Origin: an uncultured Planctomycetia bacterium | GTDB taxonomy: Bacteria > Omnitrophota > Gorgyraeia > 2-02-FULL-51-18 | DNA length: 64,000 bases | NCBI GenBank assembly: GCA_964373505.1 | Contig: CAYJVC010000001.1 | Span: forward strand, 41,630-105,629 | Direction: 5' to 3' | Shown: in pieces, positions 1-64,000 of the stretch | Numbering within the stretch: the stretch's first letter is position 1 | Layout of the letters: every line of letters begins with the position of its first letter | Position numbers and translations under genes: made by a program | The notes under the pieces: model-generated | The model's database searches: none | Seen by the model: only the letters and a program-made list of their open reading frames with translations | What the model was told of the DNA's origin: nothing

Positions 1-1311
1 GTCGAATGCCACAAGAAAGGGCAGCCGGTGCTCGTGGGCACGATATCGATCGAGAAATCCGAGCATTTGAGTTCGATGCTCCGAAAGGCCAATGTGCTCC
101 ACAACGTGCTGAACGCAAAATACCACGAAATGGAGGCCGAGATCATCAAACAGGCCGGCCAACCGAGTACGGTCACCATCGCGACGAACATGGCCGGACG
201 CGGCACGGACATCGTGCTGGGCCAGGGCGTGAAGGAGGCGGGAGGGCTGCACGTGGTCGGCACCGAGCGCCACGAGGCACGGCGCATTGACAACCAGTTG
301 CGCGGCCGCTCGGGCCGGCAAGGCGATCCCGGCTCTTCACGGTTTTATCTTTCGCTCGAGGATGACCTGATGCGCATTTTCGGCTCCGAGAAGATCTCGG
401 GCCTCATGCAGAAACTCGGCATGGAGGAGGGCCAGCCCATCGAGCATCCTTTCATCACGCGCGCGATTGAAACCGCGCAGAAGCGCGTTGAGGGCCGTAA
501 TTTTGAGATCCGCAAGCAGCTTCTTGAGTACGACAACGTGATGAACAAGCAGCGCGAGGTGATCTATTCGGAAAGAAAAAAGGTCCTCGAGGGCGAGAAT
601 TTGAGGGAGCACTACCTCGGCATGATCGAAGAGGTGATGGATTCGGTTTGTACCGGCCACAATCCCGATGAGGAAGGCGCATTCAAAACTCTTTCCGATA
701 GGGTGAAAAATGTATTCCCGATTTCGCTCGAAGGACTGCAGGCAGAATCGGGCGAACTCCTTGTGAACGGCCTGATCGAGCGCGCGAAGGCCGCGTATGA
801 GAACAAGGAGAAAGAAATAGGCGCGGACTTCATGCGGCACCTGGAACGTATGATCCTTCTCGACGTGGTGGACTCCAAATGGAAAGAACACCTGCGCAGC
901 ATGGACAATTTGAGGGAAGGGATAGGCTTGCGCGCTTACGGCCAGAAGGACCCCCTCGTCGAATATAAACGCGAGGCATTCGAGGCGTTCCAGGCGATGA
1001 TAGCCATTATTAAGGAGGACGCCTTGGGGTTCATTTTCAGGGTCCAACCGGTGCCCGGTGAAACGGTTCGGGAGCTTCCGGCCGAACGCGTGGCGCCTTT
1101 GCAGTTTTTGCATCCCGAGGCGGCCTCGGCCATGAATCAAAGGCCGCAGGCACCACTCATGCCTTCCGAGCTCTTAGAGGCCGAGGAAGGATCGGTTCCG
1201 TCCGACGGCGTCCGGCCCTCGCCAATGGCTCACGCGGAAAAAAAGGTGGGGCGAAACGACCCCTGTCCCTGCGGCAGCGGCAAAAAATATAAGAAGTGTC
1301 ATGGGCGATAG
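1..1311 (+). CDS. secA: Preprotein translocase SecA, C-terminal part (5' end cut by window edge)
   Basis: Frame of ORF 28..1311 is open back to base 1 ([21 protein letters not shown]...). SecA scaffold/wing region and C-terminal Zn-binding tail [14 protein letters not shown]. Confidence 0.9.
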
Positions 1312-1349
1312 GAAGAAGTACGCCTTGCTACCCATCACGGGTGTTTAAA

Positions 1350-2930
1350 ATGCCTCGTCGCTTTCGAGATATTTTTCTAATCTTGGTCTCCTCAGCTTTA
1401 CTCGCACTGCCTTATCACTTCGATGGGTTGTGGCCGCTGGCTTATGTTGCCTTCGTGCCTTATTTTTTTGCGCTTGAGCGCCAATCGTCCGGCGCCGTCT
1501 TTAAATATTCCTATTTTTTTGGTTTTCTTTTCTTCTCGTTCGTCGGTTACTGGCTCACCCATGTAAACTGGCTCGGGTTTATTCTGCTGGCCGCGTACCT
1601 GGCGCTTTATTTCGCGTTCTTCGGGCTCGCAAGCGCGCGTTTGCTCTATCCGTCCGACGAGACGGAGCGGCTCGATTCCAAAAAAACGCTCCGGGCGGTG
1701 TTCTTTGTTGCGGCGTTTTGGGTGGTCGGGGAGTACTTGAGGGGATGGCTATTGAGCGGGCTTCCCTGGGCGCTTTTGGCCTACAGCCAGTGGAAGAACC
1801 TCCTGGTGATACAGATCTCAGATATCACCGGCTGTTACGGCGTGTCCTTTTTTGTGATGAGTGTGAATCTCTTAATTTATAGAGTTTTAGGGGCCCTTGG
1901 TCCGTCCCGTGCAAGGCTCATCAAGAACGCGCTGGTTTTAATGACGGTTTTTGCCTTGGTGGTTTGTGTGTATGGAGCCGCTGTTTTGAACAGGGGGTCC
2001 GCCCCTCAGAGCGCCACGCGGAAGAAGGAGGTCCGAGTTTCCGTGCTGCAGGGCAACATTCCACAGGAGCAAAAATGGGACCGGAAGATCAAGAACATTA
2101 TTTTTGAAAAATACAAGCGGCTCATGTTCATGAGCGCGCTGGAGAAGCCGGACCTCATTGTTTGGCCTGAAACGTCATTCCCCGGTTACCTGGAGGACGA
2201 ACCCCTCTTGGCATCGCAGCTTCGCGGCGCGATCCGGCAGGCCCGCACGGACGTATTGGTCGGTACGCCGACGCTGGGGGATATGGAGAAGGGCCTTCGG
2301 TTCTACAACAGCGCGATCCTGTTCAGCCCCGACGGGGAAGAGCGAAAAAGATATGACAAAGTGCAGCTAGTGCCGTTCGGGGAGTACGTGCCGTTTGAGC
2401 CTGTGCTTGGCTTCCTCCGCCGGTTTTTCGCCATCGGTCACTTCAGTCCCGGCCGCGAAAAGACCCTCTTTGAGATTAAGACGCGCAACCAAAGTCCGAA
2501 CCCTTCGCTTAAATTCGGTGTTTTAATCTGTTACGAGGATATCTTTCCGGGCCTTGTGCGGGATTTTTGCCGCAATGGGGCGGATTTTATGATCAACATG
2601 ACCAATGACGCCTGGTTCGGAAAAACGGCTGCGCCCTATCAGCATGCGCAGGCGTCCCTTTTCCGCGCCGTGGAAAACCGCGTGCCGGTGGTCCGCGCGA
2701 CTAACACGGGCCTGTCCTGCTTCATTTCACCCGAGGGCAGGATCCTGGCCTCTGTGAAAGACAACGGAAAAGAGATCTATGTAACCGGCCATCAAGGCTA
2801 CAATCTAACCCTCCGGAAAACCATTTCCTTCTACACGCGATTCGGCGACGTTTTTATGGCTTTGATGTTCGGCTTTTGTTTCCTCGCTTACCGTCACCGT
2901 TCCCGCCAGCGCACCTATTCTGACAACTAA
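1350..2930 (+). CDS. lnt: Apolipoprotein N-acyltransferase (CN-hydrolase domain, multi-TM N-terminus)
   Basis: ORF 1296..2930. Likely ATG start at 1350 just after secA stop. Polytopic N-term plus C-N hydrolase core (VLICYEDIFP, NMTNDAWFG). Confidence 0.85.
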   Translation: MPRRFRDIFLILVSSALLALPYHFDGLWPLAYVAFVPYFFALERQSSGAVFKYSYFFGFLFFSFVGYWLTHVNWLGFILLAAYLALYFAFFGLASARLLYPSDETERLDSKKTLRAVFFVAAFWVVGEYLRGWLLSGLPWALLAYSQWKNLLVIQISDITGCYGVSFFVMSVNLLIYRVLGALGPSRARLIKNALVLMTVFALVVCVYGAAVLNRGSAPQSATRKKEVRVSVLQGNIPQEQKWDRKIKNIIFEKYKRLMFMSALEKPDLIVWPETSFPGYLEDEPLLASQLRGAIRQARTDVLVGTPTLGDMEKGLRFYNSAILFSPDGEERKRYDKVQLVPFGEYVPFEPVLGFLRRFFAIGHFSPGREKTLFEIKTRNQSPNPSLKFGVLICYEDIFPGLVRDFCRNGADFMINMTNDAWFGKTAAPYQHAQASLFRAVENRVPVVRATNTGLSCFISPEGRILASVKDNGKEIYVTGHQGYNLTLRKTISFYTRFGDVFMALMFGFCFLAYRHRSRQRTYSDN

Positions 2931-2955
2931 CTTTTGTTGTGGGGTGTCGAAGTCT

Positions 2956-2984
2956 TTGACAGCAATTCACCGTGCCTATATAAT
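2956..2984 (+). promoter_or_regulatory. Consensus sigma70-type promoter TTGACA-N17-TATAAT upstream of lysS leader element
   Basis: ttgaca(2956-2961), 17-nt spacer, tataat(2979-2984) in an AT-rich 100-nt gap after lnt. Confidence 0.5.
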
Positions 2985-3024
2985 AAAGCAAACTATTTTA
3001 TAAGTTTACGGAAATAAATAGGTT

Positions 3025-3140
3025 ATGACCCCACCCCCTCATTTTGAGGCGGACTGTTTTTGGGGTTTTTTGAGTCGTATTTGATTCGCCTCGACGCGCT
3101 TTGCGCCTCGGCGCGTAGCGCAAATGAGGGGGTGGGGTGA
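3025..3140 (+). repeat. Structured intergenic element copy E1: arms CCCCACCCCCTCATTT / AAATGAGGGGGTGGGG, right arm contains lysS GTG start
   Basis: 16-bp perfect inverted repeat (3029-3044 vs 3122-3137) flanking ~77 nt of GC hairpins. ATGACCCC at left, GGGGTGA at right. Confidence 0.8.
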
Positions 3141-4600
3141 CAGAACCAAACGATCTTATTAGCGAACGCCGGAAGAAGCTTGAGGCGATCAAGTCCATGG
3201 GGCTGGAGCCTTTCGGAGGCAAGTTCCATAAGCCGCACCTCATCGCATCGGTGGTTGAAGGCTACGAGGAGAGTAAAAAGGTGAGCGTCGCGGGGCGCCT
3301 ATCTTCGATCCGCCTCATGGGCAAAACCGCATTCTGCGACCTAAAGGATGAAAGCGGCCGTATCCAGCTTTACATCAAGCGGGAACTTCTGGGGGAACAG
3401 GGGTTGAAACTTTTTGAACGGCTGGATCTGGGCGATATTGTCGGCGCGGAAGGTGCGCTTTTTAAAACCAAGACCGGCGAGATCTCGATCCACGTCGACA
3501 AACTGACTCTGCTGGCCAAGAGCCTGAGGCCCATGCCTGAAAAATGGCACGGACTTAAGGACGTCGAACAACGGTACCGCCAGCGTTACCTCGACCTCGC
3601 ATCAAATGACACGACCAAAGAGATCTTCAAGAAGCGTTCTTTCGTGATCCGCTCGATCCGCAGGATGTTGGACGAGAAGGGCTATTTGGAGGTGGAAACG
3701 CCCATGATGCATCCGATCCCCGGAGGTGCCGCCGGCAAGCCCTTTAAAACACACCACGAGGCGCTGAACATGACCCTCTATTTACGGGTGGCGCCCGAAC
3801 TTTACCTTAAAAAACTGCTCGTCGGCGGCTTTGACAAAGTGTACGAGATCAACAAAAGTTTCCGGAATGAAGGGATCTCCACGCGCCACAACCCCGAATT
3901 CACGATGCTGGAGGTGTACACCGCGTATGACGATGTGAATGACGTGATGCATTTGACCGAGGAGCTCCTCAAGGGCGCGGCGCTCAGCACGCTCGGTGCC
4001 TTGACCGTCCCCTGGGGTGAGGGGACCCTGGACCTTTCGAAGTGGCCGCGCGTGTCGTTCGCCGACCTCATGAAGAAGAATTTTGACATCAACCCGGAAG
4101 ACCCTGAGCGGGTCTGGATCGAGAGGATGAAAAAAAAAGGCGTGAAACTGGAATCTCAGGACGGCCACGAGCTTTCGCGCACGCAGCTTATCAATATCGT
4201 CGGCGAGATCCTGGAGCCCGGCACGCATCTTTCGCGGAACGGTCACCCTGTTTTTGTGACGGATTATTTCACGGAGCTTTGCCCGCTCGCCAAGAAGAAC
4301 AGGCGGAATCCCCATCTGAGCGACCGTTTTGAGCTTTATATCGGCGGCATGGAGATCGCGAACGGTTACTCGGAGCTTAACGACCCTCTCGAGCAGCGGG
4401 AACGGCTGCTGCGGGAACTGGAGGAGAAGGGCAAACAAAGTACGTTCGAGAGCCTCGATGAGGATTTTTTAAGGGCGCTTGAGCATGGCATGCCTCCGGC
4501 CGGCGGACTCGGCATTGGGATCGACCGGCTCGTGATGATTTTGACCAATCAGCCGTCGATCCGCGAGGTGATCCTTTTTCCTCAGATGAGGAAAGAATAA
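3137..4600 (+). CDS. lysS: Lysyl-tRNA synthetase (class II)
   Basis: 487 aa. N-term ...RRKKLEAIKSMGLEPFGGKF, class II motifs (FRNEG, GGLGIGIDRLVM). GTG start inside element E1. Confidence 0.95.
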   Translation: MTEPNDLISERRKKLEAIKSMGLEPFGGKFHKPHLIASVVEGYEESKKVSVAGRLSSIRLMGKTAFCDLKDESGRIQLYIKRELLGEQGLKLFERLDLGDIVGAEGALFKTKTGEISIHVDKLTLLAKSLRPMPEKWHGLKDVEQRYRQRYLDLASNDTTKEIFKKRSFVIRSIRRMLDEKGYLEVETPMMHPIPGGAAGKPFKTHHEALNMTLYLRVAPELYLKKLLVGGFDKVYEINKSFRNEGISTRHNPEFTMLEVYTAYDDVNDVMHLTEELLKGAALSTLGALTVPWGEGTLDLSKWPRVSFADLMKKNFDINPEDPERVWIERMKKKGVKLESQDGHELSRTQLINIVGEILEPGTHLSRNGHPVFVTDYFTELCPLAKKNRRNPHLSDRFELYIGGMEIANGYSELNDPLEQRERLLRELEEKGKQSTFESLDEDFLRALEHGMPPAGGLGIGIDRLVMILTNQPSIREVILFPQMRKE

Positions 4601-4601
4601 G

Positions 4602-5792
4602 TTGATTTTTATGCATTACGAATGGCTGATCGCGCAGCGCTACCTCTGGTCGAAACGCCGCCATCCGTTCGTGGGCGTGACCAGTACGATCTCTATTGTG
4701 GGGATCTCGGTGGGCGTGGCCGCGCTTCTTGTGGTGTTGGCCGTGATGAACGGATTTGACGGGGAACTGAAAAAAAGGATCATCGGCACGCGCGCGCATT
4801 TGGTCATCGAAAAAGACGGCGCCCTTAGCAATTACGCGCCTTTGTCGGCGTCGCTTCTGAAGCTCAAAGGCGTGGCGGGCGCCTCGCCGTTCGTGGAAGG
4901 CCAGGCGCTGATTCAAAAAGGCGAATGGGGAACGGGAGTGCTCGTGCGCGGCATCGACCCGGCTCTTGAGGGATCGGTGTCGAATTTCCATGAATACCTG
5001 AAAGAGGGCACGCTCTCGGGACGCGAAAAGTTCGCGGTCGTCGGTTCCGAGCTTGCGCGCCGTTTCAACCTGACCGTCGGCTCGAAATTCTCGGTCCTTT
5101 CGCAGTCCACAAAAAAACCGCTGGAATATGCGGTGGAGGGGATCTTTACTTCGGGGCTCTACGAGTACGACGCGAATCTATTGTTCCTGAATTTAAAGGA
5201 CGCTCAGGAGCTTTTTGAAATGAACAACGCGGTGTCCGGTATTTCGCTCAAACTTCAAAATGCCGAGGAGGCCGATCTCTATAAAAGGGGAATTCAAAAT
5301 AAATTGAAATACCCGTATGTCGTACGCACCTGGATGGACATGAACAGGACGCTTTTCGGGGCTCTCAAACTCGAAAAGATCGTGATGTTCCTGATCCTGG
5401 CGCTCATCATCCTTGTGGCCTGCCTCAACATCGCGGGGAGCCTCACGATGCTCGTGATGGACAAAACAAAGGACATCGGGATCCTGAAGGCGCTGGGCGC
5501 GACGCCCGGGGGTATTCTCAAGATATTTGCGCTTGACGGCCTTTTTATCGGGCTCTTCGGCGTGGGCGCGGGTTTCCTGACGGGAATGACGCTGTGCCTG
5601 GTCTTGGCCCACACCTCCTTCATTGATCTGCCGAAGGAGATTTATTACGTGGACCGGCTGCCTGTGAGCATCGATCCGCTCGACATCACGCTCGTGCTCG
5701 CGCTGGCCGTTATTTTAAGTTTTGTTTCTTCGCTTTACCCCGCTTGGGTGGCGGGCAGGCTTACTCCGGTAAAGGCGCTTCGTTATGAGTGA
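4602..5792 (+). CDS. lolE: Lipoprotein-releasing system permease, LolC/LolE (FtsX/MacB-like) family
   Basis: 396 aa, N-term TM, periplasmic domain, C-term FtsX-like 3-TM bundle. Immediately followed by lolD. Confidence 0.8.
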   Translation: MIFMHYEWLIAQRYLWSKRRHPFVGVTSTISIVGISVGVAALLVVLAVMNGFDGELKKRIIGTRAHLVIEKDGALSNYAPLSASLLKLKGVAGASPFVEGQALIQKGEWGTGVLVRGIDPALEGSVSNFHEYLKEGTLSGREKFAVVGSELARRFNLTVGSKFSVLSQSTKKPLEYAVEGIFTSGLYEYDANLLFLNLKDAQELFEMNNAVSGISLKLQNAEEADLYKRGIQNKLKYPYVVRTWMDMNRTLFGALKLEKIVMFLILALIILVACLNIAGSLTMLVMDKTKDIGILKALGATPGGILKIFALDGLFIGLFGVGAGFLTGMTLCLVLAHTSFIDLPKEIYYVDRLPVSIDPLDITLVLALAVILSFVSSLYPAWVAGRLTPVKALRYE

Positions 5793-6546
5793 CCTCGTTG
5801 CCTCTTCCAGCGCCGTTTTGGCGGCCGATGACCCAAGGGTAGGTTCTTCGAACGAAGAAGCGGGAAGCGGGATCGAAGCGATCGGCTTGCGTAAGGTTTA
5901 CTCGGACGGCGAGCGCGAACTTCAAATATTCAACAATTTGTCTCTTAAGATCCGCAAAGGCGAAGGCGTGGCGATCCTGGGCCCCTCGGGGTCCGGCAAG
6001 ACGACGTTCTTGAATCTCCTTTCAGGCCTGGACGAGCCGGAATCAGGGCAGGTACTATTGAACGGCGTTTCGATCCACGAGCTCAAGGCCACGGAAAAGG
6101 CGCGTTTTATCAACGGGAATGTCGGTTTCATTTTCCAGTTTTATCATCTACTCCCGGAATTCACGGCGCTTGAGAATGTGATGCTCCCCATGCAGATCAG
6201 CAAGCGGCCGGCCCTGCTTCCCGGGGCACGGAAGCGGGCCAAGGAGCTTTTGGACCGCGTGGGATTGGTGGAGCGCATGAAGCATTTCCCGAGCGAGTTG
6301 TCGGGCGGTGAGCAGCAGCGCGTCGCGATCGCGCGAGCGCTCATCCACGAGCCGCCATTTTTATTCTGCGATGAGCCGACCGGAAACCTTGATATTCAGA
6401 AAGGGCTTGAGATCGCGGAGCTTTTGAAGCGTTTGTTCGCCGAAGAGCGCAGGACCGTATTGATAGTGACGCACGACGAGAGAATTGCTAAAATGACGGA
6501 TCGCGTCTGGAATATCGTGGAGCAGCGCTGGGAGAAGAATTCATGA
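5785..6546 (+). CDS. lolD: Lipoprotein-releasing system ATP-binding protein LolD
   Basis: Walker [10 protein letters not shown], signature [15 protein letters not shown], Walker [13 protein letters not shown]. Confidence 0.85.
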
Positions 6547-7421
6547 GCCTTAAGATATTTTTAAATGACCGATTGGTGGACAAAGAGGACGCGAAGGTGA
6601 GCGTGTTCGACCACGGTCTTTTGTACGGCGACGGTGTGTTCGAGGGCATTCGCTCCTACAACGGCCTCGTGTTCAAGCTGGACGAGCATCTGGACCGACT
6701 GTTCGAATCCGCGCACACACTGATATTGGAGATCCCGATGACGAAGTCCGAGCTTGAGAAAGCGATCATTCGCACCTTAAAAGCCAATCGTTTGAAGGAC
6801 GCGTACATACGGCTCGTCGTGACGCGCGGCGTGGGAGACCTAGGGCTTGACCCAAGAAAATGCCGCCGCTCGACACTTTTCATCATTGCGGACAAGATCG
6901 CGCTGTACCCGAAGGAATATTATGAAAAGGGACTCGAGATCGCCACGGTGCCGACCGTACGTAACCACCCGGAGGCGTTGAATCCGCAGCTCAAAACATT
7001 GAATTACCTGAACAATATTTTGGCGAAGATCGAGGCGACGAGCGCCGGCGTGGATGAAGCAATCCTGCTGAACAGCCAGGGCTATGTCACCGAGTGCACG
7101 GGCGAGAATATATTTTATGTGAAGGGCCGGTCGATTATCACGCCGCCGCCCTATGTCGGGATCTTGAAGGGGATCACGCGCAGCGTTGTCATGCGCCTCG
7201 CCCGGCAGCTCGGGTTCAACGTGAAGGAAGATGTGTTCACGCGGCATGAGCTTTATACGGCGGACGAGGTTTTCCTCACCGGCACGGCGGCCGAGATCGT
7301 GCCTGTCGTCCAGATCGACAATCGCCGGATCGGGAACGGGAAGCCGGGCAAAACAACAGGGATTCTCACAAAGGAATTCAGAAAGCTGACGCCCAAAGAA
7401 GGAGTGAAGTACCGGGTATGA
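6543..7421 (+). CDS. ilvE: Branched-chain amino acid aminotransferase (class IV PLP fold)
   Basis: 292 aa. DHGLLYGDGVFEGIRSYNG, ...EAILLN..G.V.E....N.F.V motifs of class IV aminotransferases. Confidence 0.75.
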   Translation: MSLKIFLNDRLVDKEDAKVSVFDHGLLYGDGVFEGIRSYNGLVFKLDEHLDRLFESAHTLILEIPMTKSELEKAIIRTLKANRLKDAYIRLVVTRGVGDLGLDPRKCRRSTLFIIADKIALYPKEYYEKGLEIATVPTVRNHPEALNPQLKTLNYLNNILAKIEATSAGVDEAILLNSQGYVTECTGENIFYVKGRSIITPPPYVGILKGITRSVVMRLARQLGFNVKEDVFTRHELYTADEVFLTGTAAEIVPVVQIDNRRIGNGKPGKTTGILTKEFRKLTPKEGVKYRV

Positions 7422-7945
7422 GCTGCGACGAATGCGGAAAAAATAAGGCGACCGTTCATCTCACCGAGATTATCAACGATCAGATCACGAAGCTGAACCT
7501 CTGTGAGACCTGCGCGAAGGAGAAAGGTTCGGACGTGGAACAGCATTTCGGAATCGGAGACCTTTTGGCCGCGCTCTCCGACACGCACACAGCCTCGGCG
7601 ACCGCGGAAGCGCCGGCGATGAAAGGCCGATGCGCGCAGTGCGGGCTGACGTATGATGATTTTAAGAAAATCGGCCGCCTCGGCTGCAGTGACTGCTACA
7701 ACGCTTTCAAACCGAGCCTTGCGCCGCTTCTTAAGAAAATTCACGGATCCAATCAGCATTTGGGCAAGTCCCTTAGCCCGCAGGCGCTCAGTGAACTCAA
7801 GGTTTCTTCCAAGCATCACGATGAGCTTGAGCTCGTGAAGCAGGAGCTTCAAAAGGCGGTGAAGAATGAGGAGTTTGAGGAGGCGGCCGCGCTCCGCGAC
7901 AAGATCAAGTTTCTGGAAAAGAAGATAAAAGAGGGCAAGGCATGA
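7418..7945 (+). CDS. mcsA: McsA-like protein (CxxC zinc-finger pairs + UVR domain), activator of protein-arginine kinase
   Basis: CDECG, CETC, CAQCG, CSDC motifs then UVR motif EEFEEAAALRDKIKFLEKK. Directly upstream of mcsB. Confidence 0.7.
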   Translation: MSCDECGKNKATVHLTEIINDQITKLNLCETCAKEKGSDVEQHFGIGDLLAALSDTHTASATAEAPAMKGRCAQCGLTYDDFKKIGRLGCSDCYNAFKPSLAPLLKKIHGSNQHLGKSLSPQALSELKVSSKHHDELELVKQELQKAVKNEEFEEAAALRDKIKFLEKKIKEGKA

Positions 7946-8058
7946 CCCCATCCCCTCCTTTTTTATTTAGAGAATTGATGAATCCGCCCGCGGCGGGTTC
8001 ATGCGCCGTTTCCCGGATGATGAGTATTGAAGCGGCGCAAAAGGAGGGGATGGGGTGA
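7942..8058 (+). repeat. Structured intergenic element copy E2: arms CCCCATCCCCTCCTTTT / AAAAGGAGGGGATGGGG, bridges mcsA stop (ATGA) and mcsB GTG start (GTGA)
   Basis: 17-bp perfect inverted repeat (7946-7962 vs 8039-8055). Inner hairpins GCGCCG..CGGCGC, ATGAA..TTCAT. An element-spanning 38-codon ORF runs from ATG 7942 to TGA 8056. Confidence 0.8.
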
Positions 8059-9113
8059 GCGTCAAAGTGGACTCCTTATTGAAGCAGACCTGCGAGTGGT
8101 TGAGGGGCACCGGGCCCAATTCCGAGATCGTCCTGAGCTCCCGCGTGCGGTTGGCAAGGAATCTCGAGAAGGCATCGTTTCCCCATTGGGCCACGAAAAA
8201 GCAGGAGAAGGAAACACTGGAGCTTCTGGATGCGGCGCTGCGGCACGTGGACCTCATGAAAGGGAGCTTGTTCGTCCGCATGACGGAGATCGATGACGTG
8301 GACAAGCAGTTCCTCTTGGAAAGGCATTTGGTGAGCCGTGAGCACATGATGCACGCGGAATCCAAGGCGGTCGTGATAGGTGATAAGGAAGTGATCAGCA
8401 TCATGATCAATGAAGAGGACCATCTGAGGATCCAGGTGATCCAGTCCGGGTTTAACCTGCAGGAATGTTGGCGCATCGCCAACCGCCTCGACGACGGGCT
8501 TTTAAAAAGAGTGAAGTTCGCGTTCCATCCGGAATGGGGTTATTTGACGACATGCCCGACCAACACGGGAACGGGCCTTCGGGCGTCTGTGATGCTGCAC
8601 CTGCCGGCGCTCGTGATGACCAAACAGATCTCGCGCGTGGTCCAGGCGATTTCGAAACTCGGCATGACGGCGCGCGGCCTTTACGGGGAGGGCACGGAGG
8701 CCGAAGGAAATTTCTTCCAGATATCCAACCAGGTCACGATGGGATCGCCTGAGGAGGACACGATCGATAACTTGGAGCGCATTATCCGCCAGGTGATCGG
8801 GCATGAGGAAAACGCGCGCAAGACCCTGATGAAACAGAATCGCGAGGTGCTTCAGGACAAGATCTGCCGCGCGAACGGCACTTTGAAAGCCGCGCACATT
8901 ATCAGCACCAAAGAGATGATGGGTCTGCTCTCTATGGTGAGACTTGGCGTGGACATGGGGGTGATCGCCGACATCGACCGCCGGGCTGTCAACGAGCTTT
9001 TTATTTTGACGCAACCGGCGCATTTGCAAAAGATCGAGGGGAAAATGCTCAGCTCCACGCAGCGCGACGTTAAAAGAGCAAATTTGATCCGTCGGCGTCT
9101 TGAGGGACGGTAG
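8055..9113 (+). CDS. mcsB: Protein arginine kinase McsB (ATP:guanido phosphotransferase)
   Basis: 352 aa. N-term ...GPNSEIVLSSRVRLARNLEKASFP, phosphagen-kinase catalytic CPTNTGTGLRASVMLHLPAL. Confidence 0.85.
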   Translation: MSVKVDSLLKQTCEWLRGTGPNSEIVLSSRVRLARNLEKASFPHWATKKQEKETLELLDAALRHVDLMKGSLFVRMTEIDDVDKQFLLERHLVSREHMMHAESKAVVIGDKEVISIMINEEDHLRIQVIQSGFNLQECWRIANRLDDGLLKRVKFAFHPEWGYLTTCPTNTGTGLRASVMLHLPALVMTKQISRVVQAISKLGMTARGLYGEGTEAEGNFFQISNQVTMGSPEEDTIDNLERIIRQVIGHEENARKTLMKQNREVLQDKICRANGTLKAAHIISTKEMMGLLSMVRLGVDMGVIADIDRRAVNELFILTQPAHLQKIEGKMLSSTQRDVKRANLIRRRLEGR

Positions 9114-9139
9114 TCCTCCTTCGCGAAGGCTTCGGAGGA
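9114..9139 (+). other. GC hairpin with alternative foldings immediately after mcsB stop (possible terminator/stabiliser)
   Basis: TCCTCC-TTCGCGAAGG-CTTCGGAGGA. CCTTCGCGAAGG is a perfect palindrome, and CGAAGgCTTCG is an alternative stem sharing CGAAG. Confidence 0.4.
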
Positions 9140-9146
9140 TAAAGTT

Positions 9147-9180
9147 GTTTTGAATTCATTTTTGTAATGTTATGATAAAG
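9147..9180 (+). promoter_or_regulatory. Possible promoter with extended -10 (TGtTATGAT) upstream of clpC
   Basis: AT-rich 60 nt between hairpin and clpC ATG. tgttatgat with weak -35 candidates (tttgaa/ttttga). Confidence 0.25.
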
Positions 9181-9201
9181 AACATCCAGGGGCCTTAAGT
9201 C

Positions 9202-11682
9202 ATGTTCAACAAATTTACGGAACGGGCCAGGAAAGTGATCCTGCTGGCCAAGCAGGAGGCCAAGCGTTTCAATCACGATTACATCGGCACCGAGCACATT
9301 TTGCTCGGGCTTTTACGCGAGGGTGAGGGTGTCGCGGCCGCGGTGCTTCAAAGCCTCGGCATGAATCTCAACAATATCCGGCTCGAAGTGGAAAAATTAG
9401 TACAGTTGGGGCCCGCCACCGTGGTGTCGGGTGACCTGCCTTTCACGCCGAAGGCCAAGAAGGTGATGGAGATCGCAATGGAGGAGGCCCGAAACCTCGG
9501 CCACAATTATATCGGCACTGAGCATTTGTTGCTGGGGCTCATTCGTGAAGGCGAAGGAGTCGCGAGCCAGGTTTTCATGAACATGGGCCTTGACCTTGAA
9601 AAGGTGCGGGAAGAAGTGATCAAGCTTTTGGGTTCCACGACCCCCGGTTCGCAATACGGCCCCGGGCCCGCTCAAGGGCCTACGCCTTCAGGGCCTCCTT
9701 CTTCCTCTAAGACTAAAACACCGGCGCTGGATGCGTTTGGACGCGACCTGACACGGCTTGCGCGCGATGGGAAATTAGATCCTGTGATCGGCCGTGACGA
9801 GGAGATCGACCGCGTGATGCAAACACTCTCGCGCCGCAGGAAAAATAACCCCGTGCTTCTCGGCGAGGCGGGTGTGGGAAAGTCCGCGATCGTCGAGGGC
9901 TTGGCGCAGAAGATCGTGAGCGGCGACGTGCCGGAAATCTTGAAAAATAAACGGCTCATCACTCTGGACCTGGCGCTCATGGTAGCCGGGACGAAGTACC
10001 GCGGGCAGTTCGAGGAACGCATCAAGGCCGTGATGGATGAGATCAAGCGCTCGGAAAATATCATCATGTTCGTGGATGAACTCCACACGCTCGTCGGCGC
10101 GGGCGGCGCGGAAGGCGCGATCGACGCCGCGAATATTCTGAAGCCCGCGCTGGCAAGGGGCGAGATCCAGTGCATCGGCGCGACGACATTCGACGAATAC
10201 CGCAAGTACATTGAAAAGGACACCGCGCTTGAGCGGAGGTTCCAGACGATCATGGTGGATCCGCCGTCGGTCGAGGAGACGATCCTCATCCTGAGAGGGC
10301 TTCGGGACAAGTACGAGGCGCACCACAAGGTAAAGATTACGGATATCGCGCTTGAGGCGGCCGCCAAGTTTTCGGACCGCTACATTGCTGGCCGATTTCT
10401 GCCGGACAAAGCGATCGACGTGATCGATGAGGCCGGCGCTTACGCGCGTCTTTCGACCCACACCACGCCTCAGGATGTAAAGGAGCTTGAGAAAAAACTC
10501 GAGCTCTTAAGGCGGGAGAAAGAAGACACGATCAAGGAGCAGGATTTCGAGAAAGCCGCGGCCTTGAGGGACCAGGAGCGCGAGATACGGCGGCAGCTGG
10601 ACAAGACCAAAAAGGAATGGATGGAGTCGCGATCGAAGATAGAGCTTGAGATAGGCGAGGAGGATATCGCTCGGGTCATCGCGAAGATCACAGGAATTCC
10701 GATCTCAAGGCTCGAGGAAAAAGAAACCTCGCGCTTGTTGCGTATGGAAGAGGAGATCAAGAAGCATGTGATCGGCCAGGATGAGGCGATCGCCGCGATT
10801 TCCCACGCGGTCCGCCGTTCGCGCGCGGGGCTCAAAGATCCCCGCCGGCCGATCGGTTCGTTCATTTTCCTGGGGCCCACCGGCGTCGGCAAGACGCTTT
10901 TGGCCAAGGCGCTCGCAGAGTTCATGTTCAACGATGAGAGCGCGCTCATCTCGTTCGATATGTCGGAATACATGGAGAAGTTCAACGTCTCGCGGCTCGT
11001 GGGCGCGCCGCCCGGCTACGTGGGCTACGAAGAGGGCGGCCAGTTGACCGAGAAAGTAAGGCGTCGTCCGTACTGCATTGTGCTTTTGGATGAGATCGAA
11101 AAAGCGCACCCGGACGTGTTCAACATGCTGCTTCAGGTGCTGGAAGAAGGTCGCTTGACGGACTCGCTGGGCCGAAAGGTCGATTTCCGGAACACGGTGC
11201 TGATCATGACGTCCAACATTGGCGCGGAACTTCTGAAGAAACAGGGCAGCATCGGTTTTAAAGCGCAAGAGCAGTCCACCGACTACAAGGAAATGAAAAC
11301 GCGTCTCTTGGAAGAGACCAAGAAGGTCTTCAAACCTGAGTTCATCAACCGCGTGGACGATATCATCGTCTTTCAGAAACTCACCAAAGAGGACCTCGAC
11401 AAGATCATCGATATTGAGGTTGAAAATTTGAGAAAGAGACTCGGTGAGCGGGGCATTGAGATCCAACTCGATCAGAAGGCCAAAGATTTTCTGATCGCCC
11501 GAGGTTTTGACCTGATGTACGGAGCGCGCCCGCTGAAGCGCACGATCCAGCGTTACTTGGAGGATCCGCTCGCCGAAGAGATCATTTCAAAGAAGATCCG
11601 CACGAATGAAATGGTTCAGGTCACGGTCAAAGACGACGACCACCTCGTTTTTGAGCAGAGCGCGAAGATTTCAACATCCTAA
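9202..11682 (+). CDS. clpC: ATP-dependent Clp protease ATP-binding subunit ClpC (two Clp_N repeats, two AAA+ modules, UVR linker)
   Basis: 826 aa. Clp_N repeats, Walker A GEAGVGKS and GPTGVGKT, middle-domain UVR motif. Confidence 0.9.
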
Positions 11683-11686
11683 GCGA

Positions 11687-13132
11687 GTGCAATCCTATTC
11701 AGTCAAGAGTCGAACCCGGTTCTGGATCAAAGGCGCGGCGCTGGTCCTGGTTATGATCGGCGTGTTTGTGTTCCTGAGGGAGCGCAAAGAAGCGCTTGTG
11801 CGGGAATGTGTCCGCTTGATCGAAAAAGGCTTAAGCCAATCGAGTCAAACCCGGGTCAAGATCGGGAGGGTCCGGGGGAATTTGCTCGGGTTTATCCGGT
11901 TTGAGAACGTGGAGGTCGGCGGGCTCGGGATCGCCGAATCCGAGCCTCCGGCGTTCAAGATCCAGGAACTGGAACTCCGCTTCCGCTTCCTTGATTTTTT
12001 ATCGAAGAGGTTCGATTCAAAGATCGTGCTGATCGTAAAAAATCCGGAGGTTCGCTGGAAGCCGTACCTGGGGATCCGGGTCCCCCAATTTCCTATTTTC
12101 GGATGGATGCGTGAATGGGCCAGCTCCCAGAAAAGTAATTTCCTCCTGAAGGTGGAAGGCCTGTCGCTGTCTTTCGAGGGTTACAAGCCGTTCCGATTGA
12201 GTGGAATAAACGCGCAAGCCGAAGGAGAAACGTTCCACATGGAGCTGCCCGTTTCGCATGTTCCAATGGGCCGGTCGGACGTTACTTCGGTGATCGTAGT
12301 CGACGGAAAATTTGACCCAGGTCCGCGCGCCGACGAGGACATACTCGTGGGTCGGATCCACACCGAGGGCACCGTGATCGACTGGAAACCGGTTTCCCAG
12401 GAGTCGGTGTTTAATTTCGTGTTCACTCAGGAGGCATTTCGCTTAAGTTCAGCCAACTTTGTCGGCGGGATCCAGATAGATGGACAGGTTGATTTTACGA
12501 ACGATTATGAGCTGTCCCTTTCCATCTACGCCAAGGACGTGCCTATGCGTGAGCTTGGATTTTTTCTGAAACTCGATAAAAGCCTTGCTTCTGCCGGTCG
12601 TTTTGACCTGGAGGTCAATTTTGAGGGCAATTTTTTGGCGCCTCAAATGGAAGCTCACGCGAGGATCTACGATGGTTTTATAGGCGCCCGCGCATTTAAA
12701 ATGATGGACCTGAACGCCGAAGGGGTTTATCCCACCGTGCGCCTGAACAATTCCAGGATATTGCTTGAGGATGGTTCGACGATGCGTCTTGCGGACGATG
12801 TGCTGGAGATCGGGGATCTTCTTCGCAGCTCCACGTTCCATTCGCTGATCTCCGGGTCGCAGCAGGACACCGTGGTGTGGGGTGACTGGGAATTCAGCCG
12901 CCCGACCGACGATGAGGCCAGACCCGAATTTCTCATGCAGCGCCTTTTTGGAGAGCACGCGCGCGTACATTTCAAGAAAATGAATGAGGACCCGGAGGAA
13001 TTTCAGGATCGCCGGTCCCAGGACATGGAAGTCGGTTTTGAATACAAGCTTCGCTCTGAAAACTCCTTAAAACTGGAATACCGGGACGACCAGGAAGTGG
13101 TCGGCGTCATAGAAAGGAAATCGAGGTTCTAG
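11687..13132 (+). CDS. Hypothetical membrane-anchored protein (single N-terminal TM, large beta-rich domain), possibly AsmA-like. Start uncertain (GTG 11687 or ATG 11753)
   Basis: ORF 11606..13132 overlaps clpC 3' end. First in-frame start after clpC stop is GTG 11687. Hydrophobic helix ALVLVMIGVFVFL. No recognisable catalytic motif. Confidence 0.45.
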   Translation: MQSYSVKSRTRFWIKGAALVLVMIGVFVFLRERKEALVRECVRLIEKGLSQSSQTRVKIGRVRGNLLGFIRFENVEVGGLGIAESEPPAFKIQELELRFRFLDFLSKRFDSKIVLIVKNPEVRWKPYLGIRVPQFPIFGWMREWASSQKSNFLLKVEGLSLSFEGYKPFRLSGINAQAEGETFHMELPVSHVPMGRSDVTSVIVVDGKFDPGPRADEDILVGRIHTEGTVIDWKPVSQESVFNFVFTQEAFRLSSANFVGGIQIDGQVDFTNDYELSLSIYAKDVPMRELGFFLKLDKSLASAGRFDLEVNFEGNFLAPQMEAHARIYDGFIGARAFKMMDLNAEGVYPTVRLNNSRILLEDGSTMRLADDVLEIGDLLRSSTFHSLISGSQQDTVVWGDWEFSRPTDDEARPEFLMQRLFGEHARVHFKKMNEDPEEFQDRRSQDMEVGFEYKLRSENSLKLEYRDDQEVVGVIERKSRF

Positions 13133-13923
13133 TGACGGCGGCTTTTAAGCAGACATTTCAGAGGATGGGCCAGGGGGTGATGGACGCCGTGGGTTATGCG
13201 GGCGGCGTGGTCACGCTTTTTTTTCAAACGCTTTTTTGGATCGCGGCACCTCCGTTCAGAAGCCGACAGGTTTTCGAGCAGATGGTCAAAGTCGGCGTAA
13301 GCTCAGCGCTGATCTCTACGCTCACGAGTTTTTTTATCGGCGTCGTGATCGCGCTCCAAAGCGCCTATCAGATGCAGAAAGTCGGCGGCGAGATGTATAT
13401 CCCGAGTCTCGTGGCTATTTCCATGACGCGCGAGATCGGTCCGCTTTTGACGGCGCTCGTGGTGGCCGGCCGCGTCGGCGCCTCGATCGCGGCGGAGCTG
13501 GGAAGCATGAAGGTGACCGAACAGATCGACGCCCTGGAAACTTTGGCGACGCATCCGGTGAAATACCTCGTGGCGCCGCGCTTTATCGCGCTTTTCACGA
13601 TGCTTCCGCTTCTCACCGTGTACGCGGATTGTGTGGGGATCCTGGGTGGTTATCTCGTGTCCGTGTACAAGCTTGGCTTGTCCCATTCGCTTTATGTCCG
13701 GATGACATTCGACCCGCTCGTGTTGAAAGATATTTTTACGGGTCTTTTCAAAACGCTCGTGTTCGCGTCGATCATCTGCATGATCTCCTGTTATGAAGGG
13801 ATGAAGGTGGAAGGCGGCGCGGAAGGCGTCGGCGGAGCCACGACCCAGGCGGTCGTGACCTCGATCATTCTAATCATCGCGTCGGACGCCTTTTTTACGG
13901 TGTTGTTTTATTTCATCATCTAA
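13132..13923 (+). CDS. mlaE: Phospholipid ABC transporter permease MlaE
   Basis: 263 aa MlaE/YrbE family. ...MKVTEQIDALETLATHPVKYLVAPR... conserved block. Confidence 0.85.
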   Translation: MTAAFKQTFQRMGQGVMDAVGYAGGVVTLFFQTLFWIAAPPFRSRQVFEQMVKVGVSSALISTLTSFFIGVVIALQSAYQMQKVGGEMYIPSLVAISMTREIGPLLTALVVAGRVGASIAAELGSMKVTEQIDALETLATHPVKYLVAPRFIALFTMLPLLTVYADCVGILGGYLVSVYKLGLSHSLYVRMTFDPLVLKDIFTGLFKTLVFASIICMISCYEGMKVEGGAEGVGGATTQAVVTSIILIIASDAFFTVLFYFII

Positions 13924-13946
13924 CGACTTATGGGACCGGCCAGACG

Positions 13947-14735
13947 ATGATAGAGGCGAAGAAGATCACGAAGTCCTTTAAGGGACGTATGGTGCTGGAT
14001 CAGCTCAGTCTCCAGGTGGACAAAGGCGAGACGCTCGTGATCATCGGGCGATCCGGCTGCGGAAAAAGCGTTCTTTTAAAACACATCATTGGGATCATGA
14101 AACCCGACGAAGGGGAGATCTTTGTGGACGGCGTGGGCGTGGAGGCCTTGGCGACGAAACAGCTGAACCAGTTGCGGCTCCGGTTCGGGATGTTGTTCCA
14201 GAGCTCGGCGCTGTTTGATTCGATGACGGTCGGCGAGAATGTCGGGTTCAACCTGATCGAACACACGGCGCTGAGCGAGCGGGCGATCCGCGAACGCGTG
14301 GAGGAGTCGTTGGAACTGGTGGGTTTGAAAGGGATTCAGGATCTGAAACCTTCGGAGCTTTCCGGCGGCATGAAGAAAAGAGTGGGTTTGGCGCGCGCGA
14401 TCTGCATGCGGCCCGAGATCCTTCTGTATGATGAGCCCACGACGGGTCTTGACCCGATCATGGCGGACGCAATCAATGAGTTGATCATTGAACTCCATGA
14501 TAAACTGAAGGTCACCTCGATCGCGGTCACGCACGACATGAAAAGCGCTTATAAGGTGGGGACGCGCGTCGCGATGATGTATCAGGGAAAGATCATTGAA
14601 ACAGGGACCCCGGACAAGATCCGGAATACCGGCAATCCTATTGTGCAACAGTTCATCACAGGATCCGCTGCGGGGCCCATGACGGACGTTCAGGTGAGGA
14701 GCTTGGAGGAAATACAAGGAGGTTCTAAATCGTGA
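13947..14735 (+). CDS. mlaF: Phospholipid ABC transporter ATP-binding protein MlaF
   Basis: Walker A GRSGCGKS, signature LSGGMKKRVGLARA, Walker B LLYDEPTTGLD. Confidence 0.85.
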   Translation: MIEAKKITKSFKGRMVLDQLSLQVDKGETLVIIGRSGCGKSVLLKHIIGIMKPDEGEIFVDGVGVEALATKQLNQLRLRFGMLFQSSALFDSMTVGENVGFNLIEHTALSERAIRERVEESLELVGLKGIQDLKPSELSGGMKKRVGLARAICMRPEILLYDEPTTGLDPIMADAINELIIELHDKLKVTSIAVTHDMKSAYKVGTRVAMMYQGKIIETGTPDKIRNTGNPIVQQFITGSAAGPMTDVQVRSLEEIQGGSKS

Positions 14736-15487
14736 AAAAAGAAAGCCTGGAATGGAGAGTGGGATTGTTCGTCTTCATCGCGTTGGCGGCGCTCACCCTG
14801 CTCGTCGTAAAAGCCGGTGATTTTTATTTGAAACCAGGTTATTCGATCCGGATCGTGTTCAACCAGGTGCAAGGCATCGATAAGGGCGCGCCGGTGAAAC
14901 TCGCGGGCGTCAGTGTCGGGGAACTCACTTCGATCAGCGCGGTCAGGAACGAAGCCGGCGAAACAAAAGTCGAGGCGATTGCAAGGATCGATCAAGGCAT
15001 TTATCTTGAACAGGACGCCGAGATCCGCATCAACAGCTCCGGGCTCCTGGGCGAAAAGTACGTCGAGATCCTGCCGGGAACCGCCGGGAGTTCCACGGTC
15101 TCGGAAGGGAGCGTCCTGGTTGGGAGGCCCCCGGTGGGACTGGAAAAAGTGACGGAATCCGGAAGCCTGCTATTGGACAAACTTCAGCTCACGGCCGACA
15201 GCATCAATTCGGTCGTCACGGACCCGGAATTCAAAACTTCGGTGAAAAGCACGTTCGGGAAGGCCGCCAACACGTTCGGACACGCGGAAGTGGTCGCCCA
15301 GAATTTATTGGAGGTCAGCGAAGACATGAAGGACGCCGTTCGCTCGGCGAAAATGGTCCTGGCGCGGCTGCGGGACGGCGAGGGGACCGTGGGCCGGCTT
15401 CTCAAGGATGACACGATCGCCAAGGACCTGGAAGCGTTCGTGAAAGAGATCAAAGAGCATCCCTGGAAACTTCTAAAGAGGAATTGA
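14732..15487 (+). CDS. mlaD: MCE-domain substrate-binding protein MlaD
   Basis: N-terminal anchor + MCE domain (VKLAGVSVGELTSI). Follows mlaE-mlaF. Confidence 0.8.
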   Translation: MKKESLEWRVGLFVFIALAALTLLVVKAGDFYLKPGYSIRIVFNQVQGIDKGAPVKLAGVSVGELTSISAVRNEAGETKVEAIARIDQGIYLEQDAEIRINSSGLLGEKYVEILPGTAGSSTVSEGSVLVGRPPVGLEKVTESGSLLLDKLQLTADSINSVVTDPEFKTSVKSTFGKAANTFGHAEVVAQNLLEVSEDMKDAVRSAKMVLARLRDGEGTVGRLLKDDTIAKDLEAFVKEIKEHPWKLLKRN

Positions 15488-15491
15488 CGCA

Positions 15492-16496
15492 ATGACGTTC
15501 GGATTCATCAGAGTATTGTTCGTTTTGCTGAGCGCCGTTGTCGGGTTTCAGCTTGGAAGCGCGTTCGGCGGAGTGGCAAGCGCGTCGGGCCTCTTGGGGG
15601 CCGGCGCCGGGTTTGTGACGGCCGTTTTCGTGATCATTTTCGAGCACGCGGTAGGCAAGGTGTCGCTTCGCGGCCTCTCGGCCGCCGTCTTCGGATTGTT
15701 GTTCGCTCTCATCGTATCACAGTTCCTGTCGGGCGCTATCGATCTCATTCCGGACATGAATCCCGGCCTTGCGTCGGCCTTCAAACTTGTCATAGTGCTC
15801 GTACTCTCGTACCTGGGCATGGTATTCGCAATGCGTGGCCGCGATGAGTTCAATTTGATCATTCCGTATGTCAAGTTCGACCGGCAGGATCAGAAAGACA
15901 CGATCCTCATCTTGGATACGAGCGTGATCATTGACGGGCGGGTTCTGGATATTTGCCAGACAAAATTCCTGGAAGGCCGTTTCGTGATCCCGCGGTTCGT
16001 TCTAAAAGAGCTGCAGCAGGTGGCGGATTCGCAGGATGGTCTCAAGCGCGTGCGCGGGCGCCGGGGGCTCGATATCCTGAATAAGCTCCGTAAAAACACG
16101 CACATAAGCGTGAAGATCCATGAGGAGGATTTCCCGGAGCTTGGCTCCGTCGATGAAAAGCTCGTGAAGCTCGCGAAGGTGCTCAGCGCGAAGATTTTGA
16201 CTAACGATTTTAATTTGAATAAGGTTGCGGAGTTTCAGGGCGTCACGATCCTCAATATCAACGAACTGGCGAACGCCCTGCGGCCTGTGGTGCTGCCCGG
16301 CGAGGCGCTTGAGGTGCACCTTGTGAAAGAAGGCAAGGAACACAATCAGGCGATCGCGTACCTGGAGGACGGAACGATGGTCGTGGTCGATAATGCCAAG
16401 CGTCATTTAGGCTCCGACCAGAAAGTGACCGTAACCTCGGTCCTTCAAACAGCCGCGGGCCGCATGATCTTCGGAAAGCTGGATCCGGAGAAGTGA
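15492..16496 (+). CDS. PIN- and TRAM-domain membrane protein (YacL-like)
   Basis: N-terminal TM helices, PIN core ILDTSVIIDGRVLD, C-terminal TRAM-like beta barrel. Conserved position upstream of ispD-ispF as in Bacillus yacL. Confidence 0.7.
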   Translation: MTFGFIRVLFVLLSAVVGFQLGSAFGGVASASGLLGAGAGFVTAVFVIIFEHAVGKVSLRGLSAAVFGLLFALIVSQFLSGAIDLIPDMNPGLASAFKLVIVLVLSYLGMVFAMRGRDEFNLIIPYVKFDRQDQKDTILILDTSVIIDGRVLDICQTKFLEGRFVIPRFVLKELQQVADSQDGLKRVRGRRGLDILNKLRKNTHISVKIHEEDFPELGSVDEKLVKLAKVLSAKILTNDFNLNKVAEFQGVTILNINELANALRPVVLPGEALEVHLVKEGKEHNQAIAYLEDGTMVVVDNAKRHLGSDQKVTVTSVLQTAAGRMIFGKLDPEK

Positions 16497-16510
16497 AGTG
16501 AGGAGGTGAG

Positions 16511-17203
16511 GTGAGGGTTGCGGCGATCGTTCCTGCGGCCGGGTCGGGAAAGCGGCTTGGGTCGTCCGTCCCGAAGGCCTTCATCCGAGTGCGAGGAAAA
16601 CCACTCTTCATCCACACCCTTCGTGGTCTGGACCGGGCGTACGGATTCCGGGAATTCATTCTCGTAGTCCGGAAAAACAAGATGCGTGAGGCCGAGCGCC
16701 TGCTTCGGCAGTTTCGCATCAAAAATTTTAAGGTCGTCCCGGGCGGCGCCACACGCGCGGAATCCGTGTGGAAGGGGCTTCAGGCAGTCTCGAAAAGCGC
16801 GGGATGGGTGCTCGTGCATGATGCTGCCAGGCCCCTCGTCTCTCGGGGGCTTGTGAGGCGTCTTCTTCAAAAAGCAAAGGAGTCGGGCGCCGTGATCTGC
16901 GGATTGCCCTCGGAGGCGACGCTCAAGCGCGTAGACACTCGTAACCGAACCGTCCGGAATACGGAAGACCGGAACAGCTTGTACCTGGCGCAGACGCCGC
17001 AGGTTTTCAGAAAAAATTTGATAGCCGGGCGTTACGAGGCGCTCGGCAAGAAAGCTTACGGATGTACGGACGAGGCGGCGCTTTTTGACGGCACTTCGGT
17101 GAGCGTGAAAATGGTTGCCGGAGACCCGGCCAACATCAAGCTCACGGTCCCGGAAGATCTGAAACTTTTGGAGTTTTACCTTGCGAGTCGGCATCGGGTA
17201 TGA
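16511..17203 (+). CDS. ispD: 2-C-methyl-D-erythritol 4-phosphate cytidylyltransferase
   Basis: AAIVPAAGSGKRLG N-terminal motif, 230 aa. Confidence 0.9.
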   Translation: MRVAAIVPAAGSGKRLGSSVPKAFIRVRGKPLFIHTLRGLDRAYGFREFILVVRKNKMREAERLLRQFRIKNFKVVPGGATRAESVWKGLQAVSKSAGWVLVHDAARPLVSRGLVRRLLQKAKESGAVICGLPSEATLKRVDTRNRTVRNTEDRNSLYLAQTPQVFRKNLIAGRYEALGKKAYGCTDEAALFDGTSVSVKMVAGDPANIKLTVPEDLKLLEFYLASRHRV

Positions 17204-17654
17204 TATTCACCCACTGAAAAAGGGTCGGAAACTGCTGTTGGGCGGGGTCCGGATACCGTTCGCGAAAGGCCTTGGCGGGCATTCGGACGGGGACGTGTTG
17301 CTCCACGCCGTCGTCGACGCGGTGCTGGGAGCGATGAGCGCGGGGGACATCGGAGAACATTTTCCAAGCCAAGACAGCCGTACTCGGGGCGCGAACAGCC
17401 TTTTATTCGTGAAAAAGGCCGTGGAAATTCTAAAGCGCAGAAAGCTGAAGATCGCGAACATCGACGCCGTGCTGATCGCGGAAGCGCCGAAGCTTTCAGG
17501 TTATAAAGCCGCGATCCAAAAGGCGGTGGCCCGAGCTTTCGGGATCACGGTTTCTCAAGTAGGCATCAAAGCCAAAACGAACGAGGGTTTCGGCCCTATC
17601 GGAAAAAATGAGGCGATCACCTGTTTCGCGGTGGCAAGCCTTAGGAGCGCGTGA
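17181..17654 (+). CDS. ispF: 2-C-methyl-D-erythritol 2,4-cyclodiphosphate synthase
   Basis: [10 protein letters not shown]..., [11 protein letters not shown] motifs. 157 aa. Confidence 0.9.
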
Positions 17655-17655
17655 G

Positions 17656-18381
17656 ATGGAAATGTTAAAAACTATTCTGATCCTGGTCTTTATTTTGATC
17701 GTCGCCAAGCTATTCGTGTACAAGCTATTCTTTAAGGAAGAAATCCGGGCGGCGCTTGAGCGGGACCCCGCCGCCACGAGCGCTCTGTCGGTGATCCTGA
17801 CCTACCCGGGGCTGCACGCTCTTTGTTATTACCGCGTCGGGCACGCGCTTTATGGACGAGGCCTTCCCTTTTTTGCGAGGGTGATCTCTCAGCTCGGCCG
17901 CTGGTTGACCGGCGTTGAGATCCATTCAGGAGCCAAGATCGGCAAGGGCCTCTTTATCGATCACGGGGCAGGGGTCGTGATCGGGGAAACTTCCATTATC
18001 GGGGACAATGTGACGCTCTTCCAGGGCGTGACGTTGGGCGGCACGGGCAAGCAGAAGGGCAAGCGCCATCCGACACTCGGGAACAACGTAGTCGTGGGCG
18101 CCGGCGCCAAGGTTTTAGGGGACATCCACATTGGTGACAATGTGAGCGTGGGCGCCAATGCGGTGGTGGTGCGCGATGTGCCGGCCAACTCCACGGTCGT
18201 AGGCGTTCCCGGGCGGATCACAAGCCGCGAGGGCAAGAAGGTGCCCGGCATCAACCTGGACCATACGAGCCTTCCGGACCCCCTGACGCAGGCGCTTGAG
18301 AAGCTGCAGCATGAGATCGACAAGATCGAGAATGAGCTCAAGGATTTTCACGGCGAGGGCAAGGACAAAAAGCCTAAGTAG
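17656..18381 (+). CDS. cysE: Serine O-acetyltransferase (hexapeptide-repeat). Start uncertain (ATG 17656 or GTG ~17716)
   Basis: N-terminal SATase helix domain ([12 protein letters not shown]...), left-handed beta-helix hexapeptides ([22 protein letters not shown]...). Confidence 0.8.
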
Positions 18382-18594
18382 TTACTGCTCCAGATTCCGT
18401 ACATGAAGAAAACCCCCTTCTCCGCTTAACGGACTTTTTCTCGCGTGGATCCTTGAGTAAAGGGTGGGGAGTCCCCTCGCCAAAAATCGGAATCGCCGCG
18501 ATGGACGTAGACTACATTGAAGATCAGAGGTTTTCTTGATCTGGCGTCAGAATTCCAAGCATCTTTTTCTATAACTTCCCTACCTTAAAGTAGA

Positions 18595-18600
18595 TATAAT
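18595..18600 (+). promoter_or_regulatory. Perfect -10 box TATAAT 7 nt upstream of cysS ATG (possible leaderless transcript)
   Basis: tagaTATAATactcaacATG. No SD between -10 and ATG. -35 weak. Confidence 0.3.
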
Positions 18601-18607
18601 ACTCAAC

Positions 18608-20071
18608 ATGGCGCTGAAAATCTATAACTCGCTTACGAATCAGAAAGAAGAATTTAAGCCGCTGAATGCACCTGATGTGAAAATGTATGTTTGCGGCCCG
18701 ACGGTTTATGACGAGCCGCACATCGGGCATCTACGATCGGCACATGTATTCCAGGTCATAAGGAATTATCTGAAATACAAAAAGTACAATGTTACATTTG
18801 TGCGGAATGTTACAGACATAGATGACAAAATCATTGATAAAGCAAGGGAGCTCAAGAAAGCAGACCTAAATAATGCCGTTAAAGAGGTATCCGAAGTATA
18901 TTACAAAAAATATAAGGATGCGCTTTATGCGTTGATGGCTGACATAAAAGATCCACCCGACCAGGAGCCGAAAGCCACCGATCATATCCAAGACATGGTG
19001 CTATTGATCAAGGGCTTGATAGGAAAAGGCTATGCTTACGCTATCAATGGCGACGTATATTTTGAGGTCGATAAATTTGCCGAGTACGGAAAGCTTTCCC
19101 ACCAGAAGAAGGAAATGATGATGGATGGAGTGCGGATCGACCCCAATGAGAGAAAAAAAAGTCCGCTCGATTTCGCTTTATGGAAAGAGGCGAAGGAGGA
19201 AGAGCCATCTTGGCAGGGACCGGTAGAAGGTAAGTTCGGCAGACCTGGCTGGCATATCGAATGTTCGGCCATGAGCATGAAGCACCTCGGCGGCACATTG
19301 GATATTCACGGAGGCGGGCGCGATTTGATTTTTCCTCATCATGAAAATGAGATCGCTCAATCTGAGGCAAATACGGGGGGGATTTTTGCCAGGTATTGGC
19401 TGCATCACGGGCTTGTCACCATCAACGGACAGAAAATGTCAAAATCATTGAAGAACTATTTGACACTTAGTCAAATTAAAAATAATTATCCCTACGGCGA
19501 AGAATTGCTAAAACTACTTTTTCTTAATACTCACTACCGGGCCCCTTTGGATTTTTCTGACGATCGGATGGCAATGCAGGAGTCCATATTTCATAAATTG
19601 CGAGTTTTTTTTGACACGGTTCAGCAATTGAACATTCAGAAAATAGTGAACTTAGTGAAAAATAGCGAGTTGGAGAATATAGAAGCAAATTTTATGAACG
19701 CCATGGATGATGATTTTAATACCCCACTGGCTTTTTCAAAGCTGCAGGAGATGATGCATTATTCGTGGAAGAGTAATGATCCAACCGTCATGATGGCAGC
19801 GGCTGAGAAAATAAGCCGTCTTGGTAAACATGTATTCTCGCTTTTTACAGGGTGGGATATATCTGCCTTCTTTAACCCTGATCGAGGTGTTAGGGATAAT
19901 AAAGATCTTAAGCTTGACAGAGAAGTTCAACCCGAAATTGAAAGACGATATGAAGCGAGGAAAAAGAAGGATTTCAAACTGGCCGACGAAATTCGTGAAA
20001 ATTTGCGAGTTCGCTATCAGCTTGAACTCGTTGATTGGAAAGACGGTCGAACTACCTGGAGAAGTTTATGA
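18608..20071 (+). CDS. cysS: Cysteinyl-tRNA synthetase (class I)
   Basis: HIGH (HIGHLRSAHVFQV) and KMSKS motifs, Zn-binding Cys. The gene is markedly AT-rich relative to its neighbours. Confidence 0.95.
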   Translation: MALKIYNSLTNQKEEFKPLNAPDVKMYVCGPTVYDEPHIGHLRSAHVFQVIRNYLKYKKYNVTFVRNVTDIDDKIIDKARELKKADLNNAVKEVSEVYYKKYKDALYALMADIKDPPDQEPKATDHIQDMVLLIKGLIGKGYAYAINGDVYFEVDKFAEYGKLSHQKKEMMMDGVRIDPNERKKSPLDFALWKEAKEEEPSWQGPVEGKFGRPGWHIECSAMSMKHLGGTLDIHGGGRDLIFPHHENEIAQSEANTGGIFARYWLHHGLVTINGQKMSKSLKNYLTLSQIKNNYPYGEELLKLLFLNTHYRAPLDFSDDRMAMQESIFHKLRVFFDTVQQLNIQKIVNLVKNSELENIEANFMNAMDDDFNTPLAFSKLQEMMHYSWKSNDPTVMMAAAEKISRLGKHVFSLFTGWDISAFFNPDRGVRDNKDLKLDREVQPEIERRYEARKKKDFKLADEIRENLRVRYQLELVDWKDGRTTWRSL

Positions 20072-20697
20072 GCGAAAGGGGTATTTTGATCACATTTGAG
20101 GGCGGGGAAGGCAGTGGCAAGTCCACTCAGGTGAAGCTGCTTTACCGCTATTTGAGGAAACGTGGTCGCCGTGTTTTCTTGACGCGTGAGCCGGGCGGCA
20201 CGAAGATCAGCGACAAGATCCGTAAAATCCTGCTGGATAAAAAACACAATCGGATGACGCCACTTTGCGAAACGCTGTTGTACATGGCAAGCCGCGCGCA
20301 GTTGGCCGAGGAAGTGATACGCCCGAAGTTTAAGCGGGGTTTTATCGTGCTGTGCGACCGGTGGCTCGACGCGACACTGGCTTACCAAGGGTACGGCGCC
20401 GGCGTGGATATCCGCTGGATTCAGTCTTTGGGCCGGACCGCGACCGCGGGCATCAAGCCTAAATTGACCGTTTTTCTGGACCTGCCGGTCGAGTTGGGGT
20501 TGCGCCGCGCCAAAAACCACGGGCCCGCGGACCGGATGGAAAGGAAGGCGCTTTTGTTCCATAAAAAAGTACGCGCCGGTTATCTTGCCATTGCTAAGAA
20601 AGAACCAGGCCGCATACGCCGTGTTCTGGTAAGGCCCAGGGATAGCGCGCACGAAGTATTTGAGAAAGTGAAAAAGGCGGTTCGCCGTGTCATTTAG
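20068..20697 (+). CDS. tmk: Thymidylate kinase
   Basis: ILITFEGGEGSGKSTQ P-loop, TREPGGT, LID region. ATGA-type overlap with cysS stop. Confidence 0.9.
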   Translation: MSERGILITFEGGEGSGKSTQVKLLYRYLRKRGRRVFLTREPGGTKISDKIRKILLDKKHNRMTPLCETLLYMASRAQLAEEVIRPKFKRGFIVLCDRWLDATLAYQGYGAGVDIRWIQSLGRTATAGIKPKLTVFLDLPVELGLRRAKNHGPADRMERKALLFHKKVRAGYLAIAKKEPGRIRRVLVRPRDSAHEVFEKVKKAVRRVI

Positions 20698-21559
20698 GGA
20701 ACTCAAAGATCAGCCGAACGTCATCCCGGCGATCAAGGCTGCGCTCGAAAAGGGGCGTTTGGGGCACGCGCTTTTGTTTCAGGGGGGTTCCGATTCGGCC
20801 TCCCGCGAAACAGCGATGGAGCTTGCAAAAGCGCTTTTCTGCGAGGATCTCAAAGAATGGGAGTCTTGTGACGCGTGCCGCCCCTGCCGGCTGGTGGTCC
20901 GCAACGCGCATCCGGATTATCTCAAGGTGTCCCCGCTCGAAGGTTCCGAGGTCGTGAAGATCGGGCAGATCCGGGAGCTTGTGGCGACAGCCAATCTCAA
21001 GCCTTTTGAAGCGCGCTCCAAGCTCTTTGTGATCGATCCGGCCGAGGCGATGAATGAAGAGGCGCAGAGCGCATTCCTTAAGACGCTCGAGGAGCCTCCG
21101 GGGTCCACGCGCTTTGTTCTCATCACCCGGAATCCGGCGGGACTTCTCGAAACCATTCGCTCGCGCTGCCGGCTATTTTCTTTTGCGCCTTCGCGTGAAG
21201 CAGCCTCGAAAGACCCGGAGCTTGAGGGCCTGAAGCGGGAGGCGACCGAGATTTTTCTATCACGAGGCGAGCGGCGTACGCCGGGTCTTCCGGATCTGGC
21301 CAAGTTTGAGCGGGAAGAGGTTCAGGAGCTTTTAGACACGCTCATGGAGTATTTCCGGGATTGTCTCCTCATCCGGGTGGGGGCGGACGCGATGCTTTCG
21401 GGGGAGGAAGATCTTAGCCGCAAACGCAGGGTTGCCGGCGAACGAAGCGAGACCGAGCTTCAAGACTTGATCCAATTTTTTTCAGAAATAAAGGAAAAAG
21501 TTTCCGAAAAGGTGAACTTGAAGCTTGTGGCGTCGGCGCTTTGGGAGGCGGCACCGTGA
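20687..21559 (+). CDS. holB: DNA polymerase III delta-prime subunit
   Basis: AAA+ clamp-loader fold with degenerate Walker A, Zn module CxxC..C..C, SRC-like arginine finger motif SRCRLFSF. Confidence 0.75.
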   Translation: MSFRELKDQPNVIPAIKAALEKGRLGHALLFQGGSDSASRETAMELAKALFCEDLKEWESCDACRPCRLVVRNAHPDYLKVSPLEGSEVVKIGQIRELVATANLKPFEARSKLFVIDPAEAMNEEAQSAFLKTLEEPPGSTRFVLITRNPAGLLETIRSRCRLFSFAPSREAASKDPELEGLKREATEIFLSRGERRTPGLPDLAKFEREEVQELLDTLMEYFRDCLLIRVGADAMLSGEEDLSRKRRVAGERSETELQDLIQFFSEIKEKVSEKVNLKLVASALWEAAP

Positions 21560-21628
21560 CCCCGCCCCCTGATCGTAACGGTCGCGAAGCGATCGGTCGC
21601 CATGGCGACCGATCAGGGGGTGGGGTGA
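21556..21628 (+). repeat. Structured intergenic element copy E3: arms CCCCGCCCCCTGATCG / CGATCAGGGGGTGGGG (one G-U wobble), between holB stop (GTGA) and metG GTG start
   Basis: Arms 21560-21575 vs 21610-21625. Inner perfect 24-bp palindrome GATCGGTCGCCATGGCGACCGATC shares CGATC with right arm. Element length 69 nt keeps left GTG in frame with metG. Confidence 0.8.
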
Positions 21629-23187
21629 AGTGCTACCTGACGACCCCGCTTTATTACGTGAATTCGAAGCCACACATCGGGCATTCGTACACGAATATCG
21701 CGGCCGATACGCTGGCGCGCTTCAAGCGGCTCCAAGGGAATGACGTGCTTTTCCTGACAGGCACCGACGAGCATGGTCAAAAAATAGTCAAGGCGGCGCA
21801 AAGCGCCGGCATGGAGCCGGGCCCCTTCACGGATAAGATGTCGATGACATTCCGCGATCTTTGGAAAACGCTCGGCATTTCCCACGACGATTTTATCCGG
21901 ACGACGGAGCCGAGACACCGGGAGGCCGTGCGCCACGTTTGGACAGAGCTTCAAAGAAAAGGAGACATTTATACGGCGGCCTATAAGGGCTATTACTGTA
22001 CGCCCTGTGAGACATTTTTAGCCGACGAGTACGTGCGCCAGCAAAAGGCGGCGGGGCAGGAAATCGTTTGCCCGGACTGCAAGCGTCCGGTCGAGCGGAT
22101 TGAGGAGAATAATTTCTTTTTTAAAACATCACCATACCAGGACTGGTTGATCGGCTGCGTCGAGAAAAACGAGCCGATGAAGGTCCTCCCCGACACGCGC
22201 CGCAACGAAATACTCGGGTTTTTGCGCACGAACAAACTGGAAGACCTTTGTATTTCAAGGCCGAAGAGCCGGCTCGCCTGGGGTATCGAGTCGCCGCTTT
22301 CACAGGAGCACGTGACCTACGTCTGGTTCGACGCGCTCATCAATTACATTTCCGCCTGCGGTTACGGGGACCCCAAAGCCGCAGAGAGGTTCCAAAAATG
22401 GTGGCCCGCCGATGTGCACGTCATCGGCAAGGACATCCTGCGCCAACATGCGGTTTACTGGCCGATCCTGCTGCACGCGCTCGGGCTCGACCTTCCAAGA
22501 CTGATCTTTGCACACGGTTGGTGGGTGCAAGGCGGCGAGAAAATGTCAAAATCCAAGGGTAATGTTATAGATCCCGCCGAGATAGTAAGGTGTTACGGCG
22601 TTGACGCGTACCGTTATTTTCTCTTGAGTGAAACACCCTTTGGGCAAGACGGTACTTTTAGCGAGGAAGCTTTGACCCAGCGTTTTAACCGTGATCTTGG
22701 CAATGACCTGGGAAATCTTTTGCACAGAACACTGACTATGTGTGAAAAATACTTTGAGGGGGAGATCCCGAAAGGGATTTCAGCCCGATGCGACGGCCAG
22801 CTTCGGCAGAGCGTGAATGAACTCGCGCCGGCGCTCGGACCGATGATGGAAAGGCTTGCGTTTTCAGAAGCGCTTTCGGTGGTCTGGTCGCTCGTGAACC
22901 AAGCCAACAAGTCGATAGAAGCAGCGGCGCCATGGACTTTGTACAAAGAAGGTAAAACCCAAGAGCTTAAAGCCGCCGTTGTGTCATGGCTTGAAGCATT
23001 GAAGGCCATTGCGCAGGCGGTGTGGCCTTTTATGCCGGCTACCGGCGAAGCCATTTGGAACCAGCTCGGCATAAAGGAAAAACTTTGGAAAGAGCCGTTT
23101 AAGGAAAACCTATGGGGTTTTTTTGAAAAGGGCGGCCGCATTCAAAAGGGTGCGCCGCTTTTTCCCCGCATAGAAACTAAGAAATAA
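21625..23187 (+). CDS. metG: Methionyl-tRNA synthetase (short form, no C-terminal tRNA-binding extension)
   Basis: VKCYLTTPLYYVNSKPHIGHSYT (HIGH region), KMSKS (KMSKSKGN), Zn knuckle CTPCE..CPDC. ORF caller start 21541 is an N-terminal over-extension through element E3. Confidence 0.9.
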   Translation: MKCYLTTPLYYVNSKPHIGHSYTNIAADTLARFKRLQGNDVLFLTGTDEHGQKIVKAAQSAGMEPGPFTDKMSMTFRDLWKTLGISHDDFIRTTEPRHREAVRHVWTELQRKGDIYTAAYKGYYCTPCETFLADEYVRQQKAAGQEIVCPDCKRPVERIEENNFFFKTSPYQDWLIGCVEKNEPMKVLPDTRRNEILGFLRTNKLEDLCISRPKSRLAWGIESPLSQEHVTYVWFDALINYISACGYGDPKAAERFQKWWPADVHVIGKDILRQHAVYWPILLHALGLDLPRLIFAHGWWVQGGEKMSKSKGNVIDPAEIVRCYGVDAYRYFLLSETPFGQDGTFSEEALTQRFNRDLGNDLGNLLHRTLTMCEKYFEGEIPKGISARCDGQLRQSVNELAPALGPMMERLAFSEALSVVWSLVNQANKSIEAAAPWTLYKEGKTQELKAAVVSWLEALKAIAQAVWPFMPATGEAIWNQLGIKEKLWKEPFKENLWGFFEKGGRIQKGAPLFPRIETKK

Positions 23188-23210
23188 AGCTCGCCGGATC
23201 GGATGAATTT

Positions 23211-24374
23211 ATGGAAGTTTATCTAGATTATAACTCGACCACTCCGCTGGACCCGATGGTCCTCGAGGCCATGAAGCCGTTCCTTGTGAGCGAATTCGGC
23301 AACGCCTCGAGCTTTCATAAAAAAGGTCAGGCGAGCCGTCACGCCGTGGAGTCCGCCCGGGAGACGATCGCGGGCGCGTTGGGCGCCGAGCCCGGCGATG
23401 TCATTTTCACCTCGGGGGGCACCGAGTCGGACAATCTGGCCGTGAAGGGAGCGATGGAAAGCTTTGCCGGTAAAAGAAATCACCTCATTGTATCATCCAT
23501 CGAACATCAGGCGGTTCTGCACCCGGCGCAGTTTCTCGAGAAAAAAGGCGCGCGCGTGACCTATCTGCCGGTGGACCACGAAGGCCGGGTGGATCTGGAC
23601 GCTCTGAAAGCGAGCGTTTCGCCAGACACGGCGCTTGTGAGCCTCATGCATGTGAACAACGAAACGGGATCGATCCAGCCCATCCGTGAAGCGGCGCGCC
23701 TGGCGCACGAGAAAGGCGCCTGGTTCCATACCGACGCCGTGCAATCTTTCGGAAAGATCGGGATAGACATCGACGAAACAGGAGCGGACCTTGTCTCAAT
23801 GTCCGCGCATAAGATCTGCGGCCCCAAGGGCGCGGGTGCGCTTTATGTTAAAAAAGGGATCAAACTGAAGGCTTTGACGCATGGGGGACATCAGGAGAAG
23901 AATTTAAGACCAGGCACGGAAAATGTCACGGCGATCGTGGGGTTTGGGAAAGCTTGTGAGCTGGCTCTCAAATGCGGCACCCAGGAGTCTGCGAGAGTGT
24001 TGAGTCTGCGCGAGAAACTTCATCACGGTCTTTTGAACGCCGTTCCTGATCTGGAGCTGAACGGCCATCCGGTGCAGCGGATCTACAACACACTGAACGC
24101 TTCGTTCCCAGGTCTAGACGGGGAAACGCTGCTGATGAATTTAGATCTCAAGGGGATCTGTGTTTCCACGGGCTCCGCCTGCACGGCCGGGTCTATCGAG
24201 CCATCCCACGTGCTTTTGGCGATGGGGTTATCCCAGAAGCGGGCGCGGGCTGCGATCCGCTTCTCCCTCGGCCGGTTTACGCAGACTCAGGAGATCGATT
24301 ATGCGCTCGCCGAGATCCCGCCTGTCATTCATAGGTTAAGGAGCGCTTCCACGGAAAGGGTCAAAGGGAAATGA
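23211..24374 (+). CDS. iscS: Cysteine desulfurase (NifS/IscS family, class V PLP)
   Basis: LDYNSTTPLDP, SAHKICGPKGAGALYV (PLP-Lys), active-site loop STGSACTAGSIEPSHVL. Confidence 0.85.
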   Translation: MEVYLDYNSTTPLDPMVLEAMKPFLVSEFGNASSFHKKGQASRHAVESARETIAGALGAEPGDVIFTSGGTESDNLAVKGAMESFAGKRNHLIVSSIEHQAVLHPAQFLEKKGARVTYLPVDHEGRVDLDALKASVSPDTALVSLMHVNNETGSIQPIREAARLAHEKGAWFHTDAVQSFGKIGIDIDETGADLVSMSAHKICGPKGAGALYVKKGIKLKALTHGGHQEKNLRPGTENVTAIVGFGKACELALKCGTQESARVLSLREKLHHGLLNAVPDLELNGHPVQRIYNTLNASFPGLDGETLLMNLDLKGICVSTGSACTAGSIEPSHVLLAMGLSQKRARAAIRFSLGRFTQTQEIDYALAEIPPVIHRLRSASTERVKGK

Positions 24375-25156
24375 TCGTAGACACCCATTGTCATCTTTTT
24401 TTTGACGCGTTCGACGCTGACCGTGAAGCCGTGATCAATCGCGCGAAAGAATTCGGCGTAAAATACATGGTGAACGTGGGCACGGACCCTGAGGCGAACC
24501 AAAAAGCCCTGGGCCTGTCAAAAAAATACGCGGGCCTTTTCTGGACCGCTGGCATGCATCCGCACTCTGCGCACCTGGCGACGGAAGAGGTCTTGGAGGA
24601 GCTGGGCCAATTTATAAAACGTGAAAAACCCTCGGCTGTCGGCGAGATAGGCCTCGATTACTTTAAGAGCGAAGCTCCACCTAAAACCCAGAAAAAAGTC
24701 TTTGCGCGCATGCTCCATATCGCCATGGAAAACAAACTGCCCGTTATCGTTCACTCGAGGAATGCTTTTAAAGACACCCTAGATATTGTCATGGCCGAGG
24801 CAAACGGTGGCCTGAAAGGCGTCATGCACTGCTTTTCCTATGACTTGCAGGCATTGGAAGAGCTCCTGAGGATCGGATTTTTAGTTTCCTTCACCTGCAA
24901 CGTCACTTTTAAGAATGCGGGCGCGCTCCTTGAAGTGGCAAAGAATGCGCCTTTAGACCACATCATGCTTGAAACGGATTCACCGTATCTGGCACCCCAG
25001 ATCTACCGGGGGAAACGAAACGAGCCCTCTTGTCTCGCGCACCTGGCGCAGATCCTGTCGGAGGCTAGGAATATTTCTCTGGAAGAACTGGAAGCGGCTA
25101 CGACAAAAACCGCCGTCAATTTTTTCAAGTTGCCTGCTATCCCGCCGTCCGCATGA
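24371..25156 (+). CDS. tatD: TatD-family metal-dependent hydrolase/DNase
   Basis: IVDTHCHL, GEIGLDY, HSR, LETDSPYL motifs. Confidence 0.85.
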   Translation: MIVDTHCHLFFDAFDADREAVINRAKEFGVKYMVNVGTDPEANQKALGLSKKYAGLFWTAGMHPHSAHLATEEVLEELGQFIKREKPSAVGEIGLDYFKSEAPPKTQKKVFARMLHIAMENKLPVIVHSRNAFKDTLDIVMAEANGGLKGVMHCFSYDLQALEELLRIGFLVSFTCNVTFKNAGALLEVAKNAPLDHIMLETDSPYLAPQIYRGKRNEPSCLAHLAQILSEARNISLEELEAATTKTAVNFFKLPAIPPSA

Positions 25157-26199
25157 GATCCTTTACGGCGATGATCCGGTCTAACCGGGCGGCCTTTGGC
25201 ATGCTTGCGTTCACGCTGATCGTTTATTTATTTCTTTTCGCCGTGGGCCGCGCCGCCGAAAAGAGCGTTGAAACGCCGGAGACGCAAATCCAGGAGAAGC
25301 TCTCGAAAGAGGAGCTGAAACAAAAGGAGGAAGCATTTAAGGAGAATATCCGGCGGTATCCCGCACTTGCCGGCTTCGTAACGCTCGCATTTCTTCTCGT
25401 TTTATTCGCGGGGATCGGACTTGACGCTTATTTTGCGATCCGGAAGTTCCGGGGGTTACCGGGCCTTAAAGGCCAGGCGACGGAAACGACCGTCGCGTGG
25501 GGGCTTGGGGAAGTGGCACATCTTTTCATTTTTTTGTTCTTCATGGAAGCGCTGATCGTGTTCGTCGAGCTTGTCACGGCTTCGTTCGTGGATCTCCTGC
25601 ACTGGAATAAGGATGCGATCCTCATGGGCAATAGTTTCCTACGAAATACGGGCGCCGCGCTTTGGGTGATCGCGCGTGTCGCCGGACATTTTCGGGCACC
25701 GCTTGCCTCGATAGGGCTCACGACGCGCTCATTCTGGAAAAATGTTAAAATAGGGATGGTGGGGTACCTCGCCGTGATCCCTCCGCTTTTGGGCACCCTG
25801 GCGGCTATGGCGTGGGTTGCGCAGCTTTTTTCGTACGAACCCGAGCCGCAGACGATCGTACAGATCTATTTGAAGAGTTCTTCGGACAATTACCTTCTTT
25901 ATTTTACCCTGTTCGTGGCGCTTGTCGGGCCCGTGATCGAGGAGATCTTTTTTAGAGGCTTTACCTACACGGCTTTCCGGCACCGCTGGGGTGTGAAGTG
26001 GGCGCTTGTCGGGTCGTCAGGGCTTTTTGCGCTGATGCACCTGGATCTCATCACTTTTTTTCCGATCTTTGTGCTGGGTATTTTCCTGGCATATCTGTAT
26101 GAAAAAACGGGCTCGCTCGTACCGTCGATGGTCGTGCATGTGACGCACAATTTTTTGATGGTGAGTGCAACGCTGTTCTTCAAAGGAGTCGCCGCGTGA
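25153..26199 (+). CDS. CPBP (CAAX/Abi) family intramembrane metalloprotease
   Basis: Multi-TM with EEIFFRG and FALMHL motifs typical of Abi/CPBP. Confidence 0.7.
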   Translation: MRSFTAMIRSNRAAFGMLAFTLIVYLFLFAVGRAAEKSVETPETQIQEKLSKEELKQKEEAFKENIRRYPALAGFVTLAFLLVLFAGIGLDAYFAIRKFRGLPGLKGQATETTVAWGLGEVAHLFIFLFFMEALIVFVELVTASFVDLLHWNKDAILMGNSFLRNTGAALWVIARVAGHFRAPLASIGLTTRSFWKNVKIGMVGYLAVIPPLLGTLAAMAWVAQLFSYEPEPQTIVQIYLKSSSDNYLLYFTLFVALVGPVIEEIFFRGFTYTAFRHRWGVKWALVGSSGLFALMHLDLITFFPIFVLGIFLAYLYEKTGSLVPSMVVHVTHNFLMVSATLFFKGVAA

Positions 26200-27113
26200 C
26201 CCTCACGCTTAAAGAGACGGGGGAGTTCGGGTTTATCGACCGCATCCGAAAAATGCTTCCGTGCGGGACAGGCGTGGAGCGGGGCATCGGGGACGATGCC
26301 GCCGTCCTCAGAATAGGAAATAAAAAGGTACTTTTTACGACGGACATGATCCTCGAGGACAGGCATTTTGTTTTGGGTGAAGCATCCGGGTTCGAGATTG
26401 GCTGGAAAGCGCTCAGCGTTAATTTAAGCGATATCGCAGCAATGGGAGGCGTGCCGACGCATGCAGTGGTGGCGCTCGGAATGCCGGCAAGGTTGCCGCT
26501 CCGGTTCGCCGTTGATATCACCAAGGGGATCTGTGCGCTTGCCCGCCGTTTTCGCGTGAACGTTGTGGGCGGGGACACCAACGCCTCGGAAAAGCTTATC
26601 GTGTCGGTGGCGCTTCTCGGTGAAGCCCCGCACGGCCTTGTCACGACGCGATCCGGTGCGAGGCCCGGCGATATCGTTTTTGTGAGCGGCTTTTTGGGGG
26701 GCTCGGCCGCCTCACGGAAGCACCTTCGCTTTATTCCTAGGTTACGCGAGGCTGGTTTTTTAACCGCTCATTTTAATGTGCACGCGATGATGGATATTTC
26801 GGACGGCCTCGCATCGGACATCCACCGGCTCTGCGAACAAAGCGGGACCGGCGTCTGTTTGTCCGAAGAAGCAATACCTAGACAGGCGACAGTAACCCTC
26901 AAACAAGCGTTAACGGACGGTGAGGACTTTGAGCTTCTCTTTACGCTTTCTGCCAAAGACGCTGCGAGACTTGTCCTTTTCAGACCAAAGCGGTCCTTGA
27001 CGCCTTTTCATGAGGTGGGAAAGATCATGCCGAAGCCCTATGGGATCCGCCTCGTCACCGCCGACGGCGCTTCGCGGCCGCTGAAACCCGCAGGTTTCGA
27101 TCATTACCGATGA
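26196..27113 (+). CDS. thiL: Thiamine-monophosphate kinase
   Basis: AIR-synthase-related fold. GEFGFIDRIR, GDDAAVL, TTDMILEDRHF motifs. Confidence 0.85.
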   Translation: MTLTLKETGEFGFIDRIRKMLPCGTGVERGIGDDAAVLRIGNKKVLFTTDMILEDRHFVLGEASGFEIGWKALSVNLSDIAAMGGVPTHAVVALGMPARLPLRFAVDITKGICALARRFRVNVVGGDTNASEKLIVSVALLGEAPHGLVTTRSGARPGDIVFVSGFLGGSAASRKHLRFIPRLREAGFLTAHFNVHAMMDISDGLASDIHRLCEQSGTGVCLSEEAIPRQATVTLKQALTDGEDFELLFTLSAKDAARLVLFRPKRSLTPFHEVGKIMPKPYGIRLVTADGASRPLKPAGFDHYR

Positions 27114-27571
27114 ACTCGAAGCGACACAGGGAGTGGCTGAGCAGATCGGCGGCCGCGACAAAGAGGATCGGGAAAGTTATTAGTGGTTTATTGAAGAAAG
27201 GAGACGTGGTGGCGCTGTTCGGAGAGCTAGGCGCCGGAAAAACAACCCTTGTGAAAGGAATGGCCAAAGGACTCGGCGTCAAGCATGAGTCCCAGGTAGC
27301 GAGCCCAACCTATACCCTGATCCATGAATACCAGGGACGGTGCAGGCTCTTTCATATGGATTGGTATCGGCTGGACTCGCTGAACGGAGCCGATAGAGAA
27401 CTGGCCGAAGAGCATTTTGGTGCGCAGGGGATCACACTGATCGAATGGGCGGACCGCGGCCAAAGTATTCTACCTGAACAACACTTACGTATTGACATCG
27501 AACACAAAGGCCCGCGCAAGCGGCGTATCCGCCTGCATGCGGTAGGCCATACCCGCGATCTTTCCAAATGA
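27110..27571 (+). CDS. tsaE: tRNA t6A37 biosynthesis protein TsaE (YjeE ATPase)
   Basis: GDVVALFGELGAGKTT, SPTYTLIHEY motifs. Confidence 0.85.
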   Translation: MNSKRHREWLSRSAAATKRIGKVISGLLKKGDVVALFGELGAGKTTLVKGMAKGLGVKHESQVASPTYTLIHEYQGRCRLFHMDWYRLDSLNGADRELAEEHFGAQGITLIEWADRGQSILPEQHLRIDIEHKGPRKRRIRLHAVGHTRDLSK

Positions 27572-28197
27572 AAATTTTGGCTTATGATACTTCAAGCGAT
27601 GTGTTGAGTGCTGCGCTCTTTGACGGTCCGAAAAGACTTGCGCAGTCGGGCACGCCGCTTTTTACAAGGCATTCGGACGGCCTTGTCCCGGCGATAGAAA
27701 AACTGCTAAAAAAAGCGCATTGCAACCTAAACGCGCTCGAGTGCATCGCGGTGGGGCTCGGTCCGGGGTCCTTCACCGGCCTGAGAGTCGGTATAACCAC
27801 CGCCAAGTTTTTGTCCTATGCGACAGGTGCCAAGCTCGTCGGCGTCCCGAGCCTCGAGGTCATCGCTTGTCAGGCGAAGTCCTCCGGTAAGAACGTTGCG
27901 GTGATGCGGGATGCAAAAAAGGGGAAGGTCTATGCGGCCATCTACCGGATAGACCCCGCGGGCGTGCCGCGAACCGTTTCTAAACCGCAACTGACCCAGG
28001 AAAAAGATTTCCTGGAACGGTTACGAACGCCGTATGTTCTGATTGAGAAGGATGTGTTTCCAAATGCTACGGACCTGGCCCGTATCGCCAGGGGATTGAT
28101 ACGGCAGAAAAAATATGAAGACCCAAGGAGGCTTGTGCCGCTGTACCTTCATCCTCGGGATTGCAACGTGACGCAACAAAAAACGCATGGCCGGTAA
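27568..28197 (+). CDS. tsaB: tRNA t6A37 biosynthesis protein TsaB (YeaZ, inactive Kae1 paralog)
   Basis: MKILAYDTSSD..., GPGSFTGLRVGI motifs, 209 aa. Confidence 0.8.
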   Translation: MKILAYDTSSDVLSAALFDGPKRLAQSGTPLFTRHSDGLVPAIEKLLKKAHCNLNALECIAVGLGPGSFTGLRVGITTAKFLSYATGAKLVGVPSLEVIACQAKSSGKNVAVMRDAKKGKVYAAIYRIDPAGVPRTVSKPQLTQEKDFLERLRTPYVLIEKDVFPNATDLARIARGLIRQKKYEDPRRLVPLYLHPRDCNVTQQKTHGR

Positions 28198-29335
28198 GCG
28201 CGTGAATTCCCCCCTTTGTACGGCGTGGGTCGAAGTCGACCTTGGCGCGCTACGGAATAATTTGAGACTTATCCGGAGGCGCATTCGGAAGGGCCGGACG
28301 CAAATACTCGCGGTGGTGAAAGCGGACGCCTATGGGCACGGAATGAAGTCCGTCGCAAAGGCGCTGGCCCGGGAGGGTGTGGGTTTTTTTGGTGTCGCCA
28401 ATATTGACGAGGCCATGGAGCTGCGGAGCGTCTGCCCCAGGCAAAAAATCCTCGTGCTCGGGAGCTTTCACGCGAGTCAACTGCTTTTTTTCATTCGCCA
28501 CCGCATCCTGCCGACTGTTTCTTCGGTCGGGGACATCCGGACCTTGGCGCGCACGTTAAGATCTCGAACGTCCCCGTTTCCGGTCCACGTGAAGATCGAC
28601 ACGGGCATGGGCCGGTTGGGGGTTTGGCACGAGGAGATCGAGCCTTTTTTTAAAATTTTAAAGCAGAATCCGAACGTGGGGGTCGAAGGTATTTACACGC
28701 ATTTTTCAAGCGCCGACAAAAAGGATAAAAGATTCACCCGGAAACAGCTCACGGACTTCGGCCGCGCGGTCCAAAAAATAAAGACGCTTGGCTTCCACCC
28801 CCGGTATATTCATGCAGCCAACAGCATGGGCCTCCTCCGCTTTACGAACGCGCATCTTAATCTTGTGAGGCCCGGGATCGTTTTGTATGGTGTTCAGCCC
28901 GATCGGCGCCTGGCGAAACTAGCGGGACTTAAACCCGTTATGTCGCTTAAAACACGGGTGTGCTTCCTTAAGGATGTGAAAAAGGGCTCGAGCATCAGTT
29001 ACGGCGCTTCGTATGTCACGCCCCGCGCGACGCGGATCGCGACGCTTCCCATCGGTTACAGCCATGGTTACCGTGTCGGATTTTCCAACAAGGCGTTTGT
29101 GCTGATCCGTGGCCGGAGGTATCCGGTGGTGGGGCGGGTGACGATGGACCAGACACTTGTGAACGTGGGCCCCGGGGCACGCGTCCGTCGTTGGGAGACG
29201 GTGACCCTTATCGGGCGTGATAACGGAGCGGTTATTTCAGCCGAAGATCTTGCGACGTTGGCGGGAAGCATCCCCTACGAAGTTGTTTGTTCCATCCACA
29301 GCCGCATCCCGCGGCTCTACAAGGGTGTTCGCTAG
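28187..29335 (+). CDS. alr: Alanine racemase
   Basis: PLP-Lys motif VVKADAYGHG, C-terminal beta domain. Confidence 0.9.
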   Translation: MAGKRVNSPLCTAWVEVDLGALRNNLRLIRRRIRKGRTQILAVVKADAYGHGMKSVAKALAREGVGFFGVANIDEAMELRSVCPRQKILVLGSFHASQLLFFIRHRILPTVSSVGDIRTLARTLRSRTSPFPVHVKIDTGMGRLGVWHEEIEPFFKILKQNPNVGVEGIYTHFSSADKKDKRFTRKQLTDFGRAVQKIKTLGFHPRYIHAANSMGLLRFTNAHLNLVRPGIVLYGVQPDRRLAKLAGLKPVMSLKTRVCFLKDVKKGSSISYGASYVTPRATRIATLPIGYSHGYRVGFSNKAFVLIRGRRYPVVGRVTMDQTLVNVGPGARVRRWETVTLIGRDNGAVISAEDLATLAGSIPYEVVCSIHSRIPRLYKGVR

Positions 29336-29405
29336 CCCCATCCCCTGTTTCCTGCGATCGCAAAGCGATCGGTCCACAGAGCGGAGGAAACAGGGGATGG
29401 GGTGG
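29333..29405 (+). repeat. Structured intergenic element copy E4: arms CCCCATCCCCTGTTTCC / GGAAACAGGGGATGGGG, followed by T-rich tract (terminator-like) after alr
   Basis: 17-bp perfect inverted repeat (29336-29352 vs 29384-29400). Inner TGCGATCGCA palindrome. Shares 12-mer AAGCGATCGGTC with E3. GTG in right arm not followed by a plausible gene. Confidence 0.8.
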
Positions 29406-29414
29406 TTCTTTTCT

Positions 29415-29443
29415 TTGGACAGCACTTTATTTCATGTTATAAT
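29415..29443 (+). promoter_or_regulatory. Near-consensus sigma70-type promoter TTGGAC-N17-TATAAT for the ilvB operon, in an AT-rich 130-nt leader
   Basis: ttggac(29415-29420), 17 nt, tataat(29438-29443). 11-bp palindrome ATTTACTAAAT at 29450-29460 near predicted TSS. T8 run at ~29492-29500. Confidence 0.5.
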
Positions 29444-29539
29444 AACAAGATTTACTAAATTCACCTGATATTAACCAGGCGAATAAGTGCTTTTTTTTGT
29501 CATTTAATCTTTTAACAGTAAAGGACTTAGGAAACTTCG

Positions 29540-31216
29540 ATGGCGAAAATGTCCGGCGCTCAGGCGGTTGTGGAAGCGTTCTCAAAAGAAGGGGTAGAGT
29601 ACGTGTTCGGCCTGCCCGGTGGCGCCTGTCTGCCTCTTTTTGATGCGCTGTACGACGCCAAGTTCAAGGTGATCCTTGTGCGCCATGAACAGGGCGCCGT
29701 GCATATGGCCGAAGGGTATGCGCGCTCAACGGGCCGGCCCGGCGTCGTGGTGGTGACTTCGGGCCCCGGCGCGACGAACACCGTGACCGGCATTGCCGAC
29801 GCTTACATGGATTCAATACCGCTGGTGGTGGTCACGGGCCAGGTGAAGACATTTTTGATCGGCAATGACGCGTTTCAGGAAGCGGATGTGACCGGCATTA
29901 CGCGCCCGGTCACGAAACATAATTACCTCGTAAAAGACGCCGCGGACCTGCCACGCGTGTTGAAAGAAGCGTTTTATATCGCCACGCACGGTCGTCCGGG
30001 GCCGGTGTTGATCGATTTTCCGTCGGATGTGAGCTTGACAGAGATCGATTTTGAGTACCCGTCGAGCGTGAATGTCCGTGGATTCAAGCCGGTGCTTTTG
30101 GGCCATCCCGGTCAGATCCGGAAGGCGTTCGATCTCATCATAAAGTCAAAACGCCCCGTGGTTTACACAGGGGGCGGCGTGATCGTCGCGAACGCTTCGA
30201 AGGAACTCATCGAGTTCGTGCAAAAGACGAATGCTCCTTGCACGAACACGCTCATGGGACTCGGCGGCGTGCCGGGGACGCACCCGCTTTTCATGGGGAT
30301 GCTCGGCATGCACGGCACCGTTTACGCGAATAAGGCCGTGAACGAATGCGATCTTTTGATCGCGGTGGGCGCGCGCTTTGACGACCGGGTGACGGGGGAC
30401 CTTACGAAGTTCGCTCCGAAGGCCAAGATCATCCACATCGACGTCGACCCCTCGGCGATCGCCAAGAACGTGAAGGTCGATGTGCCGATCGTAGGCGATG
30501 TGAAGCAGGTGCTTCAGGAACTCAACAAGATGGTGGGCCCGGTCGATACGAAGGAATGGCTTACGCAGATCGCCGCCTGGAGAAAGGAAAGCCCGCTTCG
30601 TTACGGCAATGACGGCGAGGACGTCCGCCCGCAGTATGCAATCCAGAGGCTTTGTGATATTTTGGGGACTGATGCGATCGTTTCGACGGATGTGGGCCAG
30701 CACCAGATGTGGGCCGCCCAGTATTACGTGTTGAGCGGACCGAACCAATTCCTGACGAGCGGGGGGCTAGGCACGATGGGCTACGGTTTTCCGGCGGCCA
30801 TCGGCGCGCAGTTCGCATTCCCGAAGAAGACGGTGCTCTGTATCACCGGCGACGGATCGTTCCAGATGAATATCCAGGAGATGGCCACCGCGGTGTACAA
30901 CAAGTTGCCCGTAAAGATCGCGATCATCAATAACAATTACCTGGGCATGGTGCGGCAGTGGCAGGAGATCTTTTACAAGCACCGTTATTCCAGTTCCGAG
31001 ATGAGCGGGAATCCTGATTTTGTGAAACTCGCCGAGGCTTATGGCGCCAAAGGCATTCGTGCGACAAAAATGAAAGAGGTGGACGACGCCATTCGATTCG
31101 CGCAGTCGGTGAAGGATGTGCCCTGCGTGATCGATTTTATTGTAAAGGAAGAGGAGAACGTTTACCCGATGATCCCGTCGGGCAAGTCACTCGATCAGCT
31201 GATGGATATGGCCTGA
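29540..31216 (+). CDS. ilvB: Acetolactate synthase large (catalytic) subunit, ThDP-dependent
   Basis: 558 aa. ThDP-binding GDGSFQMNIQEMATA..NN motif, FAD-binding middle domain. Confidence 0.95.
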   Translation: MAKMSGAQAVVEAFSKEGVEYVFGLPGGACLPLFDALYDAKFKVILVRHEQGAVHMAEGYARSTGRPGVVVVTSGPGATNTVTGIADAYMDSIPLVVVTGQVKTFLIGNDAFQEADVTGITRPVTKHNYLVKDAADLPRVLKEAFYIATHGRPGPVLIDFPSDVSLTEIDFEYPSSVNVRGFKPVLLGHPGQIRKAFDLIIKSKRPVVYTGGGVIVANASKELIEFVQKTNAPCTNTLMGLGGVPGTHPLFMGMLGMHGTVYANKAVNECDLLIAVGARFDDRVTGDLTKFAPKAKIIHIDVDPSAIAKNVKVDVPIVGDVKQVLQELNKMVGPVDTKEWLTQIAAWRKESPLRYGNDGEDVRPQYAIQRLCDILGTDAIVSTDVGQHQMWAAQYYVLSGPNQFLTSGGLGTMGYGFPAAIGAQFAFPKKTVLCITGDGSFQMNIQEMATAVYNKLPVKIAIINNNYLGMVRQWQEIFYKHRYSSSEMSGNPDFVKLAEAYGAKGIRATKMKEVDDAIRFAQSVKDVPCVIDFIVKEEENVYPMIPSGKSLDQLMDMA

Positions 31217-31354
31217 TGAATAAATCCGAAGCACGAAATCCGAAATCCGAAACACAAAATTCAAAACAAAGGTTTCGGTCATTCGAATTTAGGGTTTCGA
31301 ATTTGTTTCGTGCTTCGTGCTTCGAATTTAGGATTTAGCACGAAAGGAGGATTT
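31217..31354 (+). repeat. AT-rich repeat-laden spacer between ilvB and ilvN: tandem CGAAATC x3, TTCGAATTT x3, TTCGAATTTAGG x2, forming a ~35-nt imperfect inverted repeat
   Basis: Left half AATCCGAAGCACGAAATCCGAAATCCGAAACAC is near-reverse-complement of right half GGTTTCGAATTTGTTTCGTGCTTCGTGCTTCGAATT. GC ~35% vs ~58% flanks. Confidence 0.6.
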
Positions 31355-31867
31355 TTGGCGATACATGACGTTACCCCCATTACTGAGCATATATTATCGG
31401 TGCTTGTGGAGAACCGGGCCGGGGTGCTGTCTCATGTTGTCGGGCTTTTCTCGGCGCGCGGATTCAACATCGATTCACTCGCGGTTGGTGAAACCGAAGA
31501 CCCGACGATGTCACGCATTACGCTCGTGACGCAGTGCGATCTGAAGACCTTTGAGCAGGTCAAGAAGCAGCTCAACAAGCTGATCGACACGATCAAGGTG
31601 CAGGACCTCACCGAGGAGGGCTATGTGGACCGTGAGCTCATGATGGTCAAGCTCGCGAACTCTGAAGAGACCCGGCGCGCGCTCGAGGGCCCCTTGAAAC
31701 AGTACCGTGTGCAGGTGGTCGCACAGAACGAGAAGCTTGTGATCTTGGAGAGCACGGAGTCGCGGGAAAACTCCAAGAAGATATTCGAGATTTTCAGGAA
31801 ATTGGGGGTTAAGGAAGTGGCGCAGACCGGGGTGGTCGCGCTTTCAAAAAAGACCCCGAAGGAATAA
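31355..31867 (+). CDS. ilvN: Acetolactate synthase small (regulatory, ACT-domain) subunit. Probable TTG start 8 nt after GGAGG
   Basis: [37 protein letters not shown] motif. ORF-caller start 31310 lies inside the repeat spacer. SD aaaggagg at 31343-31350. Confidence 0.8.
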
Positions 31868-31881
31868 GGGAAAGGCTGGAT

Positions 31882-32868
31882 ATGGTAAAGATCTATTACG
31901 ACAATGATGCGGACTTGTCATTGATCCGGAGTAAGGCAGTAGGGATGATCGGGTACGGCATTCAGGGGCGCGGTCAGGCGCTCAACTTAAGGGACAGCGG
32001 TGTCCGGGTGATCGTGTCCCAAAGACCCGGCGGGCCGAACCACGCGCAAGCCGTGAAGGATGGTTTCGACCCCGTGGAGGCCTCGGAGCTTGCCGGAAAG
32101 TCCGACGTGATCATCGTCCTGGCGCAGGATCCGCTGCAGGCCGAGATCTACAAAAAATCGGTCGCGCCGCATCTGACAAAAGGCAAGGCACTGGCGTTTT
32201 CGCACGGATTCAATATCCATTTCAAGCAGATCGTCCCGCCGAAGTTCGTGGACGTTTTCATGGTGGCCCCGAAGGGGCCGGGCAGCCTTGTGCGGCGCCT
32301 TTACGAAGAGGGTAAAGGCGTTCCGTGCCTCGTGGCCATCTACCAGGACGCTACGAAAACATGTAAGGAGCTCGCGCTTTCCTACGCGAAGGCGCTCGGC
32401 GGCACGCGCGCCGGCGTGATCGAAACCACGTTTAAAGAGGAGACCGAAACGGATCTTTTTGGCGAGCAGTCGGTGTTGTGCGGCGGCACGAGCGCTCTCA
32501 TCAAGGCGGGTTTTGAGACGCTCGTGAAGGCCGGTTACCAGCCGGAGGTCGCGTATTTCGAATGTTTGCACGAGCTGAAACTTATCACGGACATGATATA
32601 CGCCACGGGCATTCAGGGCATGAGAAAACGAGTGTCGGACACGGCCGAGTACGGCGACTTGACGCGCGGCCCGCGCATCGTGAACCAGAAAACGCGCGCC
32701 CAAATGCAGAAGATCCTCAAGGACATCCAATCGGGGAAATTCGCGAAGGAGTTTTTGGCGGACTATCACAAGGGCAAAAAGAATTTTGAGAAATTGCGCC
32801 ATGCGGATGACGACCATCCCATTGAAAAAGTAGGAGCGAAGCTCCGCGGAATGATGCGCTGGTTATAA
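31882..32868 (+). CDS. ilvC: Ketol-acid reductoisomerase (class I, short form)
   Basis: Rossmann [17 protein letters not shown], catalytic C-terminal knotted domain, 328 aa. Confidence 0.95.
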
Positions 32869-32874
32869 GATCAT

Positions 32875-32983
32875 TGTGACGTTCACGGGTGACGCGAGGC
32901 GGGGCGCCCCATTCGCGCGCAGCGAACCTCAGTTACGCGAGCAAGAATGGGGCTGCCGAGCGGCAGGACCCGTGAACGTCACA
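32875..32983 (+). repeat. Nested palindromic intergenic element (family 2) between ilvC and leuA: outer 16-bp perfect arms TGTGACGTTCACGGGT / ACCCGTGAACGTCACA enclosing three GC hairpins
   Basis: Arms 32875-32890 vs 32968-32983. Inner GGGGCGCCCC (32901-32910), GCCCCATTC..GAATGGGGC (32906-32914/32945-32953), CTGCCGagCGGCAG (32953-32966). Confidence 0.75.
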
Positions 32984-32996
32984 TAGAGAGTGTTTT

Positions 32997-34553
32997 ATGG
33001 ATGATAAAAACAAAATCTACATATTTGACACGACGCTTCGCGACGGCGAACAATCGCCGGGTGCCAGCCTCGACCAAAAAGGAAAGCTCGAGATCGCCCG
33101 GCAGCTGGCCCAGCTACGCGTAGACGTGATCGAGGCGGGTTTCCCCGTGACCTCTCCCGGGGATGCCGCAGCCGTGAGATCCATCGCAAAAGAAGTGAAA
33201 GGCCCCGTTATTTGTGCGCTGGCGCGCACGGTCCAAAAAGACATTGACATTGCCCTCGAGTCTTTAAAGCCCGCGAATCGGAGCCGTCTCCACGTTTTCA
33301 TCGCGACCTCTGAGATCCACCGCAAATACAAATTAAACAAGGCCAAGGAAGAGATCGTCCGGATCGCGACCGCGTCCGTGAGGTACGCGAGGGAACGTAT
33401 CGGCGAGGTTGAGTTCTCTCCGGAGGATGCTTCTCGCACCGAACCGCCTTTTTTGTACGAGGTGCTCGAGGCCGTGATCCAAGCCGGCGCACGGGTGCTG
33501 AACATCCCGGACACCGTCGGCTATGCAACCCCGTTCGAGTTCGGGAACCTGATTAAAGGCATTTTTGAGAATGTTCCCAGTATCGGCAAGACGATCGTGA
33601 GCGTCCACTGTCACAACGACCTGGGTCTGGCGGTCGCCAATTCACTCGCGGCCGTGAAGTTCGGCGCGCGCCAAGTCGAGTGCACCGTGAACGGCATCGG
33701 CGAGCGCGCCGGGAACGCGGCCATGGAAGAGGTCGTGATGGCTCTCGACACGCGCCGGGACATCTTTGGCGACAAGGTCACCCAAGTCCGAAAAGACCAG
33801 ATCTGCAAGACGAGCCGTCTGGTGAGCTCGCTCACCGGCATGATGGTCCAGGCGAACAAGGCCGTCGTGGGGCGCAACGCATTCACGCATGAGTCGGGCA
33901 TCCATCAGGACGGCCTTTTGAAGCTGAGAAAGACCTATGAGATCATGCGGCCCGAGGAAGTGGGATTCGGTGAGACACAGCTCGTGCTCGGCAAGCACTC
34001 GGGGCGGCATGCGCTCGAAAATCGTCTGGCGAAGCTCGGTTACAAATTGAACCCGAAAGAGCTCGAGACGGTGTTCGAAAATTTCAAACACTTGGCCGAC
34101 AAGAAAAAAGAGGTATTTGACGACGACCTGGCCGCGCTTGTGGACAAAGAGATCGTGTCCACGCCAAAAACCTATGAGCTCGTGTATCTCAGCGCACTGA
34201 CCGAATCGGAAAAAGCCCCGAAGGTCTCACTTAAGATCAAGCACAAGGACCGTGTGCTGTCCGCGGCCGGCACCGGCTCGGGCCCCGTGGACGCCGCCTA
34301 CAAAACGATCGACAAGATCTTGAAGTCCAAGAGCACGCTTTTGGATTATAAGATCCGCTCCGTGACCGTCGGCAAGGACGCGCAAGGCGAGGTGACCGTG
34401 AAAGTTGAAGGTTCCCGCGGCGAGGTGGCGATCGGGCAGGGTTTGAGCACCGACGTCATAGAGGCTTCCGTCAAGGCGTATTTGGCGGCACTCAATAAAC
34501 TTCATCAAAGGTCGGCGCCGCCAGGCAAAGAAAAAACGGCGCATGGCGTTTAG
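32997..34553 (+). CDS. leuA: 2-isopropylmalate synthase (long form with C-terminal LeuA regulatory domain)
   Basis: [29 protein letters not shown] (TIM-barrel metal site), ~150-aa C-terminal regulatory domain. Citramalate synthase not excluded. Confidence 0.8.
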
Positions 34554-34558
34554 CCCCC

Positions 34559-35422
34559 ATGCATGGTCCGGAAATGATCCTTAATGCCCAGACCCACGTG
34601 TACGGGATTTTCGGCCATCCGGTGCATCATTCGCTTTCGCCGCTTCTGTACAACACGCTTTTCCGCGAGCTTAAGATGAACGCCGCGTACATGGCGTTTG
34701 AGGTTCGACGCGAATCGTTGGTGCTCGCGTTTGAGGCGATCCGCGCGCTGGGTTTGAAAGGCGTGAACCTCACGATCCCGCACAAGGAAGCGGCGATGGA
34801 CCTCGTGGATGAAGTGCCCGAGGATATTGACCGCCGCATCGGCGCGCTCAATACGGTCGTCAATAGGAACGGGCGACTTTTCGGTTATAACACCGACGGC
34901 AAAGGTTTTTTAACGGCGTTGCACGAAGAGCTTTTATTCCAACCCGAGGGAAAGACCGTGCTGGTTCTAGGCGCGGGAGGCGCGGCGCGGGCTGTGGTTT
35001 TTTCTATCGCCTGCGCACACGCGGACCGGATCCTGATCTACAACCGGACCCGGGCGCGCGCCCGGGGACTGGGGGATTACCTGGAAGATTATTTCCCGGA
35101 AACCGAGATCGATCTCCCCGAGAGCCTCGAGGAACTTAAAAAGGAAAAGATATCCCTGGTCGTGAACGCGACTTCGCTCGGCATGCGCGGAACCGATGAG
35201 TTGCCCGCGGACCTTCGTTTTCTCTCCGCCAAGGCGAGCATTTATGACCTTGTATACGCGCCCGCCGAGACCAAGTTTTTGCAGCTTGCGAAAAAACTCG
35301 GGCTTCCGTGCGCGAATGGGCTCGGCATGCTGGCGGCGCAGGCGGCGTTCGCGTTTGAACTCTGGACCGGTAAAAAGGAAGGGGTGCGGGAGTGGATGCT
35401 TGAGGCCCTGAAACGATGTTGA
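34559..35422 (+). CDS. aroE: Shikimate dehydrogenase
   Basis: YGIFGHPVHHSLSP, NLTIPHK, GAGGAARAV (NADP Rossmann) motifs. Confidence 0.85.
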   Translation: MHGPEMILNAQTHVYGIFGHPVHHSLSPLLYNTLFRELKMNAAYMAFEVRRESLVLAFEAIRALGLKGVNLTIPHKEAAMDLVDEVPEDIDRRIGALNTVVNRNGRLFGYNTDGKGFLTALHEELLFQPEGKTVLVLGAGGAARAVVFSIACAHADRILIYNRTRARARGLGDYLEDYFPETEIDLPESLEELKKEKISLVVNATSLGMRGTDELPADLRFLSAKASIYDLVYAPAETKFLQLAKKLGLPCANGLGMLAAQAAFAFELWTGKKEGVREWMLEALKRC

Positions 35423-36198
35423 ACCTGGCCGCTTTTGCGTTCGGCGCGATCGTAGGAAGTTTTCTGAACGTCTGTATTTTCCGTCTTCCCAAGGAGGAAT
35501 CGGTGGTGTTCCCGGGGTCGCACTGCACCCGCTGCGATCACGCGATCGCCTGGCACGACAACATCCCGATCGTGAGCTTCTTTGCGCTGAAAGGCAAATG
35601 CCGCCATTGCGGGTCCGGGATCTCCCGGCAATACCTGGTGGTTGAAATTCTGACGGCGGGTTTGTTTGTTTTCTTTTATCAGTTCTTCGGGCTGTCCGTG
35701 AAGGGCGCGGTGTATCTTTTGCTGACGCTGGCGCTCATCGTGGAGAGCGCCATCGATTTCAGGCACCGGATCATTCCGGACAGCATCACGCTTCCGGGGA
35801 TCGCGGTGGGCCTAGCGCTCTCGACGGCCTTTCCCTCGCTACAGGCCGAGACGATTTTTTGGAAGGGTTTGTTGCGGGCGCTTTTGGGGATGATCGTGGG
35901 CGGAGGATTTCTTTACCTTACGGGAACTCTGGCCGAATTTATTCTGAAAAAAGAAGCGATGGGCGGCGGGGACGTGAAGCTTTTGGCGATGATCGGCGCT
36001 TGTTTGGGCGTGAAGGCTGTCCTGTGGACGATCTTTGTCTCGTCGTTGGTCGGTGCCGTCATCGGGTTGTTCCAGCGCCTCCGGGGCGGGGAGGAAAGGA
36101 TCCCTTACGGGCCGTACCTGGGCCTGGCGGCGGTGCTGTACATGTTCTTCGGCGGCCCGGTGATCGCTTGGTATATGAATTCATTGAGATTCAGTTGA
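35416..36198 (+). CDS. pilD: Prepilin (type IV pilin) leader peptidase / N-methyltransferase, A24 family
   Basis: N-term CxxC..CxxC Zn module (CTRCDH, CRHCG), catalytic Asp-containing TM core (GGGDVKLL). Confidence 0.85.
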   Translation: MLNLAAFAFGAIVGSFLNVCIFRLPKEESVVFPGSHCTRCDHAIAWHDNIPIVSFFALKGKCRHCGSGISRQYLVVEILTAGLFVFFYQFFGLSVKGAVYLLLTLALIVESAIDFRHRIIPDSITLPGIAVGLALSTAFPSLQAETIFWKGLLRALLGMIVGGGFLYLTGTLAEFILKKEAMGGGDVKLLAMIGACLGVKAVLWTIFVSSLVGAVIGLFQRLRGGEERIPYGPYLGLAAVLYMFFGGPVIAWYMNSLRFS

Positions 36199-36217
36199 TA
36201 AGACAGGAGAAGAGCTT

Positions 36218-37342
36218 ATGCTTCGTTTTTTAACCGGGGGTGAATCGCACGGCAAGTGTTTGTTGGCCATCCTGGAAGGGATGGTGGCCGGTCTTACGGT
36301 CGACGAGAAAGATATCAATTTTGAGCTCTCGAGACGGCAGGAAGGTTACGGCCGCGGCGGCCGCATGGCGATCGAAAAGGATCGCGTGGAGATCCTGTCG
36401 GGGGTCCGTTCCCGCAAGACGATCGGCGGCCCCATCGCACTCATGGTGCCGAACAACGATTTCAAAATCCATGAGCTTCCGGCGGTGAAGCGACCGAGGC
36501 CCGGGCACGCGGATCTGGTGGGTGCCCTGAAATACGGCCGCGAAGATGTCCGTGATGTTTTGGAGCGTGCGAGCGCTCGGGAGACGGCCGCGCGTGTGGC
36601 CGTCGGCAGTGTGTGCATGCTTTTCTTAAAGGAGTTCCACGTGGACATCCTGAGTCACGTAGTTTCGGTCGGAGGCGTCACGGCCGACACACGGGGTTTA
36701 AGTTTCGAGGAGATCCAAAAAGAATCCATGGCGTCTCCGATGCACTGTGCGGACAAGGCCGCCGCCAAGCGCATGATGGCGCGCGTGGACGAGGCGCGTG
36801 CCTCAAAAGACACGATCGGCGGCATCTTTGAAATCATTGTCCGCGGCGCGCCCGTGGGCTTGGGCAGCTTCGTTCATTATGACCGAAGGCTTTCGGGAAG
36901 GCTCGGCGCGGCACTTTTGTCGATCCAGGCCGTGAAAGGCGTCGAGTTCGGCATGGGCTTCAAGGTCTCCGAAGTGCTGGGCAAGTACGTGCATGACGAG
37001 ATCTTTCATGACAGGACGAAGGGCTTCCACCGAAAGACCAACAACGCCGGCGGTTTGGAGGGGGGCGTCACCAATGGCGAGAACCTTGTGCTTCGCGCGG
37101 CCACCAAACCTTACGCGACCCTGATGAAACCGCTGAGCTCCGTGAATATTGACTCGAAAAAAAAAGAAGCGGCGACCGTCGAACGTTCCGATGTCACGGC
37201 CGTGCCGGCCTGCGGGGTCGTCGGCGAAGCGATGGTCGCTTTTGAGCTTGCGAACAGTTTCCTCGAGAAGTTCGGCGGCGATAGCCTCCAGGAGACCCGG
37301 CGCAATTACAAAGGCTACCTCAAACAAATTTCAAGGTTCTGA
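36218..37342 (+). CDS. aroC: Chorismate synthase
   Basis: MLRFLTGGESHG..., GRSSARETA-like and RSDVTAVPA motifs, 374 aa. Confidence 0.95.
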   Translation: MLRFLTGGESHGKCLLAILEGMVAGLTVDEKDINFELSRRQEGYGRGGRMAIEKDRVEILSGVRSRKTIGGPIALMVPNNDFKIHELPAVKRPRPGHADLVGALKYGREDVRDVLERASARETAARVAVGSVCMLFLKEFHVDILSHVVSVGGVTADTRGLSFEEIQKESMASPMHCADKAAAKRMMARVDEARASKDTIGGIFEIIVRGAPVGLGSFVHYDRRLSGRLGAALLSIQAVKGVEFGMGFKVSEVLGKYVHDEIFHDRTKGFHRKTNNAGGLEGGVTNGENLVLRAATKPYATLMKPLSSVNIDSKKKEAATVERSDVTAVPACGVVGEAMVAFELANSFLEKFGGDSLQETRRNYKGYLKQISRF

Positions 37343-37863
37343 TGCTCGAGGATCGCAACATCGTGCTGGTCGGCTTTATGGGGACGGGGAAGACGAGCGT
37401 CGGGAAAGCTCTCGCGAAGAAGCTGAAACGGTGTCTCGTGGACGTGGACCGCAGGATCGAAGAAAAGGAAAAAAGAATGATCCGCGAGATCTTCGAAAAG
37501 GAAGGTGAACCTTACTTCCGGAAATTGGAAGCGGAGGTCATTCGCGAAGTCTGTCGCCAAAGAGGCGTTGTGATCACGACCGGCGGCGGCGCCGTGCTCG
37601 ATCCGGCCAATGTCGCCGCGCTGAGAGAAAGCGGGATCCTCGTGTGTCTGTCTGCGCGACCGGAAACTATTTTTAAACGCGTGAAGAATTCCGAAAAACG
37701 CCCACTGCTTCCGACCGGCGACAAGCTTGCCCAGATCAAAAAGCTTCTGGACGCGCGCGAACCTTTTTATGAAATGGCGGATCACCGGATCCAGACGGAC
37801 GAGCAGTCACCCGAAGAAACGGCCGCGTGCATCATCGGGTTTTTGGGGAGCGCAGGCACGTGA
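37342..37863 (+). CDS. aroK: Shikimate kinase
   Basis: P-loop GFMGTGKTSVG, shikimate-binding ITTGGG. Confidence 0.9.
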   Translation: MLEDRNIVLVGFMGTGKTSVGKALAKKLKRCLVDVDRRIEEKEKRMIREIFEKEGEPYFRKLEAEVIREVCRQRGVVITTGGGAVLDPANVAALRESGILVCLSARPETIFKRVKNSEKRPLLPTGDKLAQIKKLLDAREPFYEMADHRIQTDEQSPEETAACIIGFLGSAGT

Positions 37864-38960
37864 AGGCCGACGAGGAGCTTCGGGAGACCATTGCGCTGAG
37901 TCTGGCTGATAGTTTGGGCCCGGTGGCATTCAAAGCGCTTATTGGAAAATACAAAAAACCTTCACGGATCTTAAAAGCCCGCGGATCGGATCTTCGTAAA
38001 GTGACGGGACTCAAGGATGCGGCCGTGAAAGAGATAAAAGATGCGAAACTGCTCGAAAAGGCCGACCGGGAGATCGAGAAGGCGCTCAAGCAGGATGTGC
38101 ATATAGTCACCTGTTTTGACGAGGCTTATCCGGAAGAGCTGAAAGCAATCTATGACCCGCCGATCGCGTTGTATGTGAAAGGGCGCCTGCCCGACGCGCG
38201 CCTTCCAAAAGTGGCCGTCGTCGGCTCAAGGGTATGTTCGCTTTACGGCAGGGGCATGGCGCACGGCATTTCGGAGACGTTGGCCCATAACGGCGTCGTG
38301 GTGGTGAGCGGCCTGGCGCTCGGGATAGACAGCGCCGCGCATGAGGGAGCTTTGTCGGGGGACGGGATCACGATCGCGGTATTGGGCGGCGGACTTTCGA
38401 AGCTTTATCCACCGGACAATAAGCAATTGGCGGCAAAGATCGTCGAAAAAGGCGCCGTCATTTCCGAATACCCTATGGAAATGGAGCCGCTCAAGCAATA
38501 TTTTCCCAGGAGGAACCGCATCATCAGCGGCCTGTCGTGCGGCGTGCTCGTCGTGGAGGCCAAAGAAAAAAGCGGCGCGTTGATCACCGCGAATCTCGCG
38601 TTGGAAGAAGGGCGCGATGTTTTTGCGGTGCCGGGCAACGCCGATTCGGCCCGTTCGCAGGGCACCAATTCGCTTTTGAAACAAGGCGCAAAGCTTGTCA
38701 CTTCGGCCGCGGACATTTTGGAGGAGCTCGAACTGTCGGCTCGCCGACTGCCGCTGAAAAAGAAGGCGCCGGCGCCCTCGCATCCGGTCAGCGCGGATGA
38801 AGAAACAATCTTGTCCATGGTGGACGGCGACGCGCGGCATGTGGACGACTTGATCGAAGGCATCGGCTGGCCTTCGGCGCGGGTCATCGCCGCGCTTTCG
38901 CTTTTGGAGATCAAGGGGTTGGTTCGGCAACTACCCGGAAAGCATTTTGTTACGGCATGA
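37860..38960 (+). CDS. dprA: DNA-processing protein DprA (Smf), Rossmann-like DNA-binding domain + C-terminal wHTH
   Basis: SGLALGIDSAAHEGAL core. Probable GTG start overlapping aroK stop (GTGA). Stop overlaps next ATG (ATGA). Confidence 0.85.
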   Translation: MKADEELRETIALSLADSLGPVAFKALIGKYKKPSRILKARGSDLRKVTGLKDAAVKEIKDAKLLEKADREIEKALKQDVHIVTCFDEAYPEELKAIYDPPIALYVKGRLPDARLPKVAVVGSRVCSLYGRGMAHGISETLAHNGVVVVSGLALGIDSAAHEGALSGDGITIAVLGGGLSKLYPPDNKQLAAKIVEKGAVISEYPMEMEPLKQYFPRRNRIISGLSCGVLVVEAKEKSGALITANLALEEGRDVFAVPGNADSARSQGTNSLLKQGAKLVTSAADILEELELSARRLPLKKKAPAPSHPVSADEETILSMVDGDARHVDDLIEGIGWPSARVIAALSLLEIKGLVRQLPGKHFVTA

Positions 38961-39157
38961 TCACGATACGGCTTAACGGAGAGAAGAAGACGCTGGAAAG
39001 GACGCTCACGCTTGCCGAGCTTCTTTCGGAAATGGGTGTGCCGAAAGAAAAGGTGGTCGTCGAGCGAAACCTCGAGATCATACCGAGGGATCGCCTCGAA
39101 GCCGTTTGCTTGGCGGAAGCGGACGAGGTGGAGATCGTTCATTTCGTCGGCGGCGGT
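38957..39157 (+). other. thiS: ThiS-type sulfur-carrier (beta-grasp, ubiquitin-like) domain forming the N-terminus of the topA ORF
   Basis: MITIRLNGEKKTL...VVVERNLEIIPRDRLEAVCLAEADEVEIVHFVGGG: canonical ThiS length and C-terminal GG(G). No stop codon follows. Confidence 0.85.
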
Positions 39158-41200
39158 GCGGGGGAAAAAGTACTCGTCATCGTGGAATCGCCCGCCAAGT
39201 GCAAGACCATTCACAAATACCTGGGCGACAGTTTTGAAGTGGCCGCCTCGATGGGCCATGTCGTGGACCTGCCTAGAAGCAGGATGGGTATTGACATCGC
39301 GCATAATTTCCAGCCGCAGTACATCGTCGCAAAGGACCGTAAGAAAACCCTGGCGGAATTGAAGAGGAAGGCAAAAGGCAAGAGCGCGATCTACCTGGCC
39401 TGCGACCCTGACCGCGAGGGGGAGGCCATCAGCTGGCATCTAAAGAACCAGCTTGGGAAAGGCAAGAAAGTCGTGCGCGTCGTATTCAATGAGATAACCA
39501 AAGACGCGGTGCAGGAGGCTTTCAAGCACCCTTCCGGCATTGACATGAATCTCGTGGGCGCGCAGCAGGCGCGCCGGGTGTTGGACCGCATTGTCGGCTA
39601 TTCTCTAAGCCCGCTTTTGTGGCAAAAGGTCGGCCGCGGCCTTTCGGCGGGCCGCGTGCAATCCGTGGCGCTTCGTCTCGTCGTTGACCAGGAGCGTAAG
39701 ATCGGGTCATTCGTGGCCGAGGAGTACTGGACGGTTGAGGCCGGGCTTAAGAAGCAGAAAGGCGACACGAAGCCGTTTGTTGCGAAGCTTGAAAAGATCG
39801 GGGACAAAAAGGCCCAGATCCAGGACGGTAAAACCGCCTCTTGGGTCGCCGAGAAAGCCGCAAAGCTTCCGTTCGTCGTCCGGGAAGTCAAAAAGCAAAA
39901 GAAAAAAAGGAACCCCACTCCTCCGTTCACGACCAGCAAACTCCAGCAGGCCGCTTACAATCTTTTAAAGTTCCCAGCCTCCAAGACGATGCGGATCGCG
40001 CAGACGCTTTACGAAGGGGTTGAGTTGGGGAGAGAGGGAAGCGTGGGCCTGATTACCTACATGAGGACCGACTCGGTAAGGTTGTCGGATGTGGCCATTG
40101 AAGAGACGCGCGGGCTTATTGTGAAGCAATATGGGAAGAGCTACCTGCCGCCCCGGCCTAATATTTACAAGTCCAAGAAAGGCGCGCAGCAGGCGCACGA
40201 AGCGATCCGTCCGACCTCGGTGTTCCGCCAGCCGAAGGAGATTGAAAAATACCTGACGCCGGACCAGAATAAATTGTATGCGATCATCTGGCGGCAGGCA
40301 GTTGCCAGCCAAATGACGCCGGCCGTCATCGCGCAAGAGACGGCGGACATCGCCGCAGGCGAGTACTTGTTTCGCGCGACGGGCAGCCGCGTGGAATTTC
40401 CCGGGTGCCTGGCAGTCCAGGGGAAGACGGAGAGCGAGGAGAATGTTCTGCCGAGCCTTTTGCCTGACGAAAAACTCACGCTTTTAGGTTTGAAACACGA
40501 GCAGCATTTTACAAAACCGCCTGCCCGATTTACGGACGCGTCGCTCGTGAAAGCACTTGAAGAAAATGGGATCGGTCGGCCTTCCACCTACGCGCCGACC
40601 CTCCAGACCTTGACCGAGCGGGATTACGTCCGACGCGACGGCGGGAGCCTCGTACCTACGGAGCTTGGCATGCTGGTGACGGACCTTCTTGTGAAGCATT
40701 TTTCAAAAATTCTAGACTTTGAGTTCACGGCCAAAATGGAGGAGGAACTTGACGAAGTGGAAGAGGGCCAGACGGATTGGGTGAGCGTGGTGAGGGAATT
40801 CTACGGCGTGTTCAACGGCCAAATGGACCTTGCGAAGGTCCAAATGGAAACCGTGAAGCGTGTGGCCGAACCCACGGATGAAATCTGCGACCACTGCGGC
40901 AAACCCATGGTGATCAAGTGGGGACGCCGCGGGCGGTTCATGAGTTGTTCGAGCTGGCCGACCTGCCGGAACGCAAAATCCATTTCCACGGATGTGGTAT
41001 GCCCTCAGTGTGGCAAGGGAAAGCTTGTGGCGCGCCGCGCTCGCTCGGGGCGCGGCCGGCCTTTTTTTGGATGCACGGCTTACCCGACGTGCACATTCAT
41101 CACAAACCGCTTGCCTAAAGACGGCGCGCTGCAGACGGCACCCAAAAACCCCGCGGAAGCTGAGGCGGAGCCTTCCGAGACGGAGGGAGAAGGTCAGTGA
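38957..41200 (+). CDS. topA: DNA topoisomerase I with in-frame N-terminal ThiS-like domain (ThiS-TopA fusion ORF)
   Basis: After ThiS GGG and a 4-aa AGEK linker comes the Toprim start KVLVIVESPAKCKTI. Continues through full TopA core and C-terminal Zn-ribbon repeats (CDHCG..C..C, CPQCG..C..C). Confidence 0.9.
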   Translation: MITIRLNGEKKTLERTLTLAELLSEMGVPKEKVVVERNLEIIPRDRLEAVCLAEADEVEIVHFVGGGAGEKVLVIVESPAKCKTIHKYLGDSFEVAASMGHVVDLPRSRMGIDIAHNFQPQYIVAKDRKKTLAELKRKAKGKSAIYLACDPDREGEAISWHLKNQLGKGKKVVRVVFNEITKDAVQEAFKHPSGIDMNLVGAQQARRVLDRIVGYSLSPLLWQKVGRGLSAGRVQSVALRLVVDQERKIGSFVAEEYWTVEAGLKKQKGDTKPFVAKLEKIGDKKAQIQDGKTASWVAEKAAKLPFVVREVKKQKKKRNPTPPFTTSKLQQAAYNLLKFPASKTMRIAQTLYEGVELGREGSVGLITYMRTDSVRLSDVAIEETRGLIVKQYGKSYLPPRPNIYKSKKGAQQAHEAIRPTSVFRQPKEIEKYLTPDQNKLYAIIWRQAVASQMTPAVIAQETADIAAGEYLFRATGSRVEFPGCLAVQGKTESEENVLPSLLPDEKLTLLGLKHEQHFTKPPARFTDASLVKALEENGIGRPSTYAPTLQTLTERDYVRRDGGSLVPTELGMLVTDLLVKHFSKILDFEFTAKMEEELDEVEEGQTDWVSVVREFYGVFNGQMDLAKVQMETVKRVAEPTDEICDHCGKPMVIKWGRRGRFMSCSSWPTCRNAKSISTDVVCPQCGKGKLVARRARSGRGRPFFGCTAYPTCTFITNRLPKDGALQTAPKNPAEAEAEPSETEGEGQ

Positions 41201-42081
41201 TGAGCAGTTCCGTTAAAAAATTTTTGACCTACCTCAGTGTTGAAAGGAATTATTCCGAACACACGGTAACCGGTTATTCGCACGATCTGCGCGAGTTTTA
41301 CGGCTTCTTGGGCAAGACCGCGCTCGAGGATGCGGACGTGCTTTTATTAAGAAAGTACTTGGTGATCCTCAGGGACAAGAGCCTTTCGAAAAAGACCGTC
41401 GCGCGGCACATGGCAGCGCTCAGGAGTTACTTTAAATTTCTCATGAGAGAAGGATTGTTAAAAAAAAATCCCATGGGCCTTTTAAGGATCCCGAAACTCG
41501 CCAAGCGCCTGCCGGTGGTGCTGGATGAGAAAGAGGTGGATGCGCTTTTAGGCGCGCCTGAGGATGACCTTGCGGGCCGTCGTGACAGAGCGATCTTCGA
41601 AACGCTTTATTCGGCGGGAATGCGCGTATCCGAGCTTGTGCAGCTCGATGTGGACGGCGTCGATTTTATCGGGGGGGTGTGCCGCGTGCTTGGAAAGGGC
41701 CGCAAAGAGCGGCTTTGCCCCATCGGCGAACAGGCACTCACGAGCATTCGCCGCTACTTGGAGCTGAGGGATCGCCAGGAAAGAAGCAAGTCCCCCGCTT
41801 TGTTCCTGAATCATTCGTCGAATAGATCCGGCTCGCGGCTCACGTCCCGCAGTGTGTGCCGGCTCCTGGAAAGATACATTCAGCGTACCTGCCGCAAGGA
41901 AGGGGTGTCGCCGCACACGCTTCGTCATTCATTCGCGACACACCTTTTGAACCGCGGAGCGGACCTGCGGTCCGTGCAGGAGCTTTTGGGACATGAAAAT
42001 CTGTCAACGACCCAGATCTACACGCACGTTTCGACACAACGTCTGAAAGAGGCTTATGACAAAGCGCATCCGAGAGCGTGA
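41197..42081 (+). CDS. xerC: Tyrosine site-specific recombinase XerC/XerD family
   Basis: N-terminal SAM-like core-binding domain. Catalytic R..HxxR..Y (HTLRHSFATHLL, ...TQIYTHV). dprA-topA-xerC synteny. Confidence 0.8.
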   Translation: MMSSSVKKFLTYLSVERNYSEHTVTGYSHDLREFYGFLGKTALEDADVLLLRKYLVILRDKSLSKKTVARHMAALRSYFKFLMREGLLKKNPMGLLRIPKLAKRLPVVLDEKEVDALLGAPEDDLAGRRDRAIFETLYSAGMRVSELVQLDVDGVDFIGGVCRVLGKGRKERLCPIGEQALTSIRRYLELRDRQERSKSPALFLNHSSNRSGSRLTSRSVCRLLERYIQRTCRKEGVSPHTLRHSFATHLLNRGADLRSVQELLGHENLSTTQIYTHVSTQRLKEAYDKAHPRA

Positions 42082-42133
42082 CGGCATTCGCGGGTCCTGC
42101 CGCTGCGGCAGGTCGCCGTCACCCGCGAATGCC
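42078..42133 (+). repeat. Nested palindromic intergenic element (family 2) between xerC and waaA: outer arms GGCATTCGCGGGT / ACCCGCGAATGCC, inner hairpin CCTGCCGCtGCGGCAGG, alternative pairing GTGACGGC/GCCGTCAC
   Basis: Perfect 13-bp outer arms (42083-42095 vs 42121-42133). Perfect 8-bp inner stem (42096-42112). Left arm shares TTCRCGGGT core with the ilvC-leuA element. Confidence 0.75.
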
Positions 42134-42147
42134 ACCGGGCCATCCGT

Positions 42148-43452
42148 ATGAGAATGATATATAGTTTTTGTCTTGCAGTTTTTTCAATTTTTTATTTGCC
42201 GGTTTATTTGTTGAAAGGCAAACACAAAAACGGTTTTATGTCGCTTTTCGGGTTTGTTCCCGAAGAAACTCGAAGGGCGCTGCGAGGGCGTCGCGTGATC
42301 TGGGTGCACGGCGTATCCGTCGGGGAAGTGGTCCAGGCGTTCCGTTTGGTCCGGTCGCTCAAGAAAAGGCTGCCCTCCGCGAGGTTTTTGGTGACAACCA
42401 CGACCCTCGCAGGAAAAGAGGTGGCTTTGAAACTCAGATCCGCGGAGGACCGAGTACTCACTTTCCCGGCGGATTTCGTAGGCAGCATGCGCCGGTTCCT
42501 CCAAAGCGTCGAACCGGCCGCTTTGGTGCTCGTAGAGACTGAAATATGGCCGAATCTTTTGTCGGAGGTTTCCAAACAACGCATTCCGGCCTTCATCGTG
42601 AACGGCCGGATCTCAGACAAGACCGTTTCAAAATACCGGAACGTACGATTTTTTCTCGGGCCGATCCTCAACCGCCTTCAGGCGATCGGCACGCAGGACG
42701 ACCTGATGAGAGAGCGTTTTGTGGGCTTGGGTGCGGATCCGCGGATCGTTTCAGTGACCGGGAACATGAAATTCGACTGGCAGCCTGGTTTGTCCGACGC
42801 GGGGCTCCTAGGCTCGCTCCAAACAGCGCTTCACCCGGCCGGCAGCTTTCTTTTGGTCGCGGGCAGCACTCACGAGGGCGAGGAGGGGATTCTTTTCGAG
42901 GTTTACCGACGAGTGATCGGGAGGCATAAAAACTTTAGACTTTTCATTGCTCCCAGACATTTGGACCGTATGGATTCGATCGAACGGCAGGCTTCCGAAA
43001 GCGGCCTGACAGTTATCCGGATCTCACAATTTCGCCGCGAAGGGCGCCAGGCGCTGTCGACGGACGGCCGGATCGTTTTCTTGCTGGACTCGATGGGGGC
43101 GCTCGCCGATTTCTACCGCGATGCGGACGCTGTTTTTGTCGGTGGGAGCCTTGTGCCGACCGGCGGCCATAATCTGGCGGAGCCGGCGTACTTTGAAAAG
43201 CCCGTTCTTTTCGGCCCCCATATGGAAAATTTCAGCCAGATGGCCGCGGAATTCAAGAAAAATTCCGCCGGAATTGAAGTGAAAAATGCCAAAGAACTGG
43301 GGGCGCGTATCGAGGAGCTCATCGAACACCGGGATAAGGGCCGTCTGTTGGGGCAAAAGGCCAGGGAGCTGGTGTCGCGCCATCAGGGCGCCACGGAGCG
43401 GAATGTGAGCGTGCTTTTAGATAATCTGTCGAGTGCGGGGGTGAAGCTGTGA
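42148..43452 (+). CDS. waaA: 3-deoxy-D-manno-octulosonic acid (Kdo) transferase
   Basis: N-terminal anchor, WVHGVSVGE motif, GT-B fold C-terminal domain (GGSLVPTGGHNLAEPA). Confidence 0.85.
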   Translation: MRMIYSFCLAVFSIFYLPVYLLKGKHKNGFMSLFGFVPEETRRALRGRRVIWVHGVSVGEVVQAFRLVRSLKKRLPSARFLVTTTTLAGKEVALKLRSAEDRVLTFPADFVGSMRRFLQSVEPAALVLVETEIWPNLLSEVSKQRIPAFIVNGRISDKTVSKYRNVRFFLGPILNRLQAIGTQDDLMRERFVGLGADPRIVSVTGNMKFDWQPGLSDAGLLGSLQTALHPAGSFLLVAGSTHEGEEGILFEVYRRVIGRHKNFRLFIAPRHLDRMDSIERQASESGLTVIRISQFRREGRQALSTDGRIVFLLDSMGALADFYRDADAVFVGGSLVPTGGHNLAEPAYFEKPVLFGPHMENFSQMAAEFKKNSAGIEVKNAKELGARIEELIEHRDKGRLLGQKARELVSRHQGATERNVSVLLDNLSSAGVKL

Positions 43453-44429
43453 AAAAGTTTATAGGGAATTTCCTTATGTCGGTTTACAAAGCGGGCCTGC
43501 TTTTCAGCCAGCGCAGCTACCGTTCTTCGCCCTCCCGTGTGAAAAGGGTGAATGCGCGCGTGATCAGCGTCGGCAACATCACCTGGGGCGGCACCGGCAA
43601 AACGCCTTTGGTGGCGATGCTGTCTCGAGCGCTTCTGGAGAGCGGCAATAAAGTCGCGATCTTGACGCGCGGTTACGGGAAAGATGAGGTGGAAGAGCTT
43701 CGGAAGAAACTGCCCGACGTTCCGATCGTTGTGGGCCGCGATCGCATTAAGACCGCGCAGGAAGCGATCCACAAGCACGGCGCTGGTTTTTTGATCTTGG
43801 ACGACGGTTTTCAGCATATTCGTCTTCACCGCGACGTGGACGTCGTGAATATCAATTCCACCCTGCCATTCGGCCCGGGAGGGTTGATCCCGGTAGGCAC
43901 TTTAAGAGAACCGATCGAGCATCTGGCACGCGGGCATATCTTTGTGCTTGCCAAAAGCGATATCGGCTCCAAAAATGTACACTGGATCCGTCAGAGGCTG
44001 TTGGCGGTCAAACCCGATGCCGTGATCTTTGAGGCCAGGCACCGCCCCGTCGGGCTTTGGGATTTTAAAAGGAACCGGGAGGTCCCGCTCCAGGAGCTCC
44101 AGGGCAAAAAAGTCGCCGCGATCTCCGGAATAGGCGATCCCTATTCCTTTGAAAAGACGCTCGAAAATTTGGGGGCCAATATCGTGTTTGCCGCGCGCTT
44201 CGATGACCACCACGCGTACACGGAATCGGAACTCAAAGATTTTGCCGCGCGTTGCCGGGAGCTCGACTTGAGAGAAGTGATCACCACCGAGAAGGATTTT
44301 TTCAGGCTTCAAGCCCTTCTTACGAGAAAAAAGAGCGAGAACGACCCGCCGCTTAATTTCAACGTGTTACGGATAGAATTTGAGATGAACGATGAAGAAG
44401 ATTTTATTAGAAGATGCATTAATCCTTAG
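43449..44429 (+). CDS. lpxK: Tetraacyldisaccharide 4'-kinase
   Basis: P-loop GNITWGGTGKTP, 326 aa. Confidence 0.85.
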   Translation: MKKFIGNFLMSVYKAGLLFSQRSYRSSPSRVKRVNARVISVGNITWGGTGKTPLVAMLSRALLESGNKVAILTRGYGKDEVEELRKKLPDVPIVVGRDRIKTAQEAIHKHGAGFLILDDGFQHIRLHRDVDVVNINSTLPFGPGGLIPVGTLREPIEHLARGHIFVLAKSDIGSKNVHWIRQRLLAVKPDAVIFEARHRPVGLWDFKRNREVPLQELQGKKVAAISGIGDPYSFEKTLENLGANIVFAARFDDHHAYTESELKDFAARCRELDLREVITTEKDFFRLQALLTRKKSENDPPLNFNVLRIEFEMNDEEDFIRRCINP

Positions 44430-46359
44430 CGCGGCCAAAGTCGCGCGGTGGATCGTTCACCGGCTTCCACTGAAGCAGTCCTTGTTTCTGGCCCGCGTGA
44501 TCGGCCGAGTGATCTATGCTTTCAACAAACGTAAGCGAGTGGCCTATCAGAATTTAAGGGCGGCGTTCGCGGGCGAGAAGTCCCCGTCCGAGCTTAAGGC
44601 AATCTCAAAAAAGTCGTTTGAGAATCTCGTGATGGCGATCGCGGAGTTCCTGCGCGTGCCGGACATGGACCGCGCCTATTTGGACAAGCACGTGCGCTTC
44701 ATGGGACTTGAGAAATTCCGAAGCCGCTTGCAAGAGAAAAAGGGTCTTATTTTTCTGGCTGCGCACTTTGGGAACTGGGAGCTATTGAGTGTCGCGGGCA
44801 GCATCCTGGGATTTCCAATGGTCGCGCTTGCGCGGGTCCAAAAACATCCGCGATCCGACGCGTTCCTAAATTCCTTAAGGACATGCAAAGGCGCCTCCGT
44901 GATCCACAAGGGCATGCCGCTGCGGGAGATCCTGCGGTCGCTTAAAGACGGCAAGATTGTCGGGATCTTAAGCGACCAGGACGGCGGGCGGAGCGGCACT
45001 TTCGTGAAGTTCTTTAGTCGCTGGTCGTCGACACCGGGAGGCGTGTCGACATTTGCGATGCGCACGGGCTCGCCTATTTTCCCGGTGTTCATGTTCCGCG
45101 AAGGGATCACCGAGCATCGTGTGGAGGTAGAAGGGCCTCTCCAGATGCCGGCCGAGAACTTGAGTCATGAAAAATGCGAGAAAATGGTCCTGCAGCAATT
45201 TGCGGACCTGCTTGAAAAAAAGATCCGGAAAAGCCCTGAGCAATGGCTTTGGGCGCATCGCCGCTGGAAGTCGACTCCGGACCGCTCGGTGATCCTCTTA
45301 AGCGACAAAAAGCAAGGACACCTGAACCAGTCGTTGGCCGTGTTAGAGGCGATCAGGAAGGAGCGTGCCACAAAAGGCTGCGGGCCGGAACATACGCGCT
45401 CCCAAATCCTCGAGGTCCAATACCAAAACCCACGGCGCGAGAAGCTGTTCAGGGCCCTGGCCATTTTATTTTCCGGGCATATTCCCTTTAAATCAAAGAT
45501 ACTCCGGTGGGTGTTGTCGGACCCTACCTACGCCGCGGTCACCCGCACTTATGCGGACATCGTGATCTCCTGCGGCTCGTCACTCTCCGCGCTGAATCTA
45601 CTCGTTAAAGATCTGAACGTTGCCAAATCCGTCGTGATCATGAAACCTCCTTTTTCAACGAAACGTTTTGATCTGGTGATCGCTCCCGGGCATGACCGCT
45701 TAAAGCCGTCCGGCAATGTGTTTGTCACCCGCACAAGTCCTTCACTCGTTTCGGAAGGATACCTGAAAGAGCGGGCCGAATATTTTGCTAAGAGCCTGGA
45801 GGAGCTCAACGGTTCCAAGCGCATTGGTCTTCTCGTAGGCGGCGACACAGAGCGCCTGAAATTTTCAAAAGAGTATTTGGAAAAATTCTTGGAACGTCTG
45901 GGCCGTTTCGGCGCCGAGTCCGGCGCTCTCATCTTAGCGACTTCCTCGAGGCGCACGCCGGCCTGGGCGGCCCAGCTCATGAAAGAATTGTTCAAGGACC
46001 GTAAGCGATGTCCGCTTCTTGTGATCGCGAACGAATCCAATGCCGACGGGGTTGTCGGCGGCATTTTGGGCTTATCCGATGCGGTCGTGGTTTCCGGCGA
46101 GTCGATATCCATGGTGTCGGAAGCGGTCTCTTCGGGGAAACCCGTACTCGTATTCATGCCTTCGGACCGGACGCGTGTAAAGCCTAAACACGAGGACTTT
46201 TTGAGACGCCTGGAGAAGGAAAGATTGATCGTGCGGGCCGGCCCGGACAATATTTCGGGGGCCTTGGAGAACTCCCTGAGCCGACCGGAGCGCGCGACCC
46301 CGGTGTTCTCGGGGGATCTGGATGTGTTGAGTGAAGCGGTGAAAAAGGTGGCGGGATGA
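44392..46359 (+). CDS. Bi-domain protein: lipid A late acyltransferase (LpxL/HtrB family) fused to an ELM1/DUF1022-like domain
   Basis: N-terminal ~290 aa LPLAT acyltransferase (HFGNWE catalytic HX4D-like), C-terminal ~350 aa ELM1-like putative nucleotide-sugar transferase (GHLNQS..., VIMKPP). Confidence 0.65.
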   Translation: MKKILLEDALILSAAKVARWIVHRLPLKQSLFLARVIGRVIYAFNKRKRVAYQNLRAAFAGEKSPSELKAISKKSFENLVMAIAEFLRVPDMDRAYLDKHVRFMGLEKFRSRLQEKKGLIFLAAHFGNWELLSVAGSILGFPMVALARVQKHPRSDAFLNSLRTCKGASVIHKGMPLREILRSLKDGKIVGILSDQDGGRSGTFVKFFSRWSSTPGGVSTFAMRTGSPIFPVFMFREGITEHRVEVEGPLQMPAENLSHEKCEKMVLQQFADLLEKKIRKSPEQWLWAHRRWKSTPDRSVILLSDKKQGHLNQSLAVLEAIRKERATKGCGPEHTRSQILEVQYQNPRREKLFRALAILFSGHIPFKSKILRWVLSDPTYAAVTRTYADIVISCGSSLSALNLLVKDLNVAKSVVIMKPPFSTKRFDLVIAPGHDRLKPSGNVFVTRTSPSLVSEGYLKERAEYFAKSLEELNGSKRIGLLVGGDTERLKFSKEYLEKFLERLGRFGAESGALILATSSRRTPAWAAQLMKELFKDRKRCPLLVIANESNADGVVGGILGLSDAVVVSGESISMVSEAVSSGKPVLVFMPSDRTRVKPKHEDFLRRLEKERLIVRAGPDNISGALENSLSRPERATPVFSGDLDVLSEAVKKVAG

Positions 46360-46442
46360 CCCCATCCTCTCCTTTGAAATTTTCAATTTTAGCGCGGTGC
46401 GCTGAGGCGACTTTGTCGCCTCGAAAGGAGGGGATGGGGTGA
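46356..46442 (+). repeat. Structured intergenic element copy E5: arms CCCCATCCTCTCCTTTG / CGAAAGGAGGGGATGGGG (one U-G wobble), bridges acyltransferase stop (ATGA) and GT4-GT9 GTG start (GTGA)
   Basis: Arms 46360-46376 vs 46422-46439. Inner perfect hairpins AGCGCggtGCGCT and GAGGCGACtttGTCGCCTC. An element-spanning 28-codon ORF runs from ATG 46356 to TGA 46440. Confidence 0.8.
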
Positions 46443-48559
46443 ACGTCCTTCAGATCCTCCCGGAGCTCAAAACAGGCGGCGTTGAGCGCGGTACCGTCGA
46501 CTTGGCAAAATACTTGAAACAAGAAGGGCACAAATCGGTCGTGGTGTCCGCGGGCGGCCCTTTGGTGGGCGATCTGACGTCGGCCGGCGTGCTGCATTAC
46601 ACGCTTCCAGTCCATAAGAAAAATCCGTTCGCGATATTCCGCTCCGTTCGGACACTCGCCAAGATCGTCAAGCGCGAGGACATCGACATCCTGCACGCAC
46701 GAAGCCGCGCCCCGGCGCTCGTGGCTTATTTCGTAAGCCGCAAGACGCATGTGCCATTCGTCACAACCTGCCACGGCTTTTATAGCAAACATTTCCTGAG
46801 CCGTGTGATGGGATGGGGAAAGCTCGTGATCGTGGCCAGCCATGTGATCGGCAGACGTATGCGGGACGATTTCGGCGTGCCGCACGCCAAGATACGCCTG
46901 ATCCACCGCGGCGTGAACTTGGAGGAGTTTAAAAGCAAGCTGGAGCACGAGCCTGTCAAGAAGAAGGAGATCATCGTGGGCATGATCGGGAGGCTCACAC
47001 CGATCAAAGGGCACCCGCTTTTCTTGAAGGCCATGGCGCGCGTGAGCCGAGTCATACCCCACCTTAAGATCCGGATCATCGGCGAAGCGCCCAAGCTTCA
47101 GTACAAGGAAGAGCTGATGATGCTGACGCGGAGGCTCGGCTTGTCACACGCGGTTGAGTTTTTAGGCACGCGGTACGACATCCCGGAGCTTTTGCCGGGC
47201 CTGGCCATTCTCGTGATGCCCTCCGTGGGGGAAGAGGCGTTCGGCCGCGTGGTGATCGAAGCCGGCGCCTGCGGCGTGCCCGTGGTGGCGACCCGCATCG
47301 GAGGGCTTGTCGACATTATTGAAGACGGAAAAGACGGCTTGCTTGTGCCGACGGATGATCCCAAGATCCTCGCGGATGCGATCATTCGCATTTTGAAAGA
47401 TCCGGCGCTTGGCCAAACGCTCGCTCTGGCACTTCATGAAAAGGTGCGGAAGGAATTCAGCCTTGAGCTTATGTTCCGGAAAACATTGGAGGTTTATCGG
47501 GAGGCGCTGTCAAGAAAGAGGATCCTCGTGATCAAATTGAGCGCCGTCGGCGACGTGATCTTAAGTATTCCTTCGATCCGCGCGTTGCGGGAAAAGTTTG
47601 CCGACGCCTGGATATCGGCTCTCGTGGGCCGGAAATCAAGGAAGATCCTCCGTAATTGCCCGTATCTGAATGACGTGATCGTTTATGAGGAGGCAAGCGG
47701 GAAAAATCACTTCCTGAATATTTTGCAGACCGCGCGGCTTCTCGCTAAAGAAGACTTCGATATCGTCGTGGACCTGCAGAATAACCGGATGAGCCACCTG
47801 TTGGCCTTTTTGTCCGGCGCCCGCGTGCGCGTCGGACACAACAACCGCAAATGGGCTTTTTTGTTGAACCGGAAGCCGGCCGATGCCTCCAGCGCCGGCG
47901 TTTCACCGCTTGAGCATCAATTCCGAGTCCTCAAACTGTTGGGCCTAGAGGGCTTTGACAAGCGGCTTGAGCTTTGGGCGGACAACGATGAGGAAGCGGG
48001 AATGAAAAATTTCCTCGCGTCCCAATGGGTTTCGCCAAGCCAGACGCTCGTCGGGATCAACCCAGGTTCGTCGCTGCGCTGGCCCACGAAACAATGGGGC
48101 GTCGAGAACTTCGCACGACTCTGCGATGAGCTGGCAAAAAAAAATATACGAGTGGTGATCACCGGCACCGAAGAGGATGCACCGCTCGCGACCGAACTCT
48201 TTCGCCTCACAAGAAATAAACCGATCAATGCGGTCGGCCGAACCACGATCACGGAGCTTGTGGCGCTCATCCGCCGCTGCCAGACGTTCGTAAGCTCGGA
48301 TTCGGCGCCGATGCATATTGCGTCAAGCGTGGACGTGCCGCTCGTGGCGATTTTCGGGCCCACAGACCCCAAGCGGCACTTGGCGCCTCCTTCGCACTAC
48401 CAGGTCTTTTGGAAAGAAGTCCATTGCAGCCCCTGTTATCTGCGGAGTTGTCCGATAGGGCTTATTTGCATGAAGAAGATCGGCGTGCAGGAAGTGCTGG
48501 ACGCGGTCTGTCATCTGGCGGAGGCGCAGCGACCCAAGTCCGCCAAAACCCCTCTATGA
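46439..48559 (+). CDS. Bifunctional LPS-core glycosyltransferase: N-terminal GT4 domain fused to C-terminal GT9 (heptosyltransferase-like) domain
   Basis: GT4 N-half (VNVLQILPELKTGGVERGTVDLA..., EAFGRVVIEAGACGVPVVAT). GT9 C-half from ~aa 350 (RILVIKLSAVGDVILSIPS..., DSAPMHIASS). Confidence 0.75.
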   Translation: MNVLQILPELKTGGVERGTVDLAKYLKQEGHKSVVVSAGGPLVGDLTSAGVLHYTLPVHKKNPFAIFRSVRTLAKIVKREDIDILHARSRAPALVAYFVSRKTHVPFVTTCHGFYSKHFLSRVMGWGKLVIVASHVIGRRMRDDFGVPHAKIRLIHRGVNLEEFKSKLEHEPVKKKEIIVGMIGRLTPIKGHPLFLKAMARVSRVIPHLKIRIIGEAPKLQYKEELMMLTRRLGLSHAVEFLGTRYDIPELLPGLAILVMPSVGEEAFGRVVIEAGACGVPVVATRIGGLVDIIEDGKDGLLVPTDDPKILADAIIRILKDPALGQTLALALHEKVRKEFSLELMFRKTLEVYREALSRKRILVIKLSAVGDVILSIPSIRALREKFADAWISALVGRKSRKILRNCPYLNDVIVYEEASGKNHFLNILQTARLLAKEDFDIVVDLQNNRMSHLLAFLSGARVRVGHNNRKWAFLLNRKPADASSAGVSPLEHQFRVLKLLGLEGFDKRLELWADNDEEAGMKNFLASQWVSPSQTLVGINPGSSLRWPTKQWGVENFARLCDELAKKNIRVVITGTEEDAPLATELFRLTRNKPINAVGRTTITELVALIRRCQTFVSSDSAPMHIASSVDVPLVAIFGPTDPKRHLAPPSHYQVFWKEVHCSPCYLRSCPIGLICMKKIGVQEVLDAVCHLAEAQRPKSAKTPL

Positions 48560-49320
48560 AATTTTTAAAAAAAAGAATCTTTCTCGGAGTTCTTTTTATT
48601 GCGATCTTTATTTTATTCGCCCGCGCTCACACCGAGGTGCCCATTTTGATGTACCACCACGTGGGGGACGCAACGGACAAATCTTCGGCGAATGTTTCCA
48701 CGGCGGTCTTTGAATCGCAGATGGAGTTCCTCAAGATCCATCGTTACCGCGTGATGCCGCTTGAGGAGCTCTTGGAACGCCTTCGCCGAAAGGAACCACT
48801 GCCTCCGAATACGGTATCGCTCACTTTCGACGACGGGAATCTGGACAATTTGAAGAACGCGTTCCCGATCTTAAGAAAGATGCGGTTTCCGGCGACAATT
48901 TTCATGATCACCCATAATATCAATCAAGAGGGTTGGCTGTCCGAAGAGGATTTGAAAATCCTGGACGGCGCCGGCATTGCGATCGGAAGCCATACGGCGG
49001 ATCACGCGTATCTGCCGGGCCTTTCAAGGAAGGAGGCGCTTCGTGAATTGCAGGATTCACGGAACCGTTTGGAAAAGATCCTGGGCCACCCCGTATTCTT
49101 GTTCAGCTACCCGGCAGGCGGTTTTAACGAAGAGGTGAAATCGCTCGTGAAAGAAGCCGGTTATCACGGCGCGGTCACCACGAACCGGGGCAGAGACCGC
49201 CACGATCCTTATGCGCTGCGCCGGATCAAGATCACCGAAGGCGGCGGAAGCCTGTTCAATTTCTGGGCCAAAACAAGCGGATTATACCGCCTTGGGAAAT
49301 CGGTCAAAGAGCCCTCATGA
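48556..49320 (+). CDS. Polysaccharide deacetylase (NodB homology domain) with N-terminal signal/anchor
   Basis: TFDDG, HTADHAYL motifs. ATG 48556 overlaps upstream stop (ATGA). Confidence 0.75.
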   Translation: MKFLKKRIFLGVLFIAIFILFARAHTEVPILMYHHVGDATDKSSANVSTAVFESQMEFLKIHRYRVMPLEELLERLRRKEPLPPNTVSLTFDDGNLDNLKNAFPILRKMRFPATIFMITHNINQEGWLSEEDLKILDGAGIAIGSHTADHAYLPGLSRKEALRELQDSRNRLEKILGHPVFLFSYPAGGFNEEVKSLVKEAGYHGAVTTNRGRDRHDPYALRRIKITEGGGSLFNFWAKTSGLYRLGKSVKEPS

Positions 49321-50342
49321 TCGCGATCGGAAAAAGGATCCTCGTTGTCGGCGCCCATTGGCTGGGGGATGTGCTTTTTTCGACGCCGGCGCTGCGGGCG
49401 CTGCGCAAAAGCCTTCCCGAAGCCTATATTGCCTGCGCGGTTCCTCCGCGCTGCGCGCCGATACTTCGGAACAACGCCTTCTTGAATGAAGTGGTTCCTT
49501 GGGAGGACAAGCTATTTTTCTGGACCCCGCTGAGATCCCTGAAAGTCATAAGATCGCTCAAGGAAAAGCGATTTGATACAGCCATTTTTTTTCATCGGTC
49601 CAAAACGAAAGCGCTTGTGGCAATGCTCTCCGGAATAGGGCAGCGCATAGGTTATGAAGCGCCCTTCCGGAAAAAATTTTTGACAGTGTGTCTGCCGCCT
49701 CCCGAAGACCCGCCGCATCGCACGGACTATTTTCTCGGTTTGATACAGGCGCTTGGGTTGCCGGCGACCGGGCGGACGCCTGACTTTTTCCCGGATCCGG
49801 AAGCGGCGGGGGAGCTGGAACGGGTGTTGGCGCGGAGGGGCGTGGGCGCGGACGAGGCCTACGTGGTCGTGCACGCGGGCGGCAATTGGGAGCTGAAACG
49901 TTGGCCGGTCGAACATTTTGTGCGCTGGATCGGTCTCTTCCTTGAACGATACCCGATGAAAGTGGTGCTCTGCGGCGCGGCTCCGGAGCGCGCACTTTCC
50001 GAGACGATTATTTCCCGTTTTCCGGGAGGCCGTGTGGTCTCGCTTTGCGGCGAGACATCCCTGGACGCGCTCGCGCACCTGCTTAAAAAGTCGAAGCTTC
50101 TTCTGTCGAACGATTCGGGGCCGATCCATCTGGCTGCGAGCCAGGGAGCCAGGATCCTGGGCCTTTTTGGACCCACGTCGGCCGGTCAAACAGGCCCCAT
50201 TTCAAACGCACCGATGCGACTTTTGCAGAAAGATGTGGGCTGCGAAGTGCCTTGCTATTTTCGCTCCTGCCGCTCGCGCGTGTGCATGGAATGGCTCGGG
50301 CCGGAAGAGGCGTTTTCAGAGGCCGCGGAACTTCTCCAATGA
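49317..50342 (+). CDS. ADP-heptose:LPS heptosyltransferase (GT9)
   Basis: RILVVGAHWLGDVLFSTPALRAL N-term, C-terminal DSGPIHLAAS motif. Confidence 0.75.
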   Translation: MIAIGKRILVVGAHWLGDVLFSTPALRALRKSLPEAYIACAVPPRCAPILRNNAFLNEVVPWEDKLFFWTPLRSLKVIRSLKEKRFDTAIFFHRSKTKALVAMLSGIGQRIGYEAPFRKKFLTVCLPPPEDPPHRTDYFLGLIQALGLPATGRTPDFFPDPEAAGELERVLARRGVGADEAYVVVHAGGNWELKRWPVEHFVRWIGLFLERYPMKVVLCGAAPERALSETIISRFPGGRVVSLCGETSLDALAHLLKKSKLLLSNDSGPIHLAASQGARILGLFGPTSAGQTGPISNAPMRLLQKDVGCEVPCYFRSCRSRVCMEWLGPEEAFSEAAELLQ

Positions 50343-52315
50343 TCAGGGACCTCGGATCCGTCCGAAAAATATTGATCGTCACGCTCTCGAATCTCGGCGA
50401 TGCCGTATTGACGCTCCCGGTGTTTCGGTCCGTGAGCGAGCGTTTTCCGGGGGCCTCGGTCCACGTGGTTGTCGGCGAAAGCTCCCGCGTCGTTTTTGAA
50501 AACGAGCCGGGTATCCAAAAGATCATCCTCTACGACCGCCGAATACCTTGGGCCCGGAAACTCAGCTTTCTTCTCGGAATAAGGGGGGAAAGCTATGACC
50601 TTATCCTGGACCTGCGCCACTCGTTCGTAGGCCTTTTGGGCGGCGCGCGAAGCCGCAATCGCTATTTTTACTTTCATCGCCGGCCCAGGCACAAAGCGCT
50701 GAGGCATTTGGAGGCGCTGGAGGGCTTGTTTGAGCCGGTTCCGCCTAAACAATTTTTTTCATCGGAGGGCAAAGAAGCCAGGCCTGTGGTGGTGGCGGCT
50801 GTCGGATCCAAGAGCGATATCAAAAAATGGCCCGCCGGGTATTTTGCCAAGCTTCTTGACCGTCTGGCCCTAGAGAAGGGTTGCCGGACCATACTCGTGG
50901 GGGATAAAAATGACTCCATGGATTGCGCCCAAGTGCTTAAAGCCATGAGGGCCCCGGCAACGGATCTCTCGGGTAAAACAAGCTTCAAGGAGCTTTGCTC
51001 TATTTTAAAATCGGCTTCGCTTGTTGTCACCAACGACAGCGCGCCTCTCCACATCGCGGACGCGTTCCACACACCGACCTTGGCGCTCTTCGGGCCCACG
51101 GATCCCGGGAAATACGGGCCGCGGCGCGGCGAGAGCCTGGTGGCGCGGCGAGAGCTTTTCTGTTCGCCCTGCGAGAGGCCGCAGTGCCGCTTCGGGCATG
51201 AATGCATGAAAGAGCTTGGTGTCGATGAAGTGTATTTCAAGGCTCTGCAGATCTTGAATCATGAGCTTCGCCCCAAAAAGCTTAAGATCCTAATAATTCG
51301 TCTGGACCGCATTGGCGATGCGGTCCTGTCGCTGCCGGCGATCGAAGCGGTTAGGAGCCATTTTCCTGATGCTTGGATCTCCGTGATGGTGAGGCCCGGG
51401 GTACGCGAGATCATGGAGGGACATCCGTCGATTGACGAGGTGATACCCTATTTCTACGAAAACAAAGGGCGTCACAGCTCCCTTTTTGGGAACCTGCGCT
51501 TTTTAAAGGAGACAAGACGCCGCCGTTTCGACATTTGTTTCATCCTTCACCCGAGCGTGCGTTCGCATTGCGTGCCGTTTGTGGCCGGGATCCCGTACCG
51601 TATCGGGTTCGGTTCCGCCCTCGGGTTTCTCTTGACTCAAAGCGTTCGTGATCTGCGGCATCTGGGATTGAAGCATGAATCCGAGTACGCGCTGGATATC
51701 GTCCGCGTCCTGGGAGCCGAGGCCTCGGGGGGGGAGAGTCGCGGTGTGACGTTTTTTACCGAACACTTGAGGAAAACGGAAAGGCTCTCCGGACAGAAGA
51801 TCGTGGCGGTGCATCCCGGTTCCAGTTGCGCTTCGAAAAGATGGCCCATCGGTCGCTACGCGGAGCTTGTACAAATGATCTTGCGCAACACCCCTTTTCA
51901 CGTGGCCGTCATAGGCGGCAAAGACGAGAAACTTCTTGGGGAGTTTTTAAAAAAACAGAATGCCGCCCGGGTCGAGGATCTCACCGGTGAGCTGGACCTC
52001 AAGGAGCTGGCCGCGTTTTTTTCCAGGTGTGAGCTCCTTATTTCGAACGACTCGGGGCCCGTGCACATCGCCTCCAGCGTGGGGGCGAAAACACTCGTGA
52101 TATTCGGCAGGAATAAAGCCGGGTTGAACCGCGAGCGATGGAGGCCCCTCGGCAATACACACCGCGCGATCCAGAAAAATGTCGGCTGTGTCACGTGCCT
52201 CGCGGACGCCTGCACGATTGATTTTGAATGTTTAAAGGCCGTGAGCGTAGAGGAAGTGTATAAGCTATTTGCCGAAATGACGGCACCCCGCGAGTCATTC
52301 GTAAAAACGCATTGA
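50339..52315 (+). CDS. Tandem double GT9 heptosyltransferase (two complete GT9 modules in one polypeptide)
   Basis: Module 1 from VRKILIVTLSNLGDAVLTLP (DSAPLHIADA). Module 2 from KKLKILIIRLDRIGDAVLSLP (DSGPVHIASS). Start likely ATG ~50339 (ATGA overlap). Confidence 0.7.
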   Translation: MIRDLGSVRKILIVTLSNLGDAVLTLPVFRSVSERFPGASVHVVVGESSRVVFENEPGIQKIILYDRRIPWARKLSFLLGIRGESYDLILDLRHSFVGLLGGARSRNRYFYFHRRPRHKALRHLEALEGLFEPVPPKQFFSSEGKEARPVVVAAVGSKSDIKKWPAGYFAKLLDRLALEKGCRTILVGDKNDSMDCAQVLKAMRAPATDLSGKTSFKELCSILKSASLVVTNDSAPLHIADAFHTPTLALFGPTDPGKYGPRRGESLVARRELFCSPCERPQCRFGHECMKELGVDEVYFKALQILNHELRPKKLKILIIRLDRIGDAVLSLPAIEAVRSHFPDAWISVMVRPGVREIMEGHPSIDEVIPYFYENKGRHSSLFGNLRFLKETRRRRFDICFILHPSVRSHCVPFVAGIPYRIGFGSALGFLLTQSVRDLRHLGLKHESEYALDIVRVLGAEASGGESRGVTFFTEHLRKTERLSGQKIVAVHPGSSCASKRWPIGRYAELVQMILRNTPFHVAVIGGKDEKLLGEFLKKQNAARVEDLTGELDLKELAAFFSRCELLISNDSGPVHIASSVGAKTLVIFGRNKAGLNRERWRPLGNTHRAIQKNVGCVTCLADACTIDFECLKAVSVEEVYKLFAEMTAPRESFVKTH

Positions 52316-53106
52316 AAACGATCGTCGCCATTTTTATTTGTATTGCGTTTTTTTTGGCGCAAGCGCCTGTCTTTGCCGCCGTGAACTTTGCGGAAGATAA
52401 ATCCGGTGACGCGAGCCATTCGATAGAGCCGGCTTCCGGAAAGCTGCGCGTCGGGGAGCGTCTCGAATTCGATGTGTATTGGATGGGGCTTCACATCGGC
52501 CTTGGGACCCTTGAGGTGAACGAGATCGCCAGCCGCAACGGCCGGCCCGCTTACCACGTGATCGCCGTCGCGCGCACGAACGACACGCTTTCGAAGATCT
52601 ACCCGCTCCATGACGAGATCCATTCGTACATCGACACGGAAGGGTTTTATTCCCATGAATTCTCGAAGAGCCTGAAGGAGGGTCGGTACCGCGCGGACGA
52701 GAGAGTGTTGTTTGACCATGACAAACAAATGGGGTTTTACGAGTCATTCCTGAACAAGAACAAAAGAGAATTCAAGATCCCGCCGCGCGCGCAGGATTTT
52801 TTAAGCCTGTTCTACTGGTTTCGCGTGCAGCCCATCGAGGTGGGCCAAAGCGTCCGCGCCGTGCTGAGCGACAAAGGGAAAGATTATGATGTGCAGCTGG
52901 AAGTTCTAAGGAAGGTAAAAAAAGAACTGCGGGGCGGACGCGTGGTTTGGACGGTCGAGGTAGAACCGCGAACGCACTACCAAGAGGTGCTTTACCGAAG
53001 AGGCCGTGGTTGGGTGAATTTCACGACGGAGGGGGAGCGCATTCCGGTATTCATCCGGATCAGCACGCCGTTCGGGCCCGTCATGGGCGTGTTGAAGAAT
53101 GTATAA
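52312..53106 (+). CDS. DUF3108-like secreted protein (signal peptide)
   Basis: Signal peptide AIFICIAFFLAQAPVFA, beta-rich. DUF3108-type pattern (FDVYWMGLHIGLGTLEV). Confidence 0.5.
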   Translation: MKTIVAIFICIAFFLAQAPVFAAVNFAEDKSGDASHSIEPASGKLRVGERLEFDVYWMGLHIGLGTLEVNEIASRNGRPAYHVIAVARTNDTLSKIYPLHDEIHSYIDTEGFYSHEFSKSLKEGRYRADERVLFDHDKQMGFYESFLNKNKREFKIPPRAQDFLSLFYWFRVQPIEVGQSVRAVLSDKGKDYDVQLEVLRKVKKELRGGRVVWTVEVEPRTHYQEVLYRRGRGWVNFTTEGERIPVFIRISTPFGPVMGVLKNV

Positions 53107-53107
53107 A

Positions 53108-53136
53108 TTGAACTTTTTTATCGCCGGTGTTACAAT
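53108..53136 (+). promoter_or_regulatory. sigma70-type promoter TTGAAC-N17-TACAAT upstream of the hldE/kds/lpt gene string
   Basis: ttgaac(53108-53113), 17-nt spacer, tacaat(53131-53136) in AT-rich 54-nt gap. Confidence 0.45.
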
Positions 53137-53160
53137 CACAAAATATTCGAATCAAAACTT

Positions 53161-54177
53161 ATGACATCATTCAAGTTTTCCCGGCTCAGGGAGATTATTT
53201 CCGGTTTCGGCAAAGCCAAAGTGCTGGTGGTGGGGGACCTGATCCTGGATGAGTTCATCTGGGGCAAAGTGAGCCGCATTTCTCCCGAGGCGCCGGTGCC
53301 CGTCGTGTGGGTGGATTCCGAAAACTTCATGCCCGGAGGCGCGTCGAATGTGGCCAATAATATCCGGTCGCTCGGGGGTGAAGTGTTTCTGGTGGGCGTG
53401 GTGGGAGAAGACTCAAGGGGTGATGTGCTTCAGGCGCTCCTCAGGAGAAAAGGTATCCATTGTGAAGGTATTTTTACGGACCCGCACCGGCCTACCACCC
53501 AGAAGACGCGCGTGATCGCTCACCACCAACAGGTGGTGAGGATCGACCGGGAGATCCTGCGGCCGGTGTCGGACGTTTTGTTGAAACAAATGCTGTGCTT
53601 CATCGCGTCTAAAATAAAGGAGGTTGACGCGCTCATCATTGAGGATTACGGAAAGGGCGTGATCGTGCCGCAACTCGTGCAGGGGATCGTGCGGCTCGGG
53701 AAAAAATACCGGAAGATCGTCACGGTCGACCCCAAGGAGACCCATTTTTCATATTACCGGGGCGTCACGACGATCACGCCCAACCACCACGAGGCCGGCT
53801 CTGCGGCAGGGATCGTTATCCGGGACGATGCCACACTTCTTGAAGCGGGCCGCAGGCTCCTGGAAAAGGTGCGCTGTGAAACCGTGCTCATCACGCTCGG
53901 TGAGAACGGCATGAGCGTGTTTCAGCGCGGCAAGCCGATGGTGAAGATCCCCACGGTGGCGCGGGATGTGTTTGACGTCTCGGGCGCCGGGGACACCGTG
54001 ATCAGCGCCTACACGATGGCGCGCGCGGCGAAGGCCAATGCCCAAGAGGCGGCACACCTGTCCAACATGGCGGCCGGGATCGTGGTGGGCAAAGTAGGCA
54101 TCGCGGTGACCACGTGCGAAGAGCTTACGGAAGCAGCTAAAAAAAATGGAGCTAGAGGGCTGACATGGAAGCCGTAG
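53161..54177 (+). CDS. hldE: D-glycero-beta-D-manno-heptose 7-phosphate kinase (HldE kinase domain only, RfaE domain I)
   Basis: PfkB ribokinase fold. KVLVVGDLILDEFIWG..., DVSGAGDT motif. No adenylyltransferase domain attached. Confidence 0.8.
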   Translation: MTSFKFSRLREIISGFGKAKVLVVGDLILDEFIWGKVSRISPEAPVPVVWVDSENFMPGGASNVANNIRSLGGEVFLVGVVGEDSRGDVLQALLRRKGIHCEGIFTDPHRPTTQKTRVIAHHQQVVRIDREILRPVSDVLLKQMLCFIASKIKEVDALIIEDYGKGVIVPQLVQGIVRLGKKYRKIVTVDPKETHFSYYRGVTTITPNHHEAGSAAGIVIRDDATLLEAGRRLLEKVRCETVLITLGENGMSVFQRGKPMVKIPTVARDVFDVSGAGDTVISAYTMARAAKANAQEAAHLSNMAAGIVVGKVGIAVTTCEELTEAAKKNGARGLTWKP

Positions 54178-54905
54178 GTATAATCCCCGCGCGATACGGC
54201 TCGACGCGCTTCGAAGGAAAGGTGTTGAAAGACCTCTGCGGAAAACCGGTGATCCAGCATGTGTATGAACGCGCGAAGAAGGCCAGGCTTCTCGATGAGC
54301 TGATCGTCGCGGCCGATGACGACCGTATCATTCAGGCTGTCGAGCGGTTCGGCGGGAAGGCGGTTTTTACCTCGAAGTCGCACAGCACGGGCACGGACCG
54401 CCTGACCGAGATCGTGAACGAGATGGATGTCCGCGTTGTCGTCAACATTCAGGGCGATGAGCCGCTCATCAACCCGCTGGTGATAGACGACTTGGTGCGC
54501 ACGATGCAGGATGACCCGGCCCTTGTCATGACGACGGTCGTGAAGAAGAGCCATTCGCCGGAGGAATTTAGGAGCCGCGACGTCGTGAAGGCCGTCGTGA
54601 ACCAGGAAAATTTTGCGATCTATTTTTCAAGATTACCGATCCCCACGTATCTGAAACCGGCACCCAATGGGAGCTTTTTTTATAAACACGTCGGCATTTA
54701 CGCGTACAACAAGGATTTTCTGTTCACGTTCAAAAAACTGCCGCCTTCGTATTTGGAAATGCACGAAAGGCTTGAGCAATTGCGGGCGCTGGATCACGGT
54801 TATAAGATCAAGGTGATCGAGACAAAATTCGAAACGGTGGGCGTGGACACACCCGAAGACCTGGAGCTTGCGAAAGGGCTTTTGGAGAAGGAGTCGAATG
54901 CCTAG
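54165..54905 (+). CDS. kdsB: 3-deoxy-manno-octulosonate cytidylyltransferase (CMP-Kdo synthetase)
   Basis: [15 protein letters not shown]-term, IQGDEPLI motif. Confidence 0.9.
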
Positions 54906-56511
54906 GTACATCTTCATCACGGGGGGTGTCGTATCGAGTTTGGGGAAGGGGATCGTGTCCGCCTCCATCGGAAAGCTTTTAGAGGCGCGCGGACTGCGCG
55001 TGATCCTCCTGAAATGCGATCCGTACCTGAATGTAGACCCCGGCACGATGAGTCCTTACCAGCACGGCGAGGTGTATGTGACCGAAGACGGCGCCGAAAC
55101 GGACCTGGACCTGGGGCATTACGAGCGCTTCACGGGCACTTCGATCGGCAAGGCCAATAACATCACGACGGGGCAGATCTATTATTCGGTGATCACGAAG
55201 GAGCGCCGCGGCGATTACCTGGGCGCCACGGTCCAGGTGGTTCCGCATGTGACCGACGAGATCAAGGACGCGATCCGGCGAGTGTCTCACAACCAATCGG
55301 TGGATGTGGTGATCTGCGAGATCGGCGGCACGGTGGGCGATATTGAAAGTCTCCCTTTTTTGGAGGCGATCCGCCAGTTCCGCCAGGACGTAGGACGCGA
55401 CCACGCGATCAATATTCATCTGACGCTCATTCCCTATATTCGTGTCGCGGATGAGATCAAGACCAAACCCACGCAGCATTCGGTCGGGAAGATGCGCGAG
55501 ATCGGCATTCAACCCGATGTCCTGGTCTGCCGTACGGAGAAAAAGATCTCGAAGGAAATGCGTGAGAAGATAGGCCTCTTCTGCAACGTATCCACTGAGC
55601 AGGTCATCCAGGCGCTCGATGTGCAGGATATCTACGAGGTGCCCTTGGCGCTTAAGGAGGAAGGGCTGGATGATATCATCATCCGACTTCTGAAACTCAA
55701 TTGCGACGACGGAGATGCGAAACTGAAAGCCTGGAAAACCAACGTCGTGGACAAGGTTTTGAGCCCTTCAAAACATACAATCATCGCCGTGGTGGGCAAG
55801 TACATGGAGCTCCAGGACGCTTATAAGTCCATTTACGAGGCGCTGAAACACGGCGGGATCGCCAATGACGCGAGGGTCGAGATCCGCAAGGTGGACGCCG
55901 AGGAAGTGATGGCGCACGGTCCTGAGAAATTCCTGAAGGACGTGAGCGGCATCCTTGTGCCGGGTGGTTTCGGCGACCGCGGCATTGAAGGGAAGATCAA
56001 GGCGATCAAGTTCGCGCGAGAGAGCAAGACGCCGTTTTTTGGCGTGTGTCTCGGGATGCAGTGTGCGGTCATAGAGTTCGCGAGGAACGTCTGCAGTTTA
56101 AACCGGGCCAATTCCACCGAGTTCAATAAGACAACGCCGTTCCCCGTGATCAGCCTGCTCCAAGAGCAGAAACAGGTGAAAGATCTGGGTGGCACCATGC
56201 GGCTCGGCTCGTATCCGTGCACGCTTAAAAAAGGCACGAAAACTTACAAAGCGTACATCAAAGAGTCGATCCATGAACGCCACCGGCACCGCTACGAGTT
56301 CAACAACAAGTACAAAGTGAGAATGGAGACCAATGGGCTGGTCGTTTCCGGAACAAGTCCCAACGGGCGACTCGTGGAGATCGTCGAGTATGTGAATCAC
56401 CCGTGGTTTGTGAGTTGTCAGTTCCACCCGGAGTTCAAATCCAAGCCCGACCAGGCACACCCGCTTTTTAGGGATTTCGTGAAAGCTTCTCTGACCAATA
56501 AAACGGACTGA
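54898..56511 (+). CDS. pyrG: CTP synthase
   Basis: [18 protein letters not shown] synthase domain. GATase triad region GVCLGMQ...H..E. Confidence 0.95.
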
Positions 56512-56524
56512 TCGGCCTAATAAG

Positions 56525-57391
56525 ATGACCCGTTCTATGAAAGCGAAACCCCAGGTTGTTCGCGCAGGGAATGTCACCCTCGGGCACGGACGGGGTCTTG
56601 CGCTGATCGCAGGTCCATGCGTGATCGAAAACACGGACTCGGCGCTCCGACACGCGCGCGCGATCCAAAAGATCACAAGGCGTCTGGGCATTCCTTTCAT
56701 CTATAAATCCAGCTACGACAAAGCGAATAGGAGTTCTTTAGGTTCATTCCGGGGCGAGGGTATCGACAAGGGGCTTTTGACATTGCAGAGGGTCAAGGAA
56801 GAAACGGGGTTGGCGGTCTTAACCGACGTGCATTCTCCGGAAGAGGCCGAAAAAGCCGCGAGCGTTGCGGACGTGCTGCAGATCCCCGCGTTCCTGTGCC
56901 GTCAGACGGACTTGCTCTTGGCGGCGGGAAAGACCGGGAAGGCTGTGAACGTGAAAAAGGGCCAGTTCATGGCGCCCTGGGAGATGGGCAATGTCATCGA
57001 AAAGATCTGTTCGACGGGGAACCGCCGGGTGCTGCTCACCGAACGCGGCACTTTTTTCGGTTACCATGCGCTCGTGAATGACTTTAGGTCTATTCCGATC
57101 ATGAAGTCCTTTGGTTTTCCGGTGATCTTCGACGCCACGCATTCGGTCCAGGCACCCGGCGCGCTCGGCAAAAGCTCCGGCGGAGATCGCCGGTTTGTTC
57201 CCGTGCTGGCTCAGGCGGGGGTTGCGGCCGGCGTAGATGGAGTTTTTATGGAGGTTCACGAGGCCCCGGACCGCGCGCCCAGCGACGGACCCAACATGGT
57301 TCCTTTGAAGGCGCTTGAGAGGCTTCTGGAGCGGCTTCTGAGACTAAGAAAGGCGATCAGTGGCGATCCAATCGGCAAGACGAGTTCTTAG
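56525..57391 (+). CDS. kdsA: 2-dehydro-3-deoxyphosphooctonate aldolase (Kdo8P synthase)
   Basis: TIM barrel. LIAGPCVIE, KSSYDKANRSS, FDATHSVQ motifs. Confidence 0.9.
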   Translation: MTRSMKAKPQVVRAGNVTLGHGRGLALIAGPCVIENTDSALRHARAIQKITRRLGIPFIYKSSYDKANRSSLGSFRGEGIDKGLLTLQRVKEETGLAVLTDVHSPEEAEKAASVADVLQIPAFLCRQTDLLLAAGKTGKAVNVKKGQFMAPWEMGNVIEKICSTGNRRVLLTERGTFFGYHALVNDFRSIPIMKSFGFPVIFDATHSVQAPGALGKSSGGDRRFVPVLAQAGVAAGVDGVFMEVHEAPDRAPSDGPNMVPLKALERLLERLLRLRKAISGDPIGKTSS

Positions 57392-58319
57392 GATCGAACG
57401 CGACGCGCTCACGCGGCTCCTCGGCCGCGTCGACGGCAATTTCAAGAAAGCCTGCCGGCTTATCATGAAGTCAAAAGGGCGTGTCGTAGTGACCGGGATG
57501 GGCAAACCCGGTTTTGTCGCGCAGAAAGTCTCTGCCACCTTGTCGTCCACAGGCACGCCGTCGCTCTTCATGCATCCGGCCGAGGCGCTTCATGGGGATT
57601 TGGGGCGCGTGATGAAAGAGGATGTGGTGATCGCATTTTCCAACAGCGGCCAAACGGAGGAGATCGTAAAGCTCCTGCCTCTCGTGAAAAAAATAGGCGC
57701 CAAGCTCATCGCGTTCACCGGCAATCCACGCTCCCTCTTGGCGCAGCACAGCGATGTGGTGCTCAACGTGGGGGTGCATAAAGAGGCCTGCCCGCTCAAT
57801 CTGACACCGACCGCTTCTACCACCGCAATGCTTGCCATGGGGGACGCGCTCGCAGTAGCTCTTTTGGAGATGAAAGGTTTTAAGTCGGAGGATTTTGCGT
57901 TTTACCACCCCGGCGGGAATATCGGCCGGAAGTTGCTTCTCAAGGTGGGGGATATCATGCGCACCGGCAAAGCCAATCCACTTGTTCCCGAGAGCCTCAA
58001 GGTGAAGGACGCGCTTTACCGCATTACGCAGTCCCGCGCGGGTTCCGCAACGGTTGTGGACAAAAAGGGGAGGCTCAGCGGGATCTTTACGGACGGAGAC
58101 CTGCGCCGGCACTTGAAGGAGGGCCGGAATATTCTGGAGGAAACAGTATCTGCCGTCATGACAAAAAAACCTGTTGTGATCGCGGCGGACCGCCTGGCCG
58201 CCGAGGCGCTTGAGATTTTAAGGCGCTTTCGGATCGACGAAATGCCTGTGGTGGACAAACAATCCCGCCCGATCGGGCTTTTGGATGTTCAGGACCTCCT
58301 AAAGGCGGGGATCGTATGA
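57360..58319 (+). CDS. kdsD: Arabinose-5-phosphate isomerase (SIS domain + tandem CBS)
   Basis: SIS GRVVVTGMGKPG, C-terminal CBS pair. Confidence 0.85.
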   Translation: MAIQSARRVLRIERDALTRLLGRVDGNFKKACRLIMKSKGRVVVTGMGKPGFVAQKVSATLSSTGTPSLFMHPAEALHGDLGRVMKEDVVIAFSNSGQTEEIVKLLPLVKKIGAKLIAFTGNPRSLLAQHSDVVLNVGVHKEACPLNLTPTASTTAMLAMGDALAVALLEMKGFKSEDFAFYHPGGNIGRKLLLKVGDIMRTGKANPLVPESLKVKDALYRITQSRAGSATVVDKKGRLSGIFTDGDLRRHLKEGRNILEETVSAVMTKKPVVIAADRLAAEALEILRRFRIDEMPVVDKQSRPIGLLDVQDLLKAGIV

Positions 58320-58849
58320 GTTACGAAGAGGACCTCCATGCGAGGCTCCGGAAACTAAAGCTTTTTATCGCGGACATCGACGGTGTGTTGACCGACGGAC
58401 GCATTATCTTCGGAAATTACGGCGATGAGCTCAAATTCTTTGACGTGCACGACGGTTTCGGCCTTGTCATGCTGCGCCGCGCGGGGTTCAAAACGATCAT
58501 CATCACCGCAAAAAAATCGCGCATCAACGCCAAACGCGCGAAAGAGGTCAACGCGGTCAAGCTCTACCAGAACGCGAAGGACAAACTGAAGGTTTTTGAA
58601 AAAGTTTTGAAACGCTTCCACGCGGAGCCTTCGGAGGTATGCTTCGTGGGCGACGACCTTATCGACGTGCCGGTGCTGAAGCGCGTGGGGTTGGCTGTGG
58701 TCGTCCAAAACGCGGTCCAGGAAGTGAAGGAGTTCGCACATTATGTGACCCAAAAAAATGGCGGCCGAGGCGCGGTGCGCGAAGTGGCGGATATGATCCT
58801 AAGAGCCCAGGGTAAATGGGTGGAAGCCACCGCGAACTATTTAAAGTGA
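58316..58849 (+). CDS. kdsC: Kdo8P phosphatase (HAD superfamily)
   Basis: HAD motif I IADIDGVLTDG, C-terminal GDD motif. Confidence 0.85.
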   Translation: MSYEEDLHARLRKLKLFIADIDGVLTDGRIIFGNYGDELKFFDVHDGFGLVMLRRAGFKTIIITAKKSRINAKRAKEVNAVKLYQNAKDKLKVFEKVLKRFHAEPSEVCFVGDDLIDVPVLKRVGLAVVVQNAVQEVKEFAHYVTQKNGGRGAVREVADMILRAQGKWVEATANYLK

Positions 58850-58852
58850 TCC

Positions 58853-59659
58853 GTGAAAAACATTTCAAATAAAAAATACTTCCCGCCGATCTTTTTGGTG
58901 CTGGCCGCCGGGCTCTTCGGGGCTTCGCTCTTTTTTTTCACTCACCACGCTGAGCCTAAAAGACCAAGCAGCCTCGCGTCGCTTTTGGACCCCTCGGCCA
59001 GTTCAGGGCCCAACCAGGAACTTCAGGAATTCAACCTGACCGGATTCGACAACGAGGGAAAAAAATTTTGGAACCTAAAGGGAGACACGGCCAAGATCGA
59101 GCCTGGCCAAACTGTTTATCTTGACCAAAATGTCACGCTGAGACTCCGCGATGATACCGTGGTCCGGACTGACCATGTGCAATGGTCGCAGGACGGCGGC
59201 ACTTTGACGACGGATTCGCCCGTGGTGGTTGACCACCAGAACGTGAAGATCAAAGGCATGGGCGCGCTCGGAAGACCCGGCGACAGCTTCATCCAGTTAA
59301 ACCGCGATATCCGTATGCTGATAAATCCGGCGACGACGCTTACCTGCAAGGGCCCGATGAAGATCTTTTACAAGGAAAACAAGATCGTGTTCTACCGGCA
59401 GGTGAAGGTGGCCGACGAAAAGGGCGTGTTGACCTCCAACCGCATGGAGGTTCTCTTTGATCCGAATGAGAAAAAGATCACTCAGATCATCGCGATGAGC
59501 AATGTCATCATCCAGCGCGGGACCGACACGACGCGCTCCGCGCGCGCGATTTATTCCGTCGAGACCGGCTCCGTTCGTTTAGAAGGGGATCCTGAGATCA
59601 CAATCCACCAGGAAGGCTCGAAGCTGCTCGATGGCGCTTTTAGAAACCCGCGCTCTTAA
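58853..59659 (+). CDS. lptC: LptC-like (possibly fused LptC/LptA, OstA-like) LPS export protein
   Basis: N-terminal TM anchor, OstA-like beta-jellyroll. At 268 aa it is longer than typical LptC. No separate lptA follows. Confidence 0.55.
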
Positions 59660-60353
59660 AAAATCCTACGGCGGCCGCACGGTCGTGAACGGGGTCGAGC
59701 TTTCCATCAACCAGGGAGAGATCGTGGGGCTTCTGGGGCCGAACGGCGCCGGCAAGACCACGACCTTTTACATGGTCACCGGGGTGGTGAGACCCGACAG
59801 CGGCAGCATCCTCTTTGACCACCGGAACATCAGCCGGTACCCCATGCATAAACGAGCCCGGCTTGGGATCGGCTACCTTTCACAGGAGCCGTCGATCTTC
59901 AGGAAACTGAGCGTCGAAGAGAACATCCTGGCGATCCTGGAGACGCTGAACTTGCCGCGCGCCGAGAGGAAAAAGAGATTGGAAGAGCTTTTGAATGAGC
60001 TCGGGATCGCTCATTTAAGAAAGTCCCGCGCGCTGACCCTTTCCGGCGGAGAACGCCGCCGGCTTGAGATCACGCGCGCGCTCGTGACGCACCCGCTCTG
60101 TATCCTTCTGGACGAGCCTTTTTCAGGCATTGATCCGATCGCGGTTTCGGATTGTCAGCACCTGATCCAAGAGCTCAAGAACAAAGGACTTGCGATCCTT
60201 CTCACCGACCACAACGTGCGTGAAACGTTGGCCATCACGGACCGCGCTTACATCATGTACGAAGGCAAGATCCTGATATCAGGCACCAAGGAGGAGCTTT
60301 TGACGAGCCAGGAAGCCAGGAGAATATATCTCGGCGAGAAGTTTACGATGTGA
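59631..60353 (+). CDS. lptB: LPS export ABC transporter ATP-binding protein LptB
   Basis: Walker [10 protein letters not shown], signature [15 protein letters not shown], Walker [11 protein letters not shown]. Confidence 0.9.
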
Positions 60354-60387
60354 TGGAAATATGATAACATAGGACGCTCCAAAGACC

Positions 60388-60430
60388 GGTCAAGGCTCCG
60401 CAGCATCCCGAGCCTTGACCTTTCGTTTGA
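60388..60430 (+). terminator. Rho-independent terminator after lptB: 11-bp perfect stem GGTCAAGGCTC/GAGCCTTGACC + TTTCGTTTG
   Basis: Stem 60388-60398 / 60410-60420, 11-nt loop, T-rich tail. Followed by SD aaaggaaa for hpf. Confidence 0.6.
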
Positions 60431-60443
60431 GAAAGGAAACCGT

Positions 60444-60761
60444 ATGGAGATCGATATCAGCGGCCGCCATTTTCACGTGACCGATGCGCTTAAAGACATG
60501 GCGACCGAAAAGATCAAAAAACTGGACAAGTACTCCTTAAAGATCGAGACCGTGCACGTGGTGTTGGAGGTCCAGAAGTTCCTGCACATAGCCGAAATCG
60601 TGCTCAGAGGGAAAAATCTGCACGTGACCGCCAAGGCCGAGAGCACCGACATGTATGCGGCATTCGACAAAAGTTTCGGAAATATCCAGCTTCAGATGAG
60701 CAAGCTCCACGAAAAACGAAAGGACCATAAGGCGAGGCGTTACGAGGCCGAAGAAGCGTGA
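60444..60761 (+). CDS. hpf: Ribosome hibernation promoting factor (short form)
   Basis: 105 aa. MEIDISGRHFHVTDALKD..., typical HPF/YfiA beta-alpha-beta fold sequence. Confidence 0.9.
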   Translation: MEIDISGRHFHVTDALKDMATEKIKKLDKYSLKIETVHVVLEVQKFLHIAEIVLRGKNLHVTAKAESTDMYAAFDKSFGNIQLQMSKLHEKRKDHKARRYEAEEA

Positions 60762-62023
60762 CTTTGAAATCGAACATCAAAAAACTCAAGGACTGCAAGA
60801 TACGCATGACCGTCGAGGTGGAAGCAAAACTCGTCGAGAACCGCTTTCTAGAGGTGCTTCGCGGCACTCAGCGCTCCGCCACACTTCCCGGTTTTCGCCA
60901 AGGCAAGGCGCCTTTGGAGCTGGTGGAAAAACAGTTCATGAACGAGGCCACGGAAGAAGTCCTGAAGTCGTTGGTGCCCGAGGCTTACCATCAGTCGGTC
61001 ATCTCCCAAAAGATTTTACCGGTGTCCTTGCCGTCCATTTCAGATATCAAGATGTCGCGCGGTTCTGCCTTAAGCTTCATCGCGGAGTTTGAAAATGCAC
61101 CCGCTTTCAGTCTTAAGAACTACAAAGGAATCAGGATCCGGAAAATACCCGCCGAGGTTTTGCCGGCGGATGTGGAAAAAAGCATCTCCTCGCTTCTCGA
61201 GGCCAGGGCGGAGCTTGTGCCGGTTTCAGAATCGCGCGGGGTCCGGGAAGGTGACATCGTGCTCACCGATGTTGGTCTGTGGAAAGACGGCCGGTACGTG
61301 GAAGGCCGCCGGGGTGTGGCACTTTCCGTTAAACCCAATCCGGGCGATGATTTTTTTGAAAAGACCGTGGGAGCCGAAGTGAACCAGACCCTCGAGGTTT
61401 CCGCGGAGCCCAGCGAGGAGGAAAAAAGTCAGGGAGTGGTCGGTCGCAAGCCCATCTACAAGATCACGATCCTCGGTATTCAAGAAAGACGGGTGCCTCT
61501 TTTAGACGATGCGTTGGCCAAGAGTTTCGGGAAAGAGACCGTCGAGGAATTGAAAGAGGCCGTGCGCAAGGATATGGCCGAGTATAAAAAAAATGAATCC
61601 TACGAAAATATGAAAGCGCAGCTTTCTGAAAAGCTCCTTGCGATCGCGCATTTCGAGCTTCCCTTAGGCCTGGTCGCAAAGCAAAAGGAGGCGCTGATCG
61701 CGCAGTCCCAGAGGGAGCTTGAGAGGTTTGGCGTTCCGCATGACCAAAGAGAAGCGTTGGAAAAGAAAGTGCGCGAAGAGGCGGAAACGAAGGCGGCGAG
61801 CCAGGTGAAGCTTTATTTTATTTTACAGAAAATCGCCGGTCTCGAAGAGATCGTAGCGGATGAAGCGGAGCTGGAACACCGCTTGAAAGCCTTGGCGGAA
61901 GAATCCGGCCGGCCGATCGATGAGACGCGCCGTGTCTTTGAGGAAGATATCCGGGAAAGTATGAGGGAAAGTAAAACGGTTGAATTTTTACTTGCGAACG
62001 CAAAACTGGAGGAGACCCAATGA
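60758..62023 (+). CDS. tig: Trigger factor
   Basis: N-terminal ribosome-binding signature [12 protein letters not shown]-like middle domain, C-terminal arms. 421 aa. Confidence 0.9.
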
Positions 62024-62619
62024 GCATCTTGATCCCCATGGTCATCGAGCAAACCGGCAGGACGGAAAGGGCCTACGATATTTATTCGCGTCTTTTGAAA
62101 GACAGGGTCCTTTTCATAGGCACGCCGATCGACGACAATGTCGCGAACCTTGTCGTTGCGCAGCTTCTATTTTTGCAGATGGAGGACTCGGAGAAGGAGA
62201 TACACCTCTATATCAATTCACCCGGCGGATCGATCACGTCGGGCCTTGCGATCTACGACACGATCCAGTTCTTAAAGTGCGACGTGTGCACTTATTGCAT
62301 CGGCCAGGCGGCCAGCATGGGCGCCGTGCTTTTGGCGGCGGGCACGAAAGGCAAGCGGTACGCGCTGCCGAATTCACGGGTGATGATCCATCAGCCTTGG
62401 GGAGGCGTGCAGGGCGTTGCGACCGACATCAATATTCAGGCCAAGGAAATACAGAACCTCAAGAACCGGTTGAACGAGATCCTCTCGAAGCATTCCGGCC
62501 AGCCGGTCCAGAAGATCGAAAAGGACACGGATCGTGATTACTTCATGTCTGCCGCCGAATCGAAAGAGTACGGTCTCGTGGACGAGGTGGTGACCAACAT
62601 CCGTGCGATCAAAAAATGA
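62020..62619 (+). CDS. clpP: ATP-dependent Clp protease proteolytic subunit
   Basis: Catalytic Ser (GQAASMG), His (MIHQP), Asp. 199 aa. tig-clpP synteny (clpX not adjacent). Confidence 0.95.
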
Positions 62620-63707
62620 GTGATTTCCTGCTTTTAACGCCGGGGCCCACGGGTGTCCCCAAGAGGATCCTGGAGAAATTAAGCCTGCCTCTGATCCACC
62701 ATCGCACCAAAGAATACCAGGCGATCCTCGAGCGGGTGAATGCGAATCTCGGGAAGGTGTTCCTGACGAAGCACCCGGTCATGACCTTCGCGTCCTCCGG
62801 CACGGGTGCCATGGAAGGATCCATCACGAATTTGTTTTCGAAGGGGGACCTCGTGCTTTCCTTTTCGGCGGGAAAATGGGGTGAACGTTACCGCGATATT
62901 GCGCGCGCTTACGGCTTGGATGTGAAAAGTTATGAGAAAAAGTACGGCGAGGCTTTCGAGGCCGGCGAAGTCTCGGCCGCTCTTAAGGATCATCCGAGCG
63001 CCAAAGGCGTTTTGACGGCGCTTTGCGAGACCTCGACGGCCGTGGTTCATCCGCTCGAGGCGATTGCGAAGGTGGTGCGTTCCACGCAGGCGATCTTGCT
63101 GTTGGATGCGATCAGCGGCCTGGCCTGCGATCCTTTGAAAATGGATGAATGGGGTGTGGACGTCGTGGTGTGCGGGAGCCAGAAGGGCCTGATGTTGCCG
63201 CCGGGTTTGGGTTTCGTCGCCGTGAATGCGCGCGCGCAAGCATTTATTTCAAGATCCAGCCTGCCCAAATACTATTTCAATTTTTCGGAGACGCTCAAGG
63301 CGATGGCCAAGAATGATACGCCGTTCACTCCGGCGATCAGCCTCGTACGGGGCCTGGAAGAGGCGCTCGTGATGATCCTTGAAGAAGGAATTGAGAACGT
63401 GTGGATGCGGCATGCCACGATCGCGCGCACGGTGCGCTCAAAGGCGGCCGAAATGGGCCTCGGGATCTTCGCGAAGTCGCCTTCGAATGCCGTCACGGCC
63501 GTCCGGATGCCCGAGGCGGTCGCCTCAAAAGACGTGATCAAGGAAATGCGGGACACGCACCGCGTGGTGATGGCTGACGGGCAGGGAGAGCTTCAGGGAA
63601 AGATCGTACGTTTCGCGCACATGGGCTGCTGCACGATGCCAGATGCCGAGCGGGGCCTACACGCGTTTCAAGAGGCCATGGCAAAAGTGGGCAAGGTGAA
63701 AATATGA
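62616..63707 (+). CDS. Class V PLP aminotransferase (serine-glyoxylate/phosphoserine aminotransferase-like)
   Basis: [11 protein letters not shown]-term, PLP-Lys region [17 protein letters not shown]. Adjacent serA suggests SerC-like role. Confidence 0.7.
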
Positions 63708-64000
63708 CGAAAGTGCTTGTGTGCGACGACCTGGCTGACGAGGGGTTAAACCTTTTTCGCGGTGAAAAAGGCTTGGAAGTGGTCGTCAAGACGAAGCTGT
63801 CGGCGGCGGAGCTGAAAAAAGAGATCGCAGACGTCGACGCGTGCGTGGTCCGCTCCGGGACCCAACTCACCGCGGAAATTATCGATGCCGCACACAAACT
63901 TAAGGTGATCGGCCGGGCCGGCGTGGGTCTTGACAATGTGGATGTGGAAACCGCCTCTAAAAAGGGAATTGTCGTTATCAACACGCCGGGAGGCAACACG
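63704..64000 (+). CDS. serA: D-3-phosphoglycerate dehydrogenase, N-terminal part (3' end cut by window edge)
   Basis: [18 protein letters not shown]...VIGRAGVGLDNVDVETASKKGIVVINTPGGN. Not in ORF table because there is no stop within the window. Confidence 0.8.
   Translation, partial: MTKVLVCDDLADEGLNLFRGEKGLEVVVKTKLSAAELKKEIADVDACVVRSGTQLTAEIIDAAHKLKVIGRAGVGLDNVDVETASKKGIVVINTPGGNT

Follow-up and report, generated by a model that had tools for sequence, protein, structure and literature searches.

A small palindromic repeat at the lysS start codon of an uncultured Omnitrophota bacterium resembles a translational switch and is probably a mobile element

In the window analysed here, a 64-kb stretch of DNA from an uncultured Omnitrophota bacterium, the lysyl-tRNA synthetase gene lysS is preceded by a leader in which a short open reading frame (ORF) runs into one arm of a long hairpin, the other arm holding the Shine-Dalgarno (SD) sequence and GTG start codon of lysS. 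Did this arrangement evolve to control lysS? A sequence-only reading of the locus had proposed a cis-acting switch, in which an upstream ORF (uORF) encoding Pro-Pro-Pro, with EF-P-dependent stalling, could tune the exposure of the lysS SD and GTG. In our analysis, the leader element, E1, probably belongs to a family of small (66-110 nt) palindromic mobile elements of Omnitrophica that are non-coding and MITE-like, and was inserted exactly at the lysS start codon. Its hairpin and uORF are a built-in, self-compensating property of the element, not lysS-specific regulation.

The promoter was as first described. The exact TTGACA-N17-TATAAT matches the consensus at 12/12 positions, and is the sole such match in the first 20 kb of the window, where other sites reach at most 10/12. 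It lies downstream of an lnt-like ORF (LNT_N and CN_hydrolase domains) ending at 2930. Across the orthologous lnt-lysS spacers, the -10 box is invariant (5/5) and the -35 TTGACA is present in 4/5, the remaining spacer being poorly conserved. These comparisons support a promoter belonging to lysS itself and conserved at this gene in related Omnitrophica genomes, so that E1 lies in the lysS 5' leader. Judging from the position of the -10 box, transcription would start near 2991. The closest other homologues of LysS are 73-80% identical, those with a named source coming almost all from Omnitrophica. The start at 3137 gives MTEPNDLI, in agreement with the homologue N-termini MSETSDLL and MTESNDIL. 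The features of the locus are the following:

2956..2984, + strand: lysS promoter, with -35 TTGACA (2956-2961), a 17-nt spacer and -10 TATAAT (2979-2984), from the 12/12 match and its conservation in orthologous spacers
2991..3024, + strand: ancestral short, A/U-rich lysS leader with the weak SD AGG (3020-3022), near-identical to the L119 leader
3025..3027, + strand: relic of the ancestral lysS start codon, ATG, now opening a 19-codon ORF, from the empty-site comparison
3025..3084, + strand: relic ORF, MTPPPHFEADCFWGFLSRI*, with stop TGA at 3082-3084, truncated relative to the family norm
3026..3028, + strand: left copy of a duplicated TGA, resembling a target-site duplication; TGA is present at both ends of E1, and relatives have a single ATGA or GTGA
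3029..3137, + strand: E1 (copy c1), 109 nt, with left arm 3029-3044, interior 3045-3121 and right arm 3122-3137
3126..3132, + strand: SD-like GAGGGGG contributed by the right arm, as read from the sequence
3137..3139, + strand: new GTG start codon of lysS; its first G is the final base of E1 and its TG comes from the right TGA copy (3138-3140)
3137..4600, + strand: lysS, class II lysyl-tRNA synthetase (Pfam tRNA-synt_2 and tRNA_anti-codon)

E1 is bounded by an inverted repeat (3028-3044 and 3122-3138, 17 nt each, 100% complementary, 77 nt apart), and its interior comprises two internal stem-loop domains, with three hairpin loops by ViennaRNA count. This structure is far beyond chance. Indeed, the arm motif occurs nine times in the window against 0.76 expected, and the predicted fold of the lysS leader reaches -72.3 kcal/mol, with z-scores of -6.2 (170 nt) and -7.4 (136 nt) and no equally stable fold among 200 shuffles. 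For the closing stem alone, about -34 kcal/mol is predicted. This predicted stem takes in the SD-like GAGGGGG as well as the initial G of the lysS GTG, in line with their proposed sequestration. The ORF from ATG 3025, with its upstream AGG, its peptide and its stop, was likewise recovered, and the Pro-Pro-Pro is encoded by the CCCCACCCCCT variant of the arm, as had been noted. Such a geometry is what a dedicated switch would display: the start of the uORF precedes the left arm by 3 nt, Pro-Pro-Pro is encoded on that arm, SD and GTG lie on the other, and a ribosome paused at Pro-Pro-Pro would keep the stem open. Against a dedicated switch, the Rfam search retrieved no T-box, lysine riboswitch or other family: positions 2850-3250 gave only noise (E>2), and no family reached its gathering score anywhere in the window.

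The lysS loci of relatives were more informative. Four orthologous loci (LysS 76-80% identical), with the synteny secA-lnt-lysS-macB..., all lack E1; the -10 box is kept in all of them and the -35 box in three, and promoter and leader continue directly into lysS (…AGGttATGAgcgaa…). In locus L119, the leader (aaataaatAGGttATGAgcgaa) is near-identical to that of the window and adjoins lysS directly, giving the empty site aggttATGAgcgaa where the window has aggttATGA[E1]TGAcagaa. The lysS site before insertion was ...AGGttATGAcagaa.... The insertion left a TGA on both sides of the element and the old promoter, leader, SD and ATG intact upstream, and the 3' end of the element (....AGGGGGTGGGG + TGA) supplies, in frame with lysS, a GTG preceded at 4-10 nt by an SD-like run of G. 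The absence of E1 from lysS in the relatives argues that the uORF begins with the original lysS start codon, which the insertion joined to the arm of the element. To judge from this comparison, ATG 3025 and about 40 nt upstream of it are the ancestral ribosome-binding site (RBS) and start, and probably still the working initiation site. A genuine ancestral RBS in front of the uORF would also serve a dedicated switch; the absence of E1 from lysS in 4/4 relatives is, however, hard to reconcile with one. Thus, the leader with its uORF and hairpin is present as described, whereas its evolution as a switch of an aminoacyl-tRNA synthetase gene is not borne out.

Nor is the element confined to lysS. 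Four more copies were found in the window, at unrelated genes:

7946..8055, + strand: copy c2, 110 nt, between mcsA (stop in ATGA 7942-7945) and mcsB (GTG 8055)
21560..21625, + strand: copy c4, 66 nt, between holB (DNA polymerase III delta') and metG
29336..29402, + strand: copy c5, 67 nt, directly 3' of the alr TAG stop
46360..46439, + strand: copy c3, 80 nt, between an LpxL-ELM1 fusion gene (stop in ATGA 46356-46359) and a GT4-GT9 glycosyltransferase gene (GTG 46439)

Together with about 21 distinct metagenomic copies with a 16-bp stem, these and E1 constitute the family. The presence of the same element at mcsB, metG and a lipopolysaccharide glycosyltransferase gene, after alr, and at some 21 unrelated loci argues against an element dedicated to lysS. 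Copies c2 and c3 carry GGAGG 7 nt 5' of their GTG, and relay ORFs of 38 codons (c2, overlapping both mcsA and mcsB) and 28 codons (c3). Copy c4 is in frame with metG from a relic GTG at 21556, which is preceded by GGGAGG. The right flank of c5 is TGG followed by a T-rich tract, with no downstream gene adjoining.

Orthologous empty sites were also found for two of these copies: at mcsA/mcsB in L122 (gtgtcATGAaagtt, with an ATGA junction), and between the LpxL-ELM1 and glycosyltransferase genes in L206 (GTGA) and L207 (ATGA). There are thus three independent orthologous empty sites, each with a single NTGA, and about 90 kb of relatives' DNA contained no copy, against five in the 64-kb window. 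One ancient orthologous insertion shared by c3 and L195 was considered and rejected, as L206 and L207, relatives with 81-82% identity, carry the empty site; independent insertions at the same junction appear more likely.

Among the left flanks of window and metagenomic copies, 14 were ATGA, 4 GTGA and 3 TTGA, with single ATGG and GTGG flanks accompanied by TGG on the right and no CTGA. The direct flanks are TGA/TGA, or TGG/TGG in two copies, with the exceptions of c5 (TAG/TGG), L184 (TAA/TGG) and L151 (ACA/TGA). The pattern used for the metagenome scan left the left flank free and required TGR on the right; only the five window copies, four of which sit on NTGA, are unbiased as to flanks. On high-GC contigs, ORF-based context was ambiguous, and for L158 and L163 the genes served are probably those of the opposite strand.

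The family consensus, CCCCRYCCYCT + 5 nt ... 5 nt + AGGGGRYGGGG, forms a 16-bp closing stem around two or three small hairpins. The helix was found in 24/24 aligned copies, with 11 conserved and 5 covarying pairs and a sharp end at 16 bp. Covariation was pronounced: 64 cells were changed on both sides, compared with 27.7 in shuffles, and none of 500 shuffles reached 64. The stems contain six sense-strand G·U pairs against one A·C pair. Predicted energies are about -30 to -35 kcal/mol for the closing stems and -44 to -77 kcal/mol for whole-element folds. The interiors of the five window copies could not be aligned, only the arms and the hairpin architecture being common to them, which is unusual for a MITE burst. 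Three metagenomic copies (L124, L129 and L144) are near-identical, interior included, and form one subfamily.

No transposase or autonomous partner with matching ends, and no IS-sized unit (300-4000 bp) between such arms, was found in the 1.37 Mb searched. The right arm alone (GAGGGGRTGGGGTGA) gave 118 chance matches in genome contigs from unrelated phyla and no family member. A flank-free scan of viral contigs returned 15 generic G/C hairpins, none with TGA direct flanks and none belonging to the family. In the literature, we found no description of an Omnitrophica repeat or of a start-codon MITE.

A further regularity inside the element concerns its reading frame. In 22 of the 23 typical copies, the frame of the relic start is open through the whole element, compared with 8/23 and 11/23 for the other two sense frames. 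Element length modulo 3 is 0 in 12 typical copies, 2 in 10, and 1 only in c1. This relic frame has one of two outcomes, a stop at the TGA that overlaps the new GTG or continuation in frame downstream. In c2, c3 and eight metagenomic copies, the ORF ends at the TGA of GTGA, overlapping the flanking stop and start; in the 12 copies of length 0 modulo 3 (c4 and 11 others), which sit at the first codon of the downstream gene, it reads into that gene in frame. Conservation in the relay peptides is limited to their termini (TP[PS]P... and ...GGGV or ...EGMG). In 9 of the 23 typical copies, Pro-Ser-Pro or Pro-Ser-Ser stands in place of Pro-Pro-Pro; EF-P dependence is therefore not a feature of the family. 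Moreover, c1, whose ORF stops at 3084, is the single exception to the open relay and looks like a degraded member with a 1-nt frameshift. Taken with its absence from orthologues and its presence elsewhere, we regard a dedicated, EF-P-dependent lysS switch as improbable.

One additional nucleotide anywhere in 3046-3083 of c1, such as within the homopolymers T5, G4 or T6 (3057-3071), yields a 38-codon ORF reaching the TGA at 3138-3140, and the 109-nt length of c1 could be an assembly error in a homopolymer run.

How, then, would lysS be expressed from behind such a stem if E1 is an inserted mobile element? We infer that ribosomes still load at the ancestral RBS and ATG 3025, probably during transcription and ahead of synthesis of the right arm. 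Translating into the left arm, they would hold the stem open, and the open stem would expose the right-arm SD and GTG for lysS, as in translational coupling by RNA unfolding. In canonical copies, ribosomes would reach the TGA overlapping the new GTG, allowing termination-reinitiation at -4 spacing, or would enter the downstream gene in frame. In c1, barring a homopolymer assembly error, the 1-nt length difference would have cost this relay, and only the hairpin-opening part would remain. [quoted passage not shown] A 16-bp G/C-rich stem beginning 4 nt after ATG 3025 should hinder initiation there too, so the proposed opening would depend on co-transcriptional timing.

The broken relay of c1 also suits a simpler account, in which this copy is tolerated junk: lysS would be expressed at a lowered level, with translation initiating directly at GTG 3137 when the stem breathes, or from transcripts reading through from lnt, and the relic ORF would have no role. 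That c1 is the only typical copy with a broken relay ORF is what relaxed or absent selection at a promoter-proximal site would produce. However, lysS is normally essential, a stem of -34 kcal/mol would almost abolish unaided initiation, and the ancestral RBS and ATG are fully intact just upstream; we therefore find this account unlikely.

Ribosomes might also avoid the hairpin altogether. Through the duplicated TGA, every typical copy has AUGA on one side of the stem base and GUGA on the other, and initiator tRNA reads both AUG and GUG. A complex formed at the old SD and AUG might transfer to the GUG with the hairpin not unwound, much as in T4 gene 60 hopping or the pararetrovirus shunt. Such a bypass would place no selection on stop-free frames or on lengths of 0 or 2 modulo 3, yet both signals are strong, and it lacks a known bacterial precedent at initiation. 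We consider it highly improbable.

In another alternative, RNase III or a different endonuclease would cleave the closing stem, separating the arms, freeing the right-arm SD and GTG and uncoupling segments of operon mRNA, with no need for translation of the relic ORF. The stems of the family are perfect double-stranded RNA of 16-18 bp with a conserved outer sequence. The idea draws on precedent: in Neisseria, RNase III cuts mRNAs at the hairpins of Correia MITEs, and the translation of some phage mRNAs is switched on by processing with the same enzyme. However, 16 bp is short for efficient cleavage by this enzyme, and cleavage leaves both the open relic frame (22/23) and the avoidance of length 1 modulo 3 unexplained. 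This alternative, too, seems unlikely to us, and coupling through an inserted element remains our preferred explanation.

Among known systems, the closest analogues of the family are MIRUs, the Rickettsia palindromic elements (RPEs) and Neisseria REP2, with Borrelia IR-A considered alongside REP2. MIRUs are direct, often tandem repeats without long terminal inverted repeats. In the Omnitrophica family, by contrast, a single palindromic unit occupies each site, and no tandem copies of the element were found. By their description, MIRUs are short, dispersed intra-operon repeats at start codons, whose internal ORF is coupled downstream with -4 spacing and whose effect on expression is minimised (Supply et al. 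1997 as summarised in PMC12548453). Copies c2 and c3 and eight metagenomic copies show exactly this coupling, whereas the 16-bp stem, the TGA duplication, the element's own SD and GTG, and the phylum are different. RPEs are palindromic mobile elements of about 100-150 bp, tolerated in coding sequence through in-frame insertion and translation (PMC10969869), as the Omnitrophica copies of length 0 modulo 3 are read in frame into the downstream protein. RPEs, however, are scattered over many sites inside ORFs and specify a conserved peptide; the Omnitrophica elements lie at the start codon, conserve only the peptide ends and, in half of the copies, end at an overlapping stop without fusion. Neisseria REP2 lacks terminal inverted repeats and brings a promoter and an ATG with it, and descriptions of it do not mention insertion into an existing start codon with duplication of the target.

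The family also shares much with MITEs such as Correia/NEMIS and with REP/REPIN sequences, being small, non-coding, multi-copy, co-transcribed and hairpin-forming, with terminal inverted repeats. Like MITEs, it shows a short target-site duplication and empty sites in relatives, and it has no transposase gene, its longest internal ORF being 38 codons. It differs in that the interiors, unlike the hairpin architecture, are not conserved between most copies, and in its target, a start/stop junction. The REP/REPIN-RAYT system is further set apart by the element ends, TGA|CCCCRYCC... with no 5' GTAG. A cognate IS or RAYT was not found in the 1.37 Mb searched. As for the predicted mechanism, in coupling by RNA unfolding an upstream ORF covers one side of a hairpin, the downstream SD and start lie on the other side, and translating that ORF opens the hairpin (PMC12548453). 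The same overlap of an upstream ORF with an SD-sequestering hairpin is found in ermC-type attenuators, f1 gene VII-IX and rpmI-rplT. Those systems are gene-specific and conserved among orthologues, whereas the arrangement at lysS came with a mobile element and is lacking in the orthologous leaders.

E1 mimics a riboregulator of an aminoacyl-tRNA synthetase gene and is a mobile-element footprint, and annotators of uncultured phyla, like those who search them for regulatory RNAs, should expect similar look-alikes. The family would be a second example after MIRU, structurally unrelated to it, of selfish DNA that lands on start codons, rebuilds the initiation signals it disrupts, and so survives in gene-dense genomes. 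The marks it leaves are unusually clear-cut, namely three empty sites, TGA on both sides, covariation in the 16-bp stem and 22/23 open relay frames. It offers a natural test system for how ribosomes handle strong closing stems at cistron junctions, and for RNA unfolding versus termination-reinitiation as the coupling mechanism, and could inspire portable intercistronic coupling cassettes.

A bolder proposal, which we put forward as speculative and rather doubtful, is that these copies represent an undescribed class of mobile DNA integrating specifically at initiation codons (NTG|A, mostly operon ATGA overlaps), and built to be translated through, with a replacement SD and GTG and a stop-free relay frame. 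It would place a traffic-dependent hairpin gate, EF-P-dependent in the Pro-Pro-Pro subfamily, before essential genes such as lysS, metG and mcsB, and its targeting of start codons would be mechanistic, not only the outcome of selection. If true, elements that target initiation codons would form a transposon-distributed layer of translational control.

Two other identities for the folded element were considered. A tRNA-like cloverleaf, suggested by the form with a stem plus three hairpins, was rejected on account of its loops of 3-5 nt and stems of 6-8 bp. An intrinsic terminator does not fit c1, which has no U-run after the stem, and is plausible only for c5, with its T-rich tail.

The terminal sequences of E1, the element at the start of lysS, were found to recur in the window. 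Overall, five copies of one element type were observed, all on the + strand and in the sense of the genes, c1 being E1 itself.

Element copies and genes at the lysS locus and elsewhere in the window
1296-2930: lnt-like gene, an ORF with LNT_N and CN_hydrolase domains
3029-3137, + strand: c1, lysS start
3137-4600: lysS, class II lysyl-tRNA synthetase gene, with GTG 3137 as start
7946-8055, + strand: c2, mcsA-mcsB junction
21560-21625, + strand: c4, holB-metG junction
29336-29402, + strand: c5, immediately past the alr stop codon
46360-46439, + strand: c3, junction of the LpxL-ELM1 fusion gene with the GT4-GT9 glycosyltransferase gene

Four of the five copies shared the same boundary anatomy, [A/G]TGA - CCCCRYCCYCT... 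on the left and ...AGGGGRYGGGG - TGA on the right. [quoted passage not shown] An ATG or GTG is completed by the base preceding this TGA (4/5 copies), and the element's last G joins the right TG to give the downstream gene its GTG start (4/5 copies). A native junction without the element (16494-16513, TGAAGTGAGGAGGTGAGGTGA) closely resembles the right arm plus GTGA, indicating that the arm mimics the SD and GTG start context native to this genome.

Some copies showed individual features. A second aminoacyl-tRNA synthetase gene, metG, likewise begins at a copy (c4; 21556-21628), which is in frame and 66 nt long; initiation at the relic GTG 21556, preceded by GGGAGG, would extend MetRS by 23 residues (VTPPPDRNGREAIGRHGDRSGGG). 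c5 (29333-29420) lies between the TAG of alr and a TGG, followed by TGGTTCTTTTCTTTGG and then by a TATAAT-like box, which precedes the next gene (29540); its role may be that of a terminator or 3' stabiliser and not of a start-codon replacement. Around c3, region 44392-48559 contains two gene fusions, one of an LpxL-type lipid A acyltransferase with an ELM1-like domain and one of a GT4 glycosyltransferase with a GT9 heptosyltransferase. The latter is common to all named Omnitrophica homologues, and its named homologues all belong to Omnitrophica.

By its LysS homologues, the source organism belongs to Candidatus Omnitrophica; for comparison, we used contigs encoding the nearest homologues. The lysS neighbourhood was syntenic in relatives (secA-lnt-lysS-macB/ftsX-ABC-aminotransferase-mcsA-mcsB-clpC), with an lnt-lysS spacer of ~100 nt without the element. 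In contig L119, whose LysS is 80% identical, promoter and leader are the same as in the window (gaagtcTTTGACA-N17-TATAATaaaacc...aaataaatAGGttATGAgcgaaact), and the ATG of the leader is the lysS start itself; in a five-locus alignment the -10 box was invariant and TTGACA was present in four loci. The window reads ...aaataaatAGGttATGA[E1]TGAcagaacc, and taking out E1 and one TGA leaves ATG ACA GAA CCA, that is, MTEP. In contig L122, mcsA and mcsB are joined by a plain 4-nt overlap (gtgtcATGAaagtt) with no element, and the LpxL-ELM1/GT junction is empty in contigs L206 (gcgggGTGAacgtt) and L207 (acttcATGAacgtc), where the window has gcgggATGA[c3]TGAacgtc. These three independent empty sites demonstrate insertion with duplication of TGA. 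No copy was found in ~90 kb of relatives' DNA, so that the expansion of the family took place in the lineage of the window.

The sequence-only reading had described the lysS leader as a plausible cis-acting translational switch, in which translation of a PPP-containing uORF would open a hairpin over the SD and GTG and polyproline stalling (EF-P dependence) could provide tuning. The features themselves were all recovered. TTGACA (2956-2961), a 17-nt spacer and TATAAT (2979-2984) give a 12/12 match to the sigma-70 consensus, the sole such site in the first 20 kb of the window, located in the 94-nt A/T-rich gap from the stop of the lnt-like gene to ATG 3025. This ATG, with AGG upstream (3020-3022), opens the uORF MTPPPHFEADCFWGFLSRI, which ends at TGA 3082-3084. 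The inverted repeat has perfect 17-nt arms (3028-3044 and 3122-3138), the right one including GAGGGGG plus the first G of GTG 3137, from which the LysS N-terminus, MTEPNDLI, aligns with those of its homologues. The predicted fold of the leader RNA reached -72.3 kcal/mol (z = -6.2 to -7.4), a stability equalled by none of 200 shuffles, with ~ -34 kcal/mol predicted for the closing stem by itself.

The interpretation of these features held only in part. A switch specific to lysS and tuned by EF-P found no support: the arrangement is missing from all orthologous lysS leaders and occurs at unrelated genes, and PPP is exchanged among copies for PSP or PSS, according to the arm variant (A-C versus A-T) and one C-to-T change. 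The empty-site comparison identifies the uORF ATG with its weak SD as the ancestral lysS initiation site, and the PPP results from the arm CCCCACCCCCT being read in the frame of this ATG. Among known families of cis-regulatory RNA, none matched the lysS leader, and an Rfam scan of the whole 64-kb window yielded no family at gathering score; known RNAs of every kind, tRNAs, rRNAs and riboswitches included, were absent.

We then considered JGI metagenomes, scanned with a two-arm pattern whose left flank was free and whose right flank was fixed to TGR, the five window copies being the only sample without flank bias. The scan returned 80 loci, ~21 of which were distinct, true family members, the remainder being generic G/C-rich hairpins. 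Among the 26 distinct members, window copies included, left flanks were ATGA (14), GTGA (4), TTGA (3), ATGG (1) and GTGG (1), the last two with a matching TGG on the right; CTGA was never observed, and three members had atypical flanks (c5, TAG/TGG; L184, TAA/TGG; L151, ACA/TGA). The closing helix measured 16 bp in essentially all members, with 11 conserved outer pairs and five freely covarying inner pairs, and pairing broke down past its end (positions 17-18). Helix cells altered on both sides numbered 64, versus 27.7 in shuffles (0/500 reaching 64). In-stem imperfections comprised six sense-strand G·U and one A·C, a bias that, though based on a small count, may reflect selection acting on the mRNA strand. 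Interiors were unlike in sequence and, in predicted folds, almost always formed two to three abutting hairpins of 5-8 bp with 3-5-nt loops.

Host contigs ranged from 45 to 71% GC; on high-GC contigs the gene context of some copies was ambiguous, and those of L158 and L163 probably serve opposite-strand genes. Contigs OBEQ01, from one metagenomic genome, carried seven copies or more; three of these are nearly identical, indicating that the element was active recently. Contig L195 (397-479) bears a copy at the same LpxL-ELM1/GT junction as c3, its GT being ~50% identical. Since L206 and L207 (81-82% identical) are empty there, the best reading of the L195 copy is that this ATGA was hit independently; the pattern suggests a target hit repeatedly, or loss by precise excision.

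To follow a ribosome initiating at the displaced start codon, we analysed the 23 typical copies. The relic frame, read from this codon, was stop-free within the element in 22 of them, as against 8 and 11 for the other two sense frames and 11-15 for the antisense frames (P ~3e-6 that it is always among the open ones, given the number of open frames per informative copy). Element length was a multiple of three in 12 copies, whose relic start is in frame with the downstream gene and, by translation, adds ~22-28 N-terminal residues of the form MTP[PS]P...GGGV. In 10 others (length mod 3 = 2), the relic frame ends at the TGA overlapping the new GTG; stop and start are then spaced at -4, as they are in ordinary ATGA-coupled genes. 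Only c1 had a remainder of 1. Open relic frames and length classes together indicate a family filtered or selected to carry old-start ribosomes over the hairpin to the downstream gene.

c1, an atypical family member with a 1-nt frameshift, is 109 nt long (c2, 110 nt), and a stop codon closes its relic frame at 3082-3084. Insertion of one base anywhere between 3046 and 3083, an interval holding T5, G4 and T6 runs, would give a 38-codon frame ending at TGA 3138-3140; the offset and these runs point to either a frameshifted, decaying copy or a homopolymer assembly error. c1 is also the only window copy behind a promoter instead of at an upstream gene's stop codon, and its stem has no ribosome from an upstream gene to open it. 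The best-supported route to lysS expression, we infer, is the one sketched in the sequence-only reading, with another origin. Ribosomes would load at the ancestral AUG and its ribosome-binding site, both of them intact, most plausibly co-transcriptionally, since the right arm is made ~90 nt later; they would then cover the left arm, and the SD-like run and GUG of the right arm would thereby become accessible. The stem, which starts 4 nt past the AUG, should itself hinder initiation there once formed. Alternatively, the closing stem may undergo RNase III-type cleavage, ribosomes may bypass it across its base, or leaky initiation at lysS may occur unaided by upstream translation; the open-frame statistic argues that ribosomes traverse the element, family-wide.

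The element is a new palindromic, start-codon-associated, self-compensating small mobile element of the MIRU/RPE/REP2 kind. Mycobacterial MIRUs, as outlined in PMC12548453 (citing Supply et al. 1997), insert at start codons and contain an internal ORF coupled at -4, the same described logic of carrying ribosomes from the old start over the insert to the downstream gene. Copies of the in-frame class are similar to Rickettsia palindromic elements (PMC10969869), and Neisseria REP2 repeats provide a precedent for repeats bearing a ribosome-binding site and start codon (PMC3184786). A recent review of prokaryotic MITEs nowhere mentions start codons or Shine-Dalgarno sequences, and we found no description of such a start-codon element in the literature on Omnitrophica.

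Interior hairpins were ~17-18 nt each, with tri- to pentaloops, and the common element lengths of 66 and 84 nt differ by 18 nt, that is, one hairpin or six codons, which suggests modular gain and loss of hairpins keeping the reading frame. On the reverse strand of L169 (9515-9630), a 9-codon mini-ORF (MTTHNSAR and stop) has the element on its ATGA, with the next real gene following ~80 nt downstream, so the family also lands on start codons of small upstream ORFs. Moreover, the scan caught, solely through a shared G/C core, a distinct ~100-nt repeat family with conserved flanks (...ccttA CCCCGCCCCCTATG...CATAGGGGGCGGGG TGACAATTTT), present on many contigs of one metagenome (L133, L148, L160, L167, L168, L176 and L185, Ga0209345 contigs) and seen on L139, L172 and L197 as well.

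Follow-up and report, generated by a model that had tools for sequence, protein, structure and literature searches.

A probable MITE-like family of mobile palindromes docking at start codons in Candidatus Omnitrophota

Palindromic elements at gene junctions in the window

The window, i.e. the whole 64-kb stretch of DNA that was analysed, carries lysS, mcsA/mcsB, holB/metG, alr and the lpxL-like/GT4-GT9 genes, the identities of which were confirmed. It also contains five elements of one family, 66-110 bp each, with the complementary termini CCCCAYCCCCT.../...AGGGGRTGGGG. The copy under study, E2, is located at the mcsA/mcsB junction. In the following list, old and new refer to the start codons at the left and right borders of an element, respectively; the frame classes A, B and C are described in the next section.

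3025 to 3140, plus strand: E1, at the lysS start (from sequence, arm pairing, profiles and fold). Old ATG 3025-3027; left TGA 3026-3028; core 3029-3137 (109 nt); arms 3029-3044 and 3122-3137; new GTG 3137-3139; right TGA 3138-3140. Frame class C: mini-ORF from the old ATG, MTPPPHFEADCFWGFLSRI, with its stop inside the element at 3082-3084.
7942 to 8058, plus strand: E2, at the mcsA/mcsB junction (from sequence, arm pairing, profiles and fold). Old ATG 7942-7944, overlapping the mcsA stop TGA 7943-7945; core 7946-8055 (110 nt); arms 7946-7962 and 8039-8055; GGAGG Shine-Dalgarno 8041-8045; new GTG 8055-8057, overlapping the right TGA 8056-8058. Frame class A: 38-codon mini-ORF 7942-8058, MTPSPPFLFRELMNPPAAGSCAVSRMMSIEAAQKEGMG and a stop.
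21556 to 21628, plus strand: E3, at the holB/metG junction (from sequence, arm pairing and fold). Old GTG 21556-21558, overlapping the holB stop TGA 21557-21559; core 21560-21625 (66 nt); new GTG 21625-21627; right TGA 21626-21628. Frame class B: 69-nt insertion (23 codons), in frame and open; possible N-terminal extension TPPPDRNGREAIGRHGDRSGGG.
29333 to 29405, plus strand: E4, directly 3' of the alr stop codon (from sequence, arm pairing and fold). TAG 29333-29335; core 29336-29402 (67 nt); right flank TGG 29403-29405.
46356 to 46442, plus strand: E5, at the lpxL-like/GT4-GT9 junction (from sequence, arm pairing, profiles and fold). Old ATG 46356-46358, overlapping the upstream stop TGA 46357-46359; core 46360-46439 (80 nt), with one U:G (left arm, 46368); GGAGG 46426-46430; new GTG 46439-46441, overlapping the right TGA 46440-46442. 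Frame class A: mini-ORF MTPSSPLKFSILARCAEATLSPRKEGMG and a stop.

All five copies had been predicted at these positions, and their motifs occurred far above chance in the 64-kb window: 1) CCCCAYCCCC gave eight matches on both strands against 0.41 expected, a number reached by none of 100 shuffles, and 2) the paired-arm pattern gave eight matches against 0.00 expected. The terminal inverted repeats described in the original prediction had arms of 16-18 nt, 94-100% complementary in the window copies, and the 12-mer said to be common to the interiors of E3 and E4, as well as the hairpin modules common to E1 and E5, were seen in the sequence. Four copies had NTGA on the left and TGA on the right; E4 was atypical in lying away from a start codon (the next gene, ilvB, starts at 29540) and in having flanks other than TGA.

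A search of metagenomes returned 92 matches, from which about 23 distinct true elements were kept; many others were rejected as chance matches or other repeats (RHS-type coding, cyanobacterial-type, an unplaced repeat and a CRISPR array). Most of the additional copies came from a pattern demanding TGA on both sides, and copies at other targets are therefore under-sampled; the metagenome pattern also held the right arm fixed. A looser pattern applied to genome contigs yielded, among the matches listed, mostly unrelated G-run/C-run palindromes. Such palindromes are common in many genomes. The host phylum was Omnitrophota, to which the GC-rich host contigs were assigned only weakly. No clear gene context was found at loci L141, L160, L171, L202 and L206, on GC-rich contigs, or at L187 (48% GC). 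All copies seen were single, none lying in a tandem array.

Start codons and reading frames

The target was a TGA whose first two bases close a start codon and whose A occupies +4 (ATGA, GTGA or TTGA), so that a TGA stood on both sides of the inserted element. In 27 copies the base preceding the left TGA, left free in the search pattern, was A, G or T; C was absent, for which the probability is 4e-4 at a C frequency of 25%. Among the copies not ascertained by flank, six of seven were at starts, compared with about 19% of tolerable TGA/TCA sites (p = 3e-4), the p-values here and below being optimistic because copies within one subfamily are not independent. At the right border, the last G of the element and the TG of the flank made a new GTG in the frame of the host gene, with the G-run of the right arm 5-6 nt upstream; in one copy the terminal G had mutated to A, giving an ATG start. 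The sequence thus agreed with the original prediction that the right arm provides a run of purines resembling a Shine-Dalgarno, together with a GTG. Long ORFs with N-termini typical of their families began at this GTG in 22 of 28 copies. The right-hand GTGs had further been called authentic starts, which accords with family profiles aligning from residues 1-14 counted from the GTG, but E3 is ambiguous, since its ORF is open from the old GTG and either codon could be the true start of metG. Overlooked previously, along with the open frame and the frame classes described below, was the persistence at the left border of the old start codon with its own ribosome-binding site. Embedding of the upstream stop, proposed for the whole family, was seen in 15 of 27 copies, i.e. 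about half; the universal feature is the start codon.

Reading from the old start (ATG-ACC-CCA-YCC-CCT) leads into the element as M-T-P-(P/S)-P. Inside the elements there was one stop in the frame of the old start codon, versus 39 and 25 in the other two frames, and this frame was open in 26 of 27 copies against 12.4 expected, none of 2000 shuffles reaching 26. The copies fell into frame classes A, B and C at a ratio of 15:12:1 (p = 0.003), the mode tracking element length modulo 3. Class A (15 copies) had a mini-ORF, MTP[P/S]P..., that ran without a stop as far as the right TGA, which overlapped the GTG or ATG by 4 nt; in class B (12-13 copies) the insertion kept the frame (L+3 = 66-87 nt), and every copy was open and continuous with the host ORF; the single class C copy was also the only one with an internal stop. 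A Shine-Dalgarno-type right arm (GGAG/GAGG) was found in 13 of 15 class A copies versus 0 of 12 in class B (Fisher p = 6e-6). The peptide interiors were unrelated across copies and only the ends were alike, MTP[P/S]P... at the beginning and ...GGGV or ...EG[M/V]G at the end. MetRS is annotated with an element-encoded extension in two genomes, with unrelated extension interiors; the window MetRS has 543 aa in the NCBI annotation, including the 23-aa extension encoded by E3.

By this architecture, ribosomes would start at the old codon, and in the approximately half of the copies with a 4-nt overlap they would finish the upstream gene and reinitiate there. They would then translate through the element and melt its terminal helix. 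In class A they would terminate at the right TGA and reinitiate at the GTG overlapping it by 4 nt, helped by the GGAG/GAGG of the right arm, which would make the element a relay of -4 translational couplings; in class B they would continue in frame to give a host protein with an N-terminal extension of 22-29 aa. Use of the old start, reinitiation at the GTG and the extended proteins are all inferred from sequence. Since the element is open in the old-start frame, ribosomes should pass along it and open the helix, instead of being held off by an anti-Shine-Dalgarno arm, and it is probably this translation-preserving architecture that lets essential genes tolerate an insertion at their starts. 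Loss of a surviving copy is probably difficult, as a deletion that is not precise would take the gene start with it. The predicted helix (about -50 to -68 kcal/mol) begins at +4 and should hinder initiation at the old start too, which bears on the approximately 12 copies lacking an upstream overlapping gene.

The bias to start codons may reflect targeting, or selection alone. We regard it as improbable that the transposition machinery actively recognises translation starts and that the helix, in which the old start region is buried as well as the new Shine-Dalgarno and GTG, forms a portable translational governor together with the stalling-prone MTPPP/MTPSP mini-ORF. If so, unrelated housekeeping genes such as lysS, metG, mcsB, mlaF, coaE, aroK, fmt, dxr and others would have been brought under one control, e.g. 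via upstream translation, EF-P or helicase activity, as a regulon assembled by transposition.

Filled and empty sites, stem structure and mobility

Orthologous junctions of relatives were compared, as had been suggested in the original prediction, and presence/absence polymorphism was found between close relatives. Filled and empty sites were observed for mcsA/mcsB, lysS, mlaF (reciprocal), holB/metG and alr/ilvB, the junctions of relatives being plain ATGA/GTGA/TTGA at all of these but mlaF, where one relative had a copy and the window site was empty. The E2 site was an empty 4-nt overlap in L121 (McsB 92% identity, gcaagccATGAgcgtcaag), L122, L123 and L124; the E1 site was empty in L122 (aagttATGActatcg), and no element was found in the lysS region of L123 and L217-L230. 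For E3, L231 had a filled metG site with compensated changes in the arms, while the metG site of L232 and L233 was empty; L232 was also empty at the E4 site (gcgtTAAtttttcgttggaca). The junction of E5 was filled by an 83-nt family member in the distant relative L198, the GT protein of which was 45% identical. Removal of an element and one TGA restored the sequence of the empty site. The distribution was patchy, as no copies were found in 190 kb of syntenic DNA from other relatives; in one metagenome, three copies at unrelated loci were 92-94% identical.

Judged by these junctions, the elements are insertions rather than conserved leaders, and their insertion polymorphism between close relatives is the behaviour of selfish mobile DNA. 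The palindromic repeat family of REP/MITE type at gene junctions that had been predicted is supported. GC-rich hairpins do lie at gene junctions, and G-run/C-run palindromes are widespread, as would be expected of ancestral conserved intercistronic leaders, ordinary terminators or a chance motif of a GC-rich genome; against these stand the motif and pair counts far above shuffles, the empty orthologous sites with intact 4-nt overlaps and the near-identical copies at unrelated loci, which make such origins very hard to credit. Intrinsic terminators were rejected, as the stems are followed by TGA and coding sequence and not by a T-run. The most probable reading, to which we give a probability of roughly 0.75, is that of a non-autonomous, MITE-like family of mobile palindromes of Candidatus Omnitrophota, docking at start codons with translation preserved.

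Well below the 500 bp that bounds a MITE, the core was 63-116 nt long and its sole ORF was a peptide of 19-38 codons unrelated to enzymes. Apart from a XerC/D-type recombinase, the search for a transposase in the window revealed housekeeping genes only; neither the window nor the fetched loci yielded a transposase or a full-length parent element bearing the family termini, and the fetched loci showed no lone arms adjoining long ORFs or bounding long elements. The lack of a cognate insertion sequence is weak evidence, because only about 1 Mb was examined. TGA was present on both sides in six of the seven copies found without a flank constraint, and these direct repeats may stem from a genuine target duplication or from a target TGA combined with one carried by the element.

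The terminal stem is 16 bp long, or 17 bp with a flanking A:T, with two or three short hairpins inside it, each perfectly paired but variable in sequence. The outer CCCCAYCCCCT was conserved; among the 17 stem pairs, covariation was seen at arm positions 6 and 12-16, with a sharp end after position 16. RNA folding, also suggested originally, gave z-scores of -7.3 to -9.0 for the predicted folds, in which the Shine-Dalgarno and GTG are indeed buried in a 17-bp helix as claimed. It has been proposed that the family is a domesticated RNA-level translational control or insulator, the C-rich left arm acting as an anti-Shine-Dalgarno that sequesters the Shine-Dalgarno-like run and GTG under selection on the sense transcript. 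The very stable predicted helix and the covarying stem pairs are in keeping with this proposal, and so are two compensated double changes in the normally invariant core of the E3-site element in a genome with a 76% identical MetRS, and arm mismatches that in the unbiased sample were all G:U on the sense strand. However, copies are present or absent between close relatives even at essential genes, which does not support domestication, and the host genes share no function. The G:U wobbles, taken originally as a sign of sense-strand RNA selection, are confounded by arm composition, right-arm constraint and ascertainment: the bias carries no weight because the left arm is C-rich and any transition there yields G:U, and it is also explained by constraint on the right arm as a ribosome-binding site. 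Sense and antisense folds were of about equal stability (18 of 28, not significant), and the loops of the inner hairpins, mostly 3 nt, were strand-symmetric (TTC 12, GAA 11), with no enrichment of UNCG or GNRA tetraloops. Such loops, together with about equal sense and antisense stability, look like DNA palindromy, the perfect inner hairpins being typical of DNA palindromes and not of RNA hairpins under selection. Selection is not needed for compensated changes, as template switching in quasipalindromes, an established mutational mechanism, also yields them; and with the frame open from the old start, the helix should be unwound by ribosomes and not sequester stably. A domesticated riboregulator is therefore considered unlikely.

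As to how a MITE-like family of this kind moves, the palindromy of DNA type would also suit a single-strand hairpin moved by an HUH/Y1 enzyme, as for REP/REPIN-RAYT and IS200/IS605, and inserted 3' of a TGA with its own terminal TGA, which implies that there is no true target duplication and that the stem is the enzyme substrate. Several features agree with this mechanism: 1) the stem structure is kept while its inner 5 bp vary, as for a structure-recognising enzyme, 2) stem length is fixed and the end sharp, 3) the inner hairpins are perfect palindromes, 4) one fixed trinucleotide abuts the stem foot on both sides, and 5) the sense strand of co-oriented genes has the lagging-strand template sequence (the flanking genes are all on the plus strand and the cumulative GC skew rises). 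On the other hand, neither the window nor the fetched loci showed a Y1/RAYT gene, REPs have GTAG or CGTC tags and 20-40 bp (PMC3733652), both features being absent here, and the ends of IS200/IS605 are separate subterminal hairpins and not mutually complementary termini. A DDE transposase acting on 16-bp terminal inverted repeats with a 3-bp duplication explains the ends equally well, and we regard the HUH/Y1 mechanism as a tentative alternative, less likely than not.

Relation to described elements

The family had been thought not to belong to a described element class. This holds for Rfam, in which nothing matched at gathering score and no match at E <= 5 overlapped any element, but MIRUs are a described analogue (PMC12548453, PMC3184786). 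MIRUs (Supply et al. 1997) are GC-rich, imperfectly palindromic dispersed repeats of 40-100 bp within operons (PMC12548453, PMC3184786); they insert at start codons, and their internal ORF overlaps the neighbours with -4 spacing, which is thought to preserve expression by coupling (PMC12548453). The Omnitrophota elements resemble them in being short GC-rich palindromes with filled and empty sites, short direct repeats at the ends, insertion at start codons and a -4 coupled ORF. They differ in their near-perfect 16-17 bp complementary termini, the CCCCAYCCCCT core and the different phylum; in bringing their own Shine-Dalgarno and the G of the new GTG; and in being single, not tandem, with a second, in-frame fusion mode. 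MIRUs were set beside the family by description and not by sequence, and the relation appears to be an analogy of mechanism, not membership.

Rickettsia palindromic elements (RPEs; Ogata et al. 2000) are mobile palindromes of about 100-150 bp, without stops, located in frame in unrelated housekeeping genes and translated within the host protein (PMC10969869). Class B copies such as E3 in metG are likewise open, in frame and predicted to be part of the host protein. However, RPEs are internal to proteins and have conserved peptides, whereas the Omnitrophota element lies directly after codon 1 with only the peptide ends conserved, and about half of its copies use a stop/start overlap instead of fusion.

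MITEs (Correia/NEMIS, ERIC, RUP and Chunjie) are similarly small, with terminal inverted repeats, flanking direct repeats and filled and empty sites (PMC10969869, PMC3184786), other common features being co-transcription with the adjacent genes and an RNA stem-loop that is predicted to be stable. A typical MITE has a high AT content, lies between genes and affects promoters, IHF sites or processing by RNase III (PMC10969869, PMC3184786); docking at start codons with a rebuilt Shine-Dalgarno and start is not reported for MITEs in these two sources, and for the Omnitrophota family no cognate insertion sequence was found. With REP/REPIN-RAYT and IS200/IS605-derived elements the family shares GC-rich hairpins conserved in structure and variable in sequence, with a fixed short tag at the stem foot (PMC3733652), but its tag is TGA, not GTAG/CGTC, it is larger with several hairpins, and its termini pair together; no RAYT, TnpA or Y1 gene was identified in the window. 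Neisseria REP2 and Borrelia upstream repeats also supply host ORFs with a fused ribosome-binding site and start codon (PMC3184786), but REP2 is without terminal inverted repeats, brings a promoter and ATG, and replaces the 5' region instead of inserting inside the start codon.

Taken on its sequence, the family is best described as a MITE-like selfish element apparently built to preserve translation, resembling MIRUs in docking at start codons and RPEs in its in-frame mode. It offers an answer, readable from sequence, to how selfish DNA colonises a compact genome with almost no intergenic space: an element that lands inside the start codon would rebuild the stop/start overlap, the Shine-Dalgarno, the start codon and an open frame. 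MIRU-like docking in a distant, uncultivated phylum suggests convergence on this strategy, which is possibly widespread. The copies also provide ready-made constructs with which to set termination-reinitiation against RNA-unfolding models of translational coupling. There are also consequences for annotation, as gene callers extend proteins with element peptides or call spurious 30-aa genes; in the case of the window MetRS, the annotated protein is 23 aa too long, or the extension is genuine. In addition, the presence or absence of copies could mark Omnitrophota strains.

Palindromic elements in the window and in relatives

All five copies described in the original prediction were found in place on the forward strand, at the following positions (flanking genes according to NCBIfam).

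E1, 3025-3140, + strand: lysS start (lnt/lysS)
E2, 7942-8058, + strand: between mcsA and mcsB
E3, 21556-21628, + strand: between holB and metG
E4, 29333-29405, + strand: after alr (alr/(ilvB))
E5, 46356-46442, + strand: between an lpxL-like gene and a GT4-GT9 fusion gene

CCCCAYCCCC occurred 8 times on both strands of the window, compared with 0.41 expected (8 reached in 0/100 shuffles), and the paired left-arm/right-arm pattern gave 8 matches versus 0.00 expected. A repeat finder delimited arms of 17-18 nt with 94-100% complementarity in E1, E2, E3 and E5, and of 24 nt with 92% complementarity in E4. Every window copy was predicted to fold into a single long terminal helix around two or three local hairpins, with free energies of -49 to -69 kcal/mol and z-scores of -7.3 to -9.0. 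McsB and MetRS homologues placed the host in Candidatus Omnitrophota.

A metagenome scan with the pattern TGACCCC...AGGGGRTGGGGTGA returned 92 loci, of which about 23 were distinct true members; most of these added copies were selected by a pattern requiring TGA at each flank and an exact right arm, subfamily copies are not independent of each other, and gene starts on metagenomic contigs were assigned by inference. Host GC ranged from 45 to 71% across members, and the GC-rich host tested (n=1) also grouped, weakly, with Omnitrophota. The terminal stem had 16 pairs, or 17 counting the flanking A:T. Arm positions 1-11 were conserved as CCCCAYCCCCT, with position 6 covarying as C:G or U:A, and positions 12-16 varied among copies (at least 15 different 5-mers) yet remained complementary. 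The stem ended sharply: position 17 was unpaired in 22/27 copies and position 18 in 21/27. No conservation of the interior was found across subfamilies; short perfect hairpins were always formed.

Insertion at start codons

Removal of an element together with one TGA in silico yielded ATGA or GTGA, predicting plain 4-nt start/stop overlaps in relatives. Comparison of orthologous junctions revealed these overlaps as predicted, identifying the elements as insertions (loci fetched from other genomes and metagenomes carry L-numbers).

Filled and empty junctions
mcsA/mcsB: window filled (E2), ggcaaggcATGA[110 nt]TGAgcgtcaaag; L121 (McsB 92% identical) empty, ggcaagccATGAgcgtcaag
mcsA/mcsB: three further relatives empty, with TTGA or GTGA
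lysS start: window filled (E1); L122 empty, aagttATGActatcg
mlaF start: window empty, cagacgATGAtagagg; L122 filled by an 86-nt member, ATGA CCCCATCTCC...GGGGATGGGG TGA
holB/metG: window filled (E3); two relatives empty; third relative filled by a different 66-nt member
alr/ilvB: window filled (E4); L232 empty

Since sites were found filled and empty, three 107-nt copies from a single metagenome (92-94% mutual identity) had unrelated flanks, and other relatives lacked any copy in about 190 kb of the same syntenic region, the family behaves as a mobile element with patchy lineage distribution. It was also noticed that the lpxL-like/GT4-GT9 junction was filled in two hosts (window, 46356-46442; L198, 394-482) whose GT proteins were only 45% identical, reflecting either retention of a very old insertion or repeated use of one site.

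The right-hand GTG had been proposed as the downstream start, and NCBIfam profiles indeed aligned from the first residues of the proteins begun there. In 22/28 copies overall, it opened a long ORF whose N-terminus could be recognised, including CoaE-, AroK-, Fmt-, Dxr-, ABC ATPase- and response-regulator-like ones. Embedding of the upstream stop, also proposed, held for 15/27 copies and failed as a general feature, so that the constant feature is the start codon, not the stop. The base preceding the left TGA, which the scan pattern left unconstrained, was mostly A, sometimes G or T and never C in 27 copies (probability 4e-4), giving the three start codons in about their usual proportions. Against a window background of roughly 89 intergenic TGA/TCA sites, 36 TGA stops and 30 NTGA starts, 6/7 copies found without flank constraint lay at starts (p = 3e-4). 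The exception was E4, located after a TAG stop with flanks TAG/TGG.

The element ends fit a DDE transposase acting on 16-bp terminal inverted repeats with a 3-bp TGA duplication, and they agree equally well with single-strand insertion by an HUH/Y1 mechanism on the 3' side of TGA. A search for a transposase among the window genes turned up a XerC/D-type recombinase and otherwise nothing but housekeeping genes; in the fetched loci, no long element bounded by the family's termini was seen.

Open frames and their two classes

Because only TGA is repeated at both ends, the old ATG, GTG or TTG and its own upstream ribosome-binding site persist at the left border, a feature absent from the original prediction, as was the open frame that follows. 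Conceptual translation from the old start gave M-T-P-(P/S)-P and continued into the element. This frame contained 1 stop across 27 elements, compared with 39 and 25 in the other two, and was open in 26/27 elements versus 12.4 expected from interior shuffles (26 reached in 0/2000). The interior peptides were unrelated, so the conserved property is openness and not the peptide.

Element length modulo 3 defined three classes. Class A comprises 15 copies, E2 and E5 among them, in which a mini-ORF of 28-38 codons stops exactly at the right TGA, with a 4-nt overlap with the new GTG. In the 13 class B copies, among them E3, the inserted length is divisible by 3 and the frame runs on without a stop into the host gene. 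The one class C copy, E1, would cross the GTG out of frame and is the sole copy with an internal stop. Without L231, the A:B:C ratio was 15:12:1, differing from equal thirds (p = 0.003). A GGAG/GAGG Shine-Dalgarno (SD) sequence was present in the right arm of 13/15 class A and 0/12 class B copies (Fisher p = 6e-6, a significance inflated by subfamily kinship). In one copy, a terminal G to A change made the new start ATG. In the L165 member (6380-6498), 13 nt of the right end are duplicated (...GGTGGTGGGG TGA GGGGATGGGG TGA); the second GTG is the true start of a ferrochelatase-like gene, and the second TGA lies in the frame of the mini-ORF.

Gene calls are systematically distorted by these elements. 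The window MetRS as annotated by NCBI (P0121, 543 aa) starts at the old GTG with the N-terminus MTPPPDRNGREAIGRHGDRSGGGV and contains a 23-aa element-encoded peptide (21556-21627), the N-terminus of a 76% identical MetRS from a relative being MTPPLDLAPSAPGAPRREKSSGGV; likewise, a 32-aa "gene" was called on the mlaF element in L122.

In the most likely mechanism, ribosomes would begin translation at the old start codon, or restart there once the upstream gene is finished, enter the element by translation while unwinding the terminal helix, and then either stop at the GTGA overlap and reinitiate or pass through in frame. Such a mechanism would unite RNA unfolding with termination-reinitiation at -4 overlaps, the two models accepted for translational coupling (PMC12548453, PMC6728339). 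Judged from sequence, this translation-preserving architecture would explain the tolerance of the elements at essential genes. As the gene start stays intact only after precise excision, it also suggests that the element is entrenched at its sites.

Stem covariation and the metG copy in L231, whose otherwise invariant core has undergone two compensated double changes (CCCCACCACTC pairing with AAGTGGTGGGG), show that pairing is maintained, without telling the RNA and DNA levels apart. The original prediction had argued for sense-strand RNA selection from G:U wobbles; this argument is confounded, since any transition in the C-rich left arm gives G:U, the right arm is constrained as a ribosome-binding site, and the scan pattern fixed the right arm. 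The predicted folds also speak against selection specifically on RNA structure: sense and antisense folds were about equally good (18/28), and among 78 predicted hairpin loops, 53 were of 3 nt, TTC (12) was as frequent as its complement GAA (11), and UNCG and GNRA were not enriched. Template switching in quasipalindromes, a mutational process known to produce compensated changes, could preserve arm complementarity in the absence of selection, as could a structure-recognising transposase.

Known elements and other repeats

MIRUs, as reported in PMC12548453 (citing Supply et al. 1997) and PMC3184786, are mobile, insert at start codons with short direct repeats and contain an ORF that is linked to the host gene by coupling at -4 spacing; they are the closest described analogue. 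The in-frame mode has its analogue in RPEs (PMC10969869). REP/RAYT tags (PMC3733652) are absent from the Omnitrophota family. No Rfam family matched the elements, and the MITE reviews consulted described no element that, where it inserts, rebuilds both an SD and a start codon. The family differs from known start-codon-docking repeats in its Omnitrophota host, in long near-perfect termini that share the C4-A-Y-C4-T core, in bringing an SD and a start of its own, and in having two frame modes.

Other repeats were also noticed. Between ilvC and leuA (window, 32875-32983), a different palindrome with 16-bp perfect arms (TGTGACGTTCACGGGT / ACCCGTGAACGTCACA, 77 nt between) looks like an insertion from another family, given that the gap is only 14 nt in L232. 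An AT-rich inverted repeat between ilvB and ilvN (window, 31221-31330; TAAATCCGAAGCACGAAATCCGAAA ... TTTCGTGCTTCGTGCTTCGAATTTA), where the gap is about 93 nt versus 9 nt in L232, may represent a third small insertion family. Hymenobacter and Devosia records and several further loci (L056, L091, L079, L093, L109, L042 and others among the matches listed) contained a widespread long palindrome, CCCCACCCCCGGCCCCTCCCC...GGGGAGGGGCCGGGGGTGGGG, with arms of 34-41 nt and an architecture unrelated to the Omnitrophota family. About 147 nt with tandem ATGAGTG-like units and an imperfect palindrome separated ABC ATPase and aminotransferase genes in L219 (6287-6432) and L220 (4079-4224), and was missing from the otherwise near-identical L217 and L218 (gap 13 nt). 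In L122, a 567-nt intergenic region upstream of lysS (1257-1822) contained a long inverted repeat (gctttaagaacaccttttcg ... gaaaaggtgttcttaaagc), and a small gene with 23S_rRNA_IVP/bAvd domains lay downstream (3321-3707). This might be a diversity-generating retroelement remnant. The longest topoisomerase I ORF (window, 38957-41200) matched ThiS N-terminally (residues 4-67); either ORF calling has merged a small ThiS/MoaD-like gene with it, or the fusion is real. The metagenome scan also caught by chance a CRISPR-like array with the repeat CCCCGCGCGAGCGGGGATGAGCC (L201, 46-366; L215, 11170-11246).

Follow-up and report, generated by a model that had tools for sequence, protein, structure and literature searches.

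A low-GC cysteinyl-tRNA synthetase gene in a conserved gene block of an Omnitrophota bacterium: a candidate for in-place replacement by a divergent same-clade allele

Phylogenetic studies treat aminoacyl-tRNA synthetase (aaRS) genes as stable markers, on the assumption that they belong to the most conserved part of the core genome. In Escherichia coli and Salmonella, the housekeeping gene gnd lies beside the O-antigen rfb cluster and hitch-hikes with this hypervariable low-GC cassette. Mosaic genes resulting from recombination with divergent alleles are represented by pbp2x and pbp2b in Streptococcus pneumoniae and by penA in Neisseria. Omelchenko et al. (2003, Genome Biology) reportedly described in situ (xenologous) displacement of genes inside conserved operons, and the homeoallele concept is due to Andam, Williams and Gogarten. 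Homeoalleles of aaRS are divergent forms with the same function that are exchanged among related lineages, sometimes via recombination in conserved flanks and with retention of synteny (PMC3191353). No case involving cysteinyl-tRNA synthetase (CysRS) was found in that review.

The cysS island and its predicted product

The DNA analysed here (the window) is a 64-kb stretch from an Omnitrophota bacterium, identified as such by its MetRS and other flanking proteins. It contains the conserved block mcsB-clpC-hyp-mlaEFD-PIN-ispD-ispF-cysE-cysS-tmk-holB-metG. An earlier note on this DNA had described a low-GC island at cysS and had interpreted it as a likely xenologous replacement by horizontal acquisition. 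The features of the locus are the following.

17608-18381, + strand: cysE, serine O-acetyltransferase (TIGR01172, 240.9 bits); GC 0.584, host composition; upstream flank
18382-18507, + strand: 5' part of the cysE/cysS spacer; GC 0.53, host-like; not conserved
18508-18607, + strand: AT-rich, promoter-proximal part of the spacer; GC 0.35; start of the low-GC segment
18584-18603, + strand: conserved 20-mer cttaaagtagatataatact; its TATAAT box (18595-18600) precedes the cysS ATG by 7 nt
18608-20071, + strand: cysS, class-I cysteinyl-tRNA synthetase, 487 amino acids (TIGR00435, PF01406); the low-GC island proper
20068-20071, + strand: ATGA overlap of the cysS stop codon TGA (20069-20071) with the tmk ATG (20068), read from the sequence; putative translational coupling; 3' edge of the island
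20068-20697, + strand: tmk, dTMP kinase (TIGR00041, 165.9 bits); GC 0.557, host composition; downstream flank

The cysS gene was an extreme compositional outlier of the window. Its GC content was 42.6% (GC3 0.467), against 58.4% for cysE, 55.7% for tmk and a mean of 56% (GC3 0.694) for the other 55 open reading frames (ORFs). GC, GC1, GC2 and GC3 were all the lowest among the ORFs of the window (z -7.5 for GC and -5.5 for GC3), and no other gene there was comparably AT-rich. The first 60 nt of cysS, for which 38% GC had been claimed, measured 38.3%. GC in 1500-nt windows across the 64 kb reached its minimum at position 18501 (0.421; mean 0.555, sd 0.022), and no 1690-nt window outside the locus fell below 0.522. 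At 4-fold degenerate sites, GC was 49% in cysS and 76% in the other genes. Among 57 genes, cysS showed the worst fit of synonymous codon choice to the host model (z -2.3). Tetranucleotide usage in cysS correlated with that of the host at 0.23, against a mean of 0.47 ± 0.11 (z -2.2), a moderate signal, since 7 of 163 windows showed a lower correlation. Codon usage and tetranucleotide signature, both named in the earlier note as checks, were atypical in cysS.

The shift was not confined to synonymous positions. The difference between GARP and FYMINK residues was -0.136 for the window CysRS and +0.022 for MetRS. GC12 plotted against GC3 placed cysS on the equilibrium line (+0.6 sd), without sign of amelioration, and its codon positions agreed with one another as at equilibrium in a genome with ~44-46% GC; in three relatives (L088, L107 and L093), GC3 of cysS was below expectation. 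Along the window gene, GC3 by codon block was 0.54, 0.40, 0.59, 0.51, 0.46, 0.50 and 0.32.

Gene edges and island edges coincided only in part. Across the span 18382-20071, GC was 43.0%, and maximum-likelihood segmentation with two breakpoints delimited a low-GC segment at 18508-20097 (GC 0.42 inside, 0.57 outside). The segment covered cysS and also about 100 nt upstream. Since the upstream breakpoint lies at 18508, only the final ~100 nt of the 226-nt leader are AT-rich (35% GC); its 5' part (53% GC) is host-like, contrary to the claim of an AT-rich leader as a whole, and could not be aligned with the spacers of relatives L088, L081 or L082. A claim that the leader carries promoter elements of its own was likewise sustained in part. 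A scan for consensus promoters made no call in the leader, and the 20-mer around the TATAAT box was identical at 19 of 20 nt in the closest relative, L088. A TAtAAT/TTTAAT box at the same distance from the ATG occurred in six further relatives (L081, L082, L093, L086, L097 and L090). No Shine-Dalgarno-like 4-mer was found upstream of the cysS ATG. The TATAAT box is a putative promoter, from which cysS would be transcribed as an mRNA with little or no leader. The 226-nt leader gave no Rfam match at gathering score (a permissive search returned only sroD, at E 6.1), no significant T-box, riboswitch or attenuator structure (z -0.14 for the fold of the whole leader) and no terminator-like site. 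At the other end of the gene, the 4-nt cysS/tmk overlap was identical in L081, L082 and L086.

The gene is predicted to encode an intact class-I CysRS, in agreement with the earlier note. TIGR00435 matched residues 3-485 with 461.9 bits (cut-off 340) and PF01406 with 372.6 bits, and the signature motifs HIGH and KMSKS were located at residues 38 and 276, respectively. CGPT (residue 29), HIEC (216) and HENE within HHENE (245) were also present; by analogy with E. coli CysRS, we take these contexts to hold the Zn ligands. The match to PF09190 (anticodon-binding DALR-2) was partial, covering residues 361-385 and profile positions 1-25 of 57 (29.4 bits). The catalytic domain (residues 1-265) was ~70% identical to the alleles of related genomes, as compared with only ~35% for the C-terminal anticodon-binding part (residues 331-487).

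No second cysS and no tRNA genes were found within the window, and the island borders showed no integrase, tRNA, direct repeats or IS elements, repeats being at chance level.

Recurrence in relatives and decoupling from host ancestry

The compositional anomaly was a recurrent property of this lineage. In 50 of 51 related loci, cysS had a lower GC content than its neighbours (mean difference -0.046), and it was the lowest gene in 22 of them. Among 65 other bacteria, the corresponding difference was -0.006 ± 0.017; these control loci were collected by scanning contigs with the CysRS protein, a scan dominated by the universal HHENEIAQ motif, and derive mostly from unrelated phyla. Two general explanations were rejected: the control loci ruled out that cysS is AT-rich in bacteria generally, and a general AT-richness of fast-evolving genes was ruled out by hyp, Rce1 and HolB, which are more divergent than CysRS at a GC3 of ~0.65. 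Clade alleles of cysS spanned 36-57% GC (median ~44%), as compared with 46-61% measured for clade hosts and a predicted minimum of 0.44 among the hosts of the 120 nearest MetRS relatives. Composition was mosaic within cysS genes: the N-terminal halves were host-like in L084, L086 and L091, and in all alleles both AT-richness and divergence peaked in the C-terminal domain. L089 and L090 alone formed a distinct, GC-normal allele type.

The best matches of the window CysRS were Omnitrophota proteins encoded on contigs with identical gene order. The host clade, including the window, was monophyletic with 100/100 bootstrap support in the CysRS tree (42 loci) and in the PIN-protein tree. All trees were constructed by neighbour joining with simple distances, so that long-branch or compositional attraction among AT-rich alleles is possible. 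As the window CysRS falls inside the host clade, its source was not a foreign lineage, and the phylogeny proposed in the earlier note as a check on foreign origin went against it at clade level. The other observation that the note had named as refuting, comparable AT-richness in further host genes, was not made in the window.

Within the clade, CysRS did not follow its hosts. In fourteen clade loci, cysS was flanked by cysE and tmk; pairwise CysRS identity among them averaged 0.57. The alleles were many, almost one per genome, and roughly equidistant at 52-62% identity; two discrete, anciently diverged allele classes were not seen in the clade. When identities of each protein of the 17-gene block were correlated with those of the rest of the block, CysS gave r 0.03 and the other 16 gave r 0.43-0.95. 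CysRS and PIN identities correlated strongly outside the clade (r 0.94) and not inside it (r -0.06). Compared with the closest relative, L088, amino acid identities were 0.93 for ClpC, 0.89 for CysE, 0.85 for PIN and 0.72 for Tmk, and 0.53 for CysS, for which 0.73 was expected. The window grouped with contigs c44619 and c21846 at 94% bootstrap in the MetRS tree, as against 2% of replicates in the CysRS tree. The CysRS tree was congruent with host relationships at the level of major clades and incongruent within the clade.

A recombination signature was detected in one pair of relatives, L085 and L091, whose flanks are 85-90% identical at the nucleotide level. At conserved residues, the fraction of identical codons reached 0.76-0.86 across the flanks; codons 1-50 of cysS gave 0.79-0.94, and from approximately codon 50 to the end of cysS the value fell abruptly to ~0.2-0.5. 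Recombination breakpoints in this pair lie near codon 47 of cysS and at the start of tmk, where homology resumes. The 5' end of tmk was highly conserved at the nucleotide level in two comparisons, the window with L088 and L085 with L091. Third-position identity between the window and L088 was 0.44-0.54 in flanks and cysS alike; with synonymous sites saturated in this way, no breakpoint is visible in the window itself.

The spacer upstream of cysS proved to be an insertion hot spot. Homologous cysE/cysS spacers in relatives ranged from 80 to 5119 nt, and cargo insertions (2.3 kb and 5.1 kb) and MITE-like elements lay beside cysS in L090, L093, L088 and L085. This cargo comprised toxin-antitoxin genes, an FRG-domain gene and MITE-like hairpins. 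In the window, the hot spot is empty, with a spacer of 226 nt. No significant trace of an earlier cysS or tmk copy was found in any of the spacers. Downstream of cysS in L087, a doubtful 27-amino-acid similarity to the C-terminal helix of CysRS was observed (E 0.01 with 171 queries).

Explanations for the aberrant gene

On balance, the history of this locus was probably an in-place replacement of cysS through homologous recombination with a divergent, AT-rich allele from the same clade, in a manner resembling homeoalleles. Replacement with retention of the cysE-cysS-tmk order, as proposed in the earlier note, is thus kept as the most likely history, with a different donor. Crossovers would fall in the conserved flanks, near the 3' end of cysE or the spacer and in the P-loop-coding region at the 5' end of tmk. 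In the clade, the slot between cysE and tmk may act as a small hypervariable islet, whose upstream spacer gathers inserted DNA. Situated between this hot spot and tmk, a conserved recombination substrate, cysS would be carried along and become multi-allelic and uncoupled from host phylogeny. For the window itself, we infer both the arrival of its copy by such recombination and the position of the breakpoints.

Several observations weigh against same-clade replacement. No protein more than 56% identical to the window CysRS, and hence no donor or near relative, was found in a search of ~5.8 billion proteins, and looking up the exact protein retrieved no recorded contig. A sliding scan for mosaic ancestry against 13 clade alleles revealed no segment specifically close to any of them, and the C-terminal domain, searched on its own, matched nothing but fragments of at most 34% identity and revealed no donor. 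The promoter box is shared with L088 despite 53% CysRS identity, which points to vertical descent of the 5' edge. The pattern of nearly one allele per genome, each at most ~60% identical to any other, could also result from very fast divergence in place. In addition, the alleles are AT-richer than every sampled clade host, so exchange among the sampled hosts alone is insufficient to account for their composition.

An alternative is vertical inheritance combined with gene-specific, AT-biased accelerated evolution, in which the window cysS would never have been replaced and would have diverged much faster than its neighbours until identity saturated near 55%. This explanation is rather unlikely. 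The acceleration could stem from escape from GC-biased gene conversion or selection, at a locus too divergent to recombine, from weaker constraint on the domain that binds the anticodon, or from a mutational hot spot confined to the locus. Consistent with vertical descent, CysRS lies within the fully supported host clade, its promoter box is common to the sister L088, and the best CysRS matches of the window, L088, L084 and L093 all fall at 56-58%, leaving each of them without a donor. The GC deficit was larger in more orphan-like alleles (Pearson r 0.40, p 0.004). The extreme AT-richness and divergence of the C-terminal domain, the equilibrium of GC12 and GC3 without amelioration in the window, the low GC3 in L088, L107 and L093 and an allele pool AT-richer than any sampled host point in the same direction. 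However, the abrupt synonymous switch at about codon 47 in L085/L091 is a classical signature of recombination, and under vertical descent this part of the gene would have had to evolve at least 10-100 times faster than the flanks in this pair. Moreover, hyp, Rce1 and HolB, with mean identities of 0.47-0.50, keep a GC3 of 0.65-0.66 and remain coupled to their hosts. Gains of A and T at 4-fold sites were roughly symmetric, without the strand asymmetry that mutation linked to transcription or deamination would leave, and we know of no mechanism that targets a single housekeeping gene.

Selection on cysS, by which AT-rich rare codons would tune expression or translation of a low-abundance enzyme from a leaderless mRNA, appears improbable. 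It would fit the poor match to host codon usage, the unusual promoter arrangement with a box beside the ATG and no Shine-Dalgarno sequence, and the persistence of the deficit across the clade. Codon positions 1 and 2, amino acid composition and the non-coding spacer are, however, shifted as well. Host-like N-terminal halves in some relatives also argue against selection on the gene; it leaves the phylogenetic uncoupling unexplained, and the trend is absent from the 65 other bacteria.

Xenologous displacement, in which a recent, unameliorated CysRS would have come from a low-GC lineage unrelated to the host (a different phylum or a remote low-GC class of Omnitrophota), was the origin favoured by the earlier note and is very improbable. 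Horizontal transfer of aaRS genes is documented (PMC5388404). The strong deficits in GC, GC3 and amino acid composition, and codon positions that fit an equilibrium genome of low GC, are as such a transfer would predict. Nevertheless, the best matches are all syntenic Omnitrophota, the CysRS tree agrees with the host marker at clade level, and the window CysRS shares 50-56% identity with the host clade, more than the 42-51% that it shares with those low-GC clades of Omnitrophota that were sampled. No phage-borne CysRS of Omnitrophota type was found in IMG/VR; the best matches were 42-45% identical, and one that was checked (L182) was a host cysS adjoining a prophage integrase in an unrelated bacterium. 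The anomaly recurs in nearly all relatives and is therefore not the outcome of one single event. Together with the absence of any donor above 56% identity and of a sampled relative whose genome is as AT-rich as the alleles, this recurrence renders a model of recent low-GC import incomplete.

An assembly or binning artefact, with cysS of a co-occurring low-GC organism joined between host flanks, is scarcely credible: although the source is a metagenome-assembled contig of 106,992 nt and related Omnitrophota do share samples (L091, L095 and L098 all derive from Ga0080064), the reading frames run on without a break and cysS meets tmk in an exact ATGA overlap, similar islands occupy the same slot in many independent NCBI, ENA and JGI assemblies, and ~55% amino acid identity leaves no shared k-mers for joins at both gene edges.

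Relation to described systems and implications

The locus resembles homeoalleles in that divergent forms of an essential aaRS with the same function occupy the same syntenic position. Further similarities are a distribution of clade CysRS that is uncoupled from the organismal tree and confined to one Omnitrophota clade, as in an exchange group, and a replacement that would proceed through conserved flanking genes without coexistence of both forms. Described homeoalleles, however, comprise two discrete ancient types (TyrRS, ThrRS, SerRS, LeuRS), whereas cysS presents a continuum of many alleles at 52-60% identity. It also differs in that breakpoints may fall inside the gene and create mosaics, and in that the locus is systematically AT-richer than its hosts. 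In situ displacement shares the replacement of a gene by a homologue of other ancestry with gene order kept; it stresses distant donors, while replacement of cysS appears to be same-clade and recurrent. Like gnd, cysS is a core gene next to an insertion and recombination hot spot, with extreme allelic diversity and a discordant phylogeny, and in both systems AT-rich hot-spot DNA is bounded by conserved flanks that would serve homologous exchange. Unlike at gnd, the hot spot of the window is empty, cysS itself is AT-rich rather than only the cargo, and no selection of the surface-antigen type is evident. With pbp2x, pbp2b and penA, cysS has in common that an essential gene changes abruptly, within its own length, from blocks of low divergence to saturated ones; for those genes, unlike for cysS, beta-lactams are known as the selective agent and commensal species as the donors.

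Across the clade, cysS is the least conserved and compositionally most aberrant gene of the 17-gene block, and it is decoupled from host ancestry, with its alleles staying inside the clade. In practice, it should be left out of marker sets and composition-based contamination filters for Omnitrophota MAGs.

A more far-reaching interpretation, put forward tentatively, is that cysS in these ultra-small Omnitrophota has been captured by a hypervariable islet and draws on a huge pool of divergent, persistently AT-rich alleles, nearly one for each genome, which recombination shuffles and in which the anticodon-binding half changes fastest. Such a pattern would imply either diversifying selection on CysRS, exerted for instance by a toxin directed at CysRS or tRNA-Cys, by a phage factor or through interaction with a host, or else a force shaping composition (GC-biased gene conversion would be an example) that passes over loci whose divergence prevents recombination.

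If cysS does behave as a recombination cassette, these uncultivated nanobacteria would offer a natural system for the replacement of an essential gene without a two-copy intermediate. The locus would then bear on the extent of 'biased' transfer within groups and on the AT-richness of exchangeable DNA, and it could help to separate mutation bias, selection and biased gene conversion.

Composition and coding capacity of the cysS island

In the window, cysS (18608-20071, + strand, 487 aa) had a GC content of 42.6%, and cysS plus its leader (18382-20071) one of 43.0%. The adjacent genes cysE, which ends at 18381, and tmk, which starts at 20068, had GC contents of 58.4 and 55.7%, respectively. These values confirmed the low-GC island reported in the earlier note, including the 38% GC given there for the first 60 nt of cysS (38.3%). 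In a scan of the 64 kb with 1500-nt windows, the minimum was centred on cysS (0.421, versus a mean of 0.555, sd 0.022), and all 1690-nt windows away from the locus had a GC of at least 0.522. GC, GC1, GC2 and GC3 of cysS (0.426, 0.508, 0.303, and 0.467, respectively) were each the minimum among window ORFs. GC3 of the remaining ORFs was 0.56-0.77, and cysS had z-scores of -7.5 (GC) and -5.5 (GC3) relative to 55 other ORFs; simple longest-ORF calling included a few wrong-strand ORFs among the neighbours, which left total GC unaffected and influenced GC3 slightly. At 4-fold sites, cysS had 49% GC versus 76% in the host, and GC3 by codon block was 0.54, 0.40, 0.59, 0.51, 0.46, 0.50, and 0.32 versus 0.69 in the host. 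Codon and tetranucleotide analyses agreed with this picture: among 57 genes, cysS fitted host synonymous codon usage worst (z -2.3), and its tetranucleotide correlation to the host was 0.23 versus 0.47 ± 0.11. The gene array of the window was uniformly + strand and tightly packed, except for 48560-50251 (1692 nt, GC 0.56), the sole long stretch without a + strand ORF, which contains a - strand ORF at 49512-50189.

The cysS product is predicted to be an intact class-I cysteinyl-tRNA synthetase (CysRS), in line with the complete enzyme described previously. It matched TIGR00435 over residues 3-485 (461.9 bits; cut-off 340) and PF01406 (372.6 bits), with the HIGH motif at residue 38 and KMSKS at 276; Zn-ligand contexts are also present. 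No other CysRS-like gene occurred in the window, and the TGA stop of cysS and the tmk ATG share an ATGA overlap.

Likelihood segmentation delimited the low-GC segment as 18508-20097. The leader (226 nt, 18382-18607), which the earlier note described as AT-rich, lay in this segment only with its final ~100 nt (35% GC), while 18382-18507 had 53% GC. The leader yielded no Rfam match, no significant folded structure (z -0.14), and no call in terminator and consensus-promoter scans; of the promoter elements proposed for it one box was recovered:

18595-18600, + strand: TATAAT box, -10-like, 7 nt 5' of the cysS ATG

In the closest relative of the window, locus L088, the 20-mer around this box (18584-18603) was identical at 19 of 20 positions, and a TAtAAT or TTTAAT box occurred at equal distance from cysS in at least six further clade members, loci L081, L082, L093, L086, L097, and L090. 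No Shine-Dalgarno sequence was found before the cysS ATG. Together with the position of the box, this suggests a leaderless or near-leaderless cysS transcript in the Omnitrophota clade of the window.

Ancestry of the CysRS and of its host

Methionyl-tRNA synthetase (MetRS), encoded by metG 1.5 kb downstream of cysS, had matches of up to 76% identity labelled Candidatus Omnitrophota, and the best CysRS match, from the same phylum, reached only 56%. The called metG ORF begins at a TTG (window 21541-21630) 90 nt 5' of the conserved MetRS N-terminus, overlapping holB; its true start is probably near 21631. Many of the matching contigs were shared between MetRS and CysRS and carried both genes, in a conserved block (mcsB-clpC-hyp-mlaE-mlaF-mlaD-PIN-ispD-ispF-cysE-cysS-tmk-holB-metG-...). 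A further 80 loci came from a metagenome scan that used the lineage-specific PIN-domain neighbour (PIN) as its seed; a PIN identity of 73% or more delimits the host clade, hereafter clade W.

In neighbour-joining trees of 42 loci, clade W was monophyletic (100/100 bootstrap) for both PIN and CysRS, and the remaining major clades also agreed. The window CysRS had identities of 50-56% with clade-W alleles and of 42-51% with those of sampled lower-GC Omnitrophota clades; a search of viral contigs for a closer CysRS gave at best 45%. Tree position, identities and the viral-contig result together argue against a xenologous origin of the window CysRS in another lineage. The replacement from a foreign lineage read from the island in the earlier note was therefore not upheld, as at clade level this CysRS falls with its host lineage.

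Within clade W, CysRS was uncoupled from host ancestry. Outside this clade, CysRS identity tracked PIN identity (r 0.94, slope 0.90), whereas within it CysRS identity was flat at 0.52-0.62 regardless of host kinship (r -0.06). In clade-W pairs, 16 of 17 block genes correlated with the rest of the block (r 0.43-0.95) and CysS was the sole exception (r 0.03, slope 0.02). The lack of correlation extended to all CysRS segments, with a mean identity of 35% in the C-terminal residues 331-487. Between the window and L088, identities were 0.93 for ClpC, 0.89 for CysE, 0.85 for MlaE/MlaF, 0.85 for PIN, 0.72 for Tmk, and 0.65 for IspD; for CysS, 0.53 was observed versus 0.73 expected. L085 and its near relative L087 shared 0.82 (MetG), 0.78 (Tmk), and 0.67 (HolB), yet only 0.60 for CysS. 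The window grouped with contigs c44619/c21846 in the MetRS tree (94% bootstrap) but in only 2% of CysRS replicates; in the CysRS tree it was loosely associated with other AT-rich alleles on long branches, a grouping to which long-branch or compositional attraction may contribute.

Swaps of cysS apparently also occur beyond clade W. Loci L127/L130 shared 0.99 for PIN versus 0.73 for CysRS, and L148 shared 84% (PIN) and 55% (CysRS) with L137/L149/L151. These cases showed little GC deficit and are compositionally inconspicuous because their hosts themselves have 39-43% GC, with 39-40% for L127/L130.

A clade-wide GC deficit and a variable gene slot

In 50 of 51 Omnitrophota loci with complete cysS, the gene had a lower GC than its neighbours on average (mean difference -0.046), and in 22 it was the lowest-GC gene; kin and duplicates (L085/L095, L128/L129) mean that these loci represent fewer than 51 independent events. 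The window (-0.133) was among the extremes, with L088 (-0.176), L085/L095 (-0.133), L084 (-0.121), L093 (-0.110), and L107 (-0.099). A proxy based on amino-acid composition, which was calibrated against the loci with DNA (r 0.93-0.94), was negative for 31 of 36 further contigs (mean -0.051). The GC difference was -0.006 ± 0.017 (minimum -0.061) in 65 control loci of other bacterial phyla; the deficit is thus not a general property of cysS. In L084, L086, L091, and L097 it was mosaic, with ~260 host-like N-terminal codons and ~200 C-terminal codons with a GC3 of 0.2-0.45, and in L088 GC3 was low along the full gene (0.30 vs 0.64).

The cysE-cysS spacer measured 80, 104, 226 (window), 274, 288, 389, 2329, and 5119 nt in clade-W genomes, and the cysS-tmk junction ranged from a 4-nt overlap (window, L081, L082, L086) to +516 nt (L084). 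Cargo and elements in this slot were:

L093, 12936-18011: spacer cargo; DEAD-box helicase, fatty-acid desaturase, hypothetical gene, RelE + HTH/MqsA-like toxin-antitoxin pair
L090, 13227-15230: spacer cargo; 33%-GC hypothetical gene, 39%-GC FRG-domain gene, XRE-type HTH gene
L088, 8272-8442 and 9972-10143: MITE-like hairpin element of ~170 nt, present in inverted orientation on either side of cysS
L085, 10206-10425: insertion of 220 nt separating cysS from tmk; ORF call of 74 aa

The cargo in L093 and L090 marks the cysE-cysS slot as an integration hot spot. The two L088 hairpin copies, each with ~40-nt terminal inverted repeats, share a 117-nt core with 96% identity, and the DNA fold had a z of -4.3; the AT-rich stretch of that locus coincides with the segment between the copies. 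The element was not found in the window or the other loci compared. The L085 insertion, identical in L095, was largely self-complementary (10230-10402, about 74%); it is therefore probably no gene but a palindromic element, either mobile or structured.

Three observations concern neighbouring sequences. In L087, a host-GC spacer 3' of cysS (1993-2073) showed weak in-frame similarity to the conserved CysRS C-terminal helix (27 aa at 41%), perhaps as the degraded relic of a former cysS 3' end; with the many queries used, its E of 0.01 loses significance on correction for multiple testing. At the contig end of L083 (1-250), the cysE 3' end matched in two frames (3-116 and 110-217), which indicates a frameshift, from sequencing error or in a cysE pseudogene. 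In an unrelated bacterium, L182 (IMG/VR UViG, 1-2789), the one contig checked, carries a full-length host cysS and, ~140 nt further on, a tyrosine integrase gene with phage genes for lysis and tail; about 50 similar IMG/VR contigs (L182-L234) have the same cysS match at their start, which makes a recurrent prophage attachment site just 3' of cysS likely in that bacterium.

Proposed history of cysS in clade W

L085 and L091 gave direct evidence of recombination in the slot. Their flanks shared 85-90% nucleotide identity, and their cysS genes were 70% identical in the first 840 nt and unalignable thereafter; homology stopped ~34 nt 5' of the cysE stop and restarted at the tmk start. Where residues were conserved, the share of identical codons was 0.76-0.86 for the flanking genes PIN, Tmk, and HolB and 0.79-0.94 for cysS codons 1-50; over the remainder of cysS it dropped abruptly to about 0.2-0.5. 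Such an intragenic step in synonymous divergence is the mark that recombination with a divergent allele leaves. Divergence in place would have to run locally one to two orders of magnitude faster than in the flanks and to show a sharp edge inside the gene.

In the account judged most coherent, clade-W cysS would lie in a small hypervariable islet between cysE and the conserved tmk 5' end. Once cysS alleles had grown too divergent to pair, islet exchange by homologous recombination could resolve only in the cysE/tmk flanks or the conserved cysS 5' end, so that cysS would be co-transferred with the islet as a multi-allelic cassette. That the window's cysS arrived by such an exchange through conserved flanks was considered reasonably probable.

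The main alternative, vertical inheritance with gene-specific, AT-biased acceleration in the window lineage, was considered rather unlikely. Several facts speak for it: in about 5.8 billion proteins no donor exceeded 56% identity, no segment of the window CysRS was close to another allele, the window and L088 have the promoter box in common, codon positions lie on the equilibrium line without sign of amelioration, and deficits are larger in more orphan-like alleles (r 0.40). Replacement and acceleration are not mutually exclusive. Selection for rare codons fitted poorly and was thought very improbable, displacement from a foreign phylum still more so, and assembly chimerism scarcely credible.

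Islet exchange among sampled hosts alone cannot yield the AT-rich alleles. Allele GC was 36-57% (median about 44%), measured clade-W host GC was 46-61%, and the predicted minimum for the 120 nearest MetRS relatives was 0.44; cysS alleles exceed all sampled clade-W hosts in AT content. Possible causes are an AT-rich reservoir outside the sample (low-GC clade members or mobile elements), a GC-raising force (e.g. biased gene conversion) that fails where internal recombination is impossible, or a local mutational process.

Horizontal transfer of aminoacyl-tRNA synthetases is generally well documented (PMC5388404), and the clade-W cassette resembles the homeoalleles of TyrRS, ThrRS, SerRS, and LeuRS, for which replacement through conserved flanks within an unchanged synteny is described (PMC3191353). 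Taken alone, in-place replacement or aberrant evolution of a synthetase gene in the window is a known kind of event. In the literature searched, no description was found of an essential synthetase whose behaviour is clade-wide, gene-specific, multi-allelic, and persistently AT-rich.
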